Positions 1-64,000 of a stretch of 64,000 nucleotides of DNA are shown piece after piece (position 1 is the first letter of the stretch; each line of letters begins with the position of its first letter). The notes below the pieces were generated by a model that made no database searches, was not told the origin of the DNA, and was given only the letters and a program-made list of their open reading frames with translations. The translations under genes were made by a program, and so were the position numbers. Source of the DNA: a virus (Duplodnaviria; Caudoviricetes); the IMG/VR virus record IMGVR_UViG_2799112954_000004, positions 10,459 through 74,458 of that record. One strand, written 5' to 3'.

Positions 1-2
1 TT

Positions 3-3000
3 CTGACCGTTTGCAGCACCGAGACGCTGGAGATCATTCTGCCCCACGATAGCCGTATGGAGGTCGTTGTAGATGTTGTTCACACCTGCGAGATGCGACT
101 GCTGACAGGAAGCATTGTTAATCTTATTCACGAGCTTCTGGCAGAACGGAGTTCCATCGGCTACCTGATAGCATGGGCCACGATAATAGCCCGTACCGTC
201 CACGGTCTCCTCGTCACCATTGCTGTGCCATATTGTGCCACGCTGTCCGATAAAAATACCATTGCCGTCAATCCAACCGTCAGGAACCTCAATCAATCCC
301 GTTGTCGTGTCGATGGGATATTGCTTCGGAGTGTTGCCAAGCGGGAAGTCAGCGCCAAGGTCGCCTCCGTAAATCTCCACCACCGTAGAGCCATCGTCGA
401 GCGTCTTGGTATCAGAGATAACGATGCTGCTGTCAAATGCCGAGCGAGGAATACGAATGGTAGCCTTGAACTTCGACATATCGAACTGCTGATTCCAGTC
501 CCAATAAGTCTTGGCAGATGAGCCCTGTGCCTTAGAGAACGGGAACGCCGATGCTTTAAGGCTCTTGTTCCATTCGGAAATGTTACCCGAAAGAATCTCT
601 ATACCCGTGGTACGGCAGAGCGAGCCGGAATGTTTCGGCAGGAAGTTACCGTCCGCATCATATTTCTTAATTTCAAACCATCCGTTGGCATTAGCCGTCT
701 GCAAGAAATACGTCTCCTGGCCGTGCCATAAAAGCGTGTTCTTGCCATGCTTCTGCACTTTGTCGATACTGATAACCTTACCCGACTTGCCTACCTCGTC
801 CGTGTAGATGTCGTTGTCGTCCGCAAGTTGTTTTTTCTCCACCGTAGTGGAACGGGAAGCAATGTAGTTGGTCTGAGCATCAGCATCCGAAAACTCCTTA
901 TTGGCATACATACGCAGCGAATACAGATTAATATCCGCTCCCGTTGTACCTATCACGATGCCACCATTAGACATGGCACCCGTGCAGAACTCGTCACGAT
1001 CCTCCGTGTTGAAATGAATCTCACGCTGCTTGTTACCATTGATAAACACCTTAACCAACCCTATGGTCGTTGTGCTTGGGTCTTTATAGTATTGACTCGT
1101 AGTACCTGGGATATGCACATCCGGTGTGCCATACTTGACACCGTACTTAACGGGATTGACATTGGCGCAGAACGCAATCGTAAGGTGAATCTTGTTACCC
1201 TCACACCAGCCATAATCAATATCCTGATGATGGTCGCCGTATGACTTCACCCAGAACTCGCCTCTCATAGGATAGATGCGCAAGCCACGGAACACACCGC
1301 TCACCGTCTCGCCGAGTTCAAAGATAGGATCGTCCTCATTGACGACATTCTCGACATCGAAATCCATCTCCATCACCATTGATGACTTAGGATTGACACG
1401 GAACTGCGAGAGGGGATTGGTCTTGATTGTCAGCTTACGCCCGGAAGGGATATGGAGCATCTTCGCTGTACCCTTCGACATCCAACCGTCCGTCTGAAAG
1501 TCGAAATTATCAAACACAGAGTCCACAACACTGTTGTCAACCGTATTGATAATACGGGCAGGCTCCTTCTCCGTATTGTTACGTGTGCGAGGATTGAGCA
1601 GGAATGTCGTGCCACTGACAGGAGCATAGCTTTCACTGTTATCAATAGCGATGCTGTACATCGGAACATTGAACGAATTGAGCAGGAAGTCCTTGAGCGT
1701 CCCGTCTGTGTCAGTGAACCATACATGCAGATAAGCATAGAGCGAGGTAGAAGTGGAGTCAATCTCCACGGATGGCACAAACTGCTGCATCTGCGAGCGT
1801 GAAGCCTGCAGATTCTCTTGTTGCTCCACGTACATCTTTACACCGTCAGCCGTAGGAGTCCAGTTGCCGGAGATGTAATTGGAAAGATAGAACGTTACAT
1901 CCACCTTCGTATCTACATCCACGATGATGTTTCCCTGCTCATCTTTCGTAGGCACGAAAAGCGCATAGTCAAAGATTTTGCCCTCCGTGTAGTTCGTGAA
2001 CTTATCGAAATAGGTCAGTTTCTCTGCGTCAGAGAGTGCCGACATCTTATCAGCCGGGATAGCCTGTTGCAAGAGGAAAGCACGCTTATTCTCTATTCCT
2101 TTCGTCTTGGCATCAGCCTCGTTGACAACCATAAAACGGTTGACGATGCCATTACTGTAGATAACACCACCCATGCCGTCCTCGGCAGTGAGATAGACAA
2201 GCACCGTCTTGACTCCATGCGTAAAGAGCTGGGGATTATCCGTGTCGTTGCCTACATTCAGGTTGACGATACTTCCGTTGCTCGTGATACCCGTCTGCAC
2301 ACCGTGCAGCACCTCTGTATTCGTCTCATCATAGATAGCATAATGAAGCGTCTTAGCCACATTACCATTGCAGACATACGACAACGGGAACTTACGTGCA
2401 CCGGCAGTTCCGAGGTTGTTGACCCAAATAGGCGTATAAGGCTGTTGGTTCGTGGATAGCTCAATGCTCAGTGACGTGCGGTTGATACTATTACCGACAG
2501 CCACCCACGTAGACGTGACCTGTTTCTCCGTACCATCATCGCCGGTATATTTGAACGATGCACGCATACGGATTTTCTGCGTTCCCGACGTGAGATACTT
2601 ACCGATGTTGACCTTATCATAATTCGTAGAGGACGTATTGTAATCATGACTCGGAAGGATGCCTGTAAGCGTATCGACATTGCTCCACGTAGAGCCACCG
2701 TCACTGCTTCGCTGGATAGTCAACGAGCCGTTGGCACCGAAGTTCAGTCTTTCTCCCGATGACGTGCGCACAGCCGAGAAACGCACCTTCACGTTGAAGT
2801 CGTTGCCATTCACAACATAGTCGGTACCTACCTTCACATCGGAGAAGAGATAAGCTGCATAACTGTCACCCTGTATCGTAGAGATAGGCAGTGCCTCGTT
2901 GACCAACAACAACGATGCGTTAGCCTCCGGGTCTGACTTATATTTTGTACAGTCATCCTCGGACGCGAAGCCCCAAAGATGATAAAAATTGCTTGCGTCG

Positions 3001-3179
3001 ATGTTCGTTGACCAGCACAAAAAACCGACTTTTTTCTTGATGTCGCTGTCAAGAGACTTCATCTTGTCCTTGATGAACGTCTGTACCGCCTGCCCAGAAT
3101 ATGGCAGTCCGTTGCTTGCATCCTTGCCCCAGTCCGCGTTGATGTCGGGTATCGCGTTCTCGCTTATTTTCTTAGCCAT
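3..3179 (-). CDS. Very large virion/tail-associated protein (partial, runs off left edge); LamG-like region and possible CotH-like region
   Basis: ATG at 3179 (MAKKISENAIPDINADWGKDASNGLPYSGQAVQ...). It is absent from the ORF track, consistent with no stop inside the window. Contains VKVFING...IVIGTTGADINLYSLRMY (LamG-like) and KAQGSSAKTY; lies in the distal tail module. Confidence 0.7.
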   Translation of the reverse strand, partial: MAKKISENAIPDINADWGKDASNGLPYSGQAVQTFIKDKMKSLDSDIKKKVGFLCWSTNIDASNFYHLWGFASEDDCTKYKSDPEANASLLLVNEALPISTIQGDSYAAYLFSDVKVGTDYVVNGNDFNVKVRFSAVRTSSGERLNFGANGSLTIQRSSDGGSTWSNVDTLTGILPSHDYNTSSTNYDKVNIGKYLTSGTQKIRMRASFKYTGDDGTEKQVTSTWVAVGNSINRTSLSIELSTNQQPYTPIWVNNLGTAGARKFPLSYVCNGNVAKTLHYAIYDETNTEVLHGVQTGITSNGSIVNLNVGNDTDNPQLFTHGVKTVLVYLTAEDGMGGVIYSNGIVNRFMVVNEADAKTKGIENKRAFLLQQAIPADKMSALSDAEKLTYFDKFTNYTEGKIFDYALFVPTKDEQGNIIVDVDTKVDVTFYLSNYISGNWTPTADGVKMYVEQQENLQASRSQMQQFVPSVEIDSTSTSLYAYLHVWFTDTDGTLKDFLLNSFNVPMYSIAIDNSESYAPVSGTTFLLNPRTRNNTEKEPARIINTVDNSVVDSVFDNFDFQTDGWMSKGTAKMLHIPSGRKLTIKTNPLSQFRVNPKSSMVMEMDFDVENVVNEDDPIFELGETVSGVFRGLRIYPMRGEFWVKSYGDHHQDIDYGWCEGNKIHLTIAFCANVNPVKYGVKYGTPDVHIPGTTSQYYKDPSTTTIGLVKVFINGNKQREIHFNTEDRDEFCTGAMSNGGIVIGTTGADINLYSLRMYANKEFSDADAQTNYIASRSTTVEKKQLADDNDIYTDEVGKSGKVISIDKVQKHGKNTLLWHGQETYFLQTANANGWFEIKKYDADGNFLPKHSGSLCRTTGIEILSGNISEWNKSLKASAFPFSKAQGSSAKTYWDWNQQFDMSKFKATIRIPRSAFDSSIVISDTKTLDDGSTVVEIYGGDLGADFPLGNTPKQYPIDTTTGLIEVPDGWIDGNGIFIGQRGTIWHSNGDEETVDGTGYYRGPCYQVADGTPFCQKLVNKINNASCQQSHLAGVNNIYNDLHTAIVGQNDLQRLGAANGQ

Positions 3180-3191
3180 AGTATTATCGTT

Positions 3192-3362
3192 TTAATTTTT
3201 CCAACCGTCCGTATTTTTCCATGCTCGCAAGTTCAGCCACATACCGCTGCCGAAGCAGGAGCTGATAGCCTCCCACACGAGCTTTGCTCCCTTGTACACC
3301 GCTGTCACCGCTTTCAAGCCATAATAGCGGGCGCTCATCTCTATGCCACCCTTGTATATCAT
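3192..3362 (-). CDS. Small conserved tail-module protein (56 aa, missed by ORF track)
   Basis: MIYKGGIEMSARYYGLKAVTAVYKGAKLVWEAISSCFGSGMWLNLRAWKNTDGWKN; overlaps the upstream stop (ATGA) and fills the gap between neighbours. Confidence 0.75.
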   Translation of the reverse strand: MIYKGGIEMSARYYGLKAVTAVYKGAKLVWEAISSCFGSGMWLNLRAWKNTDGWKN

Positions 3363-3658
3363 TCCTCCAAGATGTTATAGTAAGTGTCTGCGTCAACGGT
3401 TCCTGCCGTTACAAGCGCGTCGTAGGCCTCTTGTGTCAGCGAGACCATCTTCACCATGTTGGCATTGAGCGTCTTGATGTCCTGCCCTTGCAGGTTCTGC
3501 GCCTTCTGCACACCCTCCACGGTCTTACCCATGTTGGTGTAGTTCGTGCCGAGCGTGTCTACCGACCTCTCGTTGTCCTTGATGGCCTGCACCACAGCGT
3601 TGAACTCCGTGGCCGTAAGCAGGTCGCCATCCCTCTTCGTTACTATATCCAGTGCCAT
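3359..3658 (-). CDS. Tail-module hypothetical protein
   Basis: 99 aa; C-terminal TQEAYDALVTAGTVDADTYYNILEE resembles a short motif of tail-fibre-associated proteins; tight operon packing. Confidence 0.7.
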   Translation of the reverse strand: MALDIVTKRDGDLLTATEFNAVVQAIKDNERSVDTLGTNYTNMGKTVEGVQKAQNLQGQDIKTLNANMVKMVSLTQEAYDALVTAGTVDADTYYNILEE

Positions 3659-3659
3659 G

Positions 3660-3944
3660 TCATACCAGTTTTAGCATCCCGTGGTCTTCGAGGTTCATGT
3701 CAAGCATGTACGGGAATCCGTGACCCTGCGACAGCTCGAACGGGAACGCATAAGTGAAACCTCGTTGTATCTTTGGGTCTATCATGCCGCTTGCCTTGAT
3801 GGAGTTGAGGATGATAGGCATCTCGTTCGTCTTCACCATTGCTTTGCTGCTGTTGAGCATCCTTATGGTGAGACGAACGTGCCCGTCAGTCACATCCTTG
3901 CGGTCTACGATGAACCCTATCTTCTCCTTACTCGCCATTGCCAT
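3660..3944 (-). CDS. Hypothetical protein
   Basis: 94 aa, tightly packed in tail operon. Confidence 0.65.
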   Translation of the reverse strand: MAMASKEKIGFIVDRKDVTDGHVRLTIRMLNSSKAMVKTNEMPIILNSIKASGMIDPKIQRGFTYAFPFELSQGHGFPYMLDMNLEDHGMLKLV

Positions 3945-4212
3945 TGAGCCGCTTTATCAGCTCCCTCTTGATTGTGGCCATGAAAGGACCGTCGTTGATT
4001 ACCTGCATCATCGGGCGGATGTACTCGGCAGGGATCTCCACCGGACCGTCCGAGAAGTAGATGGTCTCGGCCAGCTTGTCAAAGCCGATGTCGCCGACTA
4101 CCGATCCGGTGTACTTCATCGCGTTGCCCAGCACCTTTGCAATGCTGAATACCTTCTCGCTCCCGTTGAACGAAACCGGAACCTTGAACTTTGTGAAATT
4201 AATCTTTGCCAT
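3928..4212 (-). CDS. Hypothetical protein (possible tail-fibre chaperone)
   Basis: MAKINFTKFKVPVSF...; start moved to 4212 because of an A-rich initiation region. Confidence 0.65.
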   Translation of the reverse strand: MAKINFTKFKVPVSFNGSEKVFSIAKVLGNAMKYTGSVVGDIGFDKLAETIYFSDGPVEIPAEYIRPMMQVINDGPFMATIKRELIKRLNGNGE

Positions 4213-4223
4213 ATATCTTAGAT

Positions 4224-4550
4224 TTATAAAAAGTGAATCCATGAGTAATGCTTTCGCACGTCGAGATAGAACCACGCACCTTGATTGGCATAGGCCTCAC
4301 GCTCAAAGGAGATGTTTCTGTATGCCTTATGCCAGTTGCGCATAACGAGAAGCCGGATTAAGAACTCCAGTACGTACAGAAGGTAGAAGCCGACAAAGGC
4401 CAGCTCCTTCTCCTGCTCCCAATGAATGTTTTCATGATTGACATCTTCCATGGTCATATCACAACCCTTGCGGACGAATATCACATTCAAGATGGTTATC
4501 GCCTTATATCCCTTTGGAGGGAGTATGTTGCTATGAATTATTCTCATCAT
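4224..4550 (-). CDS. Hypothetical protein with HExxH motif and hydrophobic segment
   Basis: HENIH motif followed by LAFVGFYLLYVLEFLIRLL. Confidence 0.7.
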   Translation of the reverse strand: MMRIIHSNILPPKGYKAITILNVIFVRKGCDMTMEDVNHENIHWEQEKELAFVGFYLLYVLEFLIRLLVMRNWHKAYRNISFEREAYANQGAWFYLDVRKHYSWIHFL

Positions 4551-4562
4551 AATCTTATATTT

Positions 4563-7500
4563 TTACCAATCACGTGGATTCTTCCATTGTACCCAACAAC
4601 CTTTGAACGTCTTGGAACCGCCACTATACTTTTTGTCATAAACTGTATATTGAAGCGATTTGAAGAAAACAAAGGTCATTGCATCAGACTCGCTACCCAA
4701 CTTTAAGTTTGCATCAGCTATATACTGTTGGTCGTTCACAAGCATAAACGTGTCGTTTGTCTCTGTGGAGTAAGTGACACTAAAGCCTGATGAGCTCGAA
4801 ACAAGTTTCTTGTATTTGCCGGGGCACACATAAACACTATTTCCGCCCTTTCCTCTTTTTATCATCAGTACGTGACCATCATCAGCATCCGTCATTTCCG
4901 GAAGGGTAATATATCTGTCACGTGAATATGTAGTGTAGTCATCAGTGGCCTTTGCACGATAGGAGAACTGAGTATTTACCAACACTGCATTCATGTACTT
5001 TGTGAGAGTGTTATAAACTGGAATATTATCCAAATTCGTTTTTACTCCATTGTACATCTGTTGAAAAGAACTATTTGTTATCTCTTCAAGACCCAAAGAC
5101 TGAGTATGGATGGCCAACCCTGATATACACCCACCTTGTAGTTTAAGGGCGATATTTTTATCCATTGAACCACTAACATCAATAACAACGCCTGTCTTAG
5201 ACATCAAGCTGTTGCTGTCGTTGTCTTTGAACCATCCAAGATAGTCATACCCAAGTGAGCTAAATGGCCCTACAACAACCTGTCTGCCGTTATTGTTAAA
5301 GCCTATCTCATCGTCAGTGAGCCACATACCGTCATTATTGGTGTTACTGAGCCCGTCAGTGAGACCAAGATAACCTCCGTTAATCTTGAAGTTACCTATC
5401 TTTCCACTCGTAGCATTGATAGTGCCACTAATGGTTGCATTAGCAGCCTCTATACTCCCATCTTCAAGTACCTTAAAGTAGGAGTTAGCCGTAACCAACC
5501 CCTCCAGCTCGATGTTGTCCGCCTTGATTTTAGCATTTGAGATATAATTGTTGCCGTCTTTAGTAACATATACACTCATAGAAGCAGTCTTGACGATAGT
5601 CCCGTCAGCTTCTACAGCCTTGGCGTACATTCCCGCAAAGGCAGACACATCAAGTTTATCGTCAAGTAGTCCTTTCAGCTCTCCGTTTTTCCATGTATCA
5701 AAGTCAGTGGTAGCAACAAGCCCACTCTTGCTAACGTTACTCACGTTTCCATCGCTGTCAAGAGTTACCTTTTCCGAGAACAGTTCGCTGAACATCGTCC
5801 TCGTGATAAGTCCACTCGCATCCGTCGCACCCTTACCGTCAGAGCCGAATACTACAAGCCTCAGCTCATCACCGAGGTTGTCGATGATTGCACGAGTGCA
5901 TTCTTTCAGCGTCTCCCAACTCTTGCCGTTGTACATCAGCACCTCTACGTTGCCATCCACGGTCTCATCCTTGAACGGGTCGTGCCACTTGATATTCCGC
6001 AGCACAAGGTCGTAGAGCTTCATGTTCTGTGTCTGCACGGAACTGAAACAGGTGAGCGTCTGTTGGCCAACGATGTCAAACACCGTCTTGAACGCCCCCG
6101 CGTAGCTGTCTGAGTCGATAATCGACCATGAGGAAGAGACGTACCTGCGCAGGTTCGTACCGTCAAACCATAAATCTCCGTCCGTAGCTGACGCTGGCTG
6201 ATTGCTGGAGAACGCCACGGCAATCTTCCCGTGGTTTTGAATGTAACCGCCCGACAGCTCGTATATCTTGTCACCAAGCATGGCCAGCTGGATGCGTGGG
6301 TCTTGCTTCGTCGACAGCTCCGAGAGGTCGGTCCAGTCTTCCAACCGTTCAAGGCTGCTCGTTGTGTCGCCGCTCTCCCGATCCACAAGACTTATCATCA
6401 CATTGTTGCCGTTGCCGGTCTGTATCCACATGTCGCCTTTCTTGTAGGGAGGTGTAGGCACGGCTTCGGTGACGAACGTCTGTACCTTCTCATCTGCAGA
6501 AGACTGGGCGTTATCTGCAAGCTCCTTGGCGTACTTAGACAGCAGGGTGATGTACGCAGACTTGGCCGCACACATATTAGACCATGCCGTTCTGAATGAA
6601 TCAGCGTCGATGGTGCTTGTGTCAGTGATGTACTCCTTGGTGTCAGTAAATGAACGCATAACAGGCGGGTCTTGCAGCCATTGCGGAAGGATGAGCTCCG
6701 AGTTGCTGTCTAACTGAATCGTCCATCCGGTTGAGGTGGAAGCAGTCGTATTCATCAATGAGCCGACGCCTTGGAAGCAAACCTCAACATTGTTGAAAGC
6801 ATCTTTGATGTCGTCATTATAGAATTTGCCATCACTGTCCTTACCCTTATCTTGAAGCCCATTGTTGTCATATAGCTCATGGTAGAAAGCAAGGAAATCA
6901 CGTTTGATGATAATCTTCTCGCTTGGGTCGAGCTTACCGTCTGAAACGATGTCATCAATTCTCTCCTTCTGTTTGTCTGCAGTGGACTGAGCATTGTCGG
7001 CCAATTCCTTAGCTTTGGCAGAGATCATCTTCAGTACTGCGGCAAAGGCAGTGTAGTAGGCAGTCCATGTATTCCTATAGGTGACTGCATTAATCGTAGG
7101 TGTCTTGCTGAGGTCAGTGTCAACGGTCACGTCAAGCCAAGAGGGAGTGGTCCCGCTGCTGAGGTCGCTTGATGTGTAGCTGGTGCCATTGTTTAGCATG
7201 GTGGCCACTGCGTAGAAGGCAGTTTTGTACGTATTCCAAGTTTCCTCGCCCAGCAGTGAGTAGTCATCTGCCTGCTCGTAATACTTGTTATAGTTGCTCA
7301 CTGCCTTGCTCCACTCTATCAATAGCTCTGACTTCTCAGAGCCACGACTGATGATTCCGTCTGAAACGATGTCGTTGACCTGATTCTGCAGGTCTCTCGC
7401 TTTCTCCAGTGCGTCGATGGTGTCTTGGTCGGTCACTTCCTCCCAATAATAGGTCGTAGTGGTCGTAGTCGTCTCACTAATCCACCTCCAAGCACGGCCA

Positions 7501-10361
7501 CCGTCAGAGGCAGGGGCAATGTCTGTGTCGTAGAACAGGTCCTGCACGTGAAGCGCCTTCAGAGCATCGGTTTTCCACTCGCTTGCAGGATAGTTTGCGG
7601 TCGAGAAATCCTCGCCCTTCAACGGATGTGGAGCGTAGGCCTCAAAGTAGATGTCGAATTTCTTGTCTGCCTGAGCTTGAATCTCGGCTATTTGCTTCAT
7701 CAGGGCCTCTATCTGCTCGTCGATGCTCTTGCCGTCGGGGTAGGTAGTGGTGTCGTTCACCGAGTGGAACTCGCCGTAGATGATGTTCCCCTTGGGCGAC
7801 AGCTGGAGCGTCGGCTTGGTCAGCATGAAGTGCTTGCCGTTGGCTCCGAGGTCGCTGTACTCCATGATGGCAGGGGCACTCTCGCCCTCTACCATGAGGT
7901 AGATGGCTCCTTGTCTTGCCGAGTTCGTCCAGTTACCGAGCTGTACGATGGTGTCGTTAGCCTCCGGATAGTCCGATTTCTCGTCGCAGTCGTTCATCGA
8001 GATGTCAACATACTGATACTCCGTCTTGTCCGACAGTGCCGCGATAGCTCCTTTCCCAACACCCGTGGCGCGCCGCCACCAATATTTGTTGGAGACATTC
8101 TTGTGTACACCCTCGTCAATGTTGAACGTCTTGCAGATAACCTGATCATCGGCGGCAAAATAGTTCATCGTCGCTGTGGTGCCATTGTCCGAGTACAAAT
8201 AGCATCTGAAGGTGTATGCCTCGCTCGCTTGGTGACTGCTCTTGTCAAGCACGACCCCGTTAGCGTCCAACCATTCCACATAGTATATCTTCCCTCCGGC
8301 AGAGCTGAAAAGATAGTTGCCACCAACATAGCTGATCTTCCGTATCTCAAGCTCTGCAAAGAAAGCCTTCACTCGCACAAGAAGCTCGTCAACCTCCAAA
8401 CGGCTGCGCTTTCCGCCGTTATTGGTGGTACGCTCTATCAACTCGAAGCCACTGCCAAATAGATTGTCTTCGTTAACTTTATTTCTGTATTCGTAAGTCT
8501 GAAGGCCGCGACGAGCACCGTAACCGTTCGTGAATGTCCACAGACTGGAGATGTTGTCATTCTTGCGCTTGTGGGCAAAGTCTCTCTCAGTTCTGAGTGC
8601 AGACAAGACGTTCCTATCGGTTGGGGTGGTGACATCGGTTGTTGTAATCACATACAGATTACTACCTCCATTGCCACTACCATTGTTGTTGTATGTTCCG
8701 CCCCTAAAATTGATAGAGTCAAACTTTGTGTTTACCGTAGCCTCCAAATCCTTTCGGTATGAGTATGCGGTATTCTCGCCAATGATGACCTGGAAGCTAT
8801 CGTATGGGAAATCAAGCTTATACTCAAAGCCAATAACTCTCGACTCTCGTGAGCCAGTCTTCAGAAATGCTTCGCTCTTAAGCAGTACACGCTGACCAAT
8901 GGAGAACTTTCCTACCATGGAGTAATTCTCGTCCTGCTGACCGTCGTTCAATCCGTACATATAGTCCGACATCATCGTGCATGTGTACGTACTCGGATCT
9001 ATCTGCAGTTTCTTGGCGTATTCCTTAGTCCTCTCGAGCAATGCCTTTTCAGCATCCTCGATGAGTCCGAGTTTATCCATCTTTGTAGCATCCCATCCAA
9101 TAAGCACGAACTTATCGCCTTCGGCCGGCTTCAGCGTATCGTTGGGGAGGTCAACACCGTATGTATTATTTCTCACCAACTCAAACCACTGAGAGTCAGC
9201 GTTCACAGATGTGGTCTTTGTTCCATCGTCAGTCGTGATCTCTACAGTCTCTGATTCCCCGTCTGGATTGAAAGCAAGGTCAAAAACCATTCCTGCTAAC
9301 TTTCCAGTGGAAAATACAGCCTGCAACGTAACACCTTCAAGAATATACTCTTTCTTGAACGAGAGCGAAGAATCCTTAATACGGTATATGTTTACCTTGG
9401 TGGTGGTCGATGTCTCATCAGTCGCATCTGTTGTGGTTCCTGCATCCGCCTCGATGGTGTCTGTTGCATTGATAGTCTTCTCAACAGCCTTTACCTCTGT
9501 CACCTTATTATCCATTTTCGGATACACGTCATCAAAGGTAACGATACCTTCAACAGACTCCTCGATATGGGAAACGCCATCAATCTGCACGTAAGGCGTT
9601 CCTTTAGGCAGCATAAGCCTTTTCTGAACAACACCATTCAGAAGCACCTGGCTGTCACTCTTGCGGTAATTGGAGGGGAGGTTGTTAGTGGAACCGAAAG
9701 CGTACAGAGTGGTAACGTATGACTGTGATGAATTGCTTGCGCTAATCTTCTCAACGTTCACGCCTTGCTCCAATTCGATGTCACTGCCAAGCTCTACACG
9801 ACCAAGGGTGATGATGTTGTCAGATACAATCCACTCAGTGTCAAATGCCTCAGCAATCTTTGTCAGAGCATCCAAGATGCTGATATTATCGAACTGGATA
9901 TATATACTCTTCGTGGCATTTACCACATCCTTGATGTTATAAGTAAAATCCCACCCGTAGTAGGCGAGATTTCTTATTAGCACCTCCATGTGGTTTGCCA
10001 AGGTGTCGGTGAGGGCCCATGATGCTTCAAAACGATCGTTCTTTGGCTCGTACTTATACTTCTTGTTTCCCCACTTATAGCACTCAGCATTGAACTGCAG
10101 CTCATAGCTATATGAGCCAGTCTCGGTGTCGTAGGTGGGCTTCTGGATTTCGGTTATCTCGAACTTCTGCTTACCGCCATCGCTTTGGAGATAGATATAG
10201 TCACCCAAGCCGAACGATTTTTTGTCGTACAGCTTGAAACATAGCTTCACGTAATCGTACTTCATAAGCTCAACGTGATAGACTGAGTTTTCCTCAGCTA
10301 CCACCTTGCACTTCTCGGTTCCGTCTATGTCGTATATTGAGTATTCAGCTATTGAGTCCAT
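4563..10361 (-). CDS. Large tail tip/host-specificity protein (Tal/hub-like N-terminus)
   Basis: 1932 aa directly after the Dit-like gene; N-terminal tail-hub region (TTLYAFGSTNNLP), internal repeated modules. Confidence 0.8.
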   Translation of the reverse strand: MDSIAEYSIYDIDGTEKCKVVAEENSVYHVELMKYDYVKLCFKLYDKKSFGLGDYIYLQSDGGKQKFEITEIQKPTYDTETGSYSYELQFNAECYKWGNKKYKYEPKNDRFEASWALTDTLANHMEVLIRNLAYYGWDFTYNIKDVVNATKSIYIQFDNISILDALTKIAEAFDTEWIVSDNIITLGRVELGSDIELEQGVNVEKISASNSSQSYVTTLYAFGSTNNLPSNYRKSDSQVLLNGVVQKRLMLPKGTPYVQIDGVSHIEESVEGIVTFDDVYPKMDNKVTEVKAVEKTINATDTIEADAGTTTDATDETSTTTKVNIYRIKDSSLSFKKEYILEGVTLQAVFSTGKLAGMVFDLAFNPDGESETVEITTDDGTKTTSVNADSQWFELVRNNTYGVDLPNDTLKPAEGDKFVLIGWDATKMDKLGLIEDAEKALLERTKEYAKKLQIDPSTYTCTMMSDYMYGLNDGQQDENYSMVGKFSIGQRVLLKSEAFLKTGSRESRVIGFEYKLDFPYDSFQVIIGENTAYSYRKDLEATVNTKFDSINFRGGTYNNNGSGNGGSNLYVITTTDVTTPTDRNVLSALRTERDFAHKRKNDNISSLWTFTNGYGARRGLQTYEYRNKVNEDNLFGSGFELIERTTNNGGKRSRLEVDELLVRVKAFFAELEIRKISYVGGNYLFSSAGGKIYYVEWLDANGVVLDKSSHQASEAYTFRCYLYSDNGTTATMNYFAADDQVICKTFNIDEGVHKNVSNKYWWRRATGVGKGAIAALSDKTEYQYVDISMNDCDEKSDYPEANDTIVQLGNWTNSARQGAIYLMVEGESAPAIMEYSDLGANGKHFMLTKPTLQLSPKGNIIYGEFHSVNDTTTYPDGKSIDEQIEALMKQIAEIQAQADKKFDIYFEAYAPHPLKGEDFSTANYPASEWKTDALKALHVQDLFYDTDIAPASDGGRAWRWISETTTTTTTYYWEEVTDQDTIDALEKARDLQNQVNDIVSDGIISRGSEKSELLIEWSKAVSNYNKYYEQADDYSLLGEETWNTYKTAFYAVATMLNNGTSYTSSDLSSGTTPSWLDVTVDTDLSKTPTINAVTYRNTWTAYYTAFAAVLKMISAKAKELADNAQSTADKQKERIDDIVSDGKLDPSEKIIIKRDFLAFYHELYDNNGLQDKGKDSDGKFYNDDIKDAFNNVEVCFQGVGSLMNTTASTSTGWTIQLDSNSELILPQWLQDPPVMRSFTDTKEYITDTSTIDADSFRTAWSNMCAAKSAYITLLSKYAKELADNAQSSADEKVQTFVTEAVPTPPYKKGDMWIQTGNGNNVMISLVDRESGDTTSSLERLEDWTDLSELSTKQDPRIQLAMLGDKIYELSGGYIQNHGKIAVAFSSNQPASATDGDLWFDGTNLRRYVSSSWSIIDSDSYAGAFKTVFDIVGQQTLTCFSSVQTQNMKLYDLVLRNIKWHDPFKDETVDGNVEVLMYNGKSWETLKECTRAIIDNLGDELRLVVFGSDGKGATDASGLITRTMFSELFSEKVTLDSDGNVSNVSKSGLVATTDFDTWKNGELKGLLDDKLDVSAFAGMYAKAVEADGTIVKTASMSVYVTKDGNNYISNAKIKADNIELEGLVTANSYFKVLEDGSIEAANATISGTINATSGKIGNFKINGGYLGLTDGLSNTNNDGMWLTDDEIGFNNNGRQVVVGPFSSLGYDYLGWFKDNDSNSLMSKTGVVIDVSGSMDKNIALKLQGGCISGLAIHTQSLGLEEITNSSFQQMYNGVKTNLDNIPVYNTLTKYMNAVLVNTQFSYRAKATDDYTTYSRDRYITLPEMTDADDGHVLMIKRGKGGNSVYVCPGKYKKLVSSSSGFSVTYSTETNDTFMLVNDQQYIADANLKLGSESDAMTFVFFKSLQYTVYDKKYSGGSKTFKGCWVQWKNPRDW

Positions 10362-10365
10362 GTTG

Positions 10366-10398
10366 CAAATTTAACTAAAAGTATTTGAAACACAAATA
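10366..10398 (-). promoter_or_regulatory. Class II promoter with TATTTG-N5-CAAATA palindrome
   Basis: Minus strand TTTG-19 nt-TAAATTTG; palindrome at 10382-10398. Confidence 0.65.
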
Positions 10399-10413
10399 CA
10401 TTTAACATCTAAT

Positions 10414-10836
10414 TTACGTTCTATCGTCCGGATTCGGCTCATTGAGTTTGAGAGAGAACGAACCATACCCTTTGAGAAATTCTCCGAACTGAGTGCAGGA
10501 GAGATAGATGCACTTATACACATCTCCCGAATAGCTTGTTGATATTTTCAGCAAGTCCGGCTTTTTTAGCTCTTGACAGAACGAAGAGAACTTGGTCATA
10601 AAGTCCGAAGTATCTTTTGCCACGAGATGGAGAGGTAGCGTAATGTCTCTCGCTTCATACCGAGGCTGTTTGTTCACAACACGTTTTCCGTGCTCCAGTC
10701 TTGATTTGCTCTCGACAACGCTCTTCATGGGAGGTGGAGCAATCAAAGCGGTTATTCCAGTTTGTTCCAGGCTGATGCCCCACGTAGTGAAAGCGTCTTG
10801 GCCATTGATATATAATACTCCTTTAGGCATAATCAA
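10414..10836 (-). CDS. Distal tail (Dit-like) protein
   Basis: 140 aa immediately after tape measure; LYINGQDAFTTWGISL, YEARDITLPLHL. Confidence 0.7.
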   Translation of the reverse strand: MIMPKGVLYINGQDAFTTWGISLEQTGITALIAPPPMKSVVESKSRLEHGKRVVNKQPRYEARDITLPLHLVAKDTSDFMTKFSSFCQELKKPDLLKISTSYSGDVYKCIYLSCTQFGEFLKGYGSFSLKLNEPNPDDRT

Positions 10837-13800
10837 AGATTTTTTGTATTGTTCACTATACTGTCTAACTTACTCGTCCATTCGTTATAGGACTTACGTG
10901 TGTACTTTACCATATCCTCCATATACGAATTGCTCGTAATCATAAGGTTACGTATCTCCAACACAGCACCATTCGTGGAGGTGGATATGGCTAACATTGA
11001 GTTTATCACCGTGAGCCCAGCAAGGACGGACTCAGATATACGCTCGTTGGACTCCTGCAAGGCCGTGAAGCGTCCGTTCAGCTCATCACCGGTCTCTTGC
11101 GACATACTCTGCCATGCTCCGCTCGAAGCGTCCTGCGAATAGGCGGAGTTGTAGCCAGTGATGGAGTCGATTGTCTTAACGTCCTCTTGCGCTTGCTTAG
11201 CCAAATCTACATATTGCTTGCGCAACTCGTTGATACGCTCCTGCGTGAGTCCTTCGTCGGTCTTCGCCCACTCTCTTGCTTGATCATACAGCTTCTTAAT
11301 CTTATCCTTATATTGCGATGCCACAAGGTTCTTGATGAGAGCTTTGCGCATATACTCAGCGAAATTGTTGGCAAAGTCAGCATTCGTGTTGTCGAGATCT
11401 GAAATCAAGTCCACATAATCATCGTAGAAGTCATCAAAAGACACAGACAACAGAGACTCAAACTCTTTCGCTTGGTCATCCTGCATATCCTTCAGCTTGG
11501 AGGCGTAGTCAACGATGGCTTGGGATAGATTGTCACCCAACAGAGCCAATGCCTTGGTGTCCTTGGAGAGCTTCAGCAAGTCTTCATCCGACAAACGCCA
11601 AATCCAGTCGAGACGACCGAACTGCTTCACTGAACTTGCGTATTGGCCATATACCTGCTTGTAATACTCATTCAGCGAGTTGTAGCCTTCCTGATAGAAT
11701 TTCCTCACCTCGTCATTGCCTGACCTCAAGTCTTTCTGCATCTGCTTGACTATCTTCACGCCTTCAGATGATTTGGAGCCTATTCCGAGAAAGCCTTTGC
11801 TTGCACCACTGTTCAGCCACACCTGCGATTGGGACTTGATGGCAGTCGCAGACTCTTTTTCCAAAGCTACCAACTGCTCATAATAGGCGATGGTATCCTT
11901 CATTGAGTTTTTTGCGTCTGTCATTGAATCGTTAAGGCTACTAATGTCATCCTTCAACAGATTGATGTAGGTGTCCATGGTACTCACATAATCCGTAAGG
12001 GTGGTATCTTCCTTGCCGCCAAAGAGCTGAGTGATGACTTGGATGGCTTGCAGTGCGGCCTCAATGATGGCGAGTATAGCAACAGACTTCTCGAGATTGC
12101 TTGCTGCCGTCTTGAAATCATTGATACCTTTTGCCATACCGAGACCTGCAGTGATGGCACTCGAAGCGAGTTTCAAACACTGGCCGGCTGCACCTCCCAT
12201 AACGTCTCCAGCGTCAGATAGGGCTTGCGCATACTGGTTGATGACGTCAGTCGTCTTGGAAAAAGATTTCTTCTCCTTGTTTTGCGCCTTGGTCATCTTC
12301 TGTGAAGCCTTCGACATGGTAGCAGCAGCAGATTTTTGCCCAGCAACATCTCCATTGTCCTTTGCAGTGTTGTACTTCACCTTAGCATCATCGAACTCCT
12401 TTTTCGCTGCTTTGAACTCGCTACGCGCCTCCTTGATGGTTTTCAATGGAGTGGAGAGGTCGAGTTTGTTCTGTATCTGCGTCATGGCGTCAACAAGAGC
12501 CTTCATCTGATCCGGACTAAGGTCTTTCTCAGTGTCCACGAGTTGCTGGAGCTGATCTTTCACAACAGACAATGTATCGAGGTCAACGTTGTCAAGGTCG
12601 CCAAAGATATAGTCCCAGTTGATGTTCAACTTCATCTGATTAAGGTCGAGGTCATTCAACGCCTTTTGCAAGCCGGCACGAATAGACTTTATCTGAGCAT
12701 CCTTATCTGCTGCTGTGAAATCAGCATTCTCATTGATTTTCTTAATCTTATCCTCAGCTTCTTCAGTTAGGGCAACCTTCTTTTCTTCGTAGGTGCCATA
12801 CTCCTTAAGGTACGATTGGATTGAAGCACGCTCAGACTCATTCTGCTTATTTCTGATGTCAGTTACCTTACGGTTGTACTCTTCCTCATTTGCTGTGTTT
12901 TTGGCATTATTCTCAGCAATCTCCGCTTTCGTGTAAGAGGTATCGACAGACGCAGGGTTGAACAGCTTTTTCTTATTCTTCGGGTTTGCGTTGAATAGCT
13001 GTTTGGCCTTTTTGATTTTCTCGTCTTTCAAGTCCTCATAGCCACGTCGGATTTCCTCTTTCTGTTTATCGAAGTCCAGCTTTGCCTGGTCGAGTTCCTT
13101 CTGAGATGAGTCCTTACGAGCATCGAGGATAGCTTGCCGTGTATCAAACTCCAAATCTATGGCATCACGTTGCTTCTGCTTCTCAGCCTCAGCCAACGTC
13201 TCCTTGTATTCTGCAGCGTCCCTGGCGGCTTGCAGCTTATCATCCTTGCCAGTGGCCTTCTTAGGAGTAGTTTTCTTCTTGGTTGTCTTAGGCTTGTTAG
13301 ATGCAGCCTCTTGCTCCTTCTGTTGCTTCTGGCGTGCTTGGATGGAGTATTGACCAGCTAATAGCTGCTCCTGACGCTCATCGGTATATCCTCCATGACC
13401 ATTCGACATTACAAGACTGTGACCCGTCTGCTGCTTGTGCTGGCGCATTCTATCAGCGCGCGCCTGGTGGTAGGCAGCGAGGTTGTTCAACTGCTTTGAA
13501 CTCATACGGTCGGCAACACCTTTCATCCATGCTGGTGGAGAGTTCAGCTCCGTATAAGTGATGTTGAGGTTGATGTTGCTATCGTTGTACGCCTTAATCA
13601 GCTCATCAATGGTGGTTCCTAACGTCTCCACGTCCTGACTGCTGAGTTTGGTTCTGTCAGCAAGCTCACGCTGTGATTCAGTCATTCCATCAGTGGCCAG
13701 TATTGCGCTGTTCGTAGCGTTGGCAGCGTCTATGGTGGCTTGGATGGTCTTCTCCTGCTCCAAACGGTTATTGGCGAGAGCATACGACTGCTTGTTTACG

Positions 13801-16292
13801 GCTTGTTGGGCTCCGATGATGGCAGACTTAGACACGCCGAGCTTTTCACCGTAGATACCGATTTTGGTAGTAAGGTCGGACACAGCCTTGTTATAGGCAG
13901 TAATCTGATCTGTCGAGAAGCGAGAGTTCCACGAGCCAGTCTTCTCTACGGATTCTGCGGTGGCTTTGTTCATCGCCTCCAGCTTATTCTTCAAGTTCTC
14001 GATATCCTCGTCTGAGATAAGGTTCACGAGCTGGTTCTTCTGAATATCACTGAAGTCGTCGGAGAGGCTGTCCTTGATGTCATTCTTAATGTCCTCTACC
14101 TGCTTCTCGTAAGAATCGGTGGCAGACTGAATATCGTTGGCTTTCTGACGCTCCACTGCTTCTTCCTTGATGAGTCCGATGAGCTCCTGCTTCTTCTCAA
14201 TGAGCTGAGAGGTCTTGTCTTTCTCGTCGTCGAGCTTCAAGCCATACTCCTGCGCAGTCTGTGTCAGTTGTTCGAGAGCATCCTTGTGGACCTTAGAGGT
14301 TGCGCTGGAGCTTTCCAACACGGCATAGAGGGAGGTTACGTTCGCAGACGCCTTAGTCATACTATCTCCGAATCGTTGGTTAGCGTCAGTGGCTTCATCC
14401 TCACTATCGGCAAAGGACATAAACAAGCTAATCGCTACGGTCAATCCTGTGAGGATGGCACCAATCGGGTTGGTCGCCATAGCTACCTTTAGTCCCTCCC
14501 ATGCGGCTCGCACAGTGTTAACGGCTGCTGCAAAGAGACCTTGCACGATGGTTGCGGCTTGCGTCTGAATCATGTTCAGCCTCATCATTATGGTATTAGC
14601 GCCGGTAGCTGCTGTGTTAGCCTGCTCAGCTACGGTCTTTGTGCCAGTAACGGTGGCATTGGTTCCTTTCGTTACAGCGTTAAGCTCGTTCTGTGCTGAG
14701 TTGGCAGCCTCAGCCGTGGTATTCATCTCAGTAGACGCAGTGGAGACGTCGGAAGATGCTGCTTTCAGTCTCTCGGCTGCAGCGTTTTCTTCATCGCACG
14801 CGGTCTTCAACTGAGTATGGGCTGCAGACTGAGCGTCAGCGTCTCCAGCTTCAAGGGCTGAGTCGAGCGCTTCCTTTGCGGCTTCGACCTTTGCCTGGGC
14901 GTTCTCTAAGTCCATGGAGGCTGCAGCTTGGTTCTGTACGGCAGCATCATAGGTTGCTTGTGCTTCCTGCGCCTTTGCTTGGAGGTTAGCAACACGCGCC
15001 TCGGCTTCTTGCTGCAATGCTGCAAGGGCTTCACGCTTGGTAGCTATCTCGGCAGCTTGAGCTTGCGTGAGGGTTCCTTCAGCAACGGCTTCTTGCAGAT
15101 CAGCGTTGATGACCTGCTGCTTCACTGGCTGGAGTGCTTCGAGGGCTGCAGTCTGAGCGTCAAGCTGCTCTTTCATCTGAGTATAGTTGGCATCCTGCTT
15201 GGCGAGAGCCAGTTCCTCACGCTTCTGAGCAATTTCCTCGGCTTGTGCTTGGGTGAGTTGCTTCTTTGCTACCATCTCCGCAAGGTCTGCGTTTTTCAAT
15301 GCGCCCTTTGCCGTATAGAGGGATTTGGTTGCAGCAATCTCATTCTCTAATATCTCCAGCTCCTTAGAATAGGTGAGCTTCTGTCTCGACTTCTCTATCG
15401 CTATGGTGGCGAGGAGCGTTCCCTTATACAGTCCGTAGGCAGTGATGACGGTACCGATGGCTTGCGCTATCTGCTGCCAATGGTCAACAGCCGTAGAGGT
15501 CAGAGAGAGCACGTCGTTGATTATGCCCTCGTTCTGTTGACCAATATCGTTGAACATCATATCAATGCTGTCCTCGATGTTCGAGATCTGACCCGTAATG
15601 GTGTGAGACTGAGCTTCCATCAGTCCGCCGAACTTACCGCCCTCATTTGTCAAGTCCTCGATGACCTTCTGGACTTGTGGGAAACCGACCTTGCCTTGCT
15701 CAACGAGGTCTTTCACCTGACTCTCAGCAACACCAAACTGCTTTGCAAGCTCACTTATCATAGGAATGCCTCGGCCGGTGAACTGGTTTAGGTCTTGCGT
15801 GTACATACGACCCTGCGCCATCGTGGTGCCGTAAAGGTAAACAATATCGCCAAGAGGAATAGAAAGGCCTGCTGCTACGTCTCCCAGTCTTCTCAGAGTA
15901 TCGATAACCTTATCAGCGCTCATTCCATAAGCAAGAAGTTGCTTCGCTCCTCCAGCCACACCTTTCAAATCGAATGGAGTGGTAGCGGCGAGCATCGTTG
16001 ACTGCTGCATCATCTTCTTTCCTTTCGTGGCTGAACCTAACATGGTGTTGAAAGCCACCTCCAACTGCTGAAACTCTCCACGTGTCTCAGCTATCGTCTT
16101 CACTACCTGGGTGGCAGAGAAACCAGCGAAAGCAGTGGAAGCGGCTATCTTAATACGGTTGAATGCGCTCTCAATATCTCCACCTGCGCTCTCAACAGTC
16201 TTAGCGGTACTGCGGACTCCATTCTCCGCTCCACGTAGCGCAGAGAGGAAATTCTGATTGTCTCCGGTTATATCGAATTTTATTCCTGCCAT
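10833..16292 (-). CDS. Tape measure protein
   Basis: 1819 aa, Ala-rich coiled coil; tape-measure N-terminal motif (AATTPFDLKGVAGGAKQLLAYG...TQDLNQFTGRGIP). Confidence 0.92.
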   Translation of the reverse strand: MAGIKFDITGDNQNFLSALRGAENGVRSTAKTVESAGGDIESAFNRIKIAASTAFAGFSATQVVKTIAETRGEFQQLEVAFNTMLGSATKGKKMMQQSTMLAATTPFDLKGVAGGAKQLLAYGMSADKVIDTLRRLGDVAAGLSIPLGDIVYLYGTTMAQGRMYTQDLNQFTGRGIPMISELAKQFGVAESQVKDLVEQGKVGFPQVQKVIEDLTNEGGKFGGLMEAQSHTITGQISNIEDSIDMMFNDIGQQNEGIINDVLSLTSTAVDHWQQIAQAIGTVITAYGLYKGTLLATIAIEKSRQKLTYSKELEILENEIAATKSLYTAKGALKNADLAEMVAKKQLTQAQAEEIAQKREELALAKQDANYTQMKEQLDAQTAALEALQPVKQQVINADLQEAVAEGTLTQAQAAEIATKREALAALQQEAEARVANLQAKAQEAQATYDAAVQNQAAASMDLENAQAKVEAAKEALDSALEAGDADAQSAAHTQLKTACDEENAAAERLKAASSDVSTASTEMNTTAEAANSAQNELNAVTKGTNATVTGTKTVAEQANTAATGANTIMMRLNMIQTQAATIVQGLFAAAVNTVRAAWEGLKVAMATNPIGAILTGLTVAISLFMSFADSEDEATDANQRFGDSMTKASANVTSLYAVLESSSATSKVHKDALEQLTQTAQEYGLKLDDEKDKTSQLIEKKQELIGLIKEEAVERQKANDIQSATDSYEKQVEDIKNDIKDSLSDDFSDIQKNQLVNLISDEDIENLKNKLEAMNKATAESVEKTGSWNSRFSTDQITAYNKAVSDLTTKIGIYGEKLGVSKSAIIGAQQAVNKQSYALANNRLEQEKTIQATIDAANATNSAILATDGMTESQRELADRTKLSSQDVETLGTTIDELIKAYNDSNINLNITYTELNSPPAWMKGVADRMSSKQLNNLAAYHQARADRMRQHKQQTGHSLVMSNGHGGYTDERQEQLLAGQYSIQARQKQQKEQEAASNKPKTTKKKTTPKKATGKDDKLQAARDAAEYKETLAEAEKQKQRDAIDLEFDTRQAILDARKDSSQKELDQAKLDFDKQKEEIRRGYEDLKDEKIKKAKQLFNANPKNKKKLFNPASVDTSYTKAEIAENNAKNTANEEEYNRKVTDIRNKQNESERASIQSYLKEYGTYEEKKVALTEEAEDKIKKINENADFTAADKDAQIKSIRAGLQKALNDLDLNQMKLNINWDYIFGDLDNVDLDTLSVVKDQLQQLVDTEKDLSPDQMKALVDAMTQIQNKLDLSTPLKTIKEARSEFKAAKKEFDDAKVKYNTAKDNGDVAGQKSAAATMSKASQKMTKAQNKEKKSFSKTTDVINQYAQALSDAGDVMGGAAGQCLKLASSAITAGLGMAKGINDFKTAASNLEKSVAILAIIEAALQAIQVITQLFGGKEDTTLTDYVSTMDTYINLLKDDISSLNDSMTDAKNSMKDTIAYYEQLVALEKESATAIKSQSQVWLNSGASKGFLGIGSKSSEGVKIVKQMQKDLRSGNDEVRKFYQEGYNSLNEYYKQVYGQYASSVKQFGRLDWIWRLSDEDLLKLSKDTKALALLGDNLSQAIVDYASKLKDMQDDQAKEFESLLSVSFDDFYDDYVDLISDLDNTNADFANNFAEYMRKALIKNLVASQYKDKIKKLYDQAREWAKTDEGLTQERINELRKQYVDLAKQAQEDVKTIDSITGYNSAYSQDASSGAWQSMSQETGDELNGRFTALQESNERISESVLAGLTVINSMLAISTSTNGAVLEIRNLMITSNSYMEDMVKYTRKSYNEWTSKLDSIVNNTKNL

Positions 16293-16445
16293 TTCTGTCT
16301 TATCTTTTTATGCCATTTATAGGCGTTTTCTCGGGAATTTACCCGAATCGTGTTAAAATAATTCTGAATTGTTACAGCCGCCTCGTAGTGGCTGATTTTC
16401 AAGGTATTCTTTTTAGGGAGTGACAGGCAACGCTTTTTTGCTCAA

Positions 16446-17171
16446 TTATTTGCTCTCCTTCTCGAACTCAGCCTTTATCTTCTCCCAATTTCTCGGGTCA
16501 TCAGCAGATAACCTATCACGGTCATTAGTGACACTGCAACGCTTTCTCTCGTCGTCTGAGAGACAAATGTCCTTCGTTGCATCGGCCAACAACAGTTTTA
16601 GGTTGGTGTAACTGATCTCCCACACCACGTAATCGAACGTCCAGTGGTACTTTGAACACGCTGCATCAATGAGACTGCCGTAGATGGATAACCCGCCAAA
16701 CACATAGACGTTCTTGGAGCTTTTCACTTTCATCACGCTATTCATACGCTCTTGCTCCTTGTCTAACTTCAGATGGTGCATAAACGCCTCAGTCTTATCG
16801 GAGGTGAGGACGGTGATGAGCAATGTCTCCAAGTCCTCGTCGTCGCAATGCTCTGACAGGTACTTGTTTCTTGCCTCTACGTACTCATAGTCGAAAATCT
16901 TTGCTTTGGTCCTTATTGTGTGATAGGTGATGATGCGGACTACCTGCTCCCTATTCTCCTTTACTAATCGTATTGCTTCCAAATAGGGGTTGGTTTTTAG
17001 GATGTCTTCGTTTATCCCGAGGCTCTTTATCAATCGTCCCAATAGGAACATTTTACCAAGCGTCACGGGATATAAATAAAAATGCCGATTACCACAAGTG
17101 AAACCATACGGTCTGTCTATAATGGCATCGGCTAAATCCTTTTCTAAGTCTTTGTTCAACGTTTTATCCAT
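16446..17171 (-). CDS. Tail assembly chaperone
   Basis: Between major tail and tape measure genes; C-terminal WTFDYVVWEISYTNLKLLLAD is gpT-like. Confidence 0.7.
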   Translation of the reverse strand: MDKTLNKDLEKDLADAIIDRPYGFTCGNRHFYLYPVTLGKMFLLGRLIKSLGINEDILKTNPYLEAIRLVKENREQVVRIITYHTIRTKAKIFDYEYVEARNKYLSEHCDDEDLETLLITVLTSDKTEAFMHHLKLDKEQERMNSVMKVKSSKNVYVFGGLSIYGSLIDAACSKYHWTFDYVVWEISYTNLKLLLADATKDICLSDDERKRCSVTNDRDRLSADDPRNWEKIKAEFEKESK

Positions 17172-17191
17172 AGGACTTGCTATTGTGATAG

Positions 17192-17275
17192 CGGAGAGCA
17201 GTGTACTCGAAACACATCCGTTGTCCGGACCCTTGGTTTAGCAATCCAGCCCACATCCTCTGTGGTTTACTCTCC
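17192..17275 (-). tRNA. Degenerate tRNA-Ser(GCT)-like element
   Basis: Acceptor GGAGAGT/GCTCTCC, D arm CCAC/GTGG, anticodon loop TTGCTAA, long variable arm GTCCG/CGGAT, T loop TTCGAGT, discriminator G; weak anticodon stem, no encoded CCA. Confidence 0.6.
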
Positions 17276-17351
17276 AATTGCAGGTTTGTTTGGGACCCGA
17301 AACCTGCAAAGGGTGAATATATATGGATAAACAGCACGCTACGATACGTCC

Positions 17352-17807
17352 TTACGATCCACTTGTTGTTGTTCCTGCGGTGATGCTCACCTGATCCTTG
17401 CCATCATTGTCGAGTGAATCGAAGGTATAGACGCGGATGAGACCATCTGCTGCCGTGTAGGTATCCTCATACGAGCATACGGCACGCGCCATGGTAAAGC
17501 CGGGAGCACGCTTGTCTTCCGGAGTCAGCGTTACAGAATACTCGCCAGGCACGACACCGTTAGTACCTGCAATAGGCATTGTACGGCCGGCACCCTGACG
17601 AACGCTGCATTTGAACGTATATTTGCTATCCTTGTAACGGACAGCCTCAGCAGCTCCACCCTCAATGTTGGCTTCTACCTTATCTCCCTTTTCGGTCGAC
17701 AGCTCAGAAGAATCCTCTACGGGAGTAGGAAATGTACCTACGGTCACTGCGCCAGTGTCGGCAACAGCAGCAACCACAATAGTTGGTTTACCCCAAGATA
17801 GTATCAT
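17352..17807 (-). CDS. Major tail (tube) protein
   Basis: 151 aa; position after tail terminator; MILSWGKP..ELSTEKGDKVEANIEGG pattern. Confidence 0.75.
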   Translation of the reverse strand: MILSWGKPTIVVAAVADTGAVTVGTFPTPVEDSSELSTEKGDKVEANIEGGAAEAVRYKDSKYTFKCSVRQGAGRTMPIAGTNGVVPGEYSVTLTPEDKRAPGFTMARAVCSYEDTYTAADGLIRVYTFDSLDNDGKDQVSITAGTTTSGS

Positions 17808-17811
17808 AATT

Positions 17812-18207
17812 CTATTCGTTATTAATTTTGTAATTCAGTCTGTTGTTTATGACGTGCCAATCGATACCCTCAGCCTCATAGACTTTCTGTTGCTCGAGAT
17901 AGACTACCGCCCCTCCTACAGTGAATGACTCCAGTATGGAGGAAGCAAGTTCAGACAGCTCACCAATTCTTGCAGAATCTTCTTCCGCCTGCCCATCGAT
18001 AATATTGTCCTCAACGTAGATATTCACGTTTACAACGGCTTCTTGATTTTGTCCGTTCACGTTGGATAGCACTGAGATGATGATGTCCTCCTTGGTCGAG
18101 TTCTTGGGCCTGCTCGTCTTCTTCAGCAAGCCAGTAACCTCATTGACCAGCTCGGACTTCATCAAGTAGTTGTAGATATCCGTTTTTATCGCGTACTCGG
18201 TTTTCAT
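17812..18207 (-). CDS. Tail terminator/completion protein
   Basis: 131 aa; neck gene order. Confidence 0.6.
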   Translation of the reverse strand: MKTEYAIKTDIYNYLMKSELVNEVTGLLKKTSRPKNSTKEDIIISVLSNVNGQNQEAVVNVNIYVEDNIIDGQAEEDSARIGELSELASSILESFTVGGAVVYLEQQKVYEAEGIDWHVINNRLNYKINNE

Positions 18208-18686
18208 ATCTGGATGGAATTTATCTTTTTCGTTGCCTTATCTACGGCTTTTTGGATATACTCATCAACTTTCCCCCTTGCCCAGGTTTCAGTCGATGCA
18301 AGCACATCTTTGTTTTTAAGAGCCTCAACGTAATCTGCATAACTCATGGCAGCGACCACCACCAACGCATAGGTGTTGGAATACTTGGAGGCTAACTCCT
18401 CGACCATCTTTCTACCCTCACTCTGTCCTTTAGAACCTTCCTTAACTACAGCAAAGGCAGACTGCATGAGCGCCTTGCCGTGATTGTAGATGGAATAACC
18501 TACGGAGCTACGGAGATTTCCGGTGTGGTCTATCCAGCTCTCTTCGCTACTTCTATCTCTGATTTTGTTCAAAGAGGTCTCTCCCATATAAGCCAAGGCA
18601 CTGAAAATCTCGTCATTGAGAATACGTGCAGCAGTCTTTAAGAAAGCATCTACTGCCTCTTTCGGAGTTACCATCTTTATCTCCAT
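18204..18686 (-). CDS. HK97 gp10-like neck/tail completion protein
   Basis: DHTGNLRSSVGY and YADYVE motifs. Confidence 0.75.
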   Translation of the reverse strand: MEIKMVTPKEAVDAFLKTAARILNDEIFSALAYMGETSLNKIRDRSSEESWIDHTGNLRSSVGYSIYNHGKALMQSAFAVVKEGSKGQSEGRKMVEELASKYSNTYALVVVAAMSYADYVEALKNKDVLASTETWARGKVDEYIQKAVDKATKKINSIQI

Positions 18687-19018
18687 CAGATCCAAATTTT
18701 ACATTGATGCTGGTAACGGTGAAATCCCTTAACCTCAAACTCCTTCTCGTCTGAGCCAAAGAAAGCAATTTTTATCTTATCGCCTCGCTTGAACTCACGG
18801 CAGTCTGGAGGGAGATTATACACGGTGTACTCGTAATAGCCTGACGTTCCATCGTCATACGTTATCACATTCTCCTTGCCCGATGGAACCACATCGCACC
18901 TGCAGTAGTTATCTACCCATTCGGTACCGCCTTTGTGGTAGTCACCGTTTTCATCGGTATAGCCTTTGCTGCTGATGCAATAGGATAGGAGGTGTGGCGC
19001 AAAATCCAAGACAGCCAT
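18686..19018 (-). CDS. Head closure protein
   Basis: 110 aa; GYTDENGDYH..G, neck position. Confidence 0.6.
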   Translation of the reverse strand: MAVLDFAPHLLSYCISSKGYTDENGDYHKGGTEWVDNYCRCDVVPSGKENVITYDDGTSGYYEYTVYNLPPDCREFKRGDKIKIAFFGSDEKEFEVKGFHRYQHQCKIWI

Positions 19019-19019
19019 A

Positions 19020-19346
19020 TTAATCGAGTATTGTTACCGTCGGCTCACCATCGTCAAACGTAGGCTCGCCAATCTCACCGTATAGTTTGTTAGCTCTCTT
19101 CAGTATCAGCTTTCTTTGCTCGTCCGTGAGCGTTCCAATGCTCTTGTCCGACTCGGAAAACTGAATCGCTCCCACGAGAGAATAAAGACAGTCCGCAACA
19201 GCACCCTTGTAGGCATCGCTATCCATGGTAGGCTTATCGACGTCCTTGGTGCCATCAAGTTCTCGTTTGATGAGGATGTTCTCAATATACCCTACTGGGA
19301 TAGGATAATGAACCTCGTCTCTCAGTGCTTGCAATACTGTCTTCAT
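19020..19346 (-). CDS. Head-tail adaptor protein
   Basis: 108 aa directly after major capsid gene. Confidence 0.6.
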   Translation of the reverse strand: MKTVLQALRDEVHYPIPVGYIENILIKRELDGTKDVDKPTMDSDAYKGAVADCLYSLVGAIQFSESDKSIGTLTDEQRKLILKRANKLYGEIGEPTFDDGEPTVTILD

Positions 19347-19358
19347 TCTCTGTTACGT

Positions 19359-20657
19359 TTAGGATGCTGGAGTGAGGGCATTCTTCAGAGTTTCCTCATC
19401 CTCCTCGCTCAGTTCGTTAATCTTACTAATCAGCGTATTATCGCCAATGTTAGAAGCAACACGGTTGCCAGTAATGGCAGCAAGCTGCTTGATCACGTCA
19501 GCCTTTGTGTACTTCTTGCCCCATACCGTGATATAGGTGTCGGAAGTATCAGCCTTCTCAGCAGTCTCGTCAACCTCCTCAGAGAGAGTGAGGTCAAGCA
19601 CATACACCTGGTCAACGTCTTCGATGACAGGTGCTGCCAAAGCCTGACCGCCAGTAACCTCACGGAGAGGATTGGTCAGAGAGTACTCAGAAATCAGCTT
19701 ATAGTCGTCAATAAGGCTGTAGGTCACGCCATCGACGTGATTGGTAGCCTCAGCAAGCTGACCATAAACGAAGGAGCCAACCTGCTCATTGCACTCGAAG
19801 ATGATACGGTTGTTGTTCCAAGGCTTCTTAGAGGTCTTCTTGCCATTCTTCTCGAACAGAACGGTACGGTTGATTACCTGGAACGTTGCACCAGTGTCAT
19901 CGGTGAATGCCTCATTGAAACGCTTTGCTGTAGGAACCGGCAGCGTGGTGTCCTCAGTGTAGGACTGACCATTATAACCTGCAACGAGCTCACGAGCCTC
20001 ACGTGTCAGACGCAGTGCATCATAGGTAGTCTTGGAAATCCAAACCTTGATGACGGTGTTCTGGTCACGAGAGTCGGCAGTGGAAATAACATGCTTGATA
20101 TCGGAGAGAGAGATAACACCCTTTGTAGTTGCGCCAAAGGTGTTTGCAGCAAGGTAGCCATAGTTAAGGCGCATCAGACTGCCTTCCTTATCAGCATCCG
20201 GCATTGCGACATAGCCCTCGCAGAGACCAAAGAGGAACGAATACTCCATGAGCTCGTCGAGACCGACATTACAAGCCACAGGGTCGTCAGCAAGTTTCTT
20301 TCGGATACGGGCTGCGTTGCCTCCCTGCTTCTCCATGATGTTGAGCTGAGTAATATCAGACTCTTTCAGCTTCTTGGAGATGGCAGACTTAGGCAGCTTG
20401 CCATTAGCCGAAGCAATGCTGTCACGAGACTTGATGGGCAACTCGGAGTCCATGGCTACGAAATCTGCAGATACGTAGGTAGTGTTCACACTTGTGGACT
20501 CCCACTTGTTGTCCGGAGAAAACACTTTCTTAAGGATAGTTGTATCCTTATGCAGATAGGTCAGCGTGCCGTTTCTCTTTCCGTTGATTTTCTCAATGAG
20601 AGTGGTCAACAGAGGGAAAAACGAAGCGACCCATTTCAAAAACAAAGATTCATTCAT
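19359..20657 (-). CDS. Major capsid protein
   Basis: 432 aa after scaffold and decoration genes; ADFVAMDSELPIKSRD pattern of lambda gpE-like capsids. Confidence 0.85.
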   Translation of the reverse strand: MNESLFLKWVASFFPLLTTLIEKINGKRNGTLTYLHKDTTILKKVFSPDNKWESTSVNTTYVSADFVAMDSELPIKSRDSIASANGKLPKSAISKKLKESDITQLNIMEKQGGNAARIRKKLADDPVACNVGLDELMEYSFLFGLCEGYVAMPDADKEGSLMRLNYGYLAANTFGATTKGVISLSDIKHVISTADSRDQNTVIKVWISKTTYDALRLTREARELVAGYNGQSYTEDTTLPVPTAKRFNEAFTDDTGATFQVINRTVLFEKNGKKTSKKPWNNNRIIFECNEQVGSFVYGQLAEATNHVDGVTYSLIDDYKLISEYSLTNPLREVTGGQALAAPVIEDVDQVYVLDLTLSEEVDETAEKADTSDTYITVWGKKYTKADVIKQLAAITGNRVASNIGDNTLISKINELSEEDEETLKNALTPAS

Positions 20658-20683
20658 AATTACCTAATTGAAGATTGAAGCGG

Positions 20684-21082
20684 TTACTCGTCATGGTCGA
20701 AACGAAGCGTAGGTACGGCCTTCACGATAGCGTCCTTGATGGAATCTACAGCGTAAGGGCTTGCTACGTCATTCACTTCGCCAGCATACATGATAGCTAC
20801 GAAAGGCTCAGCGGTGGGCACAGTGCTTACCGCAACGCCTACATATACACAATTCTCCGGCAGCGACTCATACGCGTCGCCAGCCTCATTCACTGGCATG
20901 GGCAGATACTCCCCAGTGGTAGTGTTCTTGATAATCACATGGCCGGCGCGGATAAACTCCTGCTTGTAATTATCAACATTGAGCACTTTGCCACCTTTGA
21001 TGCCTGCGGTATAATGGCGGATAACCACAGGGTCGTTACCGAAGCCAAATGCCGCCTTTGTACCAACATCTACTACACTCAT
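20684..21082 (-). CDS. Head decoration protein
   Basis: 132 aa between scaffold and capsid genes. Confidence 0.65.
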   Translation of the reverse strand: MSVVDVGTKAAFGFGNDPVVIRHYTAGIKGGKVLNVDNYKQEFIRAGHVIIKNTTTGEYLPMPVNEAGDAYESLPENCVYVGVAVSTVPTAEPFVAIMYAGEVNDVASPYAVDSIKDAIVKAVPTLRFDHDE

Positions 21083-21104
21083 TTTTGTTGTCTTTTAAGA
21101 TGGT

Positions 21105-21899
21105 TTAGAACTGATCGGCCAAATCGTCAAGTTCCTTATCAGTTAACTGTTTGGGTTTGTCGTCCCCATCGGAGTCATCTTTCTTGTGGGTGCCAGCCGT
21201 TCCTGCCTCGGAAGGTCCGAGCTTCTTCAGACCAGCATCTGCTCGCTCCTGATTGTACGACTCCAAATCCTCGGTCACCTCGTCAAGATAGTCCTGGAAA
21301 TCGTCTTCAGACTTGAAAGTGCTGGCAATTCTGTCAAACTCTCTCAATCGTCTCTCGCCGAATTTACCGGTGTCTTTGAGGATGGCTTGCAGTTTGGCTC
21401 TGCGGCCATTCGAGACATTTCCCTGCTTCAGTCTGGAAACCTCATCGCTCAGCTTATTCACAGAATCAGCCAAACTCTTTGCCCACGCCGGAGTAGCGTC
21501 CTTGTCATCATCATTTTCCTTCTTGGATTTGGCGCGACGTTGCTGACCATTCTTCTTACGGCCTGCCTTTCCTTCATCGCCATCGGGATCGTCATCACCG
21601 TTAGCGGAGTCGTCCGGCTCATCGTCATCATCGTCGTCTTCGTCTTGGTCGTGCTCTTGCCGATACTTGGCAATAGTACGCTGTGCGGAAATCTGTCCGT
21701 ACTTGAGGAGTTCCGTTGCCTTTTCGATGGCTTCATCAATGGCACCGTCAACGTCCTCGTCGGAGGCATTATCTTCGACATCAAGGTTATCGGCAATCTT
21801 AGCAGCGATACCCTTAATCTCACTACGACTGAAACCGAGCGCCTTTACATCCTTACTCGTTTTCAGCTTCTTCAGAACTTTTTGAAAATGTTTGTTCAT
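21105..21899 (-). CDS. Capsid scaffolding protein
   Basis: 264 aa, highly acidic low-complexity centre, TPAWAK motif, upstream of capsid genes. Confidence 0.7.
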   Translation of the reverse strand: MNKHFQKVLKKLKTSKDVKALGFSRSEIKGIAAKIADNLDVEDNASDEDVDGAIDEAIEKATELLKYGQISAQRTIAKYRQEHDQDEDDDDDDEPDDSANGDDDPDGDEGKAGRKKNGQQRRAKSKKENDDDKDATPAWAKSLADSVNKLSDEVSRLKQGNVSNGRRAKLQAILKDTGKFGERRLREFDRIASTFKSEDDFQDYLDEVTEDLESYNQERADAGLKKLGPSEAGTAGTHKKDDSDGDDKPKQLTDKELDDLADQF

Positions 21900-22015
21900 T
21901 ACTATTATAGTTTAATGTGAGTTATCGCAGTCGTATGCGAACAGACTTTCTCAGAACCATATAGCAAGAGCAATGTTTCAACTAAGTTCTGTTGCGCACG
22001 TCTTACTACGCATCG

Positions 22016-22047
22016 CAAAAATACGAAATATATTTGAAAGACAAATA
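22016..22047 (-). promoter_or_regulatory. Class II promoter (head operon)
   Basis: TTTG-18 nt-TATTTTTG; TATTTGAAAGACAAATA at 22031-22047; near-identical to 36453-36484. Confidence 0.7.
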
Positions 22048-22096
22048 CTTTAATGAAGATTTAACAATCGTTATACATTCTGCGCTACGCATAACG

Positions 22097-22131
22097 AAAA
22101 AGGAGCCGACGGTATGGAAACCGCCAGCCCC
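22097..22131 (-). terminator. Intrinsic terminator
   Basis: GGGGCTGGCGG/CCGTCGGCTCC stem followed by T5. Confidence 0.7.
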
Positions 22132-22162
22132 TAAGAAACATATATGAGCAATGAAAAATTGC

Positions 22163-23071
22163 CTAATCGAAATTGTGCTCCTGCTTGTACTTGGCTATTC
22201 TCTCCAGCTCCTTGGAGCAATAGTCCTCATCGTACCGCATCAGCATATCATAGCACCACGCTGCCGTTATCGACTCCTCTGATCCATCGAACACCTTGAT
22301 ATCCTCCTTCCTCGGTAGATTGTGGATGAAGACGTCACGACACAGCTCCCACTTCCCGCTTACCATCGTATAGCCGTCAGATTTGACAATCCATGTCCGG
22401 CTCACCGTCTCACTGATGGAGATACGACCGCCATTCCGCTTCATAGCGTCAACGACCATGTTGGCTTTCTCGGAGCTATGCTCATAATGGTACTCGGAGC
22501 ATTGGTGGAGCAGTCTCAGCTTCAGCCAAAGAGAGCTAATCAATGGCTCAGCGTCCTGGAATGAGAAACTCCACATCTCACCACAGCACCTGCACTCAAT
22601 GAGCACCTTCAACTCGGTCTCGGTGTTCTTGACTCCGCACACATAGAGGGTGTCTCTCAGACCATTATAGCCATAGTTCACCAAAAATCCCTTCTCGCTT
22701 GGCTTACCGAATTGCTTATCAAGCGGAAGGCCGTGAGGGCAACGGACGTTAACAAGCAATCCCATTTCTTCGCTTTTTAGCTGCATGGTGCCACACTTCA
22801 TCATGTCTTCTATATCCTCAGCTTTCAGCTTGTAGACGTTGACACGGAGCATATTGGGGATGAACTCACTCTGACCTATAGGACTCGGAGTGGTGAAGTC
22901 TCCAACCTCTATTCCGTCCTCGTCCGGCGTAGAGATGCGCCAATAGCAATTCAGAGGACTTCCATTGTAAAGGATGTCCATCAACTGCTCATAACGGCAG
23001 TAATACATACTCTCGCAGCTGCCTATCTTGACACGCTGTCTGTCACTCTTTCTAATTGCGTACTCTCCCAT
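22163..23071 (-). CDS. Hypothetical accessory protein
   Basis: 302 aa with several Cys pairs; third gene of a class I operon. Confidence 0.75.
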   Translation of the reverse strand: MGEYAIRKSDRQRVKIGSCESMYYCRYEQLMDILYNGSPLNCYWRISTPDEDGIEVGDFTTPSPIGQSEFIPNMLRVNVYKLKAEDIEDMMKCGTMQLKSEEMGLLVNVRCPHGLPLDKQFGKPSEKGFLVNYGYNGLRDTLYVCGVKNTETELKVLIECRCCGEMWSFSFQDAEPLISSLWLKLRLLHQCSEYHYEHSSEKANMVVDAMKRNGGRISISETVSRTWIVKSDGYTMVSGKWELCRDVFIHNLPRKEDIKVFDGSEESITAAWCYDMLMRYDEDYCSKELERIAKYKQEHNFD

Positions 23072-23074
23072 AGC

Positions 23075-23368
23075 TTACAAACAGATTAAACGGTTCTTTG
23101 TTTCTGCATACTTCATAGCTCTCTCGATTCCGTCTTTCTGGCCGTTGAGTTTTGCGATTACTCTTTCTACCTTCTCAACCTCTGCCAGGTCCTTAGCGAA
23201 CAATTCTGCACCGCACTTGACGGTGTTCATTCGCTTATTGAGGGAACGGATCTGCTGCTTTACCTTACGGCTGTTGATGTACTGACCAGCGTCTATGAAC
23301 GCGAACAGCTTGTTGGCCATAGAGTCGGAACTGGTCTGCTTGATTTGCAGTAACTCTTTTGTTTCCAT
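23075..23368 (-). CDS. Hypothetical coiled-coil protein
   Basis: METKELLQIKQ...; start preceded by leader motif and AAAAGCA. Confidence 0.7.
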   Translation of the reverse strand: METKELLQIKQTSSDSMANKLFAFIDAGQYINSRKVKQQIRSLNKRMNTVKCGAELFAKDLAEVEKVERVIAKLNGQKDGIERAMKYAETKNRLICL

Positions 23369-23397
23369 TGCTTTTAACTTTATGCGTTTCTTATTTA

Positions 23398-23667
23398 CTA
23401 CTTCCAAGGATAATCCATCTCGAACTTCATAGCAACCGTCTCGCTCTTCTTGAACGATACGCTGCAAATCCCGTAATTCTTATCGCTACGATAGATGATT
23501 TTGCCGAGGCCCTTAACAAAGGCTCTGTGGCCAACGCTCATAAGGTAATCAATAGCGTCTCTCACAGTTCCGAAAGACTTGACGACCGATACCTCTGTCT
23601 CCTCCATCTTCTTAGCCTCGTTATTGAGGTGGGAGACTGTTCTGACGATTTTCACTTCCTTTTCCAT
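23398..23667 (-). CDS. Hypothetical protein
   Basis: 89 aa, first gene after class I promoter. Confidence 0.7.
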   Translation of the reverse strand: MEKEVKIVRTVSHLNNEAKKMEETEVSVVKSFGTVRDAIDYLMSVGHRAFVKGLGKIIYRSDKNYGICSVSFKKSETVAMKFEMDYPWK

Positions 23668-23684
23668 TGCTTTTGGTGTTTATA

Positions 23685-23736
23685 ATGTTTCTTATTTACA
23701 AGTGTAAAGGTAGTTATTTTCACCGATTTATGCAAA
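23685..23736 (-). promoter_or_regulatory. Class I promoter/operator/leader unit
   Basis: TTTG-20 nt-TACCTTTA then TGTAAATAAGAAACAT; operator variant at 23712-23724. Confidence 0.75.
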
Positions 23737-23786
23737 CAAAGTGCCGATTATTTTCTTTCTCGAGAACTAAAGAAACTTAACGAGAA

Positions 23787-23816
23787 ATGGCACCCAAGTC
23801 TCTGCTTGAATGCCAT
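23787..23816 (-). terminator. Hairpin/likely terminator after portal-MuF operon
   Basis: ATGGCATTCAAG/CTTGGGTGCCAT 12-bp stem; weak U tract. Confidence 0.5.
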
Positions 23817-23820
23817 TCTC

Positions 23821-24045
23821 TTACTTGTACTTACTCAGCCAAAACGCTTTGTACTTCATAGCTTGCTCTACGGATATTCCGTACAGCTTGCACTCGTATG
23901 AGAGCTGAGTCTTGTCGTTCGTCATCTTCTCACGATAAAGCATTCCCCAAACACATCCTGCACGATGCTTAATCTCTGTTTCTGCACTAACCGTGAATTC
24001 GGAATGCATCTTCGTGGTCAGTTCTTCCTTCAATTCGTGTTCCAT
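23821..24045 (-). CDS. Small protein after MuF (candidate immunity protein)
   Basis: 74 aa, 12 nt downstream of the MuF fusion. Confidence 0.6.
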   Translation of the reverse strand: MEHELKEELTTKMHSEFTVSAETEIKHRAGCVWGMLYREKMTNDKTQLSYECKLYGISVEQAMKYKAFWLSKYK

Positions 24046-24057
24046 AATGCAAAGATA

Positions 24058-25791
24058 CTAATCTACTTCGGATAATCCAACATAATCGTGGAGATAATTC
24101 AACTGGGGCAGATCATTAAGCCGCAGAAAGCCGTTCCAGTGAGTTCCAAGAAGCATTTCCTTTCCAAAGTCCAAAGATGCAATGTAATTCATCGGAGTAA
24201 CATCACCCATCTTTTTCAGCCTGGAGGTGACGATATTGTATTGCTCCTTTGTTATCACTTTGTCATCATAACGCATTTTGGCGAGGTCTTGTATCTCCGA
24301 GGTCTTAGCACAGAAACCATATTTGGCCCAGCAATAGCCTCCGACATCGATATTGGCTTTCACCCTTACTTCATCAACACCCATATTCTCATACTCAGAG
24401 AACAGGCTTCTGAAGATGGCTTTTGAAATTCCCTTCCCCTGCAGTTCCTCTGGGAGGTCAAACAACGCGTGGTCGACAATAATGCGATTACCCTCCTTAA
24501 AAAAGACTCTGTTCAGTTCAACGTCTTCGTCATCAGAACTCAGCCCTTTATAATTCATGGAGACTGAACCGTTATCCAAGAACGAAATGGTCTTTCCACT
24601 CCAATAAATCTCGTGCTTGTCTCCAATCTTCTCCATACTCTCATCGAAGCCTTTGAGGTTGAAGCCTTTCATAGCTGAATGGTTATACCTATCAGCATCA
24701 AATCGGTTGAAGTTGAGCGAATGAAGCTCCTCAACAAGCTCTTTCGACACAAGGAACGTTCTCGCTTTCTCCTTCTCCATCTCTTCCTTATACACCTTCT
24801 TGTTGTCTCTAAGGAAATATGGGAGGGTGCCCTTTCTCTCCGAGGCTTTGATAGTATCCTCGTTTTTGACCAGCCATTGGGAAAACCTCCTTGGATAGCC
24901 TTTGGGAGCGTTGACGCTTGTAGTGCTATCACTCCAAAACTCTTCTTCCGTTTTGAGCACTGGGATGCAGTAACAAAAGCAATTAGGGTGCCAACCCGTG
25001 AACTTGAAATCTTTCGGGTAAACGCCTTGCAGGTCGTCACAGATGTCCTGCCGAGGATGGGACTTGCTGAGCTTTATGCGGTAACCTACCACAAAATCCA
25101 GTTTCTTCCAACGCTCCTGCTCTGCTGTTCTGTAAGCCATATTGATCTCCGTCCGGGCAAGTCGGATGGAGTTATACTCACAGTTATGGCAATCGGTTGC
25201 CTTGCCATACTTCTCCTTATAGTCTTTCTTAAGACTCTCGAAGTTCTGAAGATATTTGCTCAGACGCTTACTGAGGGTAACAGCACTAATTCCTTTCTCA
25301 ATGCCACTCGACAAAGCATTTTCAAGCTCAGTCTTATACTCGCCTGACTGCTTCCAAAGTTTTTCAGAGAGGTTCATTCCTTTATCCCTCCTTCTTTGGA
25401 ATGCTTTCAGCGCGTCGCTGTTCGGGTCGTAATAGACCTTATGCTTCTTGCCTCCGGCCTTACTGCCATAATACTTCAGCATCTTATTCACAAGCAGGTC
25501 TTGGAGCAAGTTGCTCTCCTTCCATTCCTGCGATGTGCCAGTGTATATGACGGCTCGGATATTGCTGACAAACGCACTTCTCAGCTTATTCACAGCGTCT
25601 GCGGTCTGAGGATAATTCGAGAACGAAAACGGCGTGGCTTGGGACCCATCGTAATCAGTCCTTAGAGCGATTTGCGACGCTTCCAAATTCAGCATATCGT
25701 AAATTTGCTGCACCATGATGGAGTATTTGTTTATCCTACTCCGTAGCGCAGCGTATGCCTTTTGCTGGTTAGGTGTTCTGGGTTTGGCCAT
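24058..25791 (-). CDS. MuF/SPP1 gp7-like minor head protein with C-terminal GNAT-like extension
   Basis: RLARTEINMAY, CDDLQGVYPK, GWHPNCFC (MuF); C-terminal LPEELQGKGISKAIF...ANIDVGGYCWAKYGF (acetyl-CoA-binding motif A-like). Confidence 0.85.
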   Translation of the reverse strand: MAKPRTPNQQKAYAALRSRINKYSIMVQQIYDMLNLEASQIALRTDYDGSQATPFSFSNYPQTADAVNKLRSAFVSNIRAVIYTGTSQEWKESNLLQDLLVNKMLKYYGSKAGGKKHKVYYDPNSDALKAFQRRRDKGMNLSEKLWKQSGEYKTELENALSSGIEKGISAVTLSKRLSKYLQNFESLKKDYKEKYGKATDCHNCEYNSIRLARTEINMAYRTAEQERWKKLDFVVGYRIKLSKSHPRQDICDDLQGVYPKDFKFTGWHPNCFCYCIPVLKTEEEFWSDSTTSVNAPKGYPRRFSQWLVKNEDTIKASERKGTLPYFLRDNKKVYKEEMEKEKARTFLVSKELVEELHSLNFNRFDADRYNHSAMKGFNLKGFDESMEKIGDKHEIYWSGKTISFLDNGSVSMNYKGLSSDDEDVELNRVFFKEGNRIIVDHALFDLPEELQGKGISKAIFRSLFSEYENMGVDEVRVKANIDVGGYCWAKYGFCAKTSEIQDLAKMRYDDKVITKEQYNIVTSRLKKMGDVTPMNYIASLDFGKEMLLGTHWNGFLRLNDLPQLNYLHDYVGLSEVD

Positions 25792-25984
25792 TTCTTCTCA
25801 ATTTGAATTTGTCTGAGCAACCATCCATGGAAAGCAGCTTGCAGTATTCAGCAAACTTGCACCGACATAAAATCGGCTCTCCTTTGAGACTCATGGAGTG
25901 ATAGTCGTAGGCATTCTCGCAATCACGACAATGCCCGAAATGTTTGGGCTGAGGGCTACTTGCCTTCCGTCTTTTCGTCACCAT
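25769..25984 (-). CDS. Small Cys-rich protein
   Basis: CRDC...CRC..C..C, 71 aa. Confidence 0.6.
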   Translation of the reverse strand: MVTKRRKASSPQPKHFGHCRDCENAYDYHSMSLKGEPILCRCKFAEYCKLLSMDGCSDKFKLRRNGQTQNT

Positions 25985-26288
25985 GGATATACATATTTAA
26001 GCTACCCTCGACAACGGTAACATCGCCTGAGCGTCTTACCTTGTACTCGATATGAGATTTCAGCGCTCTGAATATTGCCAGGGCGACGCGGTTCTTGGTG
26101 TCTTTTAGGATAGCTTTATTTGCTACCCGTTGAGACATTTTATACTCCTTTTGCCACTTTTTACGGTCTTTCTTAGTATAAGTAAGGCCAATGCCAACTT
26201 TCTTAACATCGTAGCCGTACAGTGCCTTTTCCTCGCCCAAAATGCGCTCTCCTGCTTTGATAAGGAGATAACCTAATTTCTTGATCAT
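25956..26288 (-). CDS. Hypothetical protein
   Basis: MIKKLGYLL..., overlaps neighbours. Confidence 0.6.
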   Translation of the reverse strand: MIKKLGYLLIKAGERILGEEKALYGYDVKKVGIGLTYTKKDRKKWQKEYKMSQRVANKAILKDTKNRVALAIFRALKSHIEYKVRRSGDVTVVEGSLNMYIHGDEKTEGK

Positions 26289-26494
26289 ATCTCTACCTTT
26301 GATTCTACTGCGTAACAAATACTCACGACCATTCCGAACTCGTTTGTGCACTCTCTACGGACAAACTCGATGGACGAGACAGGTAATCCAGTCTCGTCCT
26401 CAAACTGATGGAGCTGTTCGGAAATACTTTTCTCCAGCAGGAATTTCTTGTCTCTAATCTCTGAAACGTCCATACTACTCGGCTCCTTCATCAA
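26285..26494 (-). CDS. Hypothetical protein
   Basis: 69 aa directly after portal. Confidence 0.55.
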   Translation of the reverse strand: MMKEPSSMDVSEIRDKKFLLEKSISEQLHQFEDETGLPVSSIEFVRRECTNEFGMVVSICYAVESKVEI

Positions 26495-27893
26495 AGACGT
26501 TATTCATTCTCGTAGCAGTGGACGACGCCTCCTCTTGCTGAATTTGCTTCAGCGTCTCTTCCGGATCATCGCTTTCTCCAAATGCCTTGATGGAGTCAAG
26601 CTGACTCATAACAGCCTTACCGCCATTGCCGGCAGTCAACGTTTCGATGCGTCTTTTTTTATCGTTCTGAATGAATGGAGTGATGACGTTCTCGATATCC
26701 ACGTTATCGACCTCCTTAGCCCACTTCACATTCATCACTTTCAAAAACGCCTTGACAACATTATTCTCTCGCTCAAAGAACTCAAGCCATGGACCCGACT
26801 CATCACCGATTCTCAGATGGGCATCCATCAGCATGGTCATTCTCGCATCGTAACCGATATTGCCGAGCGCTTTCATATTCTCGAAACTGATGTCCGGCAT
26901 TTGCGACTGCATGAAAAACAGCTTCAACAGCGTATCAACCTGGTACTTCAAAGCATCTATCGCCTGATTCCAAGAAACGTACTCAATCTTACCGCCATTG
27001 GAGAGCTGCCAAACACGCTTTGTCTCGCCTTTCTTCTCGTTGCCCTGCAATGCTCCAGTAACAGCAAGGATAGGCGAAGCGTTATACGCCAAGATATTGC
27101 TCTCTCTCGATAAGCCATATTCAATCTCCTCACGCAACACAGAAAGGCCATCATAGACTGGCCGAGGGCGCCAATTATACACACCTGGAATCTTCAAAAT
27201 GATGATGTCCTCACCTCCTTCCGGAGTCTCATCGACCCATCCACCCTCGTTTCCATCATTCTTCCACTTGAAATGCTTGTTCTCAGAGAACGTCTCGAAG
27301 AATGTGTACTCTGTGTCCTTAACCTTACGCTTGTACTCATAGGACATTCCTATCATATCGCCAAGCTCGTCAAGCAACGGATACAGCTTCACGCCGTCCA
27401 TGGGAGAGAAAGTCTTGCACTTCAGCTTATACATCGACGGAAAGCCATAGAGGTCATTGGGCTTCTCCACGACATACCACAAGGTGAATATCTCGCAAGA
27501 CGCATAGTAAGCAAGCCCACGCTTGATGTTCTCGCTGTCGATATGAGCATACTTATAAATCTTCTCGATAGCTGCGGCAATCTGCTGGCGGGTCTCATTA
27601 CCGTCAATGTTTGAATACACTCGCTTGACTGGTATGGAAAACGTGAACTCAGTAATACGCTTGGAGATAAGTTTCTCCAAACCTACGGTTATTCTTGCCG
27701 ATGGCTCTTTGACTCCATCGCTTCTGATCTTATCCTCCAGCCTTTGCTTATCAGTAAGAATGTGATGAAACTTCGGCTCGTAGTCCTGCAATAGCACCGA
27801 CCATGACGGAACGGTTACGGATTTTTCTTTCAGTGAGCTAATGCGGTCAATAATCGACCTATCTAAGCTAAGAATATCATTAATATCTTCCAT
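26475..27893 (-). CDS. Portal protein (SPP1 gp6-like)
   Basis: ~472 aa between terminase and MuF; SQMPDISFENMKALGNIGYDAR pattern. Confidence 0.88.
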   Translation of the reverse strand: MEDINDILSLDRSIIDRISSLKEKSVTVPSWSVLLQDYEPKFHHILTDKQRLEDKIRSDGVKEPSARITVGLEKLISKRITEFTFSIPVKRVYSNIDGNETRQQIAAAIEKIYKYAHIDSENIKRGLAYYASCEIFTLWYVVEKPNDLYGFPSMYKLKCKTFSPMDGVKLYPLLDELGDMIGMSYEYKRKVKDTEYTFFETFSENKHFKWKNDGNEGGWVDETPEGGEDIIILKIPGVYNWRPRPVYDGLSVLREEIEYGLSRESNILAYNASPILAVTGALQGNEKKGETKRVWQLSNGGKIEYVSWNQAIDALKYQVDTLLKLFFMQSQMPDISFENMKALGNIGYDARMTMLMDAHLRIGDESGPWLEFFERENNVVKAFLKVMNVKWAKEVDNVDIENVITPFIQNDKKRRIETLTAGNGGKAVMSQLDSIKAFGESDDPEETLKQIQQEEASSTATRMNNVFDEGAE

Positions 27894-27914
27894 CTTTATG
27901 CTTTTTATTTTGCA

Positions 27915-27947
27915 CAAAGATAGGCAAAAGTATTTGAAAGACAAATG
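27915..27947 (-). promoter_or_regulatory. Class II promoter (portal operon)
   Basis: TTTG-19 nt-TATCTTTG; TATTTGAAAGACAAAT at 27931. Confidence 0.7.
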
Positions 27948-28061
27948 TTTTTAGCAACTTTTTTGCCGCCAACGAAACATTTTGCACTTTCTACTAACTT
28001 TTGCCTTCAAAAGTAAATAAGAAACTGCCTCTGCAGAAAAAACTATTTTCGACTGATGGAG

Positions 28062-28568
28062 CTAACCTCTATAATTCTCCATTATCCATGTCAGCATTTT
28101 GTTCTGGAGCCCTCTGTCAAGCTCAGTGAAAAACACATTGAAGTCACGTCCGCACGTCTCGAACTTCTGCCAAAGGTGATGTTCCAATCCAGTGCCTGCA
28201 AACACCTTGTCTATCCAGTAAGACGGAGAGTTGAACGTGAACATAATGTACTTCCTCATAGCATCCTTCTCTCTGTCGAGCTTATCAACAGCAATCGGTT
28301 TCACCTGCCGCCACCCTTTTGTGACTCCACGGATGATAAGGTTCGTCTCCAGCTCATAGTCCGGATGGTAGCCAATATGGTTCGGGTGCCCGTAGGCATC
28401 ATTCATCGAACGAAAGATATTGCTCGGGTTGGCGAACGGTCTTCTGTCATAGTCAAGGATACCGCCCTTAGTCAGCACCAATCCCTCGTCCTGCAGAGCC
28501 TTCAAAACTCCGTCGGGGTTTTCCTTTGAGCCTCTGCACCACACTTTGATTACTTTTTCTTCTTCCAT
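28062..28568 (-). CDS. Hypothetical accessory protein
   Basis: 168 aa. Confidence 0.7.
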   Translation of the reverse strand: MEEEKVIKVWCRGSKENPDGVLKALQDEGLVLTKGGILDYDRRPFANPSNIFRSMNDAYGHPNHIGYHPDYELETNLIIRGVTKGWRQVKPIAVDKLDREKDAMRKYIMFTFNSPSYWIDKVFAGTGLEHHLWQKFETCGRDFNVFFTELDRGLQNKMLTWIMENYRG

Positions 28569-28591
28569 AGTCCTTATGCTTTGATGTCCAG

Positions 28592-29551
28592 TTATTCCTC
28601 GTACAAATACTTGAAAGCCGCCTCTATGATGGAGGGGTAGGCCATATCCTTATACTTTCCGAAATGCCACAGATAGGTTCCATAGGTCCGTGCTATCTGA
28701 CCAACAGTCATATTCATGATTCCTCGCTTCACTATCTCGGTCTCAGTATCGGTAGAGATCTCCACTCTCTCAAAGACTGCCTCCTGCACATTGCCATCCT
28801 TGTCTTCAATGAGAGCTGTCTTACTGGTGTGGACGTAGCCACTCCAATCTCTGAAATTCTTCTGCTTGTAGCCTACCAGGTTGCCCTCGCCACGGAACTT
28901 ACGGCCAGTGGTCACCTTACAAGGGATGGAAACCTTGCAGTCGAACTTACCAAAGAACATCGACGGACAAGACACGTTCTTGGAGAAATACTCAGCCGAA
29001 AACTTCTTAAAGTCCTCAGCACAACTGTCCGGCATCTTACTGATGTCGTTATTCTCCCAACATGGGAGCATCTCGTTTCCATGACCGCTATCCCAATCAA
29101 CGAACACCTTTACCAACCGATGGCAGATGGAGTCCCAGCCGAGGTAATCAAAGCAATCTCCACCACCGCCATTGCCTATGTAGTACACCGGATTCTTCTT
29201 TCGGTTAGCTTCTTTCTCAGCCTGCTCAGCCTTATACTTAGCTTCCTCAGCCGCTTTCTGTTTCTCGATTGTGTCCTTTGTACACTTCAAGAAGTATTCC
29301 GAGTAAGTATTAAGGACTTCCTCGAGAGCCTTAATGGTGCCATTGTTCATAGCCTTTACCTCGGCTGGAGTCATCTTTAGGGTGATGGCATATTGCTTCA
29401 CCTCATCCTCAGATAATCCATTCAGAGAGTCGATAATTTTCTGATACGTCTCCGGACTCTTAACCTTCTGACTGGTTATGGAATCCACACACATCTGCTT
29501 GCAGGAAGTGTAATACTTCTCCTCTACAGCTACTAATCCTTTCTTAGTCAT
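28592..29551 (-). CDS. Hypothetical accessory protein
   Basis: 319 aa behind class I promoter. Confidence 0.75.
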   Translation of the reverse strand: MTKKGLVAVEEKYYTSCKQMCVDSITSQKVKSPETYQKIIDSLNGLSEDEVKQYAITLKMTPAEVKAMNNGTIKALEEVLNTYSEYFLKCTKDTIEKQKAAEEAKYKAEQAEKEANRKKNPVYYIGNGGGGDCFDYLGWDSICHRLVKVFVDWDSGHGNEMLPCWENNDISKMPDSCAEDFKKFSAEYFSKNVSCPSMFFGKFDCKVSIPCKVTTGRKFRGEGNLVGYKQKNFRDWSGYVHTSKTALIEDKDGNVQEAVFERVEISTDTETEIVKRGIMNMTVGQIARTYGTYLWHFGKYKDMAYPSIIEAAFKYLYEE

Positions 29552-29562
29552 ACGCTTTATTG

Positions 29563-29614
29563 ATGTTTCTTATTTACATATGTAAAGGTACTGAATTTCA
29601 CTGAGTTACGCAAT
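29563..29614 (-). promoter_or_regulatory. Class I promoter/operator/leader unit
   Basis: TACCTTTACA, ACTGAATTTCACT (29590-29602), 16/16 leader motif at 29563-29578. Confidence 0.75.
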
Positions 29615-29670
29615 CTTTTGGGCTTTTATTTCCTTCTCTAAAAGCTAAAAAAACTTAACTCATTTTTCAA

Positions 29671-30029
29671 CCTTTCCTGCAACTGGAGGAAAGGAAAAAT
29701 GCGCTTAGCGTTGTCGCCCAACGGGTTCTCGGTGTGCCGCCCAGTCTTAACGTTAGCCCTCAACGTGTTTCCTTATTTTACATCGGTAACACCCGAATCT
29801 CACATTTATGGTAGTGGGCCATATTTCTTACACATTTCGCCGTGCCAGTGCCGCTTGATAGGGACAACCAGGAAACCCTCACTCTTTCAAGTTCCTTTTT
29901 TGTTTCTGAGGTAGAGAGCAACTTCAAAGGCTCAACCGAAAATGCGGATAACTCTACCTGACGCTAATGATGCGTTTGTGGGCGTGTGGTACTCGCAACC
30001 ACAGGTGGCGGCTTCAACCGCACTCGCCC
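29671..30029 (-). ncRNA. Candidate ~360-nt structured RNA beginning with a tRNA-like minihelix
   Basis: No convincing minus-strand ORF; many stems (GGGCG/CGCCC, TGTGGT/ACCACA, AGGTAGAG/CTCTACCT, CGTTG/CAACG, CCTTTCCT/AGGAAAGG). Confidence 0.45.
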
Positions 30030-30035
30030 TATATC

Positions 30036-30434
30036 TTACAGCTTGTTTACCATCCAGTCTATCTCCTCGTCTGAGAGAGCGATACCGTTAGCCCGCTTCG
30101 TCTTGATGATGAAAGCGTAATCAAACTCCTGCTCGATCACAGCATCGAGGTTCCCTTTGTGATGAGCTACGAGGACTTGCTCAGCGAACTCACGCTTTTG
30201 GTTCTGGTAATCTGCTGCGAGAGCTTCAATATCTGACTCCAGCTTAGCCACCTTCTTGTTGAGGGCCGCTTTCTTATCTTCCATAGCCTTCATGTAGGGC
30301 GTTCCCAACATCACCGGGATGTCATTCTTGATATTCTCGCACATCGTATCGATGGTCTCAGTTCCAAACTCGTCTACCAAATAGCTGTCAGACTTCAACG
30401 ACTTCAACAACTCGATTTCCTTAGCTTTTTCCAT
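30036..30434 (-). CDS. Hypothetical accessory protein
   Basis: 132 aa behind class I promoter. Confidence 0.75.
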   Translation of the reverse strand: MEKAKEIELLKSLKSDSYLVDEFGTETIDTMCENIKNDIPVMLGTPYMKAMEDKKAALNKKVAKLESDIEALAADYQNQKREFAEQVLVAHHKGNLDAVIEQEFDYAFIIKTKRANGIALSDEEIDWMVNKL

Positions 30435-30460
30435 TGCTTCTAACCTTTAAGATGATTAAT

Positions 30461-30512
30461 TTGTTTCTTGTTTACATATGTAAAGGTAGTGATTTTCACT
30501 TGGTTGCGCAAA
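30461..30512 (-). promoter_or_regulatory. Class I promoter/operator/leader unit
   Basis: AGTGATTTTCACT at 30488-30500; leader 14/16. Confidence 0.75.
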
Positions 30513-30552
30513 CAGACACCCAATTATTTTTCATTCTAAAAACTAAAGAAAC

Positions 30553-30786
30553 TTAACGTGGATAGCGTTCAAGAAGCAAGGTCTTTGCCTTTTCCAATTC
30601 CAGCCTGGTATCGATACCTATCTGATGATAGAAGTCTCCATTTCCATTCAGCACCTCGCTCGCAATCTGTATGGATCTGCGTTCCTCATTCGTGAACCCT
30701 ATCCTAAACGTCTTGAAGATGGAGAGGGCTTTTTGCCACTCCCCACTTCTCATATAAGCTACCGCCTTTGAAGTCTTTGTCTCCAT
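30553..30786 (-). CDS. Hypothetical protein
   Basis: 77 aa coupled to ardC stop. Confidence 0.7.
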   Translation of the reverse strand: METKTSKAVAYMRSGEWQKALSIFKTFRIGFTNEERRSIQIASEVLNGNGDFYHQIGIDTRLELEKAKTLLLERYPR

Positions 30787-31787
30787 TATGCTTCCTGCTT
30801 AACTTCAACACCAACTCCAATCTTCTCGAGTATCAGCTTGGATGCCTTGGAAACGTCCGACATTACCGATACGATGAAGTTAGGCTCTTTCTTCAGAACC
30901 TTGCACCAGCCTTCAAGATACTTGGCGTTATCGTCTCTGATGCAAGCGTCGAAGCCTAACACTGATCCACAAAGTGCTGCAGTAAGCTCTGCCACGAGCT
31001 CTTCCTTTGCGTACTCTGCTTGCGAATACTTGCCACCTCCGATTCTTTTCAGCAAACTCTCATGGCCAGTGCTGTGAGCCATCTCGTGGATGAGCGTATC
31101 GTAGAACCTCTGACCGGACAGGTAAACCTCCTGCTCTGTATCTCCGACCTTGAACTGAGTCTTCATCGGGACCACAATCTCGAATGAACGGCACTTGTAA
31201 TACGCCTCGTCAGACAACTCCTGATACTTGATCGGGCAGTACCAACGCTGCATCGCCAGCATATCATCGATTTCAGCGTTCTCATACATTCCGAAGGTGT
31301 CCTTGGCTATCTCACGCTTGGTGAACTGTCCTTTCAGCTTCTCCACTTTCTTTGGCGCAACCTCTGCCAAATTGGTCTGGTCGAGATTGAACACGAGATA
31401 GCTCTTAAGGAACGGAGAATAGCTGTACTTCTTCTGCTCGTCTCTTCCCATAGCCTCATAGTCTTCCTCGTCAACTCGCTTACCATCCTCGTTCTTGTAG
31501 CTCGCTTTCCAAAACACTACGGGGAACGACTTGGAGCCTTTGTTCACACGGCCACCCAACTTGTTGATTTGCTTGATGGTAGCATACACCGGCAACTCAA
31601 ACTTATTCATCATCGTGTTCACCAGCAGGAAGAAATCGTTCATGCCCGAATAGTGACCACCGTTTATGTTCATCGGAGAGCCGCCGAATGATGATGTCAC
31701 CCAAGGCTGCTTCCAGTCTGTGCCTACAGCTTTCATGCGCTCAATCATAAGATCGCAGAACTTCTCGATAACTAAATCTGTTTTCAT
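30786..31787 (-). CDS. ardC: ArdC-like anti-restriction ssDNA-binding protein with zincin-like domain
   Basis: WKQPW, YSGMND, YATIKQINKLGGRVNKGSKS, VFNLDQT; HEMAHSTGH...YAKEELVAE. Confidence 0.9.
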   Translation of the reverse strand: MKTDLVIEKFCDLMIERMKAVGTDWKQPWVTSSFGGSPMNINGGHYSGMNDFFLLVNTMMNKFELPVYATIKQINKLGGRVNKGSKSFPVVFWKASYKNEDGKRVDEEDYEAMGRDEQKKYSYSPFLKSYLVFNLDQTNLAEVAPKKVEKLKGQFTKREIAKDTFGMYENAEIDDMLAMQRWYCPIKYQELSDEAYYKCRSFEIVVPMKTQFKVGDTEQEVYLSGQRFYDTLIHEMAHSTGHESLLKRIGGGKYSQAEYAKEELVAELTAALCGSVLGFDACIRDDNAKYLEGWCKVLKKEPNFIVSVMSDVSKASKLILEKIGVGVEVKQEA

Positions 31788-31817
31788 ACTTAGCCTCCTA
31801 TTGCTTTTAACTTTAAT

Positions 31818-31869
31818 ATGTTTCTTATTTACGTATGTAAAGTTAGTAATATTCAGCGTATTACGCAAA
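31818..31869 (-). promoter_or_regulatory. Class I promoter/operator/leader unit
   Basis: TTTG-20 nt-TAACTTTA; leader 15/16 at 31818-31832. Confidence 0.7.
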
Positions 31870-31923
31870 CTGGGAGCCGTTTATTTCCTTGCCTAAACAA
31901 TGTTTAACTCGTACTCATAGAGC

Positions 31924-32025
31924 AAAAAAATGTGCTGGCTACTTTCACAAGCAAACCAGCACACCATCTACAAGTGGGTTAGCCAAAAGCAATGAAGGCA
32001 TCGCCCAACTGTAAATAAGAAACAT
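31924..32025 (-). ncRNA. Candidate trans-acting antisense sRNA (~100 nt)
   Basis: Consensus -7 box TATCTTTG (32035-32028), 5' end ATGTTTCTTATTTACA, internal hairpin, terminator TGTGCTGG/CCAGCACA + T7. Confidence 0.75.
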
Positions 32026-32079
32026 TGCAAAGATAAATATATTATCTCAATAGACCTAAACAATTTAGAAGTTTTTGCA

Positions 32080-33615
32080 TTATAAAGCGTCATTCGCTAT
32101 CTGTTGTAACTCACGCTCATTGGTGGAGTATGGGTAGAACGTGTTGGCCACAGCATCCATCTTATCTGGTGAGCGCTTTATCTTCTCCTTTATGTCATCC
32201 TTGGACTCTATGATAATCTTGCCATTGCTTTGGAACTTCCATTTCGTGGACGTGACCTCCTCCATAAACTGATCATCGGGAGGCACCGCTGGCTGGAAAT
32301 TATTCTTCGGGTTAAGCCACTCTCTCATTTTCCAGTGGAGATAGGCTCGCATATTAGCAAACTCGTATTGGCCAGTGAGGTCATGCAGATTGGCTGCGCT
32401 CTCAGAGAACTTACAAGAGATGGCGTTATCGCAGCCAAGCTCTATCAACCTGGAATAGACTCCAGCTCCCTCTCCGATGGTATCTATGAAAGCACGCGCC
32501 TTGCTATTATAGAGATATACTCTCACCATGCCAGCGACCAGCATGTGGTCTGCCTTTCCTCCCGATTGGTGCACCTTGAACTCCGGAATGTAGTTGCCGT
32601 AGCGAGGGCAGATAACGGATGAGTCTCGACCCATACCAGCAACATCGACACCGAGCCTTGCAGACTTTCTCGGCTTGAAGTTCTGAGCATGAAGCACTTT
32701 CCACCTCTCGTTGGCAAGCTCAACCCACTCGTATGGGATGAGGACGTCCTCAGATACTCTCGGGAACATACCTCGCACTTTCACTCGGAACAGATCATCC
32801 GGACGATACACGCCTCCTTCCCATTTGAAGTCTCCTTGCCCCTCATCGTAATCTGACGGCTCTATCTTCTCGCACCACGTCTCGACCTTATCCTTTACCC
32901 ATTCATAGTCCACCTGGCCCTTGATAACGACTTTCTTCTTCACGACGTTCTCAGCATTCAGACTGTCAAGCCTAAACTTGTTGAAACGAGTGGAGCGCAT
33001 AGCATTAGCCGCATATCCCATGGTAACGTTAGGGTTGAACACAAGAAGCAACCTCGAATTGTTCTGCAAGTTGCCCTCGATAGCGTCATAGATGGTCTGT
33101 GAGATACCCGTTGCCTCGGTCACAACGAACATAATGTTGGAAGCATGGAGACCCGACCACGCCTCGGTGTTGTCATCATCAGCCTTGAAGCCAGTGAGGA
33201 ACCATTCCTCATAGTCGGTACGAATATCGTTTCCGACCAAACGGCCAGGGCAGGAGAATGGAAAACGTATCTTTGCCGACCGAATGAGTCTGCGGATCTC
33301 CGGCGTCATAATATTCTTCACCTGACGGTCCGTAGGGGCAGTCATAGCAACCTTGGTGTTCTCTACCATCACTCCGTTCTCAAAACGTGGGGTGAGGTAT
33401 AGAAAACACAAAGCACAGCAAGCTGCAACGAAATCCTTACCTCTTGCTGTGCCACTTGCCACTGCGGTCATCTTATTGTTCTGGACTGACTCGACGATGG
33501 CTTGCTGCTCTTTATCAAGTCTTACTCCAAGCACATCTCTACAAAACGCATTCCAATCCTTTCTCCAATATTCGACCGCCTTATTTATCAGCTCCTGCCT
33601 TTCCTTTTTGGTCAT
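32080..33615 (-). CDS. terL: Terminase large subunit
   Basis: Walker A-like ASGTARGKDF, FVVTEATG (Walker B), GVDVAGMGRDSS nuclease, RSPDKMDAV. Confidence 0.93.
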   Translation of the reverse strand: MTKKERQELINKAVEYWRKDWNAFCRDVLGVRLDKEQQAIVESVQNNKMTAVASGTARGKDFVAACCALCFLYLTPRFENGVMVENTKVAMTAPTDRQVKNIMTPEIRRLIRSAKIRFPFSCPGRLVGNDIRTDYEEWFLTGFKADDDNTEAWSGLHASNIMFVVTEATGISQTIYDAIEGNLQNNSRLLLVFNPNVTMGYAANAMRSTRFNKFRLDSLNAENVVKKKVVIKGQVDYEWVKDKVETWCEKIEPSDYDEGQGDFKWEGGVYRPDDLFRVKVRGMFPRVSEDVLIPYEWVELANERWKVLHAQNFKPRKSARLGVDVAGMGRDSSVICPRYGNYIPEFKVHQSGGKADHMLVAGMVRVYLYNSKARAFIDTIGEGAGVYSRLIELGCDNAISCKFSESAANLHDLTGQYEFANMRAYLHWKMREWLNPKNNFQPAVPPDDQFMEEVTSTKWKFQSNGKIIIESKDDIKEKIKRSPDKMDAVANTFYPYSTNERELQQIANDAL

Positions 33616-34063
33616 CTTTCTCGTATCCGTCAACCATGGACTGGAGGGCACTTACCCATTCATCACTATCAACTTTCACATCTTGTCTGTCACGCCAAAT
33701 GTCCGGGCGACGATTCTTCAGCCAAAAGATAGCAGCCGTAGTGTCTGGCGGTATCGGGTCCTCAGTGGTCTCCACCTTTGCTGGTTTCTGATTGCCGTTC
33801 TCGTCCATCTCCACAATAATCTTCTTATGCTTGATGACGATATTACCAACAGCACGATTATAGAGGGACTTTGTCACCTTTGCGTCTGCAACGGATTTTC
33901 CCTCTTTCAGCGAGTCCAACAATGAGCTGTATTTCTTTTTCCATCTATGGAACGTTCTTACAGTTATTCCAAGGATGTCTGCTATCTGCTCGTCTGTCTT
34001 TCCTTCTACGGCGAGTGCCCACACAATATGGTCATGAGTCTTTGGATTATACGTTGTTGCCAT
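33581..34063 (-). CDS. terS: Terminase small subunit
   Basis: N-terminal HTH (TDEQIADILGITVRTFHRWKK), PPDTTAAIFWLKNRRPDIWRD. Confidence 0.9.
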   Translation of the reverse strand: MATTYNPKTHDHIVWALAVEGKTDEQIADILGITVRTFHRWKKKYSSLLDSLKEGKSVADAKVTKSLYNRAVGNIVIKHKKIIVEMDENGNQKPAKVETTEDPIPPDTTAAIFWLKNRRPDIWRDRQDVKVDSDEWVSALQSMVDGYEKDDQKGKAGADK

Positions 34064-34961
34064 ATTTCTCTAACGCCTTTACAAGTCCTAACCAACGTTT
34101 CTTCGGAGGAATGATGCCATCTTTCTCCATGTTGTCAAGAGCCTCTTTCACTTTCTGAGCATCCTCAACAGGTATTGCACCGGCACCGAACACTCTCGTG
34201 AGTGGCACATACTCTTGCGTGGAGTCGAAATCTGCGTCAGCCATTTTCTCCTCAGCACATTTCACCATCATATAGATGGCTTGGCCAATATTCTTTACGT
34301 TCTCAAACTCCTTGAATTTCTCGAGAGTCTGGAGCAATTTCTCATACTGATCGATGTAAGCGACACCGATGAAGTCTCTGCCGCTTGCTTTCTTGACGAG
34401 AGCTTCCAAATCCTTCACCTGATAGGGCAGGAAAAGGAACTCCATCTGCTGCCAATCGAAATCCGTCTTCGGGTCGAGCAACTTCTCAATGGTGAGCTTT
34501 GGCTCCTCGAACAAATCCTTGCCGCCATAAGACTCAATCTTATCATCAACATCGGTAATCATCTTTGCGATTTCCCGAAGCGTGTCCTTGTCATCGTAGC
34601 CATCGATGGCATTATGGGCCAGTTGCTTTGCAGCCTTTTGGGAACGGTTGAGCCCCGATAAGTCAAGCAGGACGTACACGAACTTCAGTCCTGCGGCTTT
34701 GGCGGCTCTTATCCTATGGTGGCCACTGATGATCTCTACACGGCCATTGAAATACACGCAGAACGGAACGGACTCCAGCTGACCACGATGCTTGATATTC
34801 TCAGTCAGTTGGTTCATCATTTCGTTTGGCTGAATACGGGCGTTCTTATCCTGCTCCTTGATGATGGATATTTCAACTTTTGAAAAGACAATGCCAGTGC
34901 CCATGTCGACAAGGTACTCAACACCGTCTATTTTTGGTTTTTCTGTCTGTTCTGTTGCCAT
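34047..34961 (-). CDS. ParB/Srx-like domain protein
   Basis: NARIQ...IISGHHRIRAAK...QLAHNAIDG. Confidence 0.85.
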   Translation of the reverse strand: MATEQTEKPKIDGVEYLVDMGTGIVFSKVEISIIKEQDKNARIQPNEMMNQLTENIKHRGQLESVPFCVYFNGRVEIISGHHRIRAAKAAGLKFVYVLLDLSGLNRSQKAAKQLAHNAIDGYDDKDTLREIAKMITDVDDKIESYGGKDLFEEPKLTIEKLLDPKTDFDWQQMEFLFLPYQVKDLEALVKKASGRDFIGVAYIDQYEKLLQTLEKFKEFENVKNIGQAIYMMVKCAEEKMADADFDSTQEYVPLTRVFGAGAIPVEDAQKVKEALDNMEKDGIIPPKKRWLGLVKALEKYGNNV

Positions 34962-36343
34962 AGCTTCTCTTTCTTTAGAAATTCTTTCAATATCTCGTAA
35001 GGCTTTTTGTCGGTTAGCTCAGCACGATACTGGAGTTTATAACCGATCTTCGACTTATCCTTATTGTAGCACTTCATAACACCGCGCATCTCCTTGCTCT
35101 CCGGATACTTGGTAATCATAGAAGTTTGCATATACTTGTAATTCTTCATCTTATCTGCTGCAACGTATGGAGCAATGAGAGGCTTGCTCATACTCAGCAT
35201 TACCATCAATCTGTGAAGTCTAAGATACGCGTGCTGTGGAGTGATACCGTAGATGAGCATCATTTGGTCTCCAGCAACGGAAGCAGGAGGCTGCAATGCT
35301 ATTCCCATTACTCCCCAAAGCAAACCGTCAGCAAAGAGAGCGAAGTCGAGATTGACCATACCGCCACCACCTTGAAAATTGTGAGTCCACAGGTTGCGGT
35401 AATATTTTGCGATGGAGGCTGTAATCTTCTTGATTCCGATTTTGGTCTTCTCTGTTATCTCGTAATCAAGCGGCATGATGGAACAATTTAGTTTTTGCGT
35501 TTTATCCTCATTCGCCCTCGATATCATCGTGCCATTGGATAACTGGAGGGCAACCTCCGGCTTATTCGTGGTCTGATAAACGTTGAAGTCTCCACGGCTG
35601 TTATGCCGACAGAAGATGGGGAAGCCAGCAGTTTCTCCCACCTTACATTCCTCGTAAGCGAGGATCAACGCATTCGCGTCTCCCATCAAGTCAACCATAA
35701 CGTCTCTTCTTCCAGTCTCTGGGTCAAAGATGTTGTAGCTCGGCTCTTTCCACGTCACCATATCTCCAAAATTGAACTGTTGCTCGTAGCCTCCTTTGTA
35801 GGTCGGCAGCTGAGCAACAATAAGCGTCTTCTCGTCATCCTTTACTTCGTTCAGATGGTCTATCAAGTCCAGTGGTCGATAATTGATGCCGTGGAGTATT
35901 TTCTTTGCATGGTCGAGTGAAGTTTGGAAATCCTTAATGTGGCTCACTCTATTCAACTCCATATCTCTCAGCATGGAGTAGCCATAATCGTTTCCAGCCG
36001 ATTTGCGAAGCCTATGGTACAGCATAGCGTAAAGCACCGTTGCTGGGTCCTTGCATTCCTCATCTGTAAAGCCCTCGATATGTATCTCTAAATCATCCAA
36101 AGGCTTGTCCATGATGGCATATCCGAAAACTGAGGAATAGAGGGTGACGTCGCTCGCTTCAATCTGATCAGGCTTGAACCCTGCTTGAACCGCTAAATTT
36201 GACATGGCGAAAGAACCAGCGCACGGCTCGACTATTCTTGTGAAACCCTGCGCTTTTGCGTTTATCATTATCTGCTTGATAAACTTCTGCTGATCAGAAT
36301 GCACCTGACCAATAAACAAACTTCCTGGGGACGCAAAAATCAT
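34928..36343 (-). CDS. Putative DNA adenine-modification enzyme (MTase-like N-terminus + Mom/GNAT-like C-terminus)
   Basis: VEPCAGSFAMS (SAM-binding motif I), QLPTYKGGY (variant motif IV); C-terminal FADGLLWGVMG...TKYPESKEMRG. Confidence 0.65.
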   Translation of the reverse strand: MIFASPGSLFIGQVHSDQQKFIKQIMINAKAQGFTRIVEPCAGSFAMSNLAVQAGFKPDQIEASDVTLYSSVFGYAIMDKPLDDLEIHIEGFTDEECKDPATVLYAMLYHRLRKSAGNDYGYSMLRDMELNRVSHIKDFQTSLDHAKKILHGINYRPLDLIDHLNEVKDDEKTLIVAQLPTYKGGYEQQFNFGDMVTWKEPSYNIFDPETGRRDVMVDLMGDANALILAYEECKVGETAGFPIFCRHNSRGDFNVYQTTNKPEVALQLSNGTMISRANEDKTQKLNCSIMPLDYEITEKTKIGIKKITASIAKYYRNLWTHNFQGGGGMVNLDFALFADGLLWGVMGIALQPPASVAGDQMMLIYGITPQHAYLRLHRLMVMLSMSKPLIAPYVAADKMKNYKYMQTSMITKYPESKEMRGVMKCYNKDKSKIGYKLQYRAELTDKKPYEILKEFLKKEKLWQQNRQKNQK

Positions 36344-36368
36344 ACACGAAAAAACAATGTTTCTCTTG

Positions 36369-36440
36369 TCCGGAGGGACAGTTTCGCTCTACCACCTCCT
36401 TAGCCCCTTGCTAAGTGCTCTATCATTAAGCTACCTCCGG
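36369..36440 (-). ncRNA. 72-nt tRNA-like cloverleaf in operon leader
   Basis: CCGGAGG/CCTCCGG acceptor, TA, GCTT-AATGATA-GAGC D arm, CTTAGC/GCTAAG stem, GAGGT variable loop, GGTAG-AGCGAAA-CTGTC T arm. Confidence 0.65.
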
Positions 36441-36452
36441 TTTTTCTACTCG

Positions 36453-36484
36453 CAAAGATACGAAATATATTTGAAAGACAAATA
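36453..36484 (-). promoter_or_regulatory. Class II promoter (modification/terminase operon)
   Basis: TTTG-18 nt-TATCTTTG; perfect TATTTGAAAGACAAATA at 36468-36484. Confidence 0.72.
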
Positions 36485-36598
36485 TCATTAACAAACTTTA
36501 GCAATCATCCACACAAAAAGAGGCAGAGGGCTGGCACGCTCCCTCCACCTCAAGCAACATTACAAACCAAAAACATTATACTCGTGTCTGAATGCTAT

Positions 36599-37072
36599 TT
36601 AGTCGTAGCTCATATTCTCCGGCTTGATATTGTCGAGAACATTCAGATACCTCTTCGCTATGCTCCTTGCTTCTTTCAGCGAATGGAAATGAGTGTTACC
36701 ACACTCTTCCTCAGTAGCACCAGGTATATCTGTATCCCATTCTCTGACCGCCACAAACATACGATGGATGAGATTCAAAATCTGAGCACTGTCGTAGTCA
36801 CCTTTCACAATCAGATAGAAACCAGTGAGGCATCCCATCGGCCCAAAATAGATGATGCTGTCTTTCCATTCATCATCATTTCTAAGGAATGTGGCACCAA
36901 TATGCTCAATGGTGTGGGCTGCTTCTGGGAGCATATAATCTACATTCGGCTTTTCCACTCTTATGTCGAAGGTGGTGATGATGTCTCCCGATGGCGTCCT
37001 ATCCTTCCTTGACACATAGATGCCGCACTGCAGCTTCTTGTGGTCAACTTTGAAACTTTCTATCTTTTCCAT
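36599..37072 (-). CDS. luxS: S-ribosylhomocysteine lyase (AI-2 synthase)
   Basis: HTIEH, YFGPMGCLTGFYL, IPGATEEECGN...HSL. Confidence 0.95.
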   Translation of the reverse strand: MEKIESFKVDHKKLQCGIYVSRKDRTPSGDIITTFDIRVEKPNVDYMLPEAAHTIEHIGATFLRNDDEWKDSIIYFGPMGCLTGFYLIVKGDYDSAQILNLIHRMFVAVREWDTDIPGATEEECGNTHFHSLKEARSIAKRYLNVLDNIKPENMSYD

Positions 37073-37074
37073 TT

Positions 37075-37332
37075 TTACTCCTCCACTTTATCGTAGGTCT
37101 TCTTAAAGGCTTCGGGCTTGCAAGGGTACAGCTCACCGAGGACCCCCTTGATGATATAGTCTCCTTTGCTTGCGTGCATTTCACCTTCGAGGGTGGGGAT
37201 AACAAGTTTGTCACTATTCTCAGAAAGAAGCGAGACCTCACCATTCGAGAACTTGGATATTTCATCAAAATTACGGCCATCCCATTGAACAGCCGTAACT
37301 TGAACTCTTTTCTTAATATACTTTCCAATCAT
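37075..37332 (-). CDS. Conserved phage protein
   Basis: VTAVQWDG...IPTLEGEMHASKGDYIIKGVLGELYPCKP motif. Confidence 0.8.
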   Translation of the reverse strand: MIGKYIKKRVQVTAVQWDGRNFDEISKFSNGEVSLLSENSDKLVIPTLEGEMHASKGDYIIKGVLGELYPCKPEAFKKTYDKVEE

Positions 37333-37337
37333 AATGA

Positions 37338-38594
37338 TTACAAGCCAAAAGTCTCTCTCAGATAGTCTGCAATATCAGTCTTCTCCCAAGTGAACAGATC
37401 CACCTGCATAGTCTTCTCGGGATTATACTTGCTCTTAAAGACCTTCGTGACCGTCCTCGGCTCACGTCCAAAGTGACCGTAGGAGGCTGTCTCAAAGTAC
37501 ATAGGCTGTCTCAGCGAGAACCTTTGCTCAATGAACTTCGGGCGCAAATCGAAGAAATTTCTGATGTACTCAGCAATCTCTCCGTCAGTCTTATCAACGT
37601 GGCTCTTTCCATAGGTGTTGACGAACACACTGACAGGCTGAGCAACGCCAATGGCATAAGCAAGCTGAACGAGCATTTCATCAGCAACTCCTGCAGCAAC
37701 CATATTCTTGGCAATCCAGCGAGCCATATAAGCGGCAGAACGGTCAACCTTACTTGGGTCCTTGCCGGAGAAAGCACCACCGCCGTGCGCTCCACGGCCG
37801 CCATAGGTGTCAACGATAATCTTACGGCCAGTCAAACCCGTGTCTCCATGAGGACCACCGATAACGAACTTTCCAGTAGGGTTGACGTACAGCCCGAAGG
37901 CACCACTAAGCAAGTTCCGAACGTTCTTGTCCTTGATTCTCGAACGGACTCTCGGAATGAGGATGGTACGAACGTCATTCTTGATCTGCTCCTGCATAGC
38001 CTCATCTGAGCCGAACTCATCGTGCTGGGTGGAGATAACGATATTGTCAATGTGCAATGGCGTACCATCATCTGAATACTTAACCGTCACCTGACTCTTC
38101 GCATCGGGACGGAGGTAGGTCATCACCTTACCTTCCTTTCTGATTGCAGTAAGTTCCTCCATCAGCAGGTTTGCCAAATAGATGGGCGTAGGCATATACG
38201 TCTCGGTCTCATTTGTTGCGTAACCGAACATCATACCTTGGTCTCCTGCTCCTTGCTCCATTACGTCTGCTGTTTCAACACCACGATTGATGTCGTCACT
38301 CTGCTCATGGATGGCATTGATGATACCACAAGAATCGTAATCAAACTGGTATTCTGCTTTCGTATAGCCTATGCGTCTGATTACTTCTCTCGCTACAGCT
38401 TGCAGGTCAATATATGCGTTGCTTCTTACCTCTCCTGCGAGAACTACCTGCCCTGTGGTGCAAAGGGTTTCAACTGCGACATGTGACTTTGGGTCATACG
38501 CCAAAAACTGGTCTAAGATTGCGTCTGAAATCTGATCCGCAACCTTGTCTGGGTGTCCTTCTGATACGGACTCCGAAGTGAATAAATAAGCCAT
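37338..38594 (-). CDS. metK: S-adenosylmethionine synthetase
   Basis: [62 protein letters not shown]. Confidence 0.97.
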
Positions 38595-38615
38595 ATAAAC
38601 TAAAATAATATATTG

Positions 38616-38715
38616 CACCCGTCTTCGGATTCGGACCGAAACTCCCGTGCGCATGGGACTCCACGTTCTATACGGCATCGCCTGCTGCCTTTTGCACTAC
38701 CGTACAGGGACGGGT
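38616..38715 (-). ncRNA. ~100-nt tRNA-like structured element upstream of metK
   Basis: ACCCGTC/GACGGGT closing stem stacked on TTCGG-TCCGAAT-CCGAA T arm, three internal hairpins. Confidence 0.5.
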
Positions 38716-38721
38716 TAATGC

Positions 38722-39123
38722 CTACATATCGAAAAGACTCAACTGCTTGTACTTTGGCTCCTTGCTCTTGCCGAACTCCTCAACTCCGAGATTCAGCTTC
38801 TCATTGAGCCAGTCTGCAAGAAGATGGCGATGGCAGAAATCGTCCGGCTTCTCAAAGCAACAGAGAGCAATGTCTCTTCCGCCACTGACCTCCTGCAGCT
38901 TTCTCAGCACCTCATTAGGATTGAGGCGACCAAGGACTTCTCTCTTATACCGCGCTGTATAAACGTCCAAATCCTGCTCGTTCAGAATGGAGTAGGTCGG
39001 CGCCAGCTCTTTCAGAGATAAACCGTAATACCACTGTGGAGGATATAAAGCTACTCCTACCATCTTAACTCCGGCTTTCTTCAGCTTCTTGCCGTTCGCG
39101 AAATATGACGTGTAAACTTTCAT
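38722..39123 (-). CDS. DUF488-like protein
   Basis: VYTSYFAN...IALCCFEKPDDFCHRHLLADWL. Confidence 0.8.
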   Translation of the reverse strand: MKVYTSYFANGKKLKKAGVKMVGVALYPPQWYYGLSLKELAPTYSILNEQDLDVYTARYKREVLGRLNPNEVLRKLQEVSGGRDIALCCFEKPDDFCHRHLLADWLNEKLNLGVEEFGKSKEPKYKQLSLFDM

Positions 39124-39142
39124 TTATCTTTGTTTTCTTATG

Positions 39143-39174
39143 TAAAGGTAATAAAAATAATTGAAAGACAAATA
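39143..39174 (-). promoter_or_regulatory. Class II promoter variant (SAM operon)
   Basis: TTTG-18 nt-TACCTTTA; TAATTGAAAGACAAATA at 39158-39174. Confidence 0.65.
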
Positions 39175-39209
39175 CTTTACCCCCAATTATTTTCCCATCT
39201 AAACTAAGT

Positions 39210-39974
39210 TTAACTTATCCGTATTGGGTTGAGGGTTAGGTTCTCGAGATTGAGGAAAGCTCCCTGCGTGTCAAGTACTCCGATGGTAAACATCTTCCAA
39301 AGCAAGGCGCATCCTACGTTTGCAAGCGTAGAGTTGATAAACAGATCCTGCTTGCTAAGAGCCTCGGCAAGTGAGCAACTGGGACCGCTTTCTCTCTCAT
39401 TAACCTTATCGAGGTCAAACACCTCATCAACGTCCTTCAATCGTGAAACGCATCCCTTTCCTCTATTCGGCTGCTTCACCTTGTTGCCAAACGAGCCAAG
39501 GACAACCTGCCCTCGGTCTGTCATGTTGCCGAAGTCCAGCCAGTAGTAAACTCTATCGGTATCGATGGAGAAAACACCGTACTCTTTGCCGGAGGCTATC
39601 TCTTTCCTCGATTTCAGCGTATCAACACAACTGACGATGATGTTGGAGGTGGTATTGTCTTTCTCGTACATCTTAGGTACACACTCCCAATCAGTGCCAA
39701 AGAACCTATTGAGCTTCGTTATCAGCACCTCGGCTTTGTTCAGCCCTATCTCAGTCTCAGAGAATAGCTGCCTACCGCAGTTGGCTTCTGTTATGATGTC
39801 TCCATCGTACGCCTTTACGAACAGTCCAGGATGCCCAAGTCTTTGCAGCGCATAGTTCATTCTGCCCAGTGAGGTGAGAACCTGTGAGCCGGTGCCTCCG
39901 CAGCCTACCAAATCTACCGTCAGCTGATGCTGTGGCGATAGAATGTAATTTGCAACATAATGCTTCTTCTTCAT
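39210..39974 (-). CDS. PRTRC system ThiF/E1-like protein
   Basis: LVGCGGTGS, DGDIITEANCGRQ, SCVDT, GPSCSLAEALSKQDLFIN. Confidence 0.9.
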   Translation of the reverse strand: MKKKHYVANYILSPQHQLTVDLVGCGGTGSQVLTSLGRMNYALQRLGHPGLFVKAYDGDIITEANCGRQLFSETEIGLNKAEVLITKLNRFFGTDWECVPKMYEKDNTTSNIIVSCVDTLKSRKEIASGKEYGVFSIDTDRVYYWLDFGNMTDRGQVVLGSFGNKVKQPNRGKGCVSRLKDVDEVFDLDKVNERESGPSCSLAEALSKQDLFINSTLANVGCALLWKMFTIGVLDTQGAFLNLENLTLNPIRIS

Positions 39975-40684
39975 TTCAACAAATCATTAAGTTTAAACTT
40001 TGCCTTGATCAACACGTCTGTGGGGAACTGCTTGCCAGTGGCGATACATTCCTTCGTCACGGTCGCAAGGTTGCCATTGATGGGGTTGCCGCCAAGCAGA
40101 TGGACGAACTCAGACTTCCAAAACATTTCCTCCCAATAAGCTATCCACTTATCGAAAGTTTGCTCACTCGGTTTCTTGACTCTCGCACTGCCTAAGCAAA
40201 CTCCATCCTCTCCAGTGTTGAAGAAAGGCGCACGATATAGAATCGACTTCGGCTTGTAGCCCTTGAAAGCATACACTTTCAGCTTGCTGCCATCAGAGGA
40301 ATACACCAAACCTGGGACCCACATTTCTCCATTCGGTATGTCAAGACCCTTTGTGAAATACATCATCCGCTTCTCCGGCTTGCGATACCAAACAATCTTA
40401 TACTTATCGACGTTGGAGCTCACATACAGCAAACATTCCGGCACTCTGCCATGGATAGACACAAACGAGGTATTGCCCTTGATGAACTTATCCACGGTCT
40501 TCATCAGACTCGCTATGGTGGAGAGTTTCAACGGCTTTCCTGCTCCCATGGCACCGTCCTTGATGGAGCGATGTTCTATATACGCCAAATCGCTCGTCTC
40601 CACGTCATGCACTTTACCCTGATAGAAAATCAGCGCATCGGTAGGGACAATCTCGGCGTTTAGCAATTCCTTAAAGTTTTCCAT
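39971..40684 (-). CDS. PRTRC system protein B (prokaryotic E2-like)
   Basis: LYRAPFFNTGEDGVCLGS, WEEMFWKSEFVH. Confidence 0.85.
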   Translation of the reverse strand: MENFKELLNAEIVPTDALIFYQGKVHDVETSDLAYIEHRSIKDGAMGAGKPLKLSTIASLMKTVDKFIKGNTSFVSIHGRVPECLLYVSSNVDKYKIVWYRKPEKRMMYFTKGLDIPNGEMWVPGLVYSSDGSKLKVYAFKGYKPKSILYRAPFFNTGEDGVCLGSARVKKPSEQTFDKWIAYWEEMFWKSEFVHLLGGNPINGNLATVTKECIATGKQFPTDVLIKAKFKLNDLLK

Positions 40685-41813
40685 TCTCTATGTCGCTAAC
40701 AAATTTCATAAATTCATCATTCCAATCCAAGAACCTCTTACCACGTTCCTTGCACTCGAACAACTGGTTAACGCTCTCCTTAGTGATACAGTCCTCTCTG
40801 ATCGGAACCGCATAATTCCAACCAGTTACTTCAATTCCCGACTCAACATCCGAGTTGATGATGCTCAGATATTCATCGGTCAGACCATCGTCTGGGCTGT
40901 AGAAGATTGCCGTTAACGTTGGGCTGTCTAAGGATAACTCGTCACGGTCAAATATACCATCATTACTCGGGTCGAAGCAAAACTCTTGGGTGTTGAGGTT
41001 GGCTACGTCTAATCCTCTTTCAAGACAAAGCATGAAGTTGGCCAGAAGACTGGACTCACAGCTATCTCTGAACTCTCTGATTTCGACTTTCAACTTATCG
41101 GGCGAGGTATAGGGTAGGCTTTTAATCTCCTCGAAAATCTCATAATACTCGTTGCCTTTCTGATAGCCGGCAAGCTGAGGGTCCAAGTCTTCCGTGTCCT
41201 CCATTTCCATACCTAACATTTCAAGATAGCCACTCTCGCTGTCTCCAACACCAAAGTTGATATTCATATCTTCGCTGATGGTTCTCATGAAACGCATAAA
41301 CAGCTCCCTTGCCTTGTCTTTCAGATAGGAGGCAGGGGAACAATAGAGGACGACCACGGTAAAATCGAAGCAGTCCATATTGGAATACACAACCAAATCC
41401 AAATTCTTGCAATCCTCGTCATAAGGATCTCGTCTCTGCACCACCAAACTGAGCTGCTTCTTGGATAGGACGCTCTCGAGCTTATTCAGCATGCCGTTGA
41501 TAGCCTCTCCGTTTGAGGCAATGGGAGACAGGCTGATTCTTTCGCTCTCTCCCAATTCCTCCAACAGCTTGTTGGCTCCAGCGAGCATTTCCTTATAGCT
41601 GTCACCGAGGTCCAGGTTAAAGGCGAGCTCCAGCTCCTTGTCTGAGATTCGCCTGCTTTCAAAATGGGCGTTCAGAAAAGCAAAGGGCTGGCCTTTGGCA
41701 CCAGCCTTTGCTCTGACGTGTCCTGCGAAACGTGGTACATGCTTCTCTCCTCGTTCTTTATAACCGAGTAGAGGGCTCTGTAAAACGCTTGCTGTTGCTT
41801 CTGCGACTCGCAT
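40671..41813 (-). CDS. PRTRC-associated protein (protein F position)
   Basis: 380 aa between proteins C and B; assigned by gene order only. Confidence 0.55.
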   Translation of the reverse strand: MRVAEATASVLQSPLLGYKERGEKHVPRFAGHVRAKAGAKGQPFAFLNAHFESRRISDKELELAFNLDLGDSYKEMLAGANKLLEELGESERISLSPIASNGEAINGMLNKLESVLSKKQLSLVVQRRDPYDEDCKNLDLVVYSNMDCFDFTVVVLYCSPASYLKDKARELFMRFMRTISEDMNINFGVGDSESGYLEMLGMEMEDTEDLDPQLAGYQKGNEYYEIFEEIKSLPYTSPDKLKVEIREFRDSCESSLLANFMLCLERGLDVANLNTQEFCFDPSNDGIFDRDELSLDSPTLTAIFYSPDDGLTDEYLSIINSDVESGIEVTGWNYAVPIREDCITKESVNQLFECKERGKRFLDWNDEFMKFVSDIENGKL

Positions 41814-41817
41814 TCTT

Positions 41818-42027
41818 TCATCCCTTCGTTCCTACAGTGGTCTTGAACTCGTAAACAGCCTTGCCGCCCTCAATCTTTGGTCCGTGGACGTTGCTTGTCG
41901 TCAACTCGGGGTAGGTTCCTGCGTAGAACGCCATAACTTCATCCGGCGTCATGTTCTTGTTAGGATCATCCAAGGTTCTGTTTCCATACTTGAACACTCT
42001 CTTTAGTCCAGTTATATTCAATGCCAT
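41818..42027 (-). CDS. PRTRC system protein C (ubiquitin-like)
   Basis: RVFKYGNRTLDDPN..MTPDEVMAFYAGTYPELTT...VGTKG C-terminus. Confidence 0.88.
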   Translation of the reverse strand: MALNITGLKRVFKYGNRTLDDPNKNMTPDEVMAFYAGTYPELTTSNVHGPKIEGGKAVYEFKTTVGTKG

Positions 42028-42029
42028 AC

Positions 42030-42632
42030 TTAATCCTCCGTTTCTTCATCTTCGGTTTCCTCACTATCTTCTGAAGGGTTCGGCTTAGAGGTGTCAGCCG
42101 TATCCTTGCCATCACTCAAATCCTCAACAGCTCCAAACATACTTCCGAAGCCGCTGGTCTGGTCGATTTCCTGCTCGACTTTCTTGATGACGCTCTTTTC
42201 AGCCATTGGAAGCGCTGCAGCCTTGACAAGGACTTTCTTCGCGTCCTTGAACTTGTGAGCCTCGTTATTCTTGCGAGCGAGGTCAACGAGCTTCTTGAAC
42301 TCGTCCTTCTGAGATTTCTCCTCGGCTTTCTTCTTCTTCTCCATGTCTGACTCAGCCTTGGCTTTCTCAACGCTCTCCTCGTACTCCTTAACATTGGAGA
42401 CGAACGAGCTCTCCTTCAGCACTGGCTTAAGCGCATCCTCGAAGTTAGCCTCGAAGTCATCCGGTGTGCCACTGAGGACCAACGGCTTGATGTTGTCCTT
42501 AACCCCTTTGTCCTTTAAGGAGGTGAGGTCTGTTACTAAACTCATGGTCAGCTCCTGACCGGTTCTGCAGATGGTGATGTTCACTTGCTCACCATCGTGC
42601 AGACTCTGAAACATTGTTTTGAAAAACTCCAT
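42030..42632 (-). CDS. PRTRC system protein E
   Basis: MEFFKTM...PLVLSGTPDDFEANF, acidic tail. Confidence 0.82.
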   Translation of the reverse strand: MEFFKTMFQSLHDGEQVNITICRTGQELTMSLVTDLTSLKDKGVKDNIKPLVLSGTPDDFEANFEDALKPVLKESSFVSNVKEYEESVEKAKAESDMEKKKKAEEKSQKDEFKKLVDLARKNNEAHKFKDAKKVLVKAAALPMAEKSVIKKVEQEIDQTSGFGSMFGAVEDLSDGKDTADTSKPNPSEDSEETEDEETED

Positions 42633-42638
42633 AATCGA

Positions 42639-43130
42639 TTATTTATGTTCAACTTGCTTGACTATATTCTCAACTGGTACCTGACAGAGGATCCATTCAC
42701 GTCCGTCTTTCAGATAGCTGATGTCGTATACCACGCAGTAGTCTGTGAATCGGACTTCCTTACTGAGCACCGTTCCCTCGCAGATTACCTTTCCGTTCTT
42801 GGCGACCTTAACCTTATCGCCCTTCTTGAACTCGCTCGTGAAGTAGCAGTAATCAACCAGCCAGGGCTTCTCACCGTACATATACCAATCAAGGCGTACG
42901 CAGCTATCGCTACCGTCGAGGCAGGAGCCGAACAATGAGCTTCCACCCATCTCCGCATTGAAATACTTCGCTCTACTGCTCACTGAGTAGCTTCTGGAAG
43001 TCTCCGAGTAGTGCACGTTGAAAGATTCCTCCTTGAATACTACCACGCCTTTAAGAGGCTCGTTGTCACCTGGGACCATGTTGTACTGCTCCATCTTCTG
43101 ACAGAACTCCGAAAAACTCATCTGTTTCAT
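42639..43130 (-). CDS. Hypothetical protein
   Basis: 163 aa; SRSYSVSSRAKYF...SLFGSCLDGSD; first gene behind class I promoter. Confidence 0.75.
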   Translation of the reverse strand: MKQMSFSEFCQKMEQYNMVPGDNEPLKGVVVFKEESFNVHYSETSRSYSVSSRAKYFNAEMGGSSLFGSCLDGSDSCVRLDWYMYGEKPWLVDYCYFTSEFKKGDKVKVAKNGKVICEGTVLSKEVRFTDYCVVYDISYLKDGREWILCQVPVENIVKQVEHK

Positions 43131-43146
43131 TGCTTTAATCTTTAAT

Positions 43147-43198
43147 ATGTTTCTTATTTACAAGTGTAAAGGTACTGAATTTCACTGAGTTACGCAAG
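43147..43198 (-). promoter_or_regulatory. Class I promoter/operator/leader unit (PRTRC operon)
   Basis: ACTGAATTTCACT at 43174-43186; leader 16/16 at 43147-43162. Confidence 0.75.
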
Positions 43199-43281
43199 CG
43201 TTCACTCAATTATTTTTCCTTCGCTCAAAGTTTTAACTTTATCTATAGACAGGGAGGGGAAACTCCCACTACAGCCGACCC

Positions 43282-43623
43282 TTAGAATGATTCAAGGAAC
43301 TTCTGCAGGTAAACGTCGCTCTTGATGTCCTGCAACTTGAGAGGCTTGAAAACGATGTCCCGCTCAACTGAGAGCCCCATACTGCTGCGTAGGGACTCGA
43401 GCTCTTGGAGGGTGAAGTAGCCTAACTCGCCATCACCATATCCATTGATCGCAACCCCGAAAAGCTCACCCGTCTCGAGGTTGGCTTCGGTAACGTACCA
43501 CGTCCAGGCACCTTCTGGAAGGAAAAACTTTACTGAGCATACAGCCGACTTCACGTCTCCGTTTTGTGAACGGAGAGGGTACTTTTGCAAGCGCTTCTTA
43601 ACTTCTGCTGTCATTAACTTCAT
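43282..43623 (-). CDS. DUF2958-like protein
   Basis: VKFFLPEGAWTWYVTE...LFG...ELGYFTLQELES...VERD. Confidence 0.85.
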   Translation of the reverse strand: MKLMTAEVKKRLQKYPLRSQNGDVKSAVCSVKFFLPEGAWTWYVTEANLETGELFGVAINGYGDGELGYFTLQELESLRSSMGLSVERDIVFKPLKLQDIKSDVYLQKFLESF

Positions 43624-43639
43624 AATTCTCTTGTTTTAT

Positions 43640-43691
43640 ATGTTTCTTATTTACAATAGTAAAGGTAGTGAATTTCACTGAATTACGCAAA
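43640..43691 (-). promoter_or_regulatory. Class I promoter/operator/leader unit
   Basis: Perfect AGTGAATTTCACT at 43667-43679; leader 16/16 at 43640-43655. Confidence 0.78.
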
Positions 43692-43788
43692 CGAAGCAAC
43701 AGGTTTTTCCTTGTTCTGGAAATATTTAACTTTTACACTGAAAAAGGACCGCGCGGCTATTCCACGCAGCCCTTTTCTTGATCGCCAG

Positions 43789-44382
43789 TTAATACTTCTT
43801 GCCTCCGTGATGGTAGGGGCGCAATTCGTTGTAGTGCATCTTCTGCTTAATGTGCCACTCCAAGTCAATTCCGTGGATTCTTGCGATGGAGTGCAGGCAC
43901 TGAAAGACAATCGCAATGTTATCCAACGGCTCACGCTTTTCTGACACGAGTTGCTTGACTGCAAGCATACTGATTTCTGTCAGCGTCTTACCATCGAGAG
44001 CTTCCTTGATTTCTTTGTCGGACTTCAGATTGCAATCAAATACTACCAACTTTACAACGAAATCATCCGCCGTGTATAGCTCTCCAGCCATATCCATTAT
44101 GCGGATACAGATGTCGCTTAGCTCATCCTCTACCGAATCCTTGATGCTTGCCTTGAAAGCATAGATGAAATCAGTATCATCAGCCCCAGGCTCCTTCATT
44201 CGTTTAATGAACCAATCTTTGTTAGCACGTTTGCCTTTTCGGTCTGCCTCAACCATTTCGCAGATCTCGGTAATAATCATCATCAGCCAATGGTCGGCAG
44301 ATAGTTTCTTCTCGTGCCATCCATGACGGACAGCATTTTCGTGAACTCGGTTAACGAGCTTCATAAATTCTTCTTTATCCAT
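43789..44382 (-). CDS. MazG-like nucleotide pyrophosphohydrolase
   Basis: HENAVRHGW, IITEICEMVEA, VEDELSDICIRIMD, KMHYNELRPYHHGGKKY. Confidence 0.8.
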   Translation of the reverse strand: MDKEEFMKLVNRVHENAVRHGWHEKKLSADHWLMMIITEICEMVEADRKGKRANKDWFIKRMKEPGADDTDFIYAFKASIKDSVEDELSDICIRIMDMAGELYTADDFVVKLVVFDCNLKSDKEIKEALDGKTLTEISMLAVKQLVSEKREPLDNIAIVFQCLHSIARIHGIDLEWHIKQKMHYNELRPYHHGGKKY

Positions 44383-44395
44383 TTTTCGTTTGCTC

Positions 44396-44677
44396 CTATA
44401 CCCAGTCGATATGGTTCTCAGTTATGAAATAGTGACTCTTGCACGGCAGGTTGTCACTTAAGATTGAGGGGCGTATTGTCACCTTACCGTCCTTGTCTAT
44501 GATATTCCACAGGTACTTATTGAAAGCGATGTGGATCTGATTGCCACAACCGCACGGGCAGAGGTATGTGGCGCAACTGAACTCTCTGCTGATGTACAGC
44601 TTGCCGTGTTCCAACTTCTCCTTGTAAGGTAACTCGCCTTTCACGAATACCGGCTCAAACTTTTGTAATTTATTCAT
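44396..44677 (-). CDS. Small metal-binding protein (DUF6527-like)
   Basis: YLCPCGCG...W...TIRPSI...CKSHYFI. Confidence 0.7.
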   Translation of the reverse strand: MNKLQKFEPVFVKGELPYKEKLEHGKLYISREFSCATYLCPCGCGNQIHIAFNKYLWNIIDKDGKVTIRPSILSDNLPCKSHYFITENHIDWV

Positions 44678-44969
44678 TGTTATTGTTTTTATGCTTTCTT
44701 CTTGTTTCGGCTCTATGCTGTGCGTCATACTTATTGTGACAACGCTGACAGAGAGCACGGAGGTTTTCTGGTCGGCAGTCTTCGGGCGTATGATTGAGGT
44801 GGGCTATTGTAAGCACAACCTTTATCATCTTTCCCTGGTCGTTCTTTACTATCGAATGGTTCAAACGCCCGCAGAACTCGCAACGGTTATTAGCACGCTT
44901 TAGGATGGCCTCACGTATCTGCTTCCAGTTCTTTGGATAGCGTGCCTTGTTTTCCGGTCTTATTGGCAT
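44670..44969 (-). CDS. HNH-like nuclease
   Basis: RCEFCG...LTIAHLNHTPEDCRPENLRALCQRCHNKYD. Confidence 0.85.
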   Translation of the reverse strand: MPIRPENKARYPKNWKQIREAILKRANNRCEFCGRLNHSIVKNDQGKMIKVVLTIAHLNHTPEDCRPENLRALCQRCHNKYDAQHRAETRRKHKNNNNE

Positions 44970-45100
44970 GGCTTATCTCCTTCCTCATCTTGAGTTTCGT
45001 CGAGATTGTCACGCGCATTGACGAGCATACAGACCGTCATTCCACCTAAGAAGACACCAACAAATACACCGAAAGCGAACGGAATGATAAAATCTACCAT
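44960..45100 (-). CDS. Small membrane protein (46 aa)
   Basis: MVDFIIPFAFGVFVGVFLGGMTVCMLV...; fills gap between neighbours. Confidence 0.5.
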   Translation of the reverse strand: MVDFIIPFAFGVFVGVFLGGMTVCMLVNARDNLDETQDEEGDKPCQ

Positions 45101-45960
45101 ACCTCACCTCCTTCCGGGAACTTAGGAATACGCTTCCAATACTCAACCTTGTAGTTCGGTTCCATCTTGTTGCGTCTGTGCTCAAAGCCATTCTCGTCAA
45201 CGAAGTCAGATGGCTTAGCTTGGTAGCCATTAGACGGATCATTGGCGAGCGACACCATTTTCTCAAGCCTCTCGTCAGTTAATCTTCGGCTTATGTAAAC
45301 GCCTTTATTCTTTCCGCCATTTCCATCATCATAAACGAAGCCAACAATTACGTTCTCTCCTTTCTTAGGCAGCTCCTTATCAACGCTCTTCCATTTGAGG
45401 ACTTCGATACCGCCCTCGCATTGGCCGAGCAGATAAAACAACCTTTCTCTCTCAGTGTTAAAGCTGGCCTTTGGCTGTCCGTTATCGCCTTGGCCCTGCA
45501 TTTCTTGCTCGCCCTTTGGCCTTATTGGAATCGGCATCCAGTAATCAACGCCATACACGTTCCCATCAAACTGACATGGGTAGGTTCGAAATCCATTCTC
45601 GTCTGTGTCGTAGTCTCCGACTTTGTTTGCAGCAATCGTGTCAACGTTGTAGCTCATCCCGTAGTGGCTAACCAACACGAGTTGGTCTTCCTTTGGCAGG
45701 CGCTCCTTAACGCTTATCCAACGGCTGTTGGAGTGGGCTTTAAGGTAATCTTCCTCGTGAGCATTATACACTTTCTCGTCAATCTTCCATAAGTCTGTTA
45801 TCTGACCCTGCAGATACTCAACACTGATGGAGTCGAGTTTGTTCTTTCTCGCATAGTCCAGCAGGTCGAGCAATTCCATTCTGGTTGCCATAACCATCGC
45901 CTGAGAGACAATCGTAGCAGACTCGGTGCCGGGCAGGAAAATCTTTTGTTCTTCGCTCAT
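45094..45960 (-). CDS. DUF551-like protein (two copies of the domain)
   Basis: WISVKERLP...VDYWMPIP and WKSVDKELP...VEYWKRIP. Confidence 0.75.
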   Translation of the reverse strand: MSEEQKIFLPGTESATIVSQAMVMATRMELLDLLDYARKNKLDSISVEYLQGQITDLWKIDEKVYNAHEEDYLKAHSNSRWISVKERLPKEDQLVLVSHYGMSYNVDTIAANKVGDYDTDENGFRTYPCQFDGNVYGVDYWMPIPIRPKGEQEMQGQGDNGQPKASFNTERERLFYLLGQCEGGIEVLKWKSVDKELPKKGENVIVGFVYDDGNGGKNKGVYISRRLTDERLEKMVSLANDPSNGYQAKPSDFVDENGFEHRRNKMEPNYKVEYWKRIPKFPEGGEVW

Positions 45961-46030
45961 AATGAAATCCCCGTATTGCCGATAGGTCAGCATTTAGAAT
46001 GGCTACCGTTTATAGCAGTAGCCTTTGAGT

Positions 46031-46153
46031 TTAACCTTCGCAGATGATAGCAAGCTGACCGCAAGCGGCACCATTCTCAATCTCTGCCTTTGTTGCAATG
46101 GCTACAGCATAGTCATAGCCCATCTTCTCGAGCATTTTCTTAATTGCTTCCAT
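46031..46153 (-). CDS. 40-aa peptide carrying the RlmN/Cfr C-terminal AACGQL motif (missed by ORF track)
   Basis: MEAIKKMLEKMGYDYAVAIATKAEIENGAACGQLAIICEG; own A/T-rich initiation region. Confidence 0.8.
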   Translation of the reverse strand: MEAIKKMLEKMGYDYAVAIATKAEIENGAACGQLAIICEG

Positions 46154-46212
46154 ACTAATTAATTTTTAATTGAACAATGTTTATAAAATGCAGAATAGTC
46201 TGCGTCTCTTTA

Positions 46213-46998
46213 CTATACTAAATTAACTCCTTCGACAACACCTTTACCGCATCCATTTTTTTCAGACACTTCGTTAGGGTTAATGGGAGACAGCTTCACG
46301 AAGAAATACTCCGGATCGAAATACTTTCTCAACTTATCGCCATCAAAATCGCTCTCGTCGATGAGCGTTAGGTTGATGGTGGTCTTTAGATTGCTCTTTG
46401 TGCGTATCTGCCCAAGTTCCTCAATACTCATCTTCTTTTTCAGTGGGATGAGCCAGTCTCTGTGCTTCTCGTCAAAGCTATGCAAGCTGATCTGCAGCGT
46501 CACATTACCTTCTACAAAAGAAAAGTCGCTACCCTTAATTCCTATGGTTGAAACGTAATGATGGGTGTTAGGGTATTTCTCGGAAATACGCTTAATCGCT
46601 TCTTTGACGGCCTCGATATTCAAGAACGGCTCTCCCATTCTTGTATAATTGATTTTGAACTCCTTAGCATCTAAGGGATTGCAGCCCGCATTATCGATAG
46701 CGAACTTAACTTGCTCTACAATCTCGTCGGCAGAAAGATTGCGCCAGTGCTGTTTCATGTTTCCAGTTGCGCAGAACTTGCAGTGTACCGGACATCCACT
46801 CATGGTTGAGACTCCTATCATCCATCGTTCTGAACGGTCTCCAAGGTTCTCATTATCCAATTTGTTCTGCTTTCTACCAATAGCGTCTTTCGTGTAGTAC
46901 GGCAAGAAGGTGTCGGTGGTCTCAATCAGCTTGCCGTCATCAAGCTCCAGCGCGTATACAACGCCATTCTTAAACTTTTTGAATCTTTTTACTTTCAT
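46213..46998 (-). CDS. RlmN/Cfr-like radical SAM enzyme lacking its C-terminal segment
   Basis: VSTMSGCPVHCKFCATG (CxxxCxxC), RMGEPFLN, LQISLHS, VKLSPINP. Confidence 0.88.
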   Translation of the reverse strand: MKVKRFKKFKNGVVYALELDDGKLIETTDTFLPYYTKDAIGRKQNKLDNENLGDRSERWMIGVSTMSGCPVHCKFCATGNMKQHWRNLSADEIVEQVKFAIDNAGCNPLDAKEFKINYTRMGEPFLNIEAVKEAIKRISEKYPNTHHYVSTIGIKGSDFSFVEGNVTLQISLHSFDEKHRDWLIPLKKKMSIEELGQIRTKSNLKTTINLTLIDESDFDGDKLRKYFDPEYFFVKLSPINPNEVSEKNGCGKGVVEGVNLV

Positions 46999-47010
46999 AA
47001 TCTTTATCTT

Positions 47011-47838
47011 TTAAAGTTGATAGTCAATGCCACATGCCATAGCAAACTGGTTGATATAGTCTCTCACCTGACCTATGACCAATTTGGCGTTAGGGTGAGG
47101 TCTGCCAGTCGTTCCGTAATAACGGAGGTTGATGATATGTTTCCAACGTCTTACACTGTAAGTGTAAACGACTTTTGTGGCTGTGTCGAGAGGGAGGACA
47201 CCACGTGCGTCCTCGGGCTTCACTCCAGCTGCAAGTAACTGAAGATAGATTCCCTCCGAACCTTGCATTGCAGCAAGATATAGCTCACGCTTCTCCGTCT
47301 CTATATCCTCGTCCCAATACCAAGGCTTGCATATTTCCAGTCCGTATTTAGAGGCGCAATAGCGAGTGGAGCGTTCTGCAATGTTGTTTGGGCTCACTCT
47401 GTTCAGCTCTCTGCTTGTACTGATCTGCGTAGTGATGCAGAAAGTCATTCGGTATATATCGAACAGGCTTGGGTCACTTTTACAGAAATTAAGTATCTCG
47501 GCCGGAGAGAATTTCTCTCGAACTTGCTTCTCAAAAGCAAACTGGCCATTGGTGGAGAAATAATAATCACTTTCATCTCCCCAAACAATCGAATCTACAA
47601 ACTCGCTGCGCATACAATCCGGCACTCTCTCACAAGTATAGCTGCCATAGATGGAACTATGCCTTAGCATGCTTACATGGCCACGCTTGATTAAACCGTC
47701 ATATAGCTTATCGTCTTCTTCTCCGGAGTGAAGTTTGCCTTCTCCTCCATAACAGACTCTTGCACATCTTGCAATGTGCTGTGATGGAGCAAGGTCTATC
47801 TCGCTCCAAAACTCAACTTTCGGATCAATCAGTTCCAT
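47011..47838 (-). CDS. thyX: FAD-dependent thymidylate synthase
   Basis: IARCARVCY, GHVSMLRH, SRELNR...AERSTRY, PEDARGVLP, HPNAK. Confidence 0.88.
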   Translation of the reverse strand: MELIDPKVEFWSEIDLAPSQHIARCARVCYGGEGKLHSGEEDDKLYDGLIKRGHVSMLRHSSIYGSYTCERVPDCMRSEFVDSIVWGDESDYYFSTNGQFAFEKQVREKFSPAEILNFCKSDPSLFDIYRMTFCITTQISTSRELNRVSPNNIAERSTRYCASKYGLEICKPWYWDEDIETEKRELYLAAMQGSEGIYLQLLAAGVKPEDARGVLPLDTATKVVYTYSVRRWKHIINLRYYGTTGRPHPNAKLVIGQVRDYINQFAMACGIDYQL

Positions 47839-48448
47839 TTCTAACGATTTTATTATATGCCCATTGGACTGCCTTGATGCTCCACTCGCAATCTGCAAGG
47901 GCGTTATGTACTGTACCTTTGGTATCTATAAGGGAGTATGGGTCTTCTACGTTTGGCTCAAATACACGGGCGGTTTCCAAGAAATAGGTCCTCGCGTCTC
48001 GGACGTTGCGGAAGTGCCAGGGGATGGACTTCTCGTCACCAAACACAACTCGGTAGGCATTTCTCAGCACTGCTATATCGAAGTCGGTTCCTTGCGTCCA
48101 TATCATCAGCTCATCCGCCTTGCTATCCTTTTGCCATTGTTCCAGCCACTCGTTGAACTCTGACAGCACGTATGAGATTGGCTCTCCCCACTCAGTTTTA
48201 AAGTTCTCTTTAGCCTCCTGCTTCGACCACCACTCAATCGTTCCTTGATCGAACGACATACCGTACATTGCGCAAGTGGTAGCGTTGACATTCTTGACGA
48301 AATGAGACTCCGTCTTCTTATCGTCGGTAAACTGCTTAGTCTTGGAACCATCAAGCGTGAACGTCTTTGCAGCAATCTGGATAATGGCTGCTGTGGAGCG
48401 CAAGGACAGCGTTTCCACGTCGACCAACACGTCTAAATACTTTTTCAT
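47825..48448 (-). CDS. DEDD 3'-5' exonuclease/exoribonuclease
   Basis: VDVETL, WTQGTDFD, RNVRDART, HNALAD. Confidence 0.85.
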   Translation of the reverse strand: MKKYLDVLVDVETLSLRSTAAIIQIAAKTFTLDGSKTKQFTDDKKTESHFVKNVNATTCAMYGMSFDQGTIEWWSKQEAKENFKTEWGEPISYVLSEFNEWLEQWQKDSKADELMIWTQGTDFDIAVLRNAYRVVFGDEKSIPWHFRNVRDARTYFLETARVFEPNVEDPYSLIDTKGTVHNALADCEWSIKAVQWAYNKIVRNGTD

Positions 48449-48954
48449 TTATCGCCTCCTTTCTGCTCATCGCTGTTGGCTACAACCTTACCAACGACCA
48501 AATCTTTTGCGTTCATGGCTGCTCTCACGATTGCGCTGTCAACAGATGCTTTGGCTTCGCTCAGTCTCTCTATCTCGTTTTTCAAATAGTCAATCGCTTT
48601 CGTGAGGTCTTTAACCTCATCCTCGCCTGGTTTCCGGCCGGCCCGACAGATGTATTTCAGCGCATTCCCTTTGTTGAAGCTGAGGTATCTGCAAACGTCT
48701 TCAGCTTCTACCCCGTTCGGGAATGAGTAATAACTCTGTTTGTGGATGCCCTGCTTTTTCTCTGCGAAGACGATGGTCTCCTCATGGTGCTCGAAGTGGA
48801 AACCATCGGAGCAATAGAGGCCCTTGCCGTCGATGTTGCAGCCTCCAGTCTTCTCGTTGTAGAATGCACAAAGTCCGCATCTATCATCCTCGTTGTAAAC
48901 GACATCATATTTCGTACCGTCAATGATGGCGTATGTTTCTTTATTCTGCTCCAT
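48445..48954 (-). CDS. DUF3310-like protein
   Basis: LSFNKGNALKYICRAGRK...DLTKAIDYL. Confidence 0.8.
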   Translation of the reverse strand: MEQNKETYAIIDGTKYDVVYNEDDRCGLCAFYNEKTGGCNIDGKGLYCSDGFHFEHHEETIVFAEKKQGIHKQSYYSFPNGVEAEDVCRYLSFNKGNALKYICRAGRKPGEDEVKDLTKAIDYLKNEIERLSEAKASVDSAIVRAAMNAKDLVVGKVVANSDEQKGGDK

Positions 48955-48977
48955 AGCTTTTAACTTATTTTGGTAAC

Positions 48978-49002
48978 CTTGCGGCCTTGAAACGGCCGCA
49001 AG
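48978..49002. repeat. GC-rich 9-bp inverted repeat
   Basis: CTTGCGGCC-ttgaaac-GGCCGCAAG, no U tract. Confidence 0.8.
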
Positions 49003-49017
49003 TATAAAGGGAGAAGG

Positions 49018-49455
49018 TTAAAGGTTAAACGCCGTGCAAGGTCGAACGCAGTAGTCGCCGGACTTATAGTTGTTGATGTAGACGTCGCCGTCACCGAAGT
49101 TCACGCCCCAACTGTAGTTCGCATTGACCTCGCTACTACTCCAATAGCACTCATACGTATTCAGCGGCTCGCCGCCCGTATCTTTCAGTGCTTTGTTCAG
49201 AACGTCACGATAGAGCCACATGGCAGCAAGCTGACCGGCTGTAGGGATGAACGCATCGTCATCCAACTCGAAAGCAAGGCCAGCCTTGCGGAGGTGAGCT
49301 GTGCAAGACTCCATATCGAAGTCATTCAGGGCCTCAATCTCAGCCTTGTAGAATGGAGAGCCGCTTTCTCTATCTGCATCCTCTTTCAGAAGCGTAGTTT
49401 CTCCACACTCAGCGTCACGAGGAGCGACAATCCAACTGTGGTCACGATAGATCAT
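49018..49455 (-). CDS. DUF1566/CLec-like protein (DGR-target type)
   Basis: FIPTAGQL...YWSSSE...SW.VNF..G...VRP C-terminal signature. Confidence 0.8.
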   Translation of the reverse strand: MIYRDHSWIVAPRDAECGETTLLKEDADRESGSPFYKAEIEALNDFDMESCTAHLRKAGLAFELDDDAFIPTAGQLAAMWLYRDVLNKALKDTGGEPLNTYECYWSSSEVNANYSWGVNFGDGDVYINNYKSGDYCVRPCTAFNL

Positions 49456-49673
49456 CAGTACCTTGGCTCGTTATACTCGCTGACAGGCTTAATCTCACCG
49501 GATGAGAATACAACATAGACTCCATCTTCAAGGGAGGTCTTGACTTCTACACGCTTGCTCTCTGCAGGCTTTTCATCCTTGGTGATGAAATCCAACAGCG
49601 ACTTAACCTCGGCAGTGCAGCTTGCATTGTTGGCTGCAACACGCAACAATTTTAATTTTAATGATTCTTTCAT
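49455..49673 (-). CDS. Hypothetical protein
   Basis: 72 aa, coupled to next gene. Confidence 0.6.
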   Translation of the reverse strand: MKESLKLKLLRVAANNASCTAEVKSLLDFITKDEKPAESKRVEVKTSLEDGVYVVFSSGEIKPVSEYNEPRY

Positions 49674-49693
49674 AAGTTATGAATTTAATTCGA

Positions 49694-49916
49694 TTAATAA
49701 AACCTTGCACCTGGTATCATCGTGTCTTCCATCGTCTTTACCCGATGCCATTTCTTTGGTCTGTCTCTTCTCATTTCGTAGTGGGCCTTGAAGGCGTTCA
49801 TAAAATGACTACAGCCTTCTTGGCCGTCATCTACCAAAGTCCCGTGGTAGATACTTTTCTGGCACTCACATACCCCCCCCCGATGAGCAACTTAGACACT
49901 CGTCGCAGATCTTCAT
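49694..49916 (-). pseudogene. Cys-rich small gene interrupted by a G9 tract
   Basis: With G8 it reads MKICDECLSCSSGGVCECQKSIYHG...GARFY (73 aa); with G9 it stops immediately after the tract. Confidence 0.5.
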
Positions 49917-50059
49917 TTCTTACCTCTCTTTCCTTTCAGTTCAAGTGGAGCATACTTCTGACAGGTGCCGTTAAACAAGCCATCACCACACTCAATCATG
50001 CCGTTGAACATAACAGCATTGGTGCAGCTCTCGCACAAACCGTAATACTTATCTTCCAT
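49913..50059 (-). CDS. Small Cys-rich protein (48 aa)
   Basis: MEDKYYGLCESCTNAVMFNGMIECGDGLFNGTCQKYAPLELKGKRGKK; ATGA overlap with next gene. Confidence 0.55.
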   Translation of the reverse strand: MEDKYYGLCESCTNAVMFNGMIECGDGLFNGTCQKYAPLELKGKRGKK

Positions 50060-50082
50060 ATCTCAGACTCTCTATGGTTGGA

Positions 50083-50664
50083 CTACAACGAAAGGCCAAA
50101 AGCCTTAATGCACTTCTCGAAAATCGCCTGGCACAGCTCAATGTCGTAATTGGCATTATGGAGCTTATCCTCAGCGACCGTTACTCCAAGGTACTGGGCT
50201 ACCGTGCTCTGCTTGAAGTTTGGCATTTGCGAACGCTTAGGAGCAAGCAAGGCTGATGCAAATATCATACAGTCCATGCTGTCGCTCCAAAAGTAGCTGC
50301 CGAAGTAATGGTTTCCATTCCTCTCAAAGAACGCACGGAAGAAGTCGTTATCAAACCGCACGTTGTTGAAGCCGACCAGGTACATCTTATCGGTCTTATC
50401 AAACTTATTCACGTACTTACTGAGGATGGCCATCACTTGCTTGTACGCCTCGCTTTGAGGCTGGTAGGAGGCAATCTGCCCACGTGTCACATTGCCGATT
50501 CTCAAAGCCTCGTCAGATATTTCGGCACCTGCAAACGGCTGCATGTGGATGTCGAAAGTCTCTTTCACTACTCCGTCAATAATCACCTTACCGGATAACT
50601 GGTGGATGGCGTTTTTCGCACTACTCAGTCCAGTGGTCTCTAAATCATACAAAAAATACTTCAT
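50083..50664 (-). CDS. DnaQ-like 3'-5' exonuclease
   Basis: YDLETTG, VGFNNVRFD, HNANYDI. Confidence 0.9.
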   Translation of the reverse strand: MKYFLYDLETTGLSSAKNAIHQLSGKVIIDGVVKETFDIHMQPFAGAEISDEALRIGNVTRGQIASYQPQSEAYKQVMAILSKYVNKFDKTDKMYLVGFNNVRFDNDFFRAFFERNGNHYFGSYFWSDSMDCMIFASALLAPKRSQMPNFKQSTVAQYLGVTVAEDKLHNANYDIELCQAIFEKCIKAFGLSL

Positions 50665-50674
50665 GCTGTTATTT

Positions 50675-51259
50675 CTAATCGTTAAACTTTTCCATGTTCT
50701 TACCCCAATCCTTGGAGGCTCTTTTGCGGAGGATGCTCTTAGCCTTATTCTTCATCATGTCGTACATATCATCGCATTTGTACGCCCAGGCCAAATCTTT
50801 CATCAGCTTGGAGTTCTTGGAGAGGAAACGCAACTTCTCCTTGGCGCTCTTAGACAGATTTCGAATGTCGTCAAACTGCTCCATAACAAGCGTGTCGTCA
50901 ACACGTTTCAGTACGTCATTGAAATCCATCGTTGCCGACTCGATGATGTCGCAAGCCATGAACAACGTTACGATGAGCGTGTTGATCTCGGCTTTGTCCT
51001 CCTTGGAGATATTCAGAGTTCCGATGTCGATTCTCTCGGCTTCCTCGTTAGCTTCTTTCAGATACTCATAGACGACCTTTGAGAACAACGCCTCTATCGT
51101 CTGACCGATTTGCAACGCAGCCTGGAGGTTGCCTTGTCTCACAAGAACTTGCTGATGGGTACGCATTTCAATTATTCTGGAGTCCATATCAAACTGCCTC
51201 CGCATCTGCTCCATCATCTCGCTTGGAACGTCACTTGCTTCAAGTTGGTTATTCTTCAT
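50675..51259 (-). CDS. Hypothetical protein
   Basis: Helical protein starting MKNNQLEAS. Confidence 0.7.
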   Translation of the reverse strand: MKNNQLEASDVPSEMMEQMRRQFDMDSRIIEMRTHQQVLVRQGNLQAALQIGQTIEALFSKVVYEYLKEANEEAERIDIGTLNISKEDKAEINTLIVTLFMACDIIESATMDFNDVLKRVDDTLVMEQFDDIRNLSKSAKEKLRFLSKNSKLMKDLAWAYKCDDMYDMMKNKAKSILRKRASKDWGKNMEKFND

Positions 51260-51426
51260 CTCTTGCTTCCTCCATACTCGTAATACTCTTCCTTGTAGCT
51301 CTTGCATTTGTAGTCACCACAAGCATCACCGGTAAGCTGGCATCTCCAGTCCAGCTTATTTGCTCTGTTCGCCTCATAATTGGCGCAATAACGACAACTC
51401 CTGCAACGTTGGTTCTTATTCTCCAT
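51256..51426 (-). CDS. Small Cys-rich protein (56 aa)
   Basis: MENKNQRCRSCRYCANY...CQLTGDACGDYKCKSY; ATGA overlap. Confidence 0.55.
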   Translation of the reverse strand: MENKNQRCRSCRYCANYEANRANKLDWRCQLTGDACGDYKCKSYKEEYYEYGGSKR

Positions 51427-51479
51427 GCTCTTTGAACTTTAGAGGGAGGGAGGCTCGAAGCCTCTCTCCTAATGGTTTG

Positions 51480-52250
51480 TTACTTATCGGAATCGATGTC
51501 ATAGACTCGGTCCAGTGCCAGCTCTCCCTCGCCTCTTTCAAGATAGAACTTCTTGATGGCGTCAGAGATGCGCATTACCGTAGCCTTGCGGTAGATCTCA
51601 CCGACTGGCAGGCCTTTCTTTGAGAGGTCGAAGTTACCGGGCTTTCGCTGAGAGACGATGTTGTGCTCCTTAGCTGCCTTGCTTGCGTCATCCCACTTAT
51701 CGTAGCCTTCACAAGCTGAGCTGAGCCACATTGAGATTCTGCGGATAGCTTGGTCGTCGCTGACCTGCTCGAAGTATTCCTCGATGATGCAGAACTTAGC
51801 GAACACCTGCTGCGACTTGTCAGCGATGGCTTCCTCAATCTGCTGGCGGTTGAACTCGGTGCCGATGGTGAAGTGGAACTGAGGCTTCTCGGCCGGCTCT
51901 GACTTCTCATCCTCTTCTACTGGCTCTGCTTCTGTCTCGACTTCTATTTCGGTCTCGACTTCAGCATTTGACTCGGGCTTTACTTCGGTCTCGCTCTCAG
52001 CTTCGTTATCAGCCTCTACCTGGGAATTGCTCTCTTCCTCGGCCGGAACGATGGCTTCAGCAACTGGTTCTGCGGCTGCTTCCATCTCCTCGCGCTCAGA
52101 CTTCTTGCGGTAGTAGGCAATCACAGCGTTAAGACTGCGGCGACCGTGGACGCGCTCATACTCAGTGAATAAACTCTCGTTGGCTTTCAGAGCCTCATTG
52201 AATGACAAACTCTCGAAATTGCTCTTGATCTGTGACTTCAGACTTTCCAT
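51480..52250 (-). CDS. Hypothetical acidic accessory protein
   Basis: 256 aa with Glu-rich linker, behind class I promoter. Confidence 0.75.
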   Translation of the reverse strand: MESLKSQIKSNFESLSFNEALKANESLFTEYERVHGRRSLNAVIAYYRKKSEREEMEAAAEPVAEAIVPAEEESNSQVEADNEAESETEVKPESNAEVETEIEVETEAEPVEEDEKSEPAEKPQFHFTIGTEFNRQQIEEAIADKSQQVFAKFCIIEEYFEQVSDDQAIRRISMWLSSACEGYDKWDDASKAAKEHNIVSQRKPGNFDLSKKGLPVGEIYRKATVMRISDAIKKFYLERGEGELALDRVYDIDSDK

Positions 52251-52274
52251 TGCTTTTGAATTTTAGTGAATAAT

Positions 52275-52326
52275 ATGTTTCTTATTTACAAGTGTAAAGG
52301 TAGTGATTTTCACTGGGTTACGCAAA
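52275..52326 (-). promoter_or_regulatory. Class I promoter/operator/leader unit
   Basis: AGTGATTTTCACT at 52302-52314; leader 16/16 at 52275-52290. Confidence 0.78.
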
Positions 52327-52377
52327 CTTTTGAACTTGAAATTTAACACCTAAACATTGTTTAACTTTGAAACATTC

Positions 52378-52782
52378 TCACCCGACTAATCGGTAGCCAA
52401 ACGCACCAATAGCTTTCAGCGCCAGCAATACAGACAACAGCAGGATGCTCGTTATAGTGTTGAGCTTCACTTTGCGTACTGACGTTGCTGGTATGACAAA
52501 AGTGACTATCATGAGCAATGCCACGATGTACCAGTAGCTTGTGCAGAGTCCTACAAACCACCATAGGCAATAAACGATGTCGATGCTCGCTAACGTTTTC
52601 ATCCATGGAGAGTAGTAGGAGATATTCTTCATACCTACCTCTCGGAGAATTTTCTGACCTTTGACAAGTCTTTCAGCATTGAGGTACAGGTATTCCTCGT
52701 AGCCTATGAAAGCAAACGCAAAAACGTAGAACAGCACCTCGGCTATATCTTTAACGACATAAATCATAAACAGTCCTCCCAT
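52378..52782 (-). CDS. Membrane protein
   Basis: Several hydrophobic helices. Confidence 0.65.
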   Translation of the reverse strand: MGGLFMIYVVKDIAEVLFYVFAFAFIGYEEYLYLNAERLVKGQKILREVGMKNISYYSPWMKTLASIDIVYCLWWFVGLCTSYWYIVALLMIVTFVIPATSVRKVKLNTITSILLLSVLLALKAIGAFGYRLVG

Positions 52783-52786
52783 CGCC

Positions 52787-53098
52787 TTATATTTTCGCTT
52801 TGTGGGTGAGAGCGAAGTTCTGACGGAGCTTATTAAGCACTATTCCTGCTTCCTCAACGGTCACAACGCCTAAATCAACGTTCTTGTCGATGTCGTACAC
52901 TTTGGTCCCATCAATGGCTATGATGGGATGGACGCTGCCGTTAATGTCAACCTCGTCCGTGAAATACACATGGTTCTTTGCGTTGGCCAGTCGGTCTGCA
53001 TAGTCCTTTTTACGCTTTTTGTCTGCTCTCGCCAAGCGAGAAGCACCGTCTGTGGCGAAATTCGATTCAAACCACTTCTTCAAACTTTCGATTAACAT
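52787..53098 (-). CDS. Hypothetical protein
   Basis: 103 aa in operon. Confidence 0.65.
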   Translation of the reverse strand: MLIESLKKWFESNFATDGASRLARADKKRKKDYADRLANAKNHVYFTDEVDINGSVHPIIAIDGTKVYDIDKNVDLGVVTVEEAGIVLNKLRQNFALTHKAKI

Positions 53099-53099
53099 A

Positions 53100-53285
53100 T
53101 CACTTAAATCTTGAAATTATACTTTTCCGTTTCATGTTGGCATAATACTCTCGGTCGGCTGTGGTTTGCTTGCCAGCCCATTGGATAGCACCTGCCATCG
53201 CATTCTTAGCTATTGTCTTTTCCTCGATGGTGGAGAATATCTCATCATCATCGACAATCTCTAATGCCAGTCTTGCTAAGTTCAT
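53100..53285 (-). CDS. Hypothetical protein
   Basis: 61 aa in operon. Confidence 0.55.
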   Translation of the reverse strand: MNLARLALEIVDDDEIFSTIEEKTIAKNAMAGAIQWAGKQTTADREYYANMKRKSIISRFK

Positions 53286-53289
53286 ACGC

Positions 53290-53982
53290 TTACTCTTTTT
53301 CTTTCGTTGTCAATCGGTAGGAGCCATCCTGGAAGATGACCTTATCGAACATTTCATTGAGCCTATCCGCTATGCGGTCCCCATAATGGGATCTCATCTC
53401 CTGCGGTTTCAGATTGGTCGTCACGATGGTGTATAGCTGTTGGTCGTACCGATACTCCAGCAAATCGACTATCGGACTGAGGACGTTGCCGTAATCAAGC
53501 GTCTCGGCCGGCTCTCTGCCTATATCCTCGATGGCGAGCATTTCCTTGCTGCGGATGTTGGTATAGAACTTGTAGTCCTCCCTCGTCTTTCGGACTATCT
53601 CTTTTGCGTCGATAATCTGCATTCCCCACTCTCTGTCAAGTCTACCATTCCTCACAAGCAGGTTGAGAGCGTTCTGGAATGCGTAAACCATCGTGGTCTT
53701 TCCGTTACCGCACGTACCACAAAGGAGAATACCGAACCTCGGCTGCTTAGAGGTGAGTGCTCTCACGAAACTTGCTACGCTCGCTCTCGTCTTATCGTCA
53801 TTGACGAACTGGCGGCGTCTGTATCTCACTTCTGTCTCGTATGCAGCCATGATGATTTTGTATGCGTCAGCCTCCTCAAATGGGAACTTAAAACGCGCCC
53901 TCGTAATCTTTTGCCGAAGTAGCTGTAATTTCAACACCTCGACGTTTATCTGACCCGTTTTCTGTGTTTTGTCTGCTTCCAT
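53290..53982 (-). CDS. DnaC/IstB-like AAA+ helicase loader
   Basis: GTCGNGKTT, LAIEDIGRE, TIVTTNL, YGDRIADRL. Confidence 0.9.
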   Translation of the reverse strand: MEADKTQKTGQINVEVLKLQLLRQKITRARFKFPFEEADAYKIIMAAYETEVRYRRRQFVNDDKTRASVASFVRALTSKQPRFGILLCGTCGNGKTTMVYAFQNALNLLVRNGRLDREWGMQIIDAKEIVRKTREDYKFYTNIRSKEMLAIEDIGREPAETLDYGNVLSPIVDLLEYRYDQQLYTIVTTNLKPQEMRSHYGDRIADRLNEMFDKVIFQDGSYRLTTKEKE

Positions 53983-54754
53983 GATTTCTAATTTTGATTT
54001 CCGAAATTATCTCGTTGTACTGAGAGTCTATCTTCGTAACTGAGAAGTTGTTCACAATCCAATTCTTGTCGATTGACCTAAGCAACGCTCCAAAAGCTTC
54101 ACAAAGCGAGTCGTCATCAACTGGCAGAGGGTAGGTGCGGTTGGTTCTGCTGAACTTGATTTTCTGCAACAGACGTTTCATCGCTACAGCGTCCTTGGCT
54201 GACCAGTAATATTTTTCTCCGTATTGCTCGTAGAAGTAATCCTCAAAAATTACCCTTGCCTTGGTGACAATAGATGGAGTTTTCTTAGCTTTTTTCTCTT
54301 TTGGGGCACGGTCACCGGCAGGTGGCCGTAACTCTTCGTTAGAAGAGTTTATAATATTCTTTATTCTTAATTCTTTAGGTGTGGTCAGTCGTTGGTCGGT
54401 CGTTGGTCGATTGCTGGTCGATTGCTGGTCAGTTTCACTTTCTGGAACGTTGTAATTATCATAGTTTGAGATAGTTATAAGTGTAAATTGGTTGGTCGAT
54501 TTCACGACTATTTCTCCGCTTTTCTGAAACCTCTCTAAGCAGGTACGAATTGTCCTTTCTGAGATTCCAGTAATCACTGATAAGCTCTTTCTACCAATCA
54601 CAAGTTGCCCTCTTTTGATAACAATACCACGCCAATTTCTTTCCTTGGTGTTGGCATTTATCAAGAAGTAGATGAACAGATGGACCATATGGCTATCATC
54701 GAACCATTCCCAATCTTGAATCTTCCGATACAACTTTATCCAACCATCATCCAT
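53888..54754 (-). CDS. Phage replication initiator
   Basis: GWIKLYRKIQDWEW, winged-HTH (IKRGQL...TGISERTIRTCL), internal iterons. Confidence 0.85.
   Translation of the reverse strand: MDDGWIKLYRKIQDWEWFDDSHMVHLFIYFLINANTKERNWRGIVIKRGQLVIGRKSLSVITGISERTIRTCLERFQKSGEIVVKSTNQFTLITISNYDNYNVPESETDQQSTSNRPTTDQRLTTPKELRIKNIINSSNEELRPPAGDRAPKEKKAKKTPSIVTKARVIFEDYFYEQYGEKYYWSAKDAVAMKRLLQKIKFSRTNRTYPLPVDDDSLCEAFGALLRSIDKNWIVNNFSVTKIDSQYNEIISEIKIRNHGSRQNTENGSDKRRGVEITATSAKDYEGAF
54382..54430. repeat. Putative replication origin iterons
   Basis: TGGTC at 54382, 54393, 54404, 54415, 54426 (11-bp period) next to an AT-rich stretch. Confidence 0.7.
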
Positions 54755-54944
54755 AAAGCATTTCCGTTATAATGAATGAAAGTGTCTGAGTCGATTTACG
54801 ACAGAGTATGCAACCACGTTGTTTCTTCATATTCCATTTCCTTTTATACCGTTTCAAGTAAAAAAGGGGAAGAGGCGAAACGGTTTTCCTCTTGTCGATG
54901 GGCTGCAACCTCCACCTATCCCCATTTGTTGTATATTGCAGGTG

Positions 54945-54976
54945 TAAAGTTAGCAAAAGTATTTGAAAGAGAAATA
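54945..54976 (-). promoter_or_regulatory. Class II promoter variant (replication genes)
   Basis: TATTTGAAAGAGAAATA at 54960-54976; -7 box TAACTTTA. Confidence 0.6.
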
Positions 54977-55010
54977 CTACGCTCCGATTATTTTCCTGCG
55001 TTAACAATAT

Positions 55011-55490
55011 TTATAAGTTTACATGAATACCCTTTTCTTGGCTGAGTCTCCGCACCTCGGCTGTGTAGTACCTTATCTTCTCCTCCAGCTCGCTATCAAG
55101 CCAATGCTTCTGGGAATGAGCGAGAACGTCAAGCCTATCGATGCGGTTCAGCCCGATTTTGGCGACCAGGTTCTTACGATAACCTATCAGATGATCCGCC
55201 GACATTCTGTTGCATGAACGGCACTCCGCATTACAATTATCCTCGTCAAAGCGAGTGGCCATGTGGGTGCGACTGAAGTAGTGACCGCAGTCAACGTCCT
55301 CAAACCTCTTAATCTTTCCACAGGAGATACAGCGAACAAAACCACTCGGCATTGCATCACGCAGTCGTATATACAGCGAGAAAACTCTGTCGAGCTTCTT
55401 CACGAGGTCTGGCTTTCGCTTGGTTCTCTTTTTCGGCTGACCATCATCAGCCTTTCTCTTCTTCGTATTTTTCTTCCAGTATGGTAACAT
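55011..55490 (-). CDS. NinG/Rap-like recombination endonuclease
   Basis: FSLYIRLRD...CISCG...DCGHY...FDEDNCNAECRSCNR. Confidence 0.88.
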   Translation of the reverse strand: MLPYWKKNTKKRKADDGQPKKRTKRKPDLVKKLDRVFSLYIRLRDAMPSGFVRCISCGKIKRFEDVDCGHYFSRTHMATRFDEDNCNAECRSCNRMSADHLIGYRKNLVAKIGLNRIDRLDVLAHSQKHWLDSELEEKIRYYTAEVRRLSQEKGIHVNL

Positions 55491-55492
55491 AA

Positions 55493-56677
55493 CTAAAACA
55501 TTACATTCGTCAATTGCATTCCCTTACTCTTGATGCACCATCGTTCAGTGCCAGGCTTCTCTAATCCGATATTCAGATCATCGACACGTCCAAAGCGCTT
55601 GTAGTTGCCTCCCATGTCAATAACCCAACCGTCTTTGCCCTTGTATGGGCGGATGGCTCTACCAACCATCTGATAATACAGAGCGAGCGACTTGGTAGGA
55701 CGCGCAAGGATAATCGTATCTAACGCAGGATGGTCAAATCCAGTGGTGAGGGTTCCTACGTTGGCCACAACTCGAATAACGCCTGACTTGAACTTCGTTA
55801 AGATGTCTTCACGTTCAGTCTTCGGGGTGGTTCCGGTGACAATGGCTGCTTTGATATCAACGCTTTTCAGTTTCTCCACAAGTGCATCTGCCTCCTTGAC
55901 GAAGCGAGTGAATACCAACACACCGTTTCTCGGCACGTGGTTCTTGGGGTGCAACACTCTTATTGCCGTGTATGACAGCTTATCGTAGAAGCCGGTTCTC
56001 TCATACTCGGCAACCAATGATTTCTCGTCAAAGTCTGCTCCAGTGGAATTGCTCTTAACGTTCCTCAAATCGATGGAGGTGAGGTCATAGTAATGCAAGT
56101 CCGCCAGGAAACCTTTGTTGAGCAATTCAGACACTTGGCAGTAGTACAGCACCTTGGTGAATATCCTCGGCCGTGTTCTCGTAAGAAACTTCAGTATGGA
56201 CGTTCCATCAAGACCTCTACCTAAGCGATATGGAGTTGCAGTAAGTCCTACAACCCTTCGGTTCTCTGAATGTATGAATTGTTCGTACATTCCACCCTTG
56301 GCGTTGACGTTATGGCACTCGTCGATGATGATGTTCTTGAAGTGCTTGAAATCCTCTAAATGGTTCATCACACTACCGATGGTGGCAAACGTTATTTTGT
56401 TGATGTCCTTGCAGCCTACGGAGGCGGAATAGACTCCACAGTCCCAAACACCGTATGAGCACATCTTCTCGTAATTCTGCTCGGTTATCTCCTTGGATGG
56501 GCAGAAAACAAGCACCGGCTCATTGATACGATAGACCTCGTCTGCTATGACGAGGCTCTTGCCTGAACCTGTCGGAAGCACGACAATACCGTTGTATCCT
56601 TGCTTTGACTCGAAGCAATTCACGATGGCTTCTGACGCTTTCTTTTGATAATCCCTTAATTGATATTTCATAGTCAA
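55493..56677 (-). CDS. SF2 (DEAD/DEAH-like) helicase
   Basis: LPTGSGKS, IIDECH, GLTATP, LTTGFD, QMVGRAIR. Confidence 0.92.
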   Translation of the reverse strand: MTMKYQLRDYQKKASEAIVNCFESKQGYNGIVVLPTGSGKSLVIADEVYRINEPVLVFCPSKEITEQNYEKMCSYGVWDCGVYSASVGCKDINKITFATIGSVMNHLEDFKHFKNIIIDECHNVNAKGGMYEQFIHSENRRVVGLTATPYRLGRGLDGTSILKFLTRTRPRIFTKVLYYCQVSELLNKGFLADLHYYDLTSIDLRNVKSNSTGADFDEKSLVAEYERTGFYDKLSYTAIRVLHPKNHVPRNGVLVFTRFVKEADALVEKLKSVDIKAAIVTGTTPKTEREDILTKFKSGVIRVVANVGTLTTGFDHPALDTIILARPTKSLALYYQMVGRAIRPYKGKDGWVIDMGGNYKRFGRVDDLNIGLEKPGTERWCIKSKGMQLTNVMF

Positions 56678-56726
56678 CGTCTATAAGGGAAAGAGCAAAG
56701 GCTCAGCCTCTGCTCTCCCCACTTGT

Positions 56727-57395
56727 TTAATCATCTCCGAATGGCAGATCATCACCTTTGTTGTCGGTGCCATCATCTGCGTCCTCGGCTTCTTCCGGCT
56801 TTTCGGGTTCGGGGAACTCGAGACCGAAATCTTTGAGCATCACCTCTCTGTTGGTGCTCTCCTGGGCCCAAATCTCGCTTCTGTCTGAGACTTGGAATGC
56901 CTTTGCCAGCACGAACGTGTTGCTCTCCTTGTCATACGTGTAGGTCACGTAATATCCAGCGAGCGCAATGCAGAAGGTGTTTTTGGCGGAAAGTCTCTGC
57001 TCACGTGTCCCTTGCTTCACCTCTGCTGCGTACTTGGCCACTTCCATAAGGATGGAGTTGTAGGCTTCCTCGGCTCGCTTCTTCATCGCCTTGATTTGCT
57101 CCAGCGTCTCTTCGAGGTTCATCTTGCGCTTTGGCACCTCATTCTCCTGCAGCACGCAGTATTCTTCTCGAATGTTATGCACTTCGTAATCGTCGAGCTT
57201 GCGTTCTGCCGTTTCGTTGGTTGGGAATGTGGCGTTGAAACACTTGCCGATGTACTTCATCGCATCGGCTGCGGTCTTTATCTTCTGACCTTTCACTTTC
57301 GTGAAGTCCAACTCTACAGGAAACAACTCTTTCTCTGCGTCGCCCAGCACATACTCAATGTGCTTAGGCTCATAATCTTTCAAATTTGCAATCAT
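56727..57395 (-). CDS. Hypothetical protein
   Basis: 222 aa, acidic DDLPF C-terminus. Confidence 0.75.
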   Translation of the reverse strand: MIANLKDYEPKHIEYVLGDAEKELFPVELDFTKVKGQKIKTAADAMKYIGKCFNATFPTNETAERKLDDYEVHNIREEYCVLQENEVPKRKMNLEETLEQIKAMKKRAEEAYNSILMEVAKYAAEVKQGTREQRLSAKNTFCIALAGYYVTYTYDKESNTFVLAKAFQVSDRSEIWAQESTNREVMLKDFGLEFPEPEKPEEAEDADDGTDNKGDDLPFGDD

Positions 57396-57415
57396 TTTTT
57401 TACTCTGAAAATTAT

Positions 57416-57853
57416 TTATAAATACTCTTGCATTCTTTCTATCTGTTGCTGAGCGTAAATCAGCATTTCGTTCTCATGCGGCTCCGGCAGGTAGAGACCT
57501 GCTACCGCACTCGAGTAGTTGCGGAACCGTTCGATAGCGGTAGTCATCTCTGCTGTCGTCAAATCACTCGAACTTCGTATAGCCTTAACTTTCTGGCCTC
57601 TCTTGTTGGTTCGTTCGACGGTGAAGATTTCAGCATTGACACGCTTCTTGAAGATTTCGTATTTCACCTCTTCCAAGGTGTAACCAAACTCAGAAGCAAA
57701 GTAACCAAGCAAGACATGCAGATAAGCGTTTTGGGAGGTGGAACGTTGACGATGCTTTCGCTTCACTTCAACGATTCCACCCTTTTTGTACTGCTCATTA
57801 CAATACTCTTTGTATTTGTCACGCTCAAATTCGTTTTCAAGATTGAATATCAT
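57416..57853 (-). CDS. NinB-like protein
   Basis: RSTSQNAYLH...SSSDLTTAEMTTAIE...LYLPEP. Confidence 0.8.
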   Translation of the reverse strand: MIFNLENEFERDKYKEYCNEQYKKGGIVEVKRKHRQRSTSQNAYLHVLLGYFASEFGYTLEEVKYEIFKKRVNAEIFTVERTNKRGQKVKAIRSSSDLTTAEMTTAIERFRNYSSAVAGLYLPEPHENEMLIYAQQQIERMQEYL

Positions 57854-57855
57854 GA

Positions 57856-58344
57856 TTAGAACGGTAAGTCATCAACTGAGCCAATCGGTACACCTTGTGC
57901 GTCAACGTTAGGTGAGAAAGGCTGTTGAGACTGAGCACTCTGCTGAGCTTGCGCTGCTGGAGCCTGCTGTGGCGCCGGCTGCTGCACTTGCTGTTGTGTC
58001 GGTTGCTGCGAGGGTTGCTGACGCTGATACGGCTCTATCTTATAGCCAGTGATGTCAGTTATCCACTTCTTCACTCCGTCCTTCTCGTAGGAACGGCCGT
58101 TGAGGGCAAACGAGACTACTACGATGTCACCAACCTTGAAATTGTCAAGCTGCGCGCAGTTCATCTGCAGAAACTGGAACTGAGGATAATTCTCGTACTT
58201 TTGGCCAGTGTACTGATCGTAGTGCGATGCGTCCTGCGATGCGTCCAACACTATCTGCCTCTTTTGAAAGGTGTTGCCACTCTTGGTTGGTATTGAGGTG
58301 GTCTGACCAATCTCAAATACCCTTCCTATAATCTGATTAGCCAT
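57856..58344 (-). CDS. DUF3127-like OB-fold ssDNA-binding protein
   Basis: MANQIIGRV...FQKRQIVL...VVVSFALNGR, Gln-rich linker, DDLPF tail. Confidence 0.85.
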   Translation of the reverse strand: MANQIIGRVFEIGQTTSIPTKSGNTFQKRQIVLDASQDASHYDQYTGQKYENYPQFQFLQMNCAQLDNFKVGDIVVVSFALNGRSYEKDGVKKWITDITGYKIEPYQRQQPSQQPTQQQVQQPAPQQAPAAQAQQSAQSQQPFSPNVDAQGVPIGSVDDLPF

Positions 58345-58345
58345 A

Positions 58346-59257
58346 TTACTTGATGCTAAATGTTATGCCATTCTCCTCGAGGAAATCTACCACCTTTGCT
58401 ATATCGTCCTCGGTTCCGGTAATCACAAACGTCTTATCCTCCTTTGCAGGAGTAGGTGCGTCGGCTCCCTGGTCGAGGGCGTCAGCGAAAGCGTCAACGG
58501 CGGAGTCGTAGTCATCATGGTGCGATGATGTCTCGGTCTCCTTTGTCTCATTCTGTGCTGGCTGCTCTGTCTGCGGTTCTGCTGATGGAGAATTGTCATT
58601 CTTCTGCTCTTCAGCTTTGGCCAGCTCTCGCTGAGCCTTTAGGCTGTTGGCATAGGAAATCGTCTCGTTGATGTCGAGATTTTCCATGTAGCGGACAACC
58701 AGCGCATCGTAATCCTCCTTGAAGGTCTTCAGCGTCTCGAGGTCTCGCTTGATGTTTGCCAGTGAGGTCTCGATGTCCTTTTGAACGGCTTTCATCGAAG
58801 TCGATTTGTTCAGCCACTTCGGGTTCCAAATCTTCTCCAGTTTCACGTGTGCGGCTTCAACACCGAGGCTTTCAGCAAGCTTTTCAATCTGCTCTTTCTT
58901 CTCGTTCTTGGCTTTCTCGTCAGCTTCCTTAACAACGGAGTCGATGTCTTTCACTGCTGAGTCGATGAGTTTCACGGTCTCACTCATCACGTCCTTGAAG
59001 CCCATGAACGGCTGCATCCATTTCTTCTCCAGCTCAATGCGCTTATCATTGAGGGCTTTCTTCGCCTTATTCAGAAGCGCTTTGTCAGCCTTAGCCTTAT
59101 CGATGTTGGCAAGGCTGTAGTTCTCGGACGTGTAATCACCGATACGGCTCTTAACGAGGTCACGTATCTGCTCTGCGTTGGTGGTGAGCGAGCCGATGGT
59201 CTCGCTCTTTATGACGAGCTGCAGGCTGCTCTCGTCGATGGTCGAAATTTCTTTCAT
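58346..59257 (-). CDS. DUF1351-like coiled-coil protein
   Basis: KADKALLNKAKKALNDKRIELEKKWMQPF. Confidence 0.75.
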   Translation of the reverse strand: MKEISTIDESSLQLVIKSETIGSLTTNAEQIRDLVKSRIGDYTSENYSLANIDKAKADKALLNKAKKALNDKRIELEKKWMQPFMGFKDVMSETVKLIDSAVKDIDSVVKEADEKAKNEKKEQIEKLAESLGVEAAHVKLEKIWNPKWLNKSTSMKAVQKDIETSLANIKRDLETLKTFKEDYDALVVRYMENLDINETISYANSLKAQRELAKAEEQKNDNSPSAEPQTEQPAQNETKETETSSHHDDYDSAVDAFADALDQGADAPTPAKEDKTFVITGTEDDIAKVVDFLEENGITFSIK

Positions 59258-60012
59258 ATTTCTGCAAAAATTTTCTTGTCTGTAATCTTATCTCTGTTTT
59301 CCTGCAAGAACCTAATGAAGTCCTCACAGTGGTTTGTCAGCTTTGGAATGTCTCTTTCCGGTCTGAATAGGTAGCACTCGTTGTACAGATCATAGCCGGT
59401 CTTTCTCCACTCGACTATGTTGTACTCGAAGTCTCTCACGTCTGCTCCGTTCTGAGCGAGCGCATACGGATAGACGATGTGCTGCCAATGGTTCTTGAAC
59501 TTTCCAAACCAATACTGGCCGGTTGTCTTCAAGTCACACGTTTTGAGAGGCATCACGTAATCGATATAACCATAGAGTAGCACGTTACCGAACGATGTCG
59601 GAAGGATGGCTTGAATGTGCTGTTGCGGTAGGCCTCCTTTATACCACGATGCAACCTCTTTGATAAGGTTCATGGGGAAGTAGAAGTCTTTGCCGTTGTA
59701 AGAGGCTTTCACCCCACAAAGCGAGCCGTTGTCGTACCATTTGGTAATCTTCATCTTCTCGCTATTCTTGAACAGCACCATACAGTCAATGACCTCGTTG
59801 AACGCCGTGCCTCTATCGGCCGCGTCGCTCTCGAACGGAACTCTGTTAATCTTGTCAATCAGCCCTTTATACTGCTTCTCTTGGAATTCATCTACGGAGA
59901 TACTTGGGTTGTCGCTCCAGCCGTAGTACCTCTCGTAGATGTCGTAGCTTTCAAGGTAATCCTCGAACGCATCCAAGAGCGTAGGATAAATCTTGTATGC
60001 TACCTTTGCCAT
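59254..60012 (-). CDS. PD-(D/E)XK-like recombination nuclease
   Basis: ADRGTAFN, LYGYIDY...DLKTT...QHIVY. Confidence 0.75.
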   Translation of the reverse strand: MAKVAYKIYPTLLDAFEDYLESYDIYERYYGWSDNPSISVDEFQEKQYKGLIDKINRVPFESDAADRGTAFNEVIDCMVLFKNSEKMKITKWYDNGSLCGVKASYNGKDFYFPMNLIKEVASWYKGGLPQQHIQAILPTSFGNVLLYGYIDYVMPLKTCDLKTTGQYWFGKFKNHWQHIVYPYALAQNGADVRDFEYNIVEWRKTGYDLYNECYLFRPERDIPKLTNHCEDFIRFLQENRDKITDKKIFAEI

Positions 60013-60013
60013 G

Positions 60014-60952
60014 TTAAGCGGTCTTTGAAGTGTACTTCTTAGCTTCCTTATCATAGACAAGGCCGAGGGCTTTCACCTTCTTGCTGAACAGGTCGCGCGC
60101 CTTGATGATTACAGAGTTGCCGTGCTGCTTGTACTCTCCGATGTGAGCAAGGAAGTGGTTGGCACCCTCAGCGTCTGTAATCTGCTCGATGGCATTCTCA
60201 ATCTCAGTGAGCACATCTTGATAGTCCTTTGCAGCCTGCTCCTTGATGTCAATCATCTTATCGTATCTGCCAAGAACCTCACGAGCGAGGAAGTCATTCT
60301 TAGCAATGGCATTGCCGTTAGCGTCATTGATGACCGGAATGTTCATGATACCGGGCATATTGCACGTATTCTTGCCATCGCTGATGTCCGTAGGGTCAAA
60401 GGTGATGGTACGCTTCTGAATACCCTGCTCATTGCGCATCTGGACGTAGCCGAGCAAATCCAACTCAGTAACGATGCTGTTGTAGTTCTTAGGACGGAGG
60501 GCCGGTACGAATACTCGGTTGTCTCCATCAGTCTGCACGTCCCGATGGGCGACGAATACCACGTTCTTGTTGAGCATCGACACCGACTGACAAAACTGCT
60601 TGAAGTCGTTGTTGATGTTACCCCAGTCTTGGATACGTGGGTTACGCTGACCGCAGCGATAGGCGATGATGAAGTCCATCATCTTACCGATGGTGTCAAT
60701 CACGATGGTGCTGTACGCTGACAAGTCCTCACGCATTACGCTCTGAACGTCCATCCAGCTTGTAACTGGAACGATGTCAACACCTGCAAGCTGTGCGTTG
60801 TTCACACGCTTGACTCCATTATCGAAGTCAAACAAAAGTGGTCTCGGCATTGAGAGTGCCAAAGTGGTCTTACCCATACCGGCCTGACCGTAGATCATCA
60901 TCTTCACGGTCTTCGAAATCTGCAACTCGGTTGCTTTCTTGATTAAACTCAT
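60014..60952 (-). CDS. Sak4/AAA_24-like recombination ATPase
   Basis: MIYGQAGMGKTT, FDFDNG, IVIDT, VFVAH. Confidence 0.88.
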   Translation of the reverse strand: MSLIKKATELQISKTVKMMIYGQAGMGKTTLALSMPRPLLFDFDNGVKRVNNAQLAGVDIVPVTSWMDVQSVMREDLSAYSTIVIDTIGKMMDFIIAYRCGQRNPRIQDWGNINNDFKQFCQSVSMLNKNVVFVAHRDVQTDGDNRVFVPALRPKNYNSIVTELDLLGYVQMRNEQGIQKRTITFDPTDISDGKNTCNMPGIMNIPVINDANGNAIAKNDFLAREVLGRYDKMIDIKEQAAKDYQDVLTEIENAIEQITDAEGANHFLAHIGEYKQHGNSVIIKARDLFSKKVKALGLVYDKEAKKYTSKTA

Positions 60953-60964
60953 AATAAAAATTAT

Positions 60965-61519
60965 TTAGATGTTAAACAAATGGTTCTTGTTTGCATATTG
61001 AATGAACTCGCTTTTCTCGTGGATGCCGAGCTTTGTATAAACCGACTTGATGTGGTTCTTTACAGTGTTAGGAGAGATATACAGCTCAGAGGAAATCTCC
61101 TCTTTGTTCTTTCCTTCATACATCAATTTCATCACCCTCAACTCCTGCCTGGAAAGCGTACTGTTGAACTTCGGTGAGCAGATTACATTCTCGAAAGCGC
61201 ACTCACCTCGGAGAGGACAGTCAACTTTCTCGAAGCAAAAGCTACCACATTTCGTAATGTCTATGGCGGTGGAGTCCAGCTTGCCGAAGTTACACTTAAC
61301 GAACCGCCTGAACATGATGAACTGGTAGTATCGAGGGTTGCCAGCGCTTTTCTTATACACCTGCTCCAATGCGTGGTATGCTTCGGGGAACTGCTCTCTG
61401 ACCATCGACAGCACTTGCTGAATCAGCTCGGTGTCGTTCTCTGTCACAGCCCAATTCCTACCGTCCTCAGACTTGCACCAAAGCTCGCTCTCGTACAGAT
61501 AGAACTCTAATCCTTCCAT
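60965..61519 (-). CDS. LuxR-type HTH transcription regulator
   Basis: C-terminal LSRQELRVMKLMYEG..KEEISSELYISPNTVKNHIKSVYTKLG. Confidence 0.88.
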   Translation of the reverse strand: MEGLEFYLYESELWCKSEDGRNWAVTENDTELIQQVLSMVREQFPEAYHALEQVYKKSAGNPRYYQFIMFRRFVKCNFGKLDSTAIDITKCGSFCFEKVDCPLRGECAFENVICSPKFNSTLSRQELRVMKLMYEGKNKEEISSELYISPNTVKNHIKSVYTKLGIHEKSEFIQYANKNHLFNI

Positions 61520-61761
61520 AGCATCTCCTTCGGTATTCCGGTTATCTCGCTCAGCATATCGACGTGCTTCTGATCGAGAGGCTTCGTCTTGCCATGTATC
61601 CAGTTGTGGGCTGTAGCACTCGATACGTTGCATTTCTGAACGATTTGGTTCACAAACTCAGTCTTCGGATAGTTGGCTTCCGGCAGACCGTTGTAATAGT
61701 CCTCGAGGGTCATTTCTTTGACTTTTTTCTCGAAACTATTTGTAGTTCGATTACTTTTCAT
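61507..61761 (-). CDS. Cro-like HTH protein
   Basis: IVQKCNVSSATAHNWIHGKTKP; first gene of leftward operon. Confidence 0.8.
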   Translation of the reverse strand: MKSNRTTNSFEKKVKEMTLEDYYNGLPEANYPKTEFVNQIVQKCNVSSATAHNWIHGKTKPLDQKHVDMLSEITGIPKEMLWKD

Positions 61762-61789
61762 TATCTTTGTAGTGCTTTAATTAGAATTA

Positions 61790-61860
61790 CAGTGTAAAGG
61801 TACTAATAATTAATTAATGTAGCAAACAAATAGCTATTTATTAGCTAAGAGTTAGCTAAA
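61790..61860. promoter_or_regulatory. Divergent switch region with triple TAGCTA operator array
   Basis: Leftward TTTG-20 nt-TACCTTTA; TAGCTA at 61831, 61842, 61853. Confidence 0.65.
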
Positions 61861-61877
61861 TTTAACAATTAAGTATT

Positions 61878-62303
61878 ATGCAGGGCTGGGAACGAGTAAA
61901 AACAATCATGGATAGGGAGAATCTGAAGATAAACCCTTTCAGCAAGAAGATTGGTCTCACTAACAATGTGACCATCAACAAAATCTTGAACGACAAGCGA
62001 AATCCTCAAAAAGGAACCCTTGTCAAAATTGCCGACGCCTTTCCTCAATATAGTAGGGAATGGATAATCTATGGCACAGGCGAAATGCTCGCAAAAGACG
62101 CTCCGGTGAAACGTACTACAGATGATATTATTGCTGATCTCACAAGTATGATGCAGCAACTAATGGAGCAGAACGAGAAAAACGCTGAAGCCAACAAACT
62201 CAACGCAGAGGCTAACATGCTCAACGCCAAAAATCTTTCGAGACTCTTAGACGAAATAACTGGCAAGGACGTACAGCGTCCTATTAACAAGAAAACAATC
62301 TGA
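61878..62303 (+). CDS. CI-like XRE HTH repressor
   Basis: Divergent from cro; FSKKIGLTNNVTINKIL, YSREWIIYGTGEM; no S24 peptidase domain. Confidence 0.8.
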   Translation: MQGWERVKTIMDRENLKINPFSKKIGLTNNVTINKILNDKRNPQKGTLVKIADAFPQYSREWIIYGTGEMLAKDAPVKRTTDDIIADLTSMMQQLMEQNEKNAEANKLNAEANMLNAKNLSRLLDEITGKDVQRPINKKTI

Positions 62304-62404
62304 AATTAGCGCACATATACTACATCAACAATAAGTATTATACAATATACGCTTCGAGGCAGTACAAAATCGCCTCCAGCAATTTTCACTTAAAACCAAT
62401 CAAT

Positions 62405-62875
62405 ATGGACTTTGGAAACTTTAAAATGATTAGAGAAGAAGAATTTCGTGAACTCATGCCACACTTAAGCAGTAGGGAATTCTTTAAGACTACCAGCCAT
62501 GAGGTAGCCGGCCGTACCTGGGAGCGTATTCCAACTGAAGTTTACGAACGAGCAAGGAAAAAGGCTGACGACTACAAAGCGAAGATGAAGAAACTTGCAG
62601 AATGCACCGAACTTAATAATAAAGGTATAGATGCAGAAAAACGTGGCGACATTGAGGAAGCAATTTCTATCTATGAGGAGAACATTGATGGCGATTGTTA
62701 CCCTGCTCAACATTCTTTTGATCGTCTTGCGATACTGTACAGAAAGACCAAACGGTATGATGACGAAATCCGAGTGCTAAAAAAGGCTTGCAAGGTCTTT
62801 AAAAAGTCGTCACGTGAAAAATATGCAAACCGCCTGGAAAAAGCCAAATTTCTCAAATCTAAAAGCAAAAAATAA
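62405..62875 (+). CDS. TPR-like hypothetical protein
   Basis: LNNKGIDAEKRGDIEEAISIYE...FDRLAILYRKTKRYDDEIRVL. Confidence 0.7.
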   Translation: MDFGNFKMIREEEFRELMPHLSSREFFKTTSHEVAGRTWERIPTEVYERARKKADDYKAKMKKLAECTELNNKGIDAEKRGDIEEAISIYEENIDGDCYPAQHSFDRLAILYRKTKRYDDEIRVLKKACKVFKKSSREKYANRLEKAKFLKSKSKK

Positions 62876-62878
62876 GCT

Positions 62879-63583
62879 ATGTTCAAGTTTAAGGAGTTTA
62901 CGAAAGACTTAAAAATAAGGCAAGTTGATTTACAACAAATTCTCCACTATTCACAGGCGAGCATATCCAAATTTTGCAGAGGAAATGCGCTTCTCTCAGA
63001 CGAGAAAATTCAGCTCCTTATTGATCACTACGGAAAGGACGTAGTGGATAAATACATTACTGATGACGTTCCAGTTACCAACACTAAAAACGTGTCAAAT
63101 TCTGGGAAATCAGAAGACGATGAACGCGATTGCTATATAAATAAAGAGGATGAATTACTGTCTATCATTAAGAAGCAGCAGGATACCATCGCAAGCCTTA
63201 TTCTTAGGATTGAGCAATCTCAGCAACAAATCACTCAGCTTATCGAACTCATAAACAAAAAAATCAACACTATGCCAAGAATGATAATCTCTCCTGAAGG
63301 CGTACAGATAACGGAACGGTACTTCCTCGCTGTGAACACGTTACGGAGGCTGAAGAAAATCCGTGGACTTCAGACCATCACACGAGAGATGGGAGCAAAC
63401 CAAGGTAACGTGCAGACCATCAAAGCCAGCCCATCAAATCACGTGCTTAAGCCGGAACTCCTTTCTTACCTCGTGCTTCATTATGGGGTATCTGCGGACT
63501 GGTTGCTTACTGGGAGGGGTGAGATGCTGCCAAACGAAAAGCAGCCGCTATCTTCTCAGACGACGGCTGCCACACACGTATGA
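62879..63583 (+). CDS. Double HTH regulator
   Basis: N-terminal XRE HTH (QVDLQQILHYSQASISKF), coiled coil, second HTH ending YGVSADWLLTGRG. Confidence 0.75.
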   Translation: MFKFKEFTKDLKIRQVDLQQILHYSQASISKFCRGNALLSDEKIQLLIDHYGKDVVDKYITDDVPVTNTKNVSNSGKSEDDERDCYINKEDELLSIIKKQQDTIASLILRIEQSQQQITQLIELINKKINTMPRMIISPEGVQITERYFLAVNTLRRLKKIRGLQTITREMGANQGNVQTIKASPSNHVLKPELLSYLVLHYGVSADWLLTGRGEMLPNEKQPLSSQTTAATHV

Positions 63584-63596
63584 TTGAACATTATCT

Positions 63597-63800
63597 TTAT
63601 GCTCTCATTCTCCAAAACTTTGTAATCTCGCTACCTAAGTAGTAAGGTCTGTAATTTCTCTTCCAAAAGCCACACTTTATGAAGTGGCCTTTGGTGTACG
63701 CTCTCAGAGTGTTCCTATGAACACCCAGCAACTCGCAAGTCTGCTTGATGGAGTACCTGCTACTCGGATCTACTTTTGGTTCTGCTGCAACCATAATCAT
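63597..63800 (-). CDS. Excisionase/MerR-like HTH protein
   Basis: YSIKQTCELLGVHRNTLRAY. Confidence 0.8.
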   Translation of the reverse strand: MIMVAAEPKVDPSSRYSIKQTCELLGVHRNTLRAYTKGHFIKCGFWKRNYRPYYLGSEITKFWRMRA

Positions 63801-64000
63801 TCCTCCACAATTACTTTCTTGTCTTTGCACTTCTTGTAGGCTACGGCTGCGCCAATCCCAAAGGGGATGGCCAGGAGTGACCAACAAAACACGACTGTCA
63901 GCGATGCCAGTACAGCGAATGCTAACAGGCATCTCTTTTGTTCCTTACTGTTCTTGTAGAATCCTGCGGACTCTAACAGAATGTTAACTAACTCTTTCAT
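63797..64000 (-). CDS. Small membrane protein (may extend beyond window)
   Basis: CLLAFAVLASLTVVFCWSLLAIPFGIGAAVAY. Confidence 0.55.
   Translation of the reverse strand: MKELVNILLESAGFYKNSKEQKRCLLAFAVLASLTVVFCWSLLAIPFGIGAAVAYKKCKDKKVIVEE

Follow-up and report, generated by a model that had tools for sequence, protein, structure and literature searches.

In a tailed rumen Bacteroidales phage whose genes all lie on the minus strand, a candidate sRNA unit occupies the same strand between terL and ardC, and the question raised by this locus is what a stretch antisense to the leaders and start codons of dispersed phage genes does there. The initial annotation had proposed that a -7 box and an intrinsic terminator bracket a non-coding unit of ~100 nt at this site, and these coordinates were reconfirmed in the window (the whole 64,000-nucleotide stretch of DNA that was analysed). 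In our view, the unit probably encodes a trans-acting antisense sRNA that keeps the genes of a tagged accessory regulon from being translated. Landmark genes around the unit are as follows.

24058-25791, minus strand: gene for a MuF-like head protein (PHROGs)
26475-27944, minus strand: portal gene (PHROGs)
30786-31787, minus strand: ardC, with ArdcN and MPTase-PolyVal (zincin peptidase) domains
32080-33651, minus strand: terL (phrog_2, E 2.9e-30)
33581-34063, minus strand: terS (PHROGs)

The unit itself is made up of the following parts.

31924..32026, minus strand: candidate sRNA transcript of ~100 nt, bracketed by the -7 box and the terminator, with the exact 5' end placed to within a few nucleotides
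32028..32035, minus strand: -7 promoter box TATCTTTG, read in the sequence and fitting the Bacteroidota consensus TAnnTTTG
32010..32025, minus strand: seed 1, ATGTTTCTTATTTACA, located 5'-terminally in the RNA and reverse-complementary to the class I leader
31965..32017, minus strand: hairpin 1, whose apical loop holds seed 2 in both the MFE and the centroid structure from RNAfold
31983..31994, minus strand: seed 2, CATTGCTTTTGG, antisense to the AAAAGCAATG start-codon tag and predicted to lie in the apical loop
31924..31964, minus strand: intrinsic terminator, a long hairpin with a GUGA (GNRA) tetraloop cap followed by U7

Read along the minus strand, TATCTTTG (32035-32028) is followed by CA and then by ATGTTTCTTATTTACA (32025-32010); the -33 box of this promoter is weak. 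The predicted RNA has an MFE of -38.1 kcal/mol (z -4.85), and none of 200 shuffled sequences folded as well. Its 12-nt apical loop is UUCAUUGCUUUU in RNA letters (RNAfold), while the first ~9 nt of seed 1 are predicted to be unpaired and the remainder, about half, is paired in the stem of hairpin 1. The terminator hairpin (31964-31924) was absent from the output of a simple terminator scan. A coding reading of the unit was rejected, as the 41-aa ORF at 31968-32093 is not conserved. As in trans-encoded base-pairing sRNAs of the Bacteroidota type, the unit thus combines a -7 box (with the weak -33 just mentioned), a terminator, no coding potential, and an accessible seed complementary to translation initiation regions, the complementarity here falling on start codons.

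Database comparisons returned little. Neither the window unit nor four relatives matched Rfam at gathering score, with only chance matches at E up to 10; blastn of the region against deposited phages gave no match; and TerL shares <=30% identity with that of any deposited phage. A DNA search of 60 related genomes yielded one weak, partial match. Bovine-gut RNA-library contigs (Logan) contained fold-back joints at 31878/31929 and 31464/31527 that recurred in one study and look like library artefacts.

Seed 1 had been described in the initial annotation as the exact reverse complement of a repeated leader, with all copies and their scores listed; these counts were reproduced and lie far above chance. 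The leader 16-mer TGTAAATAAGAAACAT occurs exactly on the minus strand at 23685, 29563, 43147, 43640, and 52275, with near-copies at 31818 (15/16), 30461 (14/16), and 23386-23398 (13 contiguous nt). Its sole exact plus-strand copy in the window is 32010-32025, inside the sRNA unit. With <=3 mismatches allowed, the window holds 12 matches versus 0.71 expected, a number reached in 0 of 100 shuffles. Across the 2.85-Mb assembly, the 16-mer (<=1 mismatch) is confined to the phage contig, and the assembly search revealed one further 15/16 copy just beyond the end of the window.

The repeated unit exceeds the 16-mer and amounts to a promoter module of ~52 bp with leader. This class I module consists of a -33 TTTG, a 20-nt spacer containing an AGTGA-N3-TCACT-like palindrome, the -7 box TACCTTTA, 4 nt, and the 16-mer. 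Conservation ends sharply past the 16-mer and returns at the start region; conservation of the leader could partly stem from recent duplication of whole promoter cassettes. The cassettes and the related start regions in the window are listed below.

23685..23736, minus strand: class I promoter and leader (16/16), heading the 89-aa, 97-aa, and 302-aa genes
23665..23676, minus strand: seed 2 target CCAAAAGCAATG, 12 nt, over ATG 23667
23366..23398, minus strand: internal gene start without a promoter, combining the 13-nt leader-like match at 23386-23398 with a 10-nt seed 2 target over ATG 23368
29563..29614, minus strand: class I cassette (16/16) without a seed 2 site, heading a 319-aa gene
30429..30512, minus strand: class I cassette (14/16) with the start region GAAGCAATGGAA, an 8-nt seed 2 match, and ATG 30434
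31800..31869, minus strand: class I cassette (15/16) heading ardC, with AAAAGCAAT (9 nt) lying off the start codon, 12 nt upstream of ATG 31787
43126..43198, minus strand: class I cassette (16/16) heading the PRTRC operon, with an 11-nt seed 2 target at ATG 43130
43640..43691, minus strand: class I cassette (16/16) without a seed 2 site, heading the DUF2958 gene (16-mer search and domain match)
52248..52326, minus strand: class I cassette (16/16) of a 256-aa gene, with an 11-nt seed 2 target at ATG 52250

When 497 ATG regions were ranked by their duplexes with a seed 1 oligo, the nine best all lay at class I cassette genes; they represent 8 distinct starts, two pairs being alternative ATGs of one gene. 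Duplex energies at these nine were -16 to -20 kcal/mol, compared to a median of -6.7 over all 497 regions.

Two readings at the level of DNA bear on this arrangement. The first holds that the 16-mer and the start tag are bound by a phage DNA-binding protein and that 32010-32025 is one more, inverted site at a promoter start. It draws on the 16-mer abutting a -7 box in cassettes and sRNA unit alike, on a conserved block that runs unbroken from -33 to +16, and on the class I spacer palindrome, which is typical of an operator; we return to it with the start-codon tag and the relatives. The second is a promoter switch, in which a recombinase would flip the 176-bp segment that carries the ardC promoter and is flanked by the 15/16 inverted repeat 31818-31833 / 32010-32025. 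That inverted repeat is real, and we take the lengths of segment and repeat to resemble those of Bacteroides invertible promoters. Yet seven more copies stand in direct orientation, between which a recombinase would delete, and in most relatives the unit persists with no long inverted repeat. The switch was rejected. No flipped form was seen in the RNA-library contigs, where 'opposite strand' joints were only fold-back contigs, found elsewhere in those libraries too, and we regard a switch of this kind as very improbable.

The second seed reproduced the complementarities claimed for it, at the same lengths. Exact complements of seed 2 span 12 nt (23676-23665), 11 nt (52258-52248), 11 nt (43136-43126), and 10 nt (23375-23366), ending on ATGs 23667, 52250, 43130, and 23368, respectively, and 8 nt are exact at the 30434 start. 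The tag AAAGCAATGRAA, with <=1 mismatch, has 10 matches in the window against 1.13 expected, and 0 of 100 shuffles reach 10. In a duplex ranking that used the loop of seed 2 only, cassette starts took ranks 1, 2, 4, 5, and 7 of 497; with the GC-rich flanks included, duplex energy did not single out the cassettes among the 497 ATG regions. Energies from whole-sequence RNAduplex runs, which are dominated by long spurious duplexes, were set aside in favour of exact-complement lengths. Tagged or cassette-borne genes of the window comprise ArdC, DUF2958, and a PRTRC ubiquitin-like set along with unknown genes. The 10- and 11-nt complements outside the phage contig are about as frequent as expected by chance, and none stands out as a convincing host target. 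That the tag sits on start codons, including those of promoterless internal genes, speaks against the protein-bound DNA element.

Relatives of the unit were sought through TerL, which gave 80 loci in IMG/VR (66-73% identity), one near-identical contig, and 38 loci in GTDB genomes. Sequence downstream of terL was sufficient at 115 loci, and 83 of these have a homologous unit directly after the gene, in 29 distinct versions. The carriers are phages or prophages of Prevotella, Bacteroides, Parabacteroides, and others, among them prophages of the cultured strains Prevotella vespertina A2879, Prevotella sp. KH2C16, and Parabacteroides faecalis AGMB00274. Distant TerL relatives (Chitinophaga, Parapedobacter, Marinifilaceae, and others) showed no unit, the next structural gene following terL directly.

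Within the family alignment, the TAnnTTTG -7 box is invariant and in the same place in 23/23 members, TTCATTGCTCTT is near-invariant, the CATTGCT core of seed 2 is nearly so, and the terminator is GNRA capped. In relatives, terL and the promoter often overlap, either through a terL stop codon within the -7 box or through a -33 TTTG that reaches into the 3' end of terL; their units, at 70-90 nt, are too short for a meaningful ORF. The plan shared by the family is a -7 box, a co-varying first hairpin, a single-stranded UUUCAUUGCUCUU, and the GNRA-capped terminator. Position after terL, -7 box, CAUUGCU seed, and GNRA-capped terminator are all found in the window, which lacks the GAAAN...NUUUC-type hairpin 1 ending in the seed and is a variant architecture: together with L049, it has a free 5' anti-leader in place of that hairpin, and its seed 2 lies in the apical loop of a hairpin different from hairpin 1 of the relatives. 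Judged from sequence, the unit is a member of a conserved RNA family that follows terL in temperate Bacteroidales phages.

Structural covariation is found in both hairpins of the family. Eight of the 10 RNAalifold pairs of the terminator show changes on both sides that keep the pair. Hairpin 1, upstream of the seed, is formed by 18 distinct sequences with outer pairs GAAA/UUUC and inner stems that differ by lineage (ACAC/GUGU, ACUG/CAGU, UCG/CGA). MAFFT misaligned its arms between lineages, and they were counted by anchoring instead; in register, 136 of 144 cells pair, versus 71-84 with one arm slid by 1-3 nt. Seven members that were folded gave z values of -4.9 to -7.5, and the CAUUGCU stretch fell in a linker or loop in 6 of these 7 folds, being partly paired in L049. 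A unit with two hairpins, compensatory changes, and an exposed seed is a further point against a DNA element bound by protein.

The same data bear on a third reading, in which the unit is a structured RNA that does not repress these genes: it may be the 3' UTR and terminator of terL, with complementarity as a by-product of cassette recombination, or its pairing may stabilise or activate the mRNAs, or the mRNAs may sponge the RNA. The unit does lie directly after terL and has its terminator in common with that gene. Moreover, promoter-leader-start modules stand before different genes in different relatives, which suggests modular shuffling, and base pairing at the very start of an mRNA could influence its decay rather than its translation. 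A plain terL terminator would explain hairpin 2, but not the co-varying hairpin 1 upstream of it, the exposed conserved linker, or the invariant promoter box, which all lineages retain between terL stop codon and RNA amid diverging flanks. The predicted single-stranded seed also covers the AUG, the classical repressing arrangement, and seed and tags have changed together, as described below. On balance, an RNA without a repressing role seems rather unlikely to us.

The case for an antisense sRNA also draws on seeds and tags across relatives. The relatives' linker UUUUCAUUGCUCUUAUGU is the exact mirror, over up to 18 nt, of ACATAAGAGCAATGAAAA, which lies over the start codons of numerous small genes, some preceded by the repeated promoter and others internal to operons. 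Their regulon is defined by this start-codon tag on many genes, with or without a class I promoter, and includes ArdA, DUF2958, DUF3560, DUF4942, a lone MutS domain I, and an HNH/NUMOD endonuclease. The exact 12-mer AAGAGCAATGAA has 3-5 coding-strand copies in each of five relatives, in which its reversed control has 0 copies. An opposite-strand copy lies at the sRNA gene in 4 of the 5 (G065 has a second opposite-strand copy); G061 (L082) lacks one because its seed differs. In L171, 10 sites of at least 11 nt fall within 21 kb, all at ATGs. In some relatives, certain tags (GAACAATG) are variants with mismatches to the sRNA of the same phage.

The window sRNA reads CAUUGCUUUU, compared to CAUUGCUCUU in most relatives, with U in place of C, and tag types were counted accordingly.

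Window phage contig (98 kb, coding strand): sRNA with U; 0 G-type and 4 A-type tags (exact 11-nt tags)
Five relatives, G061-G065: sRNA with C; 25 G-type and 3 A-type tags
G066 (L208): sRNA with U; 4 G-type and 2 A-type tags

Both sides have changed together in the window, the sRNA from C to U and the tags from G to A; tag type differs between the window phage and the five C-type phages with a Fisher p of 0.001, a value to be read with the proviso that sites are not fully independent within a phage. Searched with the seeds of other lineages, the window gave a single site of >=11 nt, for that of L049. In G066, U pairs with both tag types (G·U and A-U), an intermediate that is expected from RNA-RNA pairing and not from a protein reading DNA. 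A search with the U-variant pattern gave 7 matches, of which only L208 and the near-identical contig belong to the family, and the dual-seed pattern of L167 was not found in any further phage. The initial annotation had proposed covariation of seed and leader in related phages as a check; seed and target do co-vary, the G·U intermediate included.

Independent counterparts of seed 1 occur in several other lineages. L168 has GUUUUCUUUUGACA versus TGTCAAAAGAAAAC (14 nt), and segments matching their own leaders measure 12 nt in L049, 9-10 nt in L082, and 9 nt in L027. Group B has a 7-nt leader match in the loop of hairpin 1, and no counterpart was found in group A or in L175/L177. The paired segments lie 3 and 11 nt from their two promoters in L168, 23 and 4 nt in L049, and 10 and 19 nt in L082, and this variation between lineages argues against a fixed operator. 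Weighed with the start-codon tags, the structure of the unit, and the G066 intermediate, it leaves the protein-bound DNA element improbable. A long seed 1 tends to go with a shorter seed 2 (8 nt in L168), and vice versa, which suggests that the two seeds share the load. Seed 2 is the ancient, universal part of the RNA and the 16-nt seed 1 a lineage-specific addition. Of the two-seed picture first drawn for this locus, both seeds have stood, with the conserved part being seed 2 and not the striking 16-mer.

In the mechanism that we favour, the sRNA would be made from its own host-type promoter and end at the GNRA-capped intrinsic terminator. Its exposed stretch (UUCAUUGCUUUU in the window, UUUCAUUGCUCUU in relatives) would pair across the start codon of phage mRNAs tagged with AARAGCAAUGRA, and seed 2, by covering the AUG and the A-rich region upstream, would block ribosome loading as for GibS. 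In the window lineage, seed 1 could pair over <=16 nt with the first nucleotides of all seven class I transcripts, adding affinity and bringing in the tagless cassettes. The seeds stand in swapped order relative to their targets, which makes simultaneous pairing of both with one mRNA doubtful and their separate use likelier. The outcome would be coordinated translational repression of an anti-defence-type accessory regulon (ArdC, DUF2958, PRTRC, and unknown genes).

The core of the initial annotation, a non-coding RNA gene whose two seeds are complementary to the common leader and to the start regions of a scattered regulon, is thus supported by conservation, compensatory changes, and covariation of seed and target. 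Transcription of the RNA, repression as the direction of its effect, and the time of its action are inferred. Expression of the regulon at entry followed by shut-off is plausible given the gene content, and is speculation; terL read-through as a further source of the RNA is likewise a proposal. A further and tentative suggestion, which we hold to be somewhat unlikely, is that the sRNA may act as a translational immunity determinant: the prophage RNA would silence tagged early and anti-defence genes of the resident phage and of incoming relatives with the same tag, and lineages that change seed and tags together would form separate immunity groups, comparable to the heteroimmunity of P1/P7 c4 and extended to whole regulons. 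Under such a scheme, what would set the window lineage apart is its U variant together with A-type tags and a 16-nt leader seed of its own.

Several known systems resemble parts of this arrangement, and the closest mechanistic precedents are c4 of P1/P7 and GibS. The c4 RNA is processed from its target's own operon, whereas the window unit carries a -7 box and a terminator of its own and has targets dispersed across 29 kb; c4 also has a single phage mRNA target (ant), compared to 5-20 dispersed targets and an own promoter here. No match of the unit to any Rfam model, c4 included, was found for the window and four relatives. The c4 RNA carries its short complementary stretches in loops, from which they bind the phage mRNA around its ribosome binding site (Citron and Schuster 1990, summarised in PMC12197685), and differences between the P1 and P7 seeds define heteroimmunity (PMC12197685), which parallels the seed and tag variants of the window family.

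GibS of B. thetaiotaomicron places a single-stranded seed on translation initiation regions, and its block of initiation was shown experimentally; the host has neither Hfq nor ProQ, and long seeds seem to be needed (PMC7366714). Features common to the window RNA, GibS, and FopS are a promoter of the host type, intrinsic termination, and an extended single-stranded seed directed at start codons; the phylum lacks Hfq and ProQ, and its initiation is not led by Shine-Dalgarno sequences (PMC7366714). It differs in that it has no sequence or structure homology to them (no Rfam match), is phage encoded, and has as targets the phage's own genes with a copied tag.

Start-associated sequences (SAS) of Cluster K mycobacteriophages are ~13-bp asymmetric repeats that abut the starts of 11-19 non-structural genes (Pope et al. 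2011; PMC3203893). They occur in one orientation, with a single complementary-strand copy in several phages, and accompany differing gene families (PMC3203893). The tag follows the same pattern, an asymmetric repeat abutting starts in one orientation with a single opposite copy, and SAS is the closest precedent for that pattern, by analogy only and with no sequence relation. SAS differs in containing a Shine-Dalgarno core and is not known to have an RNA partner (PMC3203893). The opposite copy in the window, by contrast, is part of an RNA unit that runs from promoter to terminator and shows structural covariation.

Repeated regulatory sequences of a plasmid establishment regulon are known from the CUP elements of pKM101, and the RegA protein of T4 is an example of a single phage product that halts translation of a group of early mRNAs by binding their initiation regions. 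The likeness to RegA lies in a single phage product acting on many initiation regions; the proposed agent here is an RNA, with its specificity in base pairs. The CUP and EGeRS elements differ from the window element in their setting, which here is a phage with terS, terL, portal, and head genes and not a plasmid leading region. EGeRS of pLS20/p576 is a conserved regulatory unit repeated before ardC and other establishment or anti-defence operons (PMC8708921); it belongs to conjugative plasmids, its control is by a protein (Reg) or not understood, no sRNA is involved, and its units are far longer than those of the window, at 400-600 bp for EGeRS1. Plasmid leading regions are enriched in anti-defence genes (PMC11541004), and the tagged gene set resembles these anti-defence or 'establishment' genes (PMC11541004, PMC8708921).

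A few enterobacterial, Vibrio, and Pseudomonas phages are known to encode trans-acting sRNAs; VpdS, PreS, sar, OOP, c4, and others are treated in a 2025 review of phage sRNAs, with no mention of Bacteroid* or Prevotella. As a kind, then, the phage antisense sRNA is already known, and what is unusual here is a regulon defined by a copied start-codon tag and leader. A family of gut and rumen Bacteroidales prophages appears to tag the starts of dozens of accessory genes, many of them of the anti-restriction or plasmid 'establishment' kind, and one RNA would read the tag; the window adds to this family a U/A co-variant and a 16-nt second seed. If true, this would be a simple, portable rule for membership in a phage regulon, and it would suggest an RNA answer to the mycobacteriophage start-associated sequence puzzle. 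It would also provide a natural, programmable translational off-switch for Bacteroides and Prevotella, Hfq-less hosts in which regulatory tools are scarce.

Each of the promoter and leader modules that head accessory genes in the window (class I promoters) contains, inside its 20-nt spacer, a palindrome of the type AGTGA-N3-TCACT, and this element adjoins the -7 box in all seven cases. Two examples are located as follows, the others lying in the remaining class I spacers:

23713-23732, class I spacer with the palindrome
43668-43680, class I spacer with the palindrome

At the equivalent spacer position, the relatives carry ACTCA-N7-TGAGT. The element looks like an operator for a dimeric repressor, which would act on the same regulon as the candidate small RNA (sRNA) encoded directly after terL.

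Copies of the leader and of the start tag, the sequence over start codons that is mirrored by seed 2 of the sRNA, also occur on the plus strand of the window, and a head protein gene lies on the minus strand:

22132-22158, plus strand, TAAGAAACATATATGAGCAATGAAAAA, a leader fragment with a G-type start tag
24058-25791, minus strand, MuF-like head protein with a C-terminal extension
28012-28027, plus strand, leader-like copy (13/16) upstream of a 157-aa ORF
28056-28529, plus strand, 157-aa ORF
28062-28568, minus strand, 168-aa ORF

The two longer ORFs overlap almost completely and are competing gene candidates. TAAGAAACATATATGAGCAATGAAAAA, whose start tag is of the relatives' type, precedes a 43-aa ORF; all other genes run in the opposite direction. 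The best PHROG match of the MuF-like protein is phrog_16625, annotated "Bxa ADP-ribosyl transferase."

Outside the phage, a 13-nt complement of seed 2, CCAAAAGCAATGA, was found on one host contig (G000:C16:38231, plus strand), where it may lie within another mobile element.

Two relatives have unusual sRNA units. In one (L048:11560-11643), the terminator hairpin matches the usual one exactly, but as its reverse complement (GCGCCGACTTTCACAAGCCAGCGC), a flip that may be real or an assembly artefact. The other, a Paraprevotella MAG, carries a tandem seed pair, CATTGCTTTTTT and CATTGCTCTTGGG (L167:3820-3880), and an A-type tag on the sole cassette visible on its short contig; a search for further phages with this pair found none.

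Paired tRNA genes lie a few kilobases upstream of terL in three relatives:

L175:4742-4893, tRNA gene pair
L019:6680-6899, tRNA gene pair
L014:7045-7266, tRNA gene pair

Tagged genes in relatives L171, L175, and L179 include ArdA, DUF3560, DUF4942, a stand-alone MutS domain I, and an HNH/NUMOD4 endonuclease. The gene content of the terL-to-portal slot varies from phage to phage, while the promoter-leader-start module in front stays the same.

Follow-up and report, generated by a model that had tools for sequence, protein, structure and literature searches.

A conserved phage gene pair separates an RlmN-like radical SAM core from its methyl-carrier cysteine segment

Introduction

How could a radical SAM protein of the RlmN/Cfr kind work with glycine in place of one catalytic cysteine and the other on a separate 40-aa product, or is such a gene pair simply a broken RlmN? 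RlmN is the C2-methyl synthase of 23S rRNA A2503 and tRNA A37, and Cfr is the C8-methyltransferase of 23S rRNA A2503; an RlmN mutant without the second cysteine is the textbook trap of an enzyme on its RNA. A pair of conserved cysteines defines the class A radical SAM methylases, and resolution of the protein–RNA crosslink depends strictly on C118, the equivalent of C105 in Cfr (PMC9692996). C118 is described as a general base, and deprotonation of C2 or C8 triggers radical fragmentation of the crosslink (PMC9692996). A full-text search of the published literature found no description of a two-piece RlmN-like phage system. Here we analyse such a pair from a crAss-like phage and its relatives.

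Results

Locus of the pair

The window, the whole 64-kb stretch of DNA that was analysed, is a crAss-like phage contig whose top cultured relative is Kehishuvirus 'tikkala' (72% amino acid identity). It belongs, as contig C95, to a 2.85-Mb metagenome-assembled genome; the canonical, GC-rich RlmN of the same assembly (L086) lies on a different contig. A megablast comparison of the locus with cultured phages gave no match. The pair and its spacer occupy the following positions:

46213..46998, minus strand: radical SAM core, 261 aa, an ORF with VSTMSGCPVHCKFC, MGEP, SLH and VKLSPINP
46215-46213, minus strand: stop codon (TAG) of the core
46154..46212, minus strand: AT-rich spacer of 59 nt between the core stop and the peptide ATG (62 nt with the stop)
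46203-46190, minus strand: weak hairpin GCAGA..TCTGC within the spacer, followed by a T-rich run
46031..46153, minus strand: peptide ORF, 40 aa (MEAIKKMLEKMGYDYAVAIATKAEIENGAACGQLAIICEG), with its own ATG; homologue of the RlmN C-terminal segment

The start codons of the two ORFs are separated by 845 nt, so the core and the peptide are read in different frames. Re-reading the locus confirmed, from an earlier sequence-only reading, the coordinates, the motifs, the gap of 62 nt with the stop counted in and the change of frame. The peptide gene is present as a single copy in the whole assembly. ThyX lies directly upstream of the pair, and its other neighbours are two 3′–5′ exonuclease genes and genes for DUF551, DUF6527 and DUF2958 proteins; the surroundings of the pair in the window are made up of accessory or nucleotide-metabolism genes. 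There are no tRNA genes in the 64-kb window, and at only 8 of 69 loci do the flanks contain any.

An RlmN/Cfr-like core without the resolving cysteine

The core carries the cluster motif CPVHCKFC at residues 69–76 (Cys69, Cys73 and Cys76; CX3CX2C) and matches PF04055 with an E-value of 1.8e-9, Radical_SAM and Fer4_12 being the only Pfam domains detected. TIGR00048, the RlmN model, matches at E 8e-22 and 77.6 bits, below its family cut-off of 290. Cfr (TIGR04432, NF000424; PDB 9P0P) matches at E 1e-12 to 1e-14, and its models score 47–52 bits, below cut-offs of 468–550. The solved structures that rank highest by phmmer are those of RlmN (6fz6, 4pl1, 5hr6 and 3rf9) and Cfr (9p0p). The RlmN/Cfr-like pattern that had been read from the motifs is thus borne out by the TIGR00048 match and the top structural matches, and on the strength of these profiles the core is RlmN/Cfr-like, yet not a member by curated threshold. 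Residues 40–248 also match phrog_24834 (E 9.7e-17; profile positions 45–273 of 336), a family that has no functional annotation.

The alignment to TIGR00048 begins only at profile position 67–102, and residue 1 of the core already falls within the RlmN-type N-terminal beta extension. The core has neither the N-terminal helical (HhH-like) RNA-binding domain nor the C-terminal cysteine loop. It does possess a C-terminal tail of its own that is conserved in an alignment of diverse cores, with N248 and N259 nearly invariant. The net charge and pI of the cores showed no pattern dividing split, fused and canonical types.

In RlmN, Cys118 is seven residues ahead of the first cluster cysteine, the position that Gly62 occupies here. 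The alignment to 4pl1, a C118A mutant, places the glycine of 'WMIGVSTMSGC' on the alanine of 'ATLAVSSQVGC' and upholds the assignment of glycine to the Cys118 position. Gly62 and the three cluster cysteines are invariant in 18 diverse cores, among which we found no other conserved cysteine; a resolving cysteine elsewhere in the core was considered and rejected on this ground. The cysteine of the terminal NGCGKG motif had been put forward as a possible resolver. It is excluded by close relatives: in proteins 79% identical to the window core, its extra cysteines (NAGC and NGCGKG) are replaced by KAGA and NHLGTG, and only the cluster cysteines are invariant.

The peptide is the detached RlmN C-terminal segment

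The 40-aa peptide corresponds by homology to the final helix, strand and methyl-cysteine loop of RlmN, with Cys31 within GAACGQL. A single peptide is too short for phmmer, which returned only chance matches when the 40-aa sequence alone was compared with PDB sequences, and the homology therefore emerged only with a profile. Built from 15 sequences, this profile is colinear with residues 306–341 of 350 in the RlmN of the same assembly (MEQLRDYLTAHGIFTTIRASRGEDIYAACGLL; hhalign E 0.005), and aligns with residues 285–316 of 347 in the fused relative P0187 (E 4.6e-7), whose C terminus is 50% identical to the peptide. As judged from these alignments, the split point separates the final helix–strand–cysteine loop of RlmN from the last barrel strand.

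Residues invariant in the 15 peptides include A16, V17, A18, A20, T21, E24, G28, A30, C31, G32 and Q33. Across 16 crAss-like peptide ORFs, pN was ~0.10 and pS 0.57–0.92, for a pN/pS of 0.14. From these substitution patterns, the peptide ORF is a real gene under purifying selection, with synonymous sites nearly saturated. Profile homology and pN/pS together bear out the proposal that the methyl-carrier cysteine segment is a separate gene. A universal second peptide cysteine was also considered and rejected, the variants being confined to single clades (C38, in ..AIICE, in that of the window and ACGQMC in L101–L108). The peptide tail is acidic, and the corresponding RlmN tail is basic. Because the core also lacks the RlmN RNA-binding domain, an RNA target is not assured.

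The split is conserved across diverse phages

The two-gene layout is present in 75 of 80 close IMG/VR viral loci. In at least two of the close loci (L008 and L082) the sequence ends before the place where relatives have the peptide, and in L040, L072 and L076 the peptide is absent and the locus has a degraded look. More distant loci were retrieved with an alignment query (A5), the single-sequence queries P0138 and P0166 having given 2 and 0; 21 of 22 of these Gly-type viral loci have the two-gene layout, and one more holds a truncated copy. Among Gly-type loci from genome assemblies the figure is 44 of 46. Only 50 of 185,579 species genomes have a match, and these are probably mostly metagenome-assembled genomes that include phage contigs.

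Five cultured phages carry the split. The peptide has 43 aa in Kehishuvirus and 40 aa in Moorella phage MTATph1, whereas in Vibrio phage D479 the ORF has 93 aa and comprises two near-identical modules in tandem. In both Pectobacterium phage Arno18 and Yersinia phage P778, the peptide bears a C-terminal extension and its ORF is found one or two genes downstream. Placement varies likewise across the loci, from ~10–120 nt downstream of the core to 1–2 kb downstream with intervening genes, or upstream (L111 and L174). The gene orders, all of adjacent genes, are core–peptide, peptide–core, core–rSAM2–MT–peptide and peptide–rSAM2–core–MT, where rSAM2 is a second radical SAM gene and MT a methyltransferase gene. 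Such variation in position among relatives is incompatible with a lesion, an assembly error or a frameshift site. Conservation across phages was the check proposed in the sequence-only reading, and both the split and the cysteine-to-glycine change are kept in very different phages; its counter-scenario of contiguous homologues, with the split as a private lesion or assembly error, fails since both features are widely conserved.

Fused relatives and the wider family

We surveyed the best 150 family representatives at 50% identity and placed 76 rows in a quick maximum-likelihood tree (IQ-TREE, SH-aLRT support only). Three groups were resolved. The first has cysteine at position −7 and a fused GGCGQ loop, and contains canonical RlmN and short phage forms (SH-aLRT 99). 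The second has Ile, Val or Asn at −7 and a fused GSNCGQ loop with a single cysteine (SH-aLRT 98). The third is a Gly clade (SH-aLRT 91) that holds the split family, fused Thr-type proteins (P0187 and P0239, with AACGQ), which branch within or next to the split clade, and a cellular subgroup in which the helix and strand are retained but the cysteine loop is absent. None of the three groups matched any named NCBIfam family above cut-off.

Cysteine at the C118 position pairs with a fused C-terminal cysteine loop, and glycine with a separate peptide; within the Gly clade, by this survey, glycine and a separate peptide coincide almost without exception. Since a large fused clade keeps the cysteine loop without C118, loss of C118 is not tied to the split alone, and on the tree it is older and wider than the split. 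The presence of a loop-less cellular sister group suggests that chemistry in the clade may have drifted from methyl transfer.

In P0129 (315 aa; two Logan contigs) the peptide module is joined in frame to the N terminus of a core, a natural fusion that argues for a physical link between peptide and core. Its module order is permuted relative to RlmN. The joint MAFFT alignment A3 put core N termini on the peptide segment, and alignment A4 was used for folding. The AF2 model of P0129 (pLDDT 82, pTM 0.83) contains the peptide helix (residues 2–9) and a short paired strand (residues 15–17, DSSP E) at pLDDT 60–80, with the cysteine loop below pLDDT 50, and its top Foldseek matches are RlmN (6fz6/4pl1/5hr6) and Cfr (9p0p). 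That P0129 and the T-type P0187 and P0239 occur as natural fusions indicates that the peptide need not be free and exchangeable.

Partner genes

Roughly half of the crAss-like loci also hold, tightly packed within the module and in shuffled order, rSAM2 (220–280 aa; cluster spacing CX11CX2C, CX5CX2C or CX3CX2C) and a small class I methyltransferase of 145–160 aa. Both partners also occur in distant T4-/FelixO1-like clades (L105, L110, L111 and L221/222), and both were absent from the window and the whole assembly with the queries used. At L078, L079, L081 and L098 the second radical SAM gene is of another kind (288–332 aa), and the 239-aa radical SAM gene that adjoins P0129 has no BLASTP similarity to rSAM2.

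Over its whole length, the rSAM2 model (pLDDT 81) most resembles MoaA and viperin, whereas its likeness to the peptide maturases SuiB and SkfB is confined to the N-terminal part of the fold. MoaA and viperin act on nucleoside triphosphates, and the kinship of the fold points towards nucleotide chemistry. A search of the ESM Atlas with rSAM2 gave only unnamed viral radical SAM clusters. Genes of NAD salvage (NAMPT, NMNAT-Nudix and nicotinamidase-like) flank the module in about 7–8 of 42 core clusters, a neighbourhood that may merely reflect accessory-gene islands.

Discussion

Proposed mechanism

We propose, at a probability of roughly 0.6, that core and peptide form a two-piece class-A-like radical SAM enzyme with an exchangeable cysteine peptide. 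From its sequence, the pair appears to be a branch of the class A radical SAM methylases (RlmN/Cfr) that is specific to phages. By homology to RlmN, the helix and beta-strand of the peptide would dock on the core where RlmN's own C-terminal segment sits, setting Cys31 beside the SAM-bound [4Fe-4S] cluster. One SAM would then S-methylate Cys31, and a second would give rise to a 5′-deoxyadenosyl radical that takes hydrogen from the S-methyl group. The S–CH2 radical so formed would attack an sp2 carbon in adenine or a comparable base, carried by a nucleotide or nucleic acid. For the last step, given that no second cysteine is present, we prefer a route in which some other base would resolve the adduct, or the core would play no part in its resolution. 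If another base or an external group took over this task, the peptide would end as a thiyl or thiol and be exchanged; otherwise the adduct would persist. The peptide would serve in this scheme as an exchangeable, possibly sacrificial co-substrate, with the core turning over on fresh peptide. A detachable peptide would allow core turnover either way, which could account for the coincidence of glycine and split, and the tandem modules of phage D479 would fit a need for more peptide than core.

Comparison with known systems

The pair shares with RlmN (TIGR00048; 3RF9/3RFA, 4PL1, 5HR6/5HR7 and 6FZ6) the CX3CX2C core, the beta extension, the IET, MGEP and SLH motifs and the methyl-carrier segment with its helix–strand–AACGQL arrangement. 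RlmN carries the methyl-carrier cysteine (C355 in E. coli) in the same chain, whereas here it is on a separate 40-aa product; RlmN also has Cys118 and an N-terminal HhH domain, in contrast to the phage core with its glycine and no HhH domain. Cfr has the same class A fold, and the two-step methyl-cysteine chemistry that we propose by homology is also that of Cfr; its two cysteines are in one chain, whereas the phage system has neither in the core. Nothing in the data on the phage pair favours C8 over C2, or antibiotic resistance.

The fused phage and metagenome RlmN-like proteins (~300–320 aa) are likewise short cores without an HhH domain and come from phage-rich sources, but hold the cysteine loop in cis where the phage pair holds it in trans. 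Among them, the C-type, with examples in Stenotrophomonas phage ANB28 and Salmonella phage Arash, keeps both catalytic cysteines. The ANB28 gene sits amid tRNA genes. As in PqqA/PqqE, SuiA/SuiB and SkfA/SkfB, a small peptide gene adjoins a radical SAM gene, and by analogy with such radical SAM RiPP systems the peptide probably binds by strand addition. Unlike a RiPP precursor, with its leader and variable core, the phage peptide is conserved from end to end and is part of the enzyme's own catalytic apparatus, detached from the rest.

Alternative readings

The chemistry might instead halt at the methylene-bridged adduct, as the sequence-only reading chiefly suggested, making the pair a ligase that joins the peptide to an adenine of RNA or DNA; such an adduct could tag or block a molecule of the host or the phage, and the split would spare the core at each event. 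RlmN C118A traps exactly such an adduct (PDB 5hr6/5hr7 and 4pl1; PMC9692996), neither core nor peptide has a conserved second cysteine, the loss of C118 to glycine coincides with a separate peptide, and phage D479 encodes two tandem peptide modules. We nonetheless regard this as possible rather than probable, for the numerous fused relatives without C118 (the I/V/N GSNCGQ clade, the T-type and P0129) would then be suicide enzymes. C118 is now called a general base (PMC9692996), and another residue or water could replace it. If its role is that of a general base, another base could in principle substitute, and together with the fused relatives that lack C118 this weakens the logic by which the adduct must be trapped. 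A more specific and considerably more speculative variant would have a consumable 40-aa peptide welded through a methylene bridge to a target adenine, in NAD/ADPR-derived or oligoadenylate signals, as covalent counter-defence; NAD-salvage neighbours and a MoaA/viperin-like partner suggest that the target could be an adenine nucleotide immune signal, but we find this variant improbable.

That the peptide is instead a substrate, modified into a bioactive peptide or a peptide-derived cofactor in a RiPP- or cofactor-like pathway, is about equally doubtful. Such a reading would suit a small peptide gene that neighbours one or two radical SAM genes plus a methyltransferase gene in shuffled order, the part of the rSAM2 fold that resembles SuiB and SkfB, and the D479 tandem modules, which recall multi-core precursors. 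However, the whole peptide, cysteine loop included, is homologous to an enzyme C terminus, and GAACGQL is nearly unchanged across great distances. No RRE/PqqD or SPASM domain was found in the core (Pfam), the full-length match of rSAM2 is to MoaA/viperin with the maturases matching the N-terminal part only, and the minimal system, as in the window, has no tailoring genes. A broken gene or artefact, whether a frameshift, an assembly error, a decaying RlmN or a programmed frameshift that rejoins the ORFs, might be suspected from two ORFs in different frames 59 nt apart and from the few degraded-looking relatives without the peptide (L040, L072 and L076). It is scarcely credible against a split seen in more than 100 independent loci, with spacers from ~10 nt to >2 kb, intervening genes and upstream peptides, a peptide ORF with its own ATG under purifying selection, and a core that owns a conserved C-terminal tail (N248 and N259).

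Significance

With the C118 equivalent lost and the first cysteine on what would be a detachable peptide, the design of the two-piece enzyme is kept in many phage lineages, which infect Gram-negative, Gram-positive and anaerobic hosts. With two genes and ~300 residues the system is compact, and it is present in cultivable phages, the carriers being:

Kehishuvirus tikkala
Arno18/Wc4
P778
D479
MTATph1

The pair would imply either a resolution route that has not yet been described or purposeful covalent peptide–base adducts, and both are of interest; the ligation reading, if true, would be a new kind of enzymatic peptide–nucleotide or peptide–nucleic-acid ligation. The system may point to a modification of RNA, DNA or nucleotides that serves phage–host conflict.

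Gene neighborhood of the split module

In the window, the core gene of the split RlmN-like module is preceded by a ThyX gene and two exonuclease genes:

47011-47898, minus strand: ThyX gene, ending 12 nt upstream of the core
47825-48448, minus strand: Rv2179c/RNase T-like 3'-5' exonuclease gene, just upstream
50083-50664, minus strand: second Rv2179c/RNase T-like 3'-5' exonuclease gene, just upstream

With the listed TTG start, ThyX and the next gene share 74 nt, which makes a real ThyX start further inside the listed ORF probable. Moorella phage MTATph1 and locus L100 likewise have ThyX or a thymidylate synthase near the module. On the other side of the module, an apparent inverted repeat read from the sequence (GGCTAC, 11 nt, GTAGCC; 46001-46023, minus strand) sits between the peptide stop codon and the ATG of the following gene (45993).

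Optional radical SAM partners

Some relatives carry an optional two-gene cassette within the module, composed of a second radical SAM protein and a class I methyltransferase of 145-160 aa (L022:3780-4968; further examples at L007, L075, L105, L110, L111, L174, L187, L191-L203 and L221/222). The cluster spacing of this second radical SAM protein is CX11CX2C, CX5CX2C or CX3CX2C, and modeling places MoaA and viperin as its nearest predicted folds. The order of the cassette genes relative to core and peptide is shuffled from clade to clade; with the queries used, the cassette was absent from both the window and its assembly. At other loci, a different second radical SAM gene lies between core and peptide, encoding 288-332 aa (L078:4125-4991, L079:4234-5100, L081:4555-5553 and L098:5778-6665) or, beside the fusion protein P0129, 239 aa (L093:1005-1724). 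BLASTP detected no similarity between this protein and the MoaA/viperin-like one.

Natural rearrangements of core and peptide

P0129 (L093:44-991) is a natural fusion in which the peptide module is joined in-frame to the N terminus of the core, an order that is circularly permuted relative to RlmN; the fusion is present on two contigs from two runs. Vibrio phage D479 encodes a peptide ORF with two near-identical tandem modules, each with an AACGQM loop (L003:2300-2581). The core itself is interrupted in P0127 (601 aa), where an intein with Hint and LAGLIDADG domains splits it directly after the cluster motif, and in P0115 (438 aa) an HNH_3 endonuclease domain precedes it, both signs of homing elements aimed at the core gene.

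One cellular subgroup within the Gly clade (P0188, P0196, P0203, P0235, P0252 and others; locus L095) retains the C-terminal helix and strand (..GF.YA.R) and lacks the Cys loop. Pyruvate kinase and GreA genes adjoin one example, and the one contig inspected, 3.5 kb long, yielded no peptide gene.

Functional context

Of 42 core clusters, about 7-8 have NAD-salvage genes immediately next to the module (L084, L077/L179, L101, L103-L109, L217, L219 and L174). They comprise NAMPT/NadV, NMNAT-Nudix/NatV and an isochorismatase/nicotinamidase-like gene, and at L105 the module is flanked by NatV on one side and NadV on the other. This adjacency could reflect a functional link, or merely a common accessory or counter-defense island.

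In Stenotrophomonas phage ANB28, the fused sister type that keeps both Cys residues is encoded within a phage tRNA gene cluster (Ile, Pro, Leu, Thr and Ser), a location that hints at tRNA as the substrate of this sister type.

The contig carrying the window's phage, C95, was binned in a bacterial metagenome-assembled genome (G000; 87% complete), of which another contig, C78, encodes a canonical RlmN of 350 aa that retains the two catalytic Cys residues (L086:1504-2556). Because this genome has its own canonical enzyme, the phage two-gene system does not stand in for a missing host RlmN.
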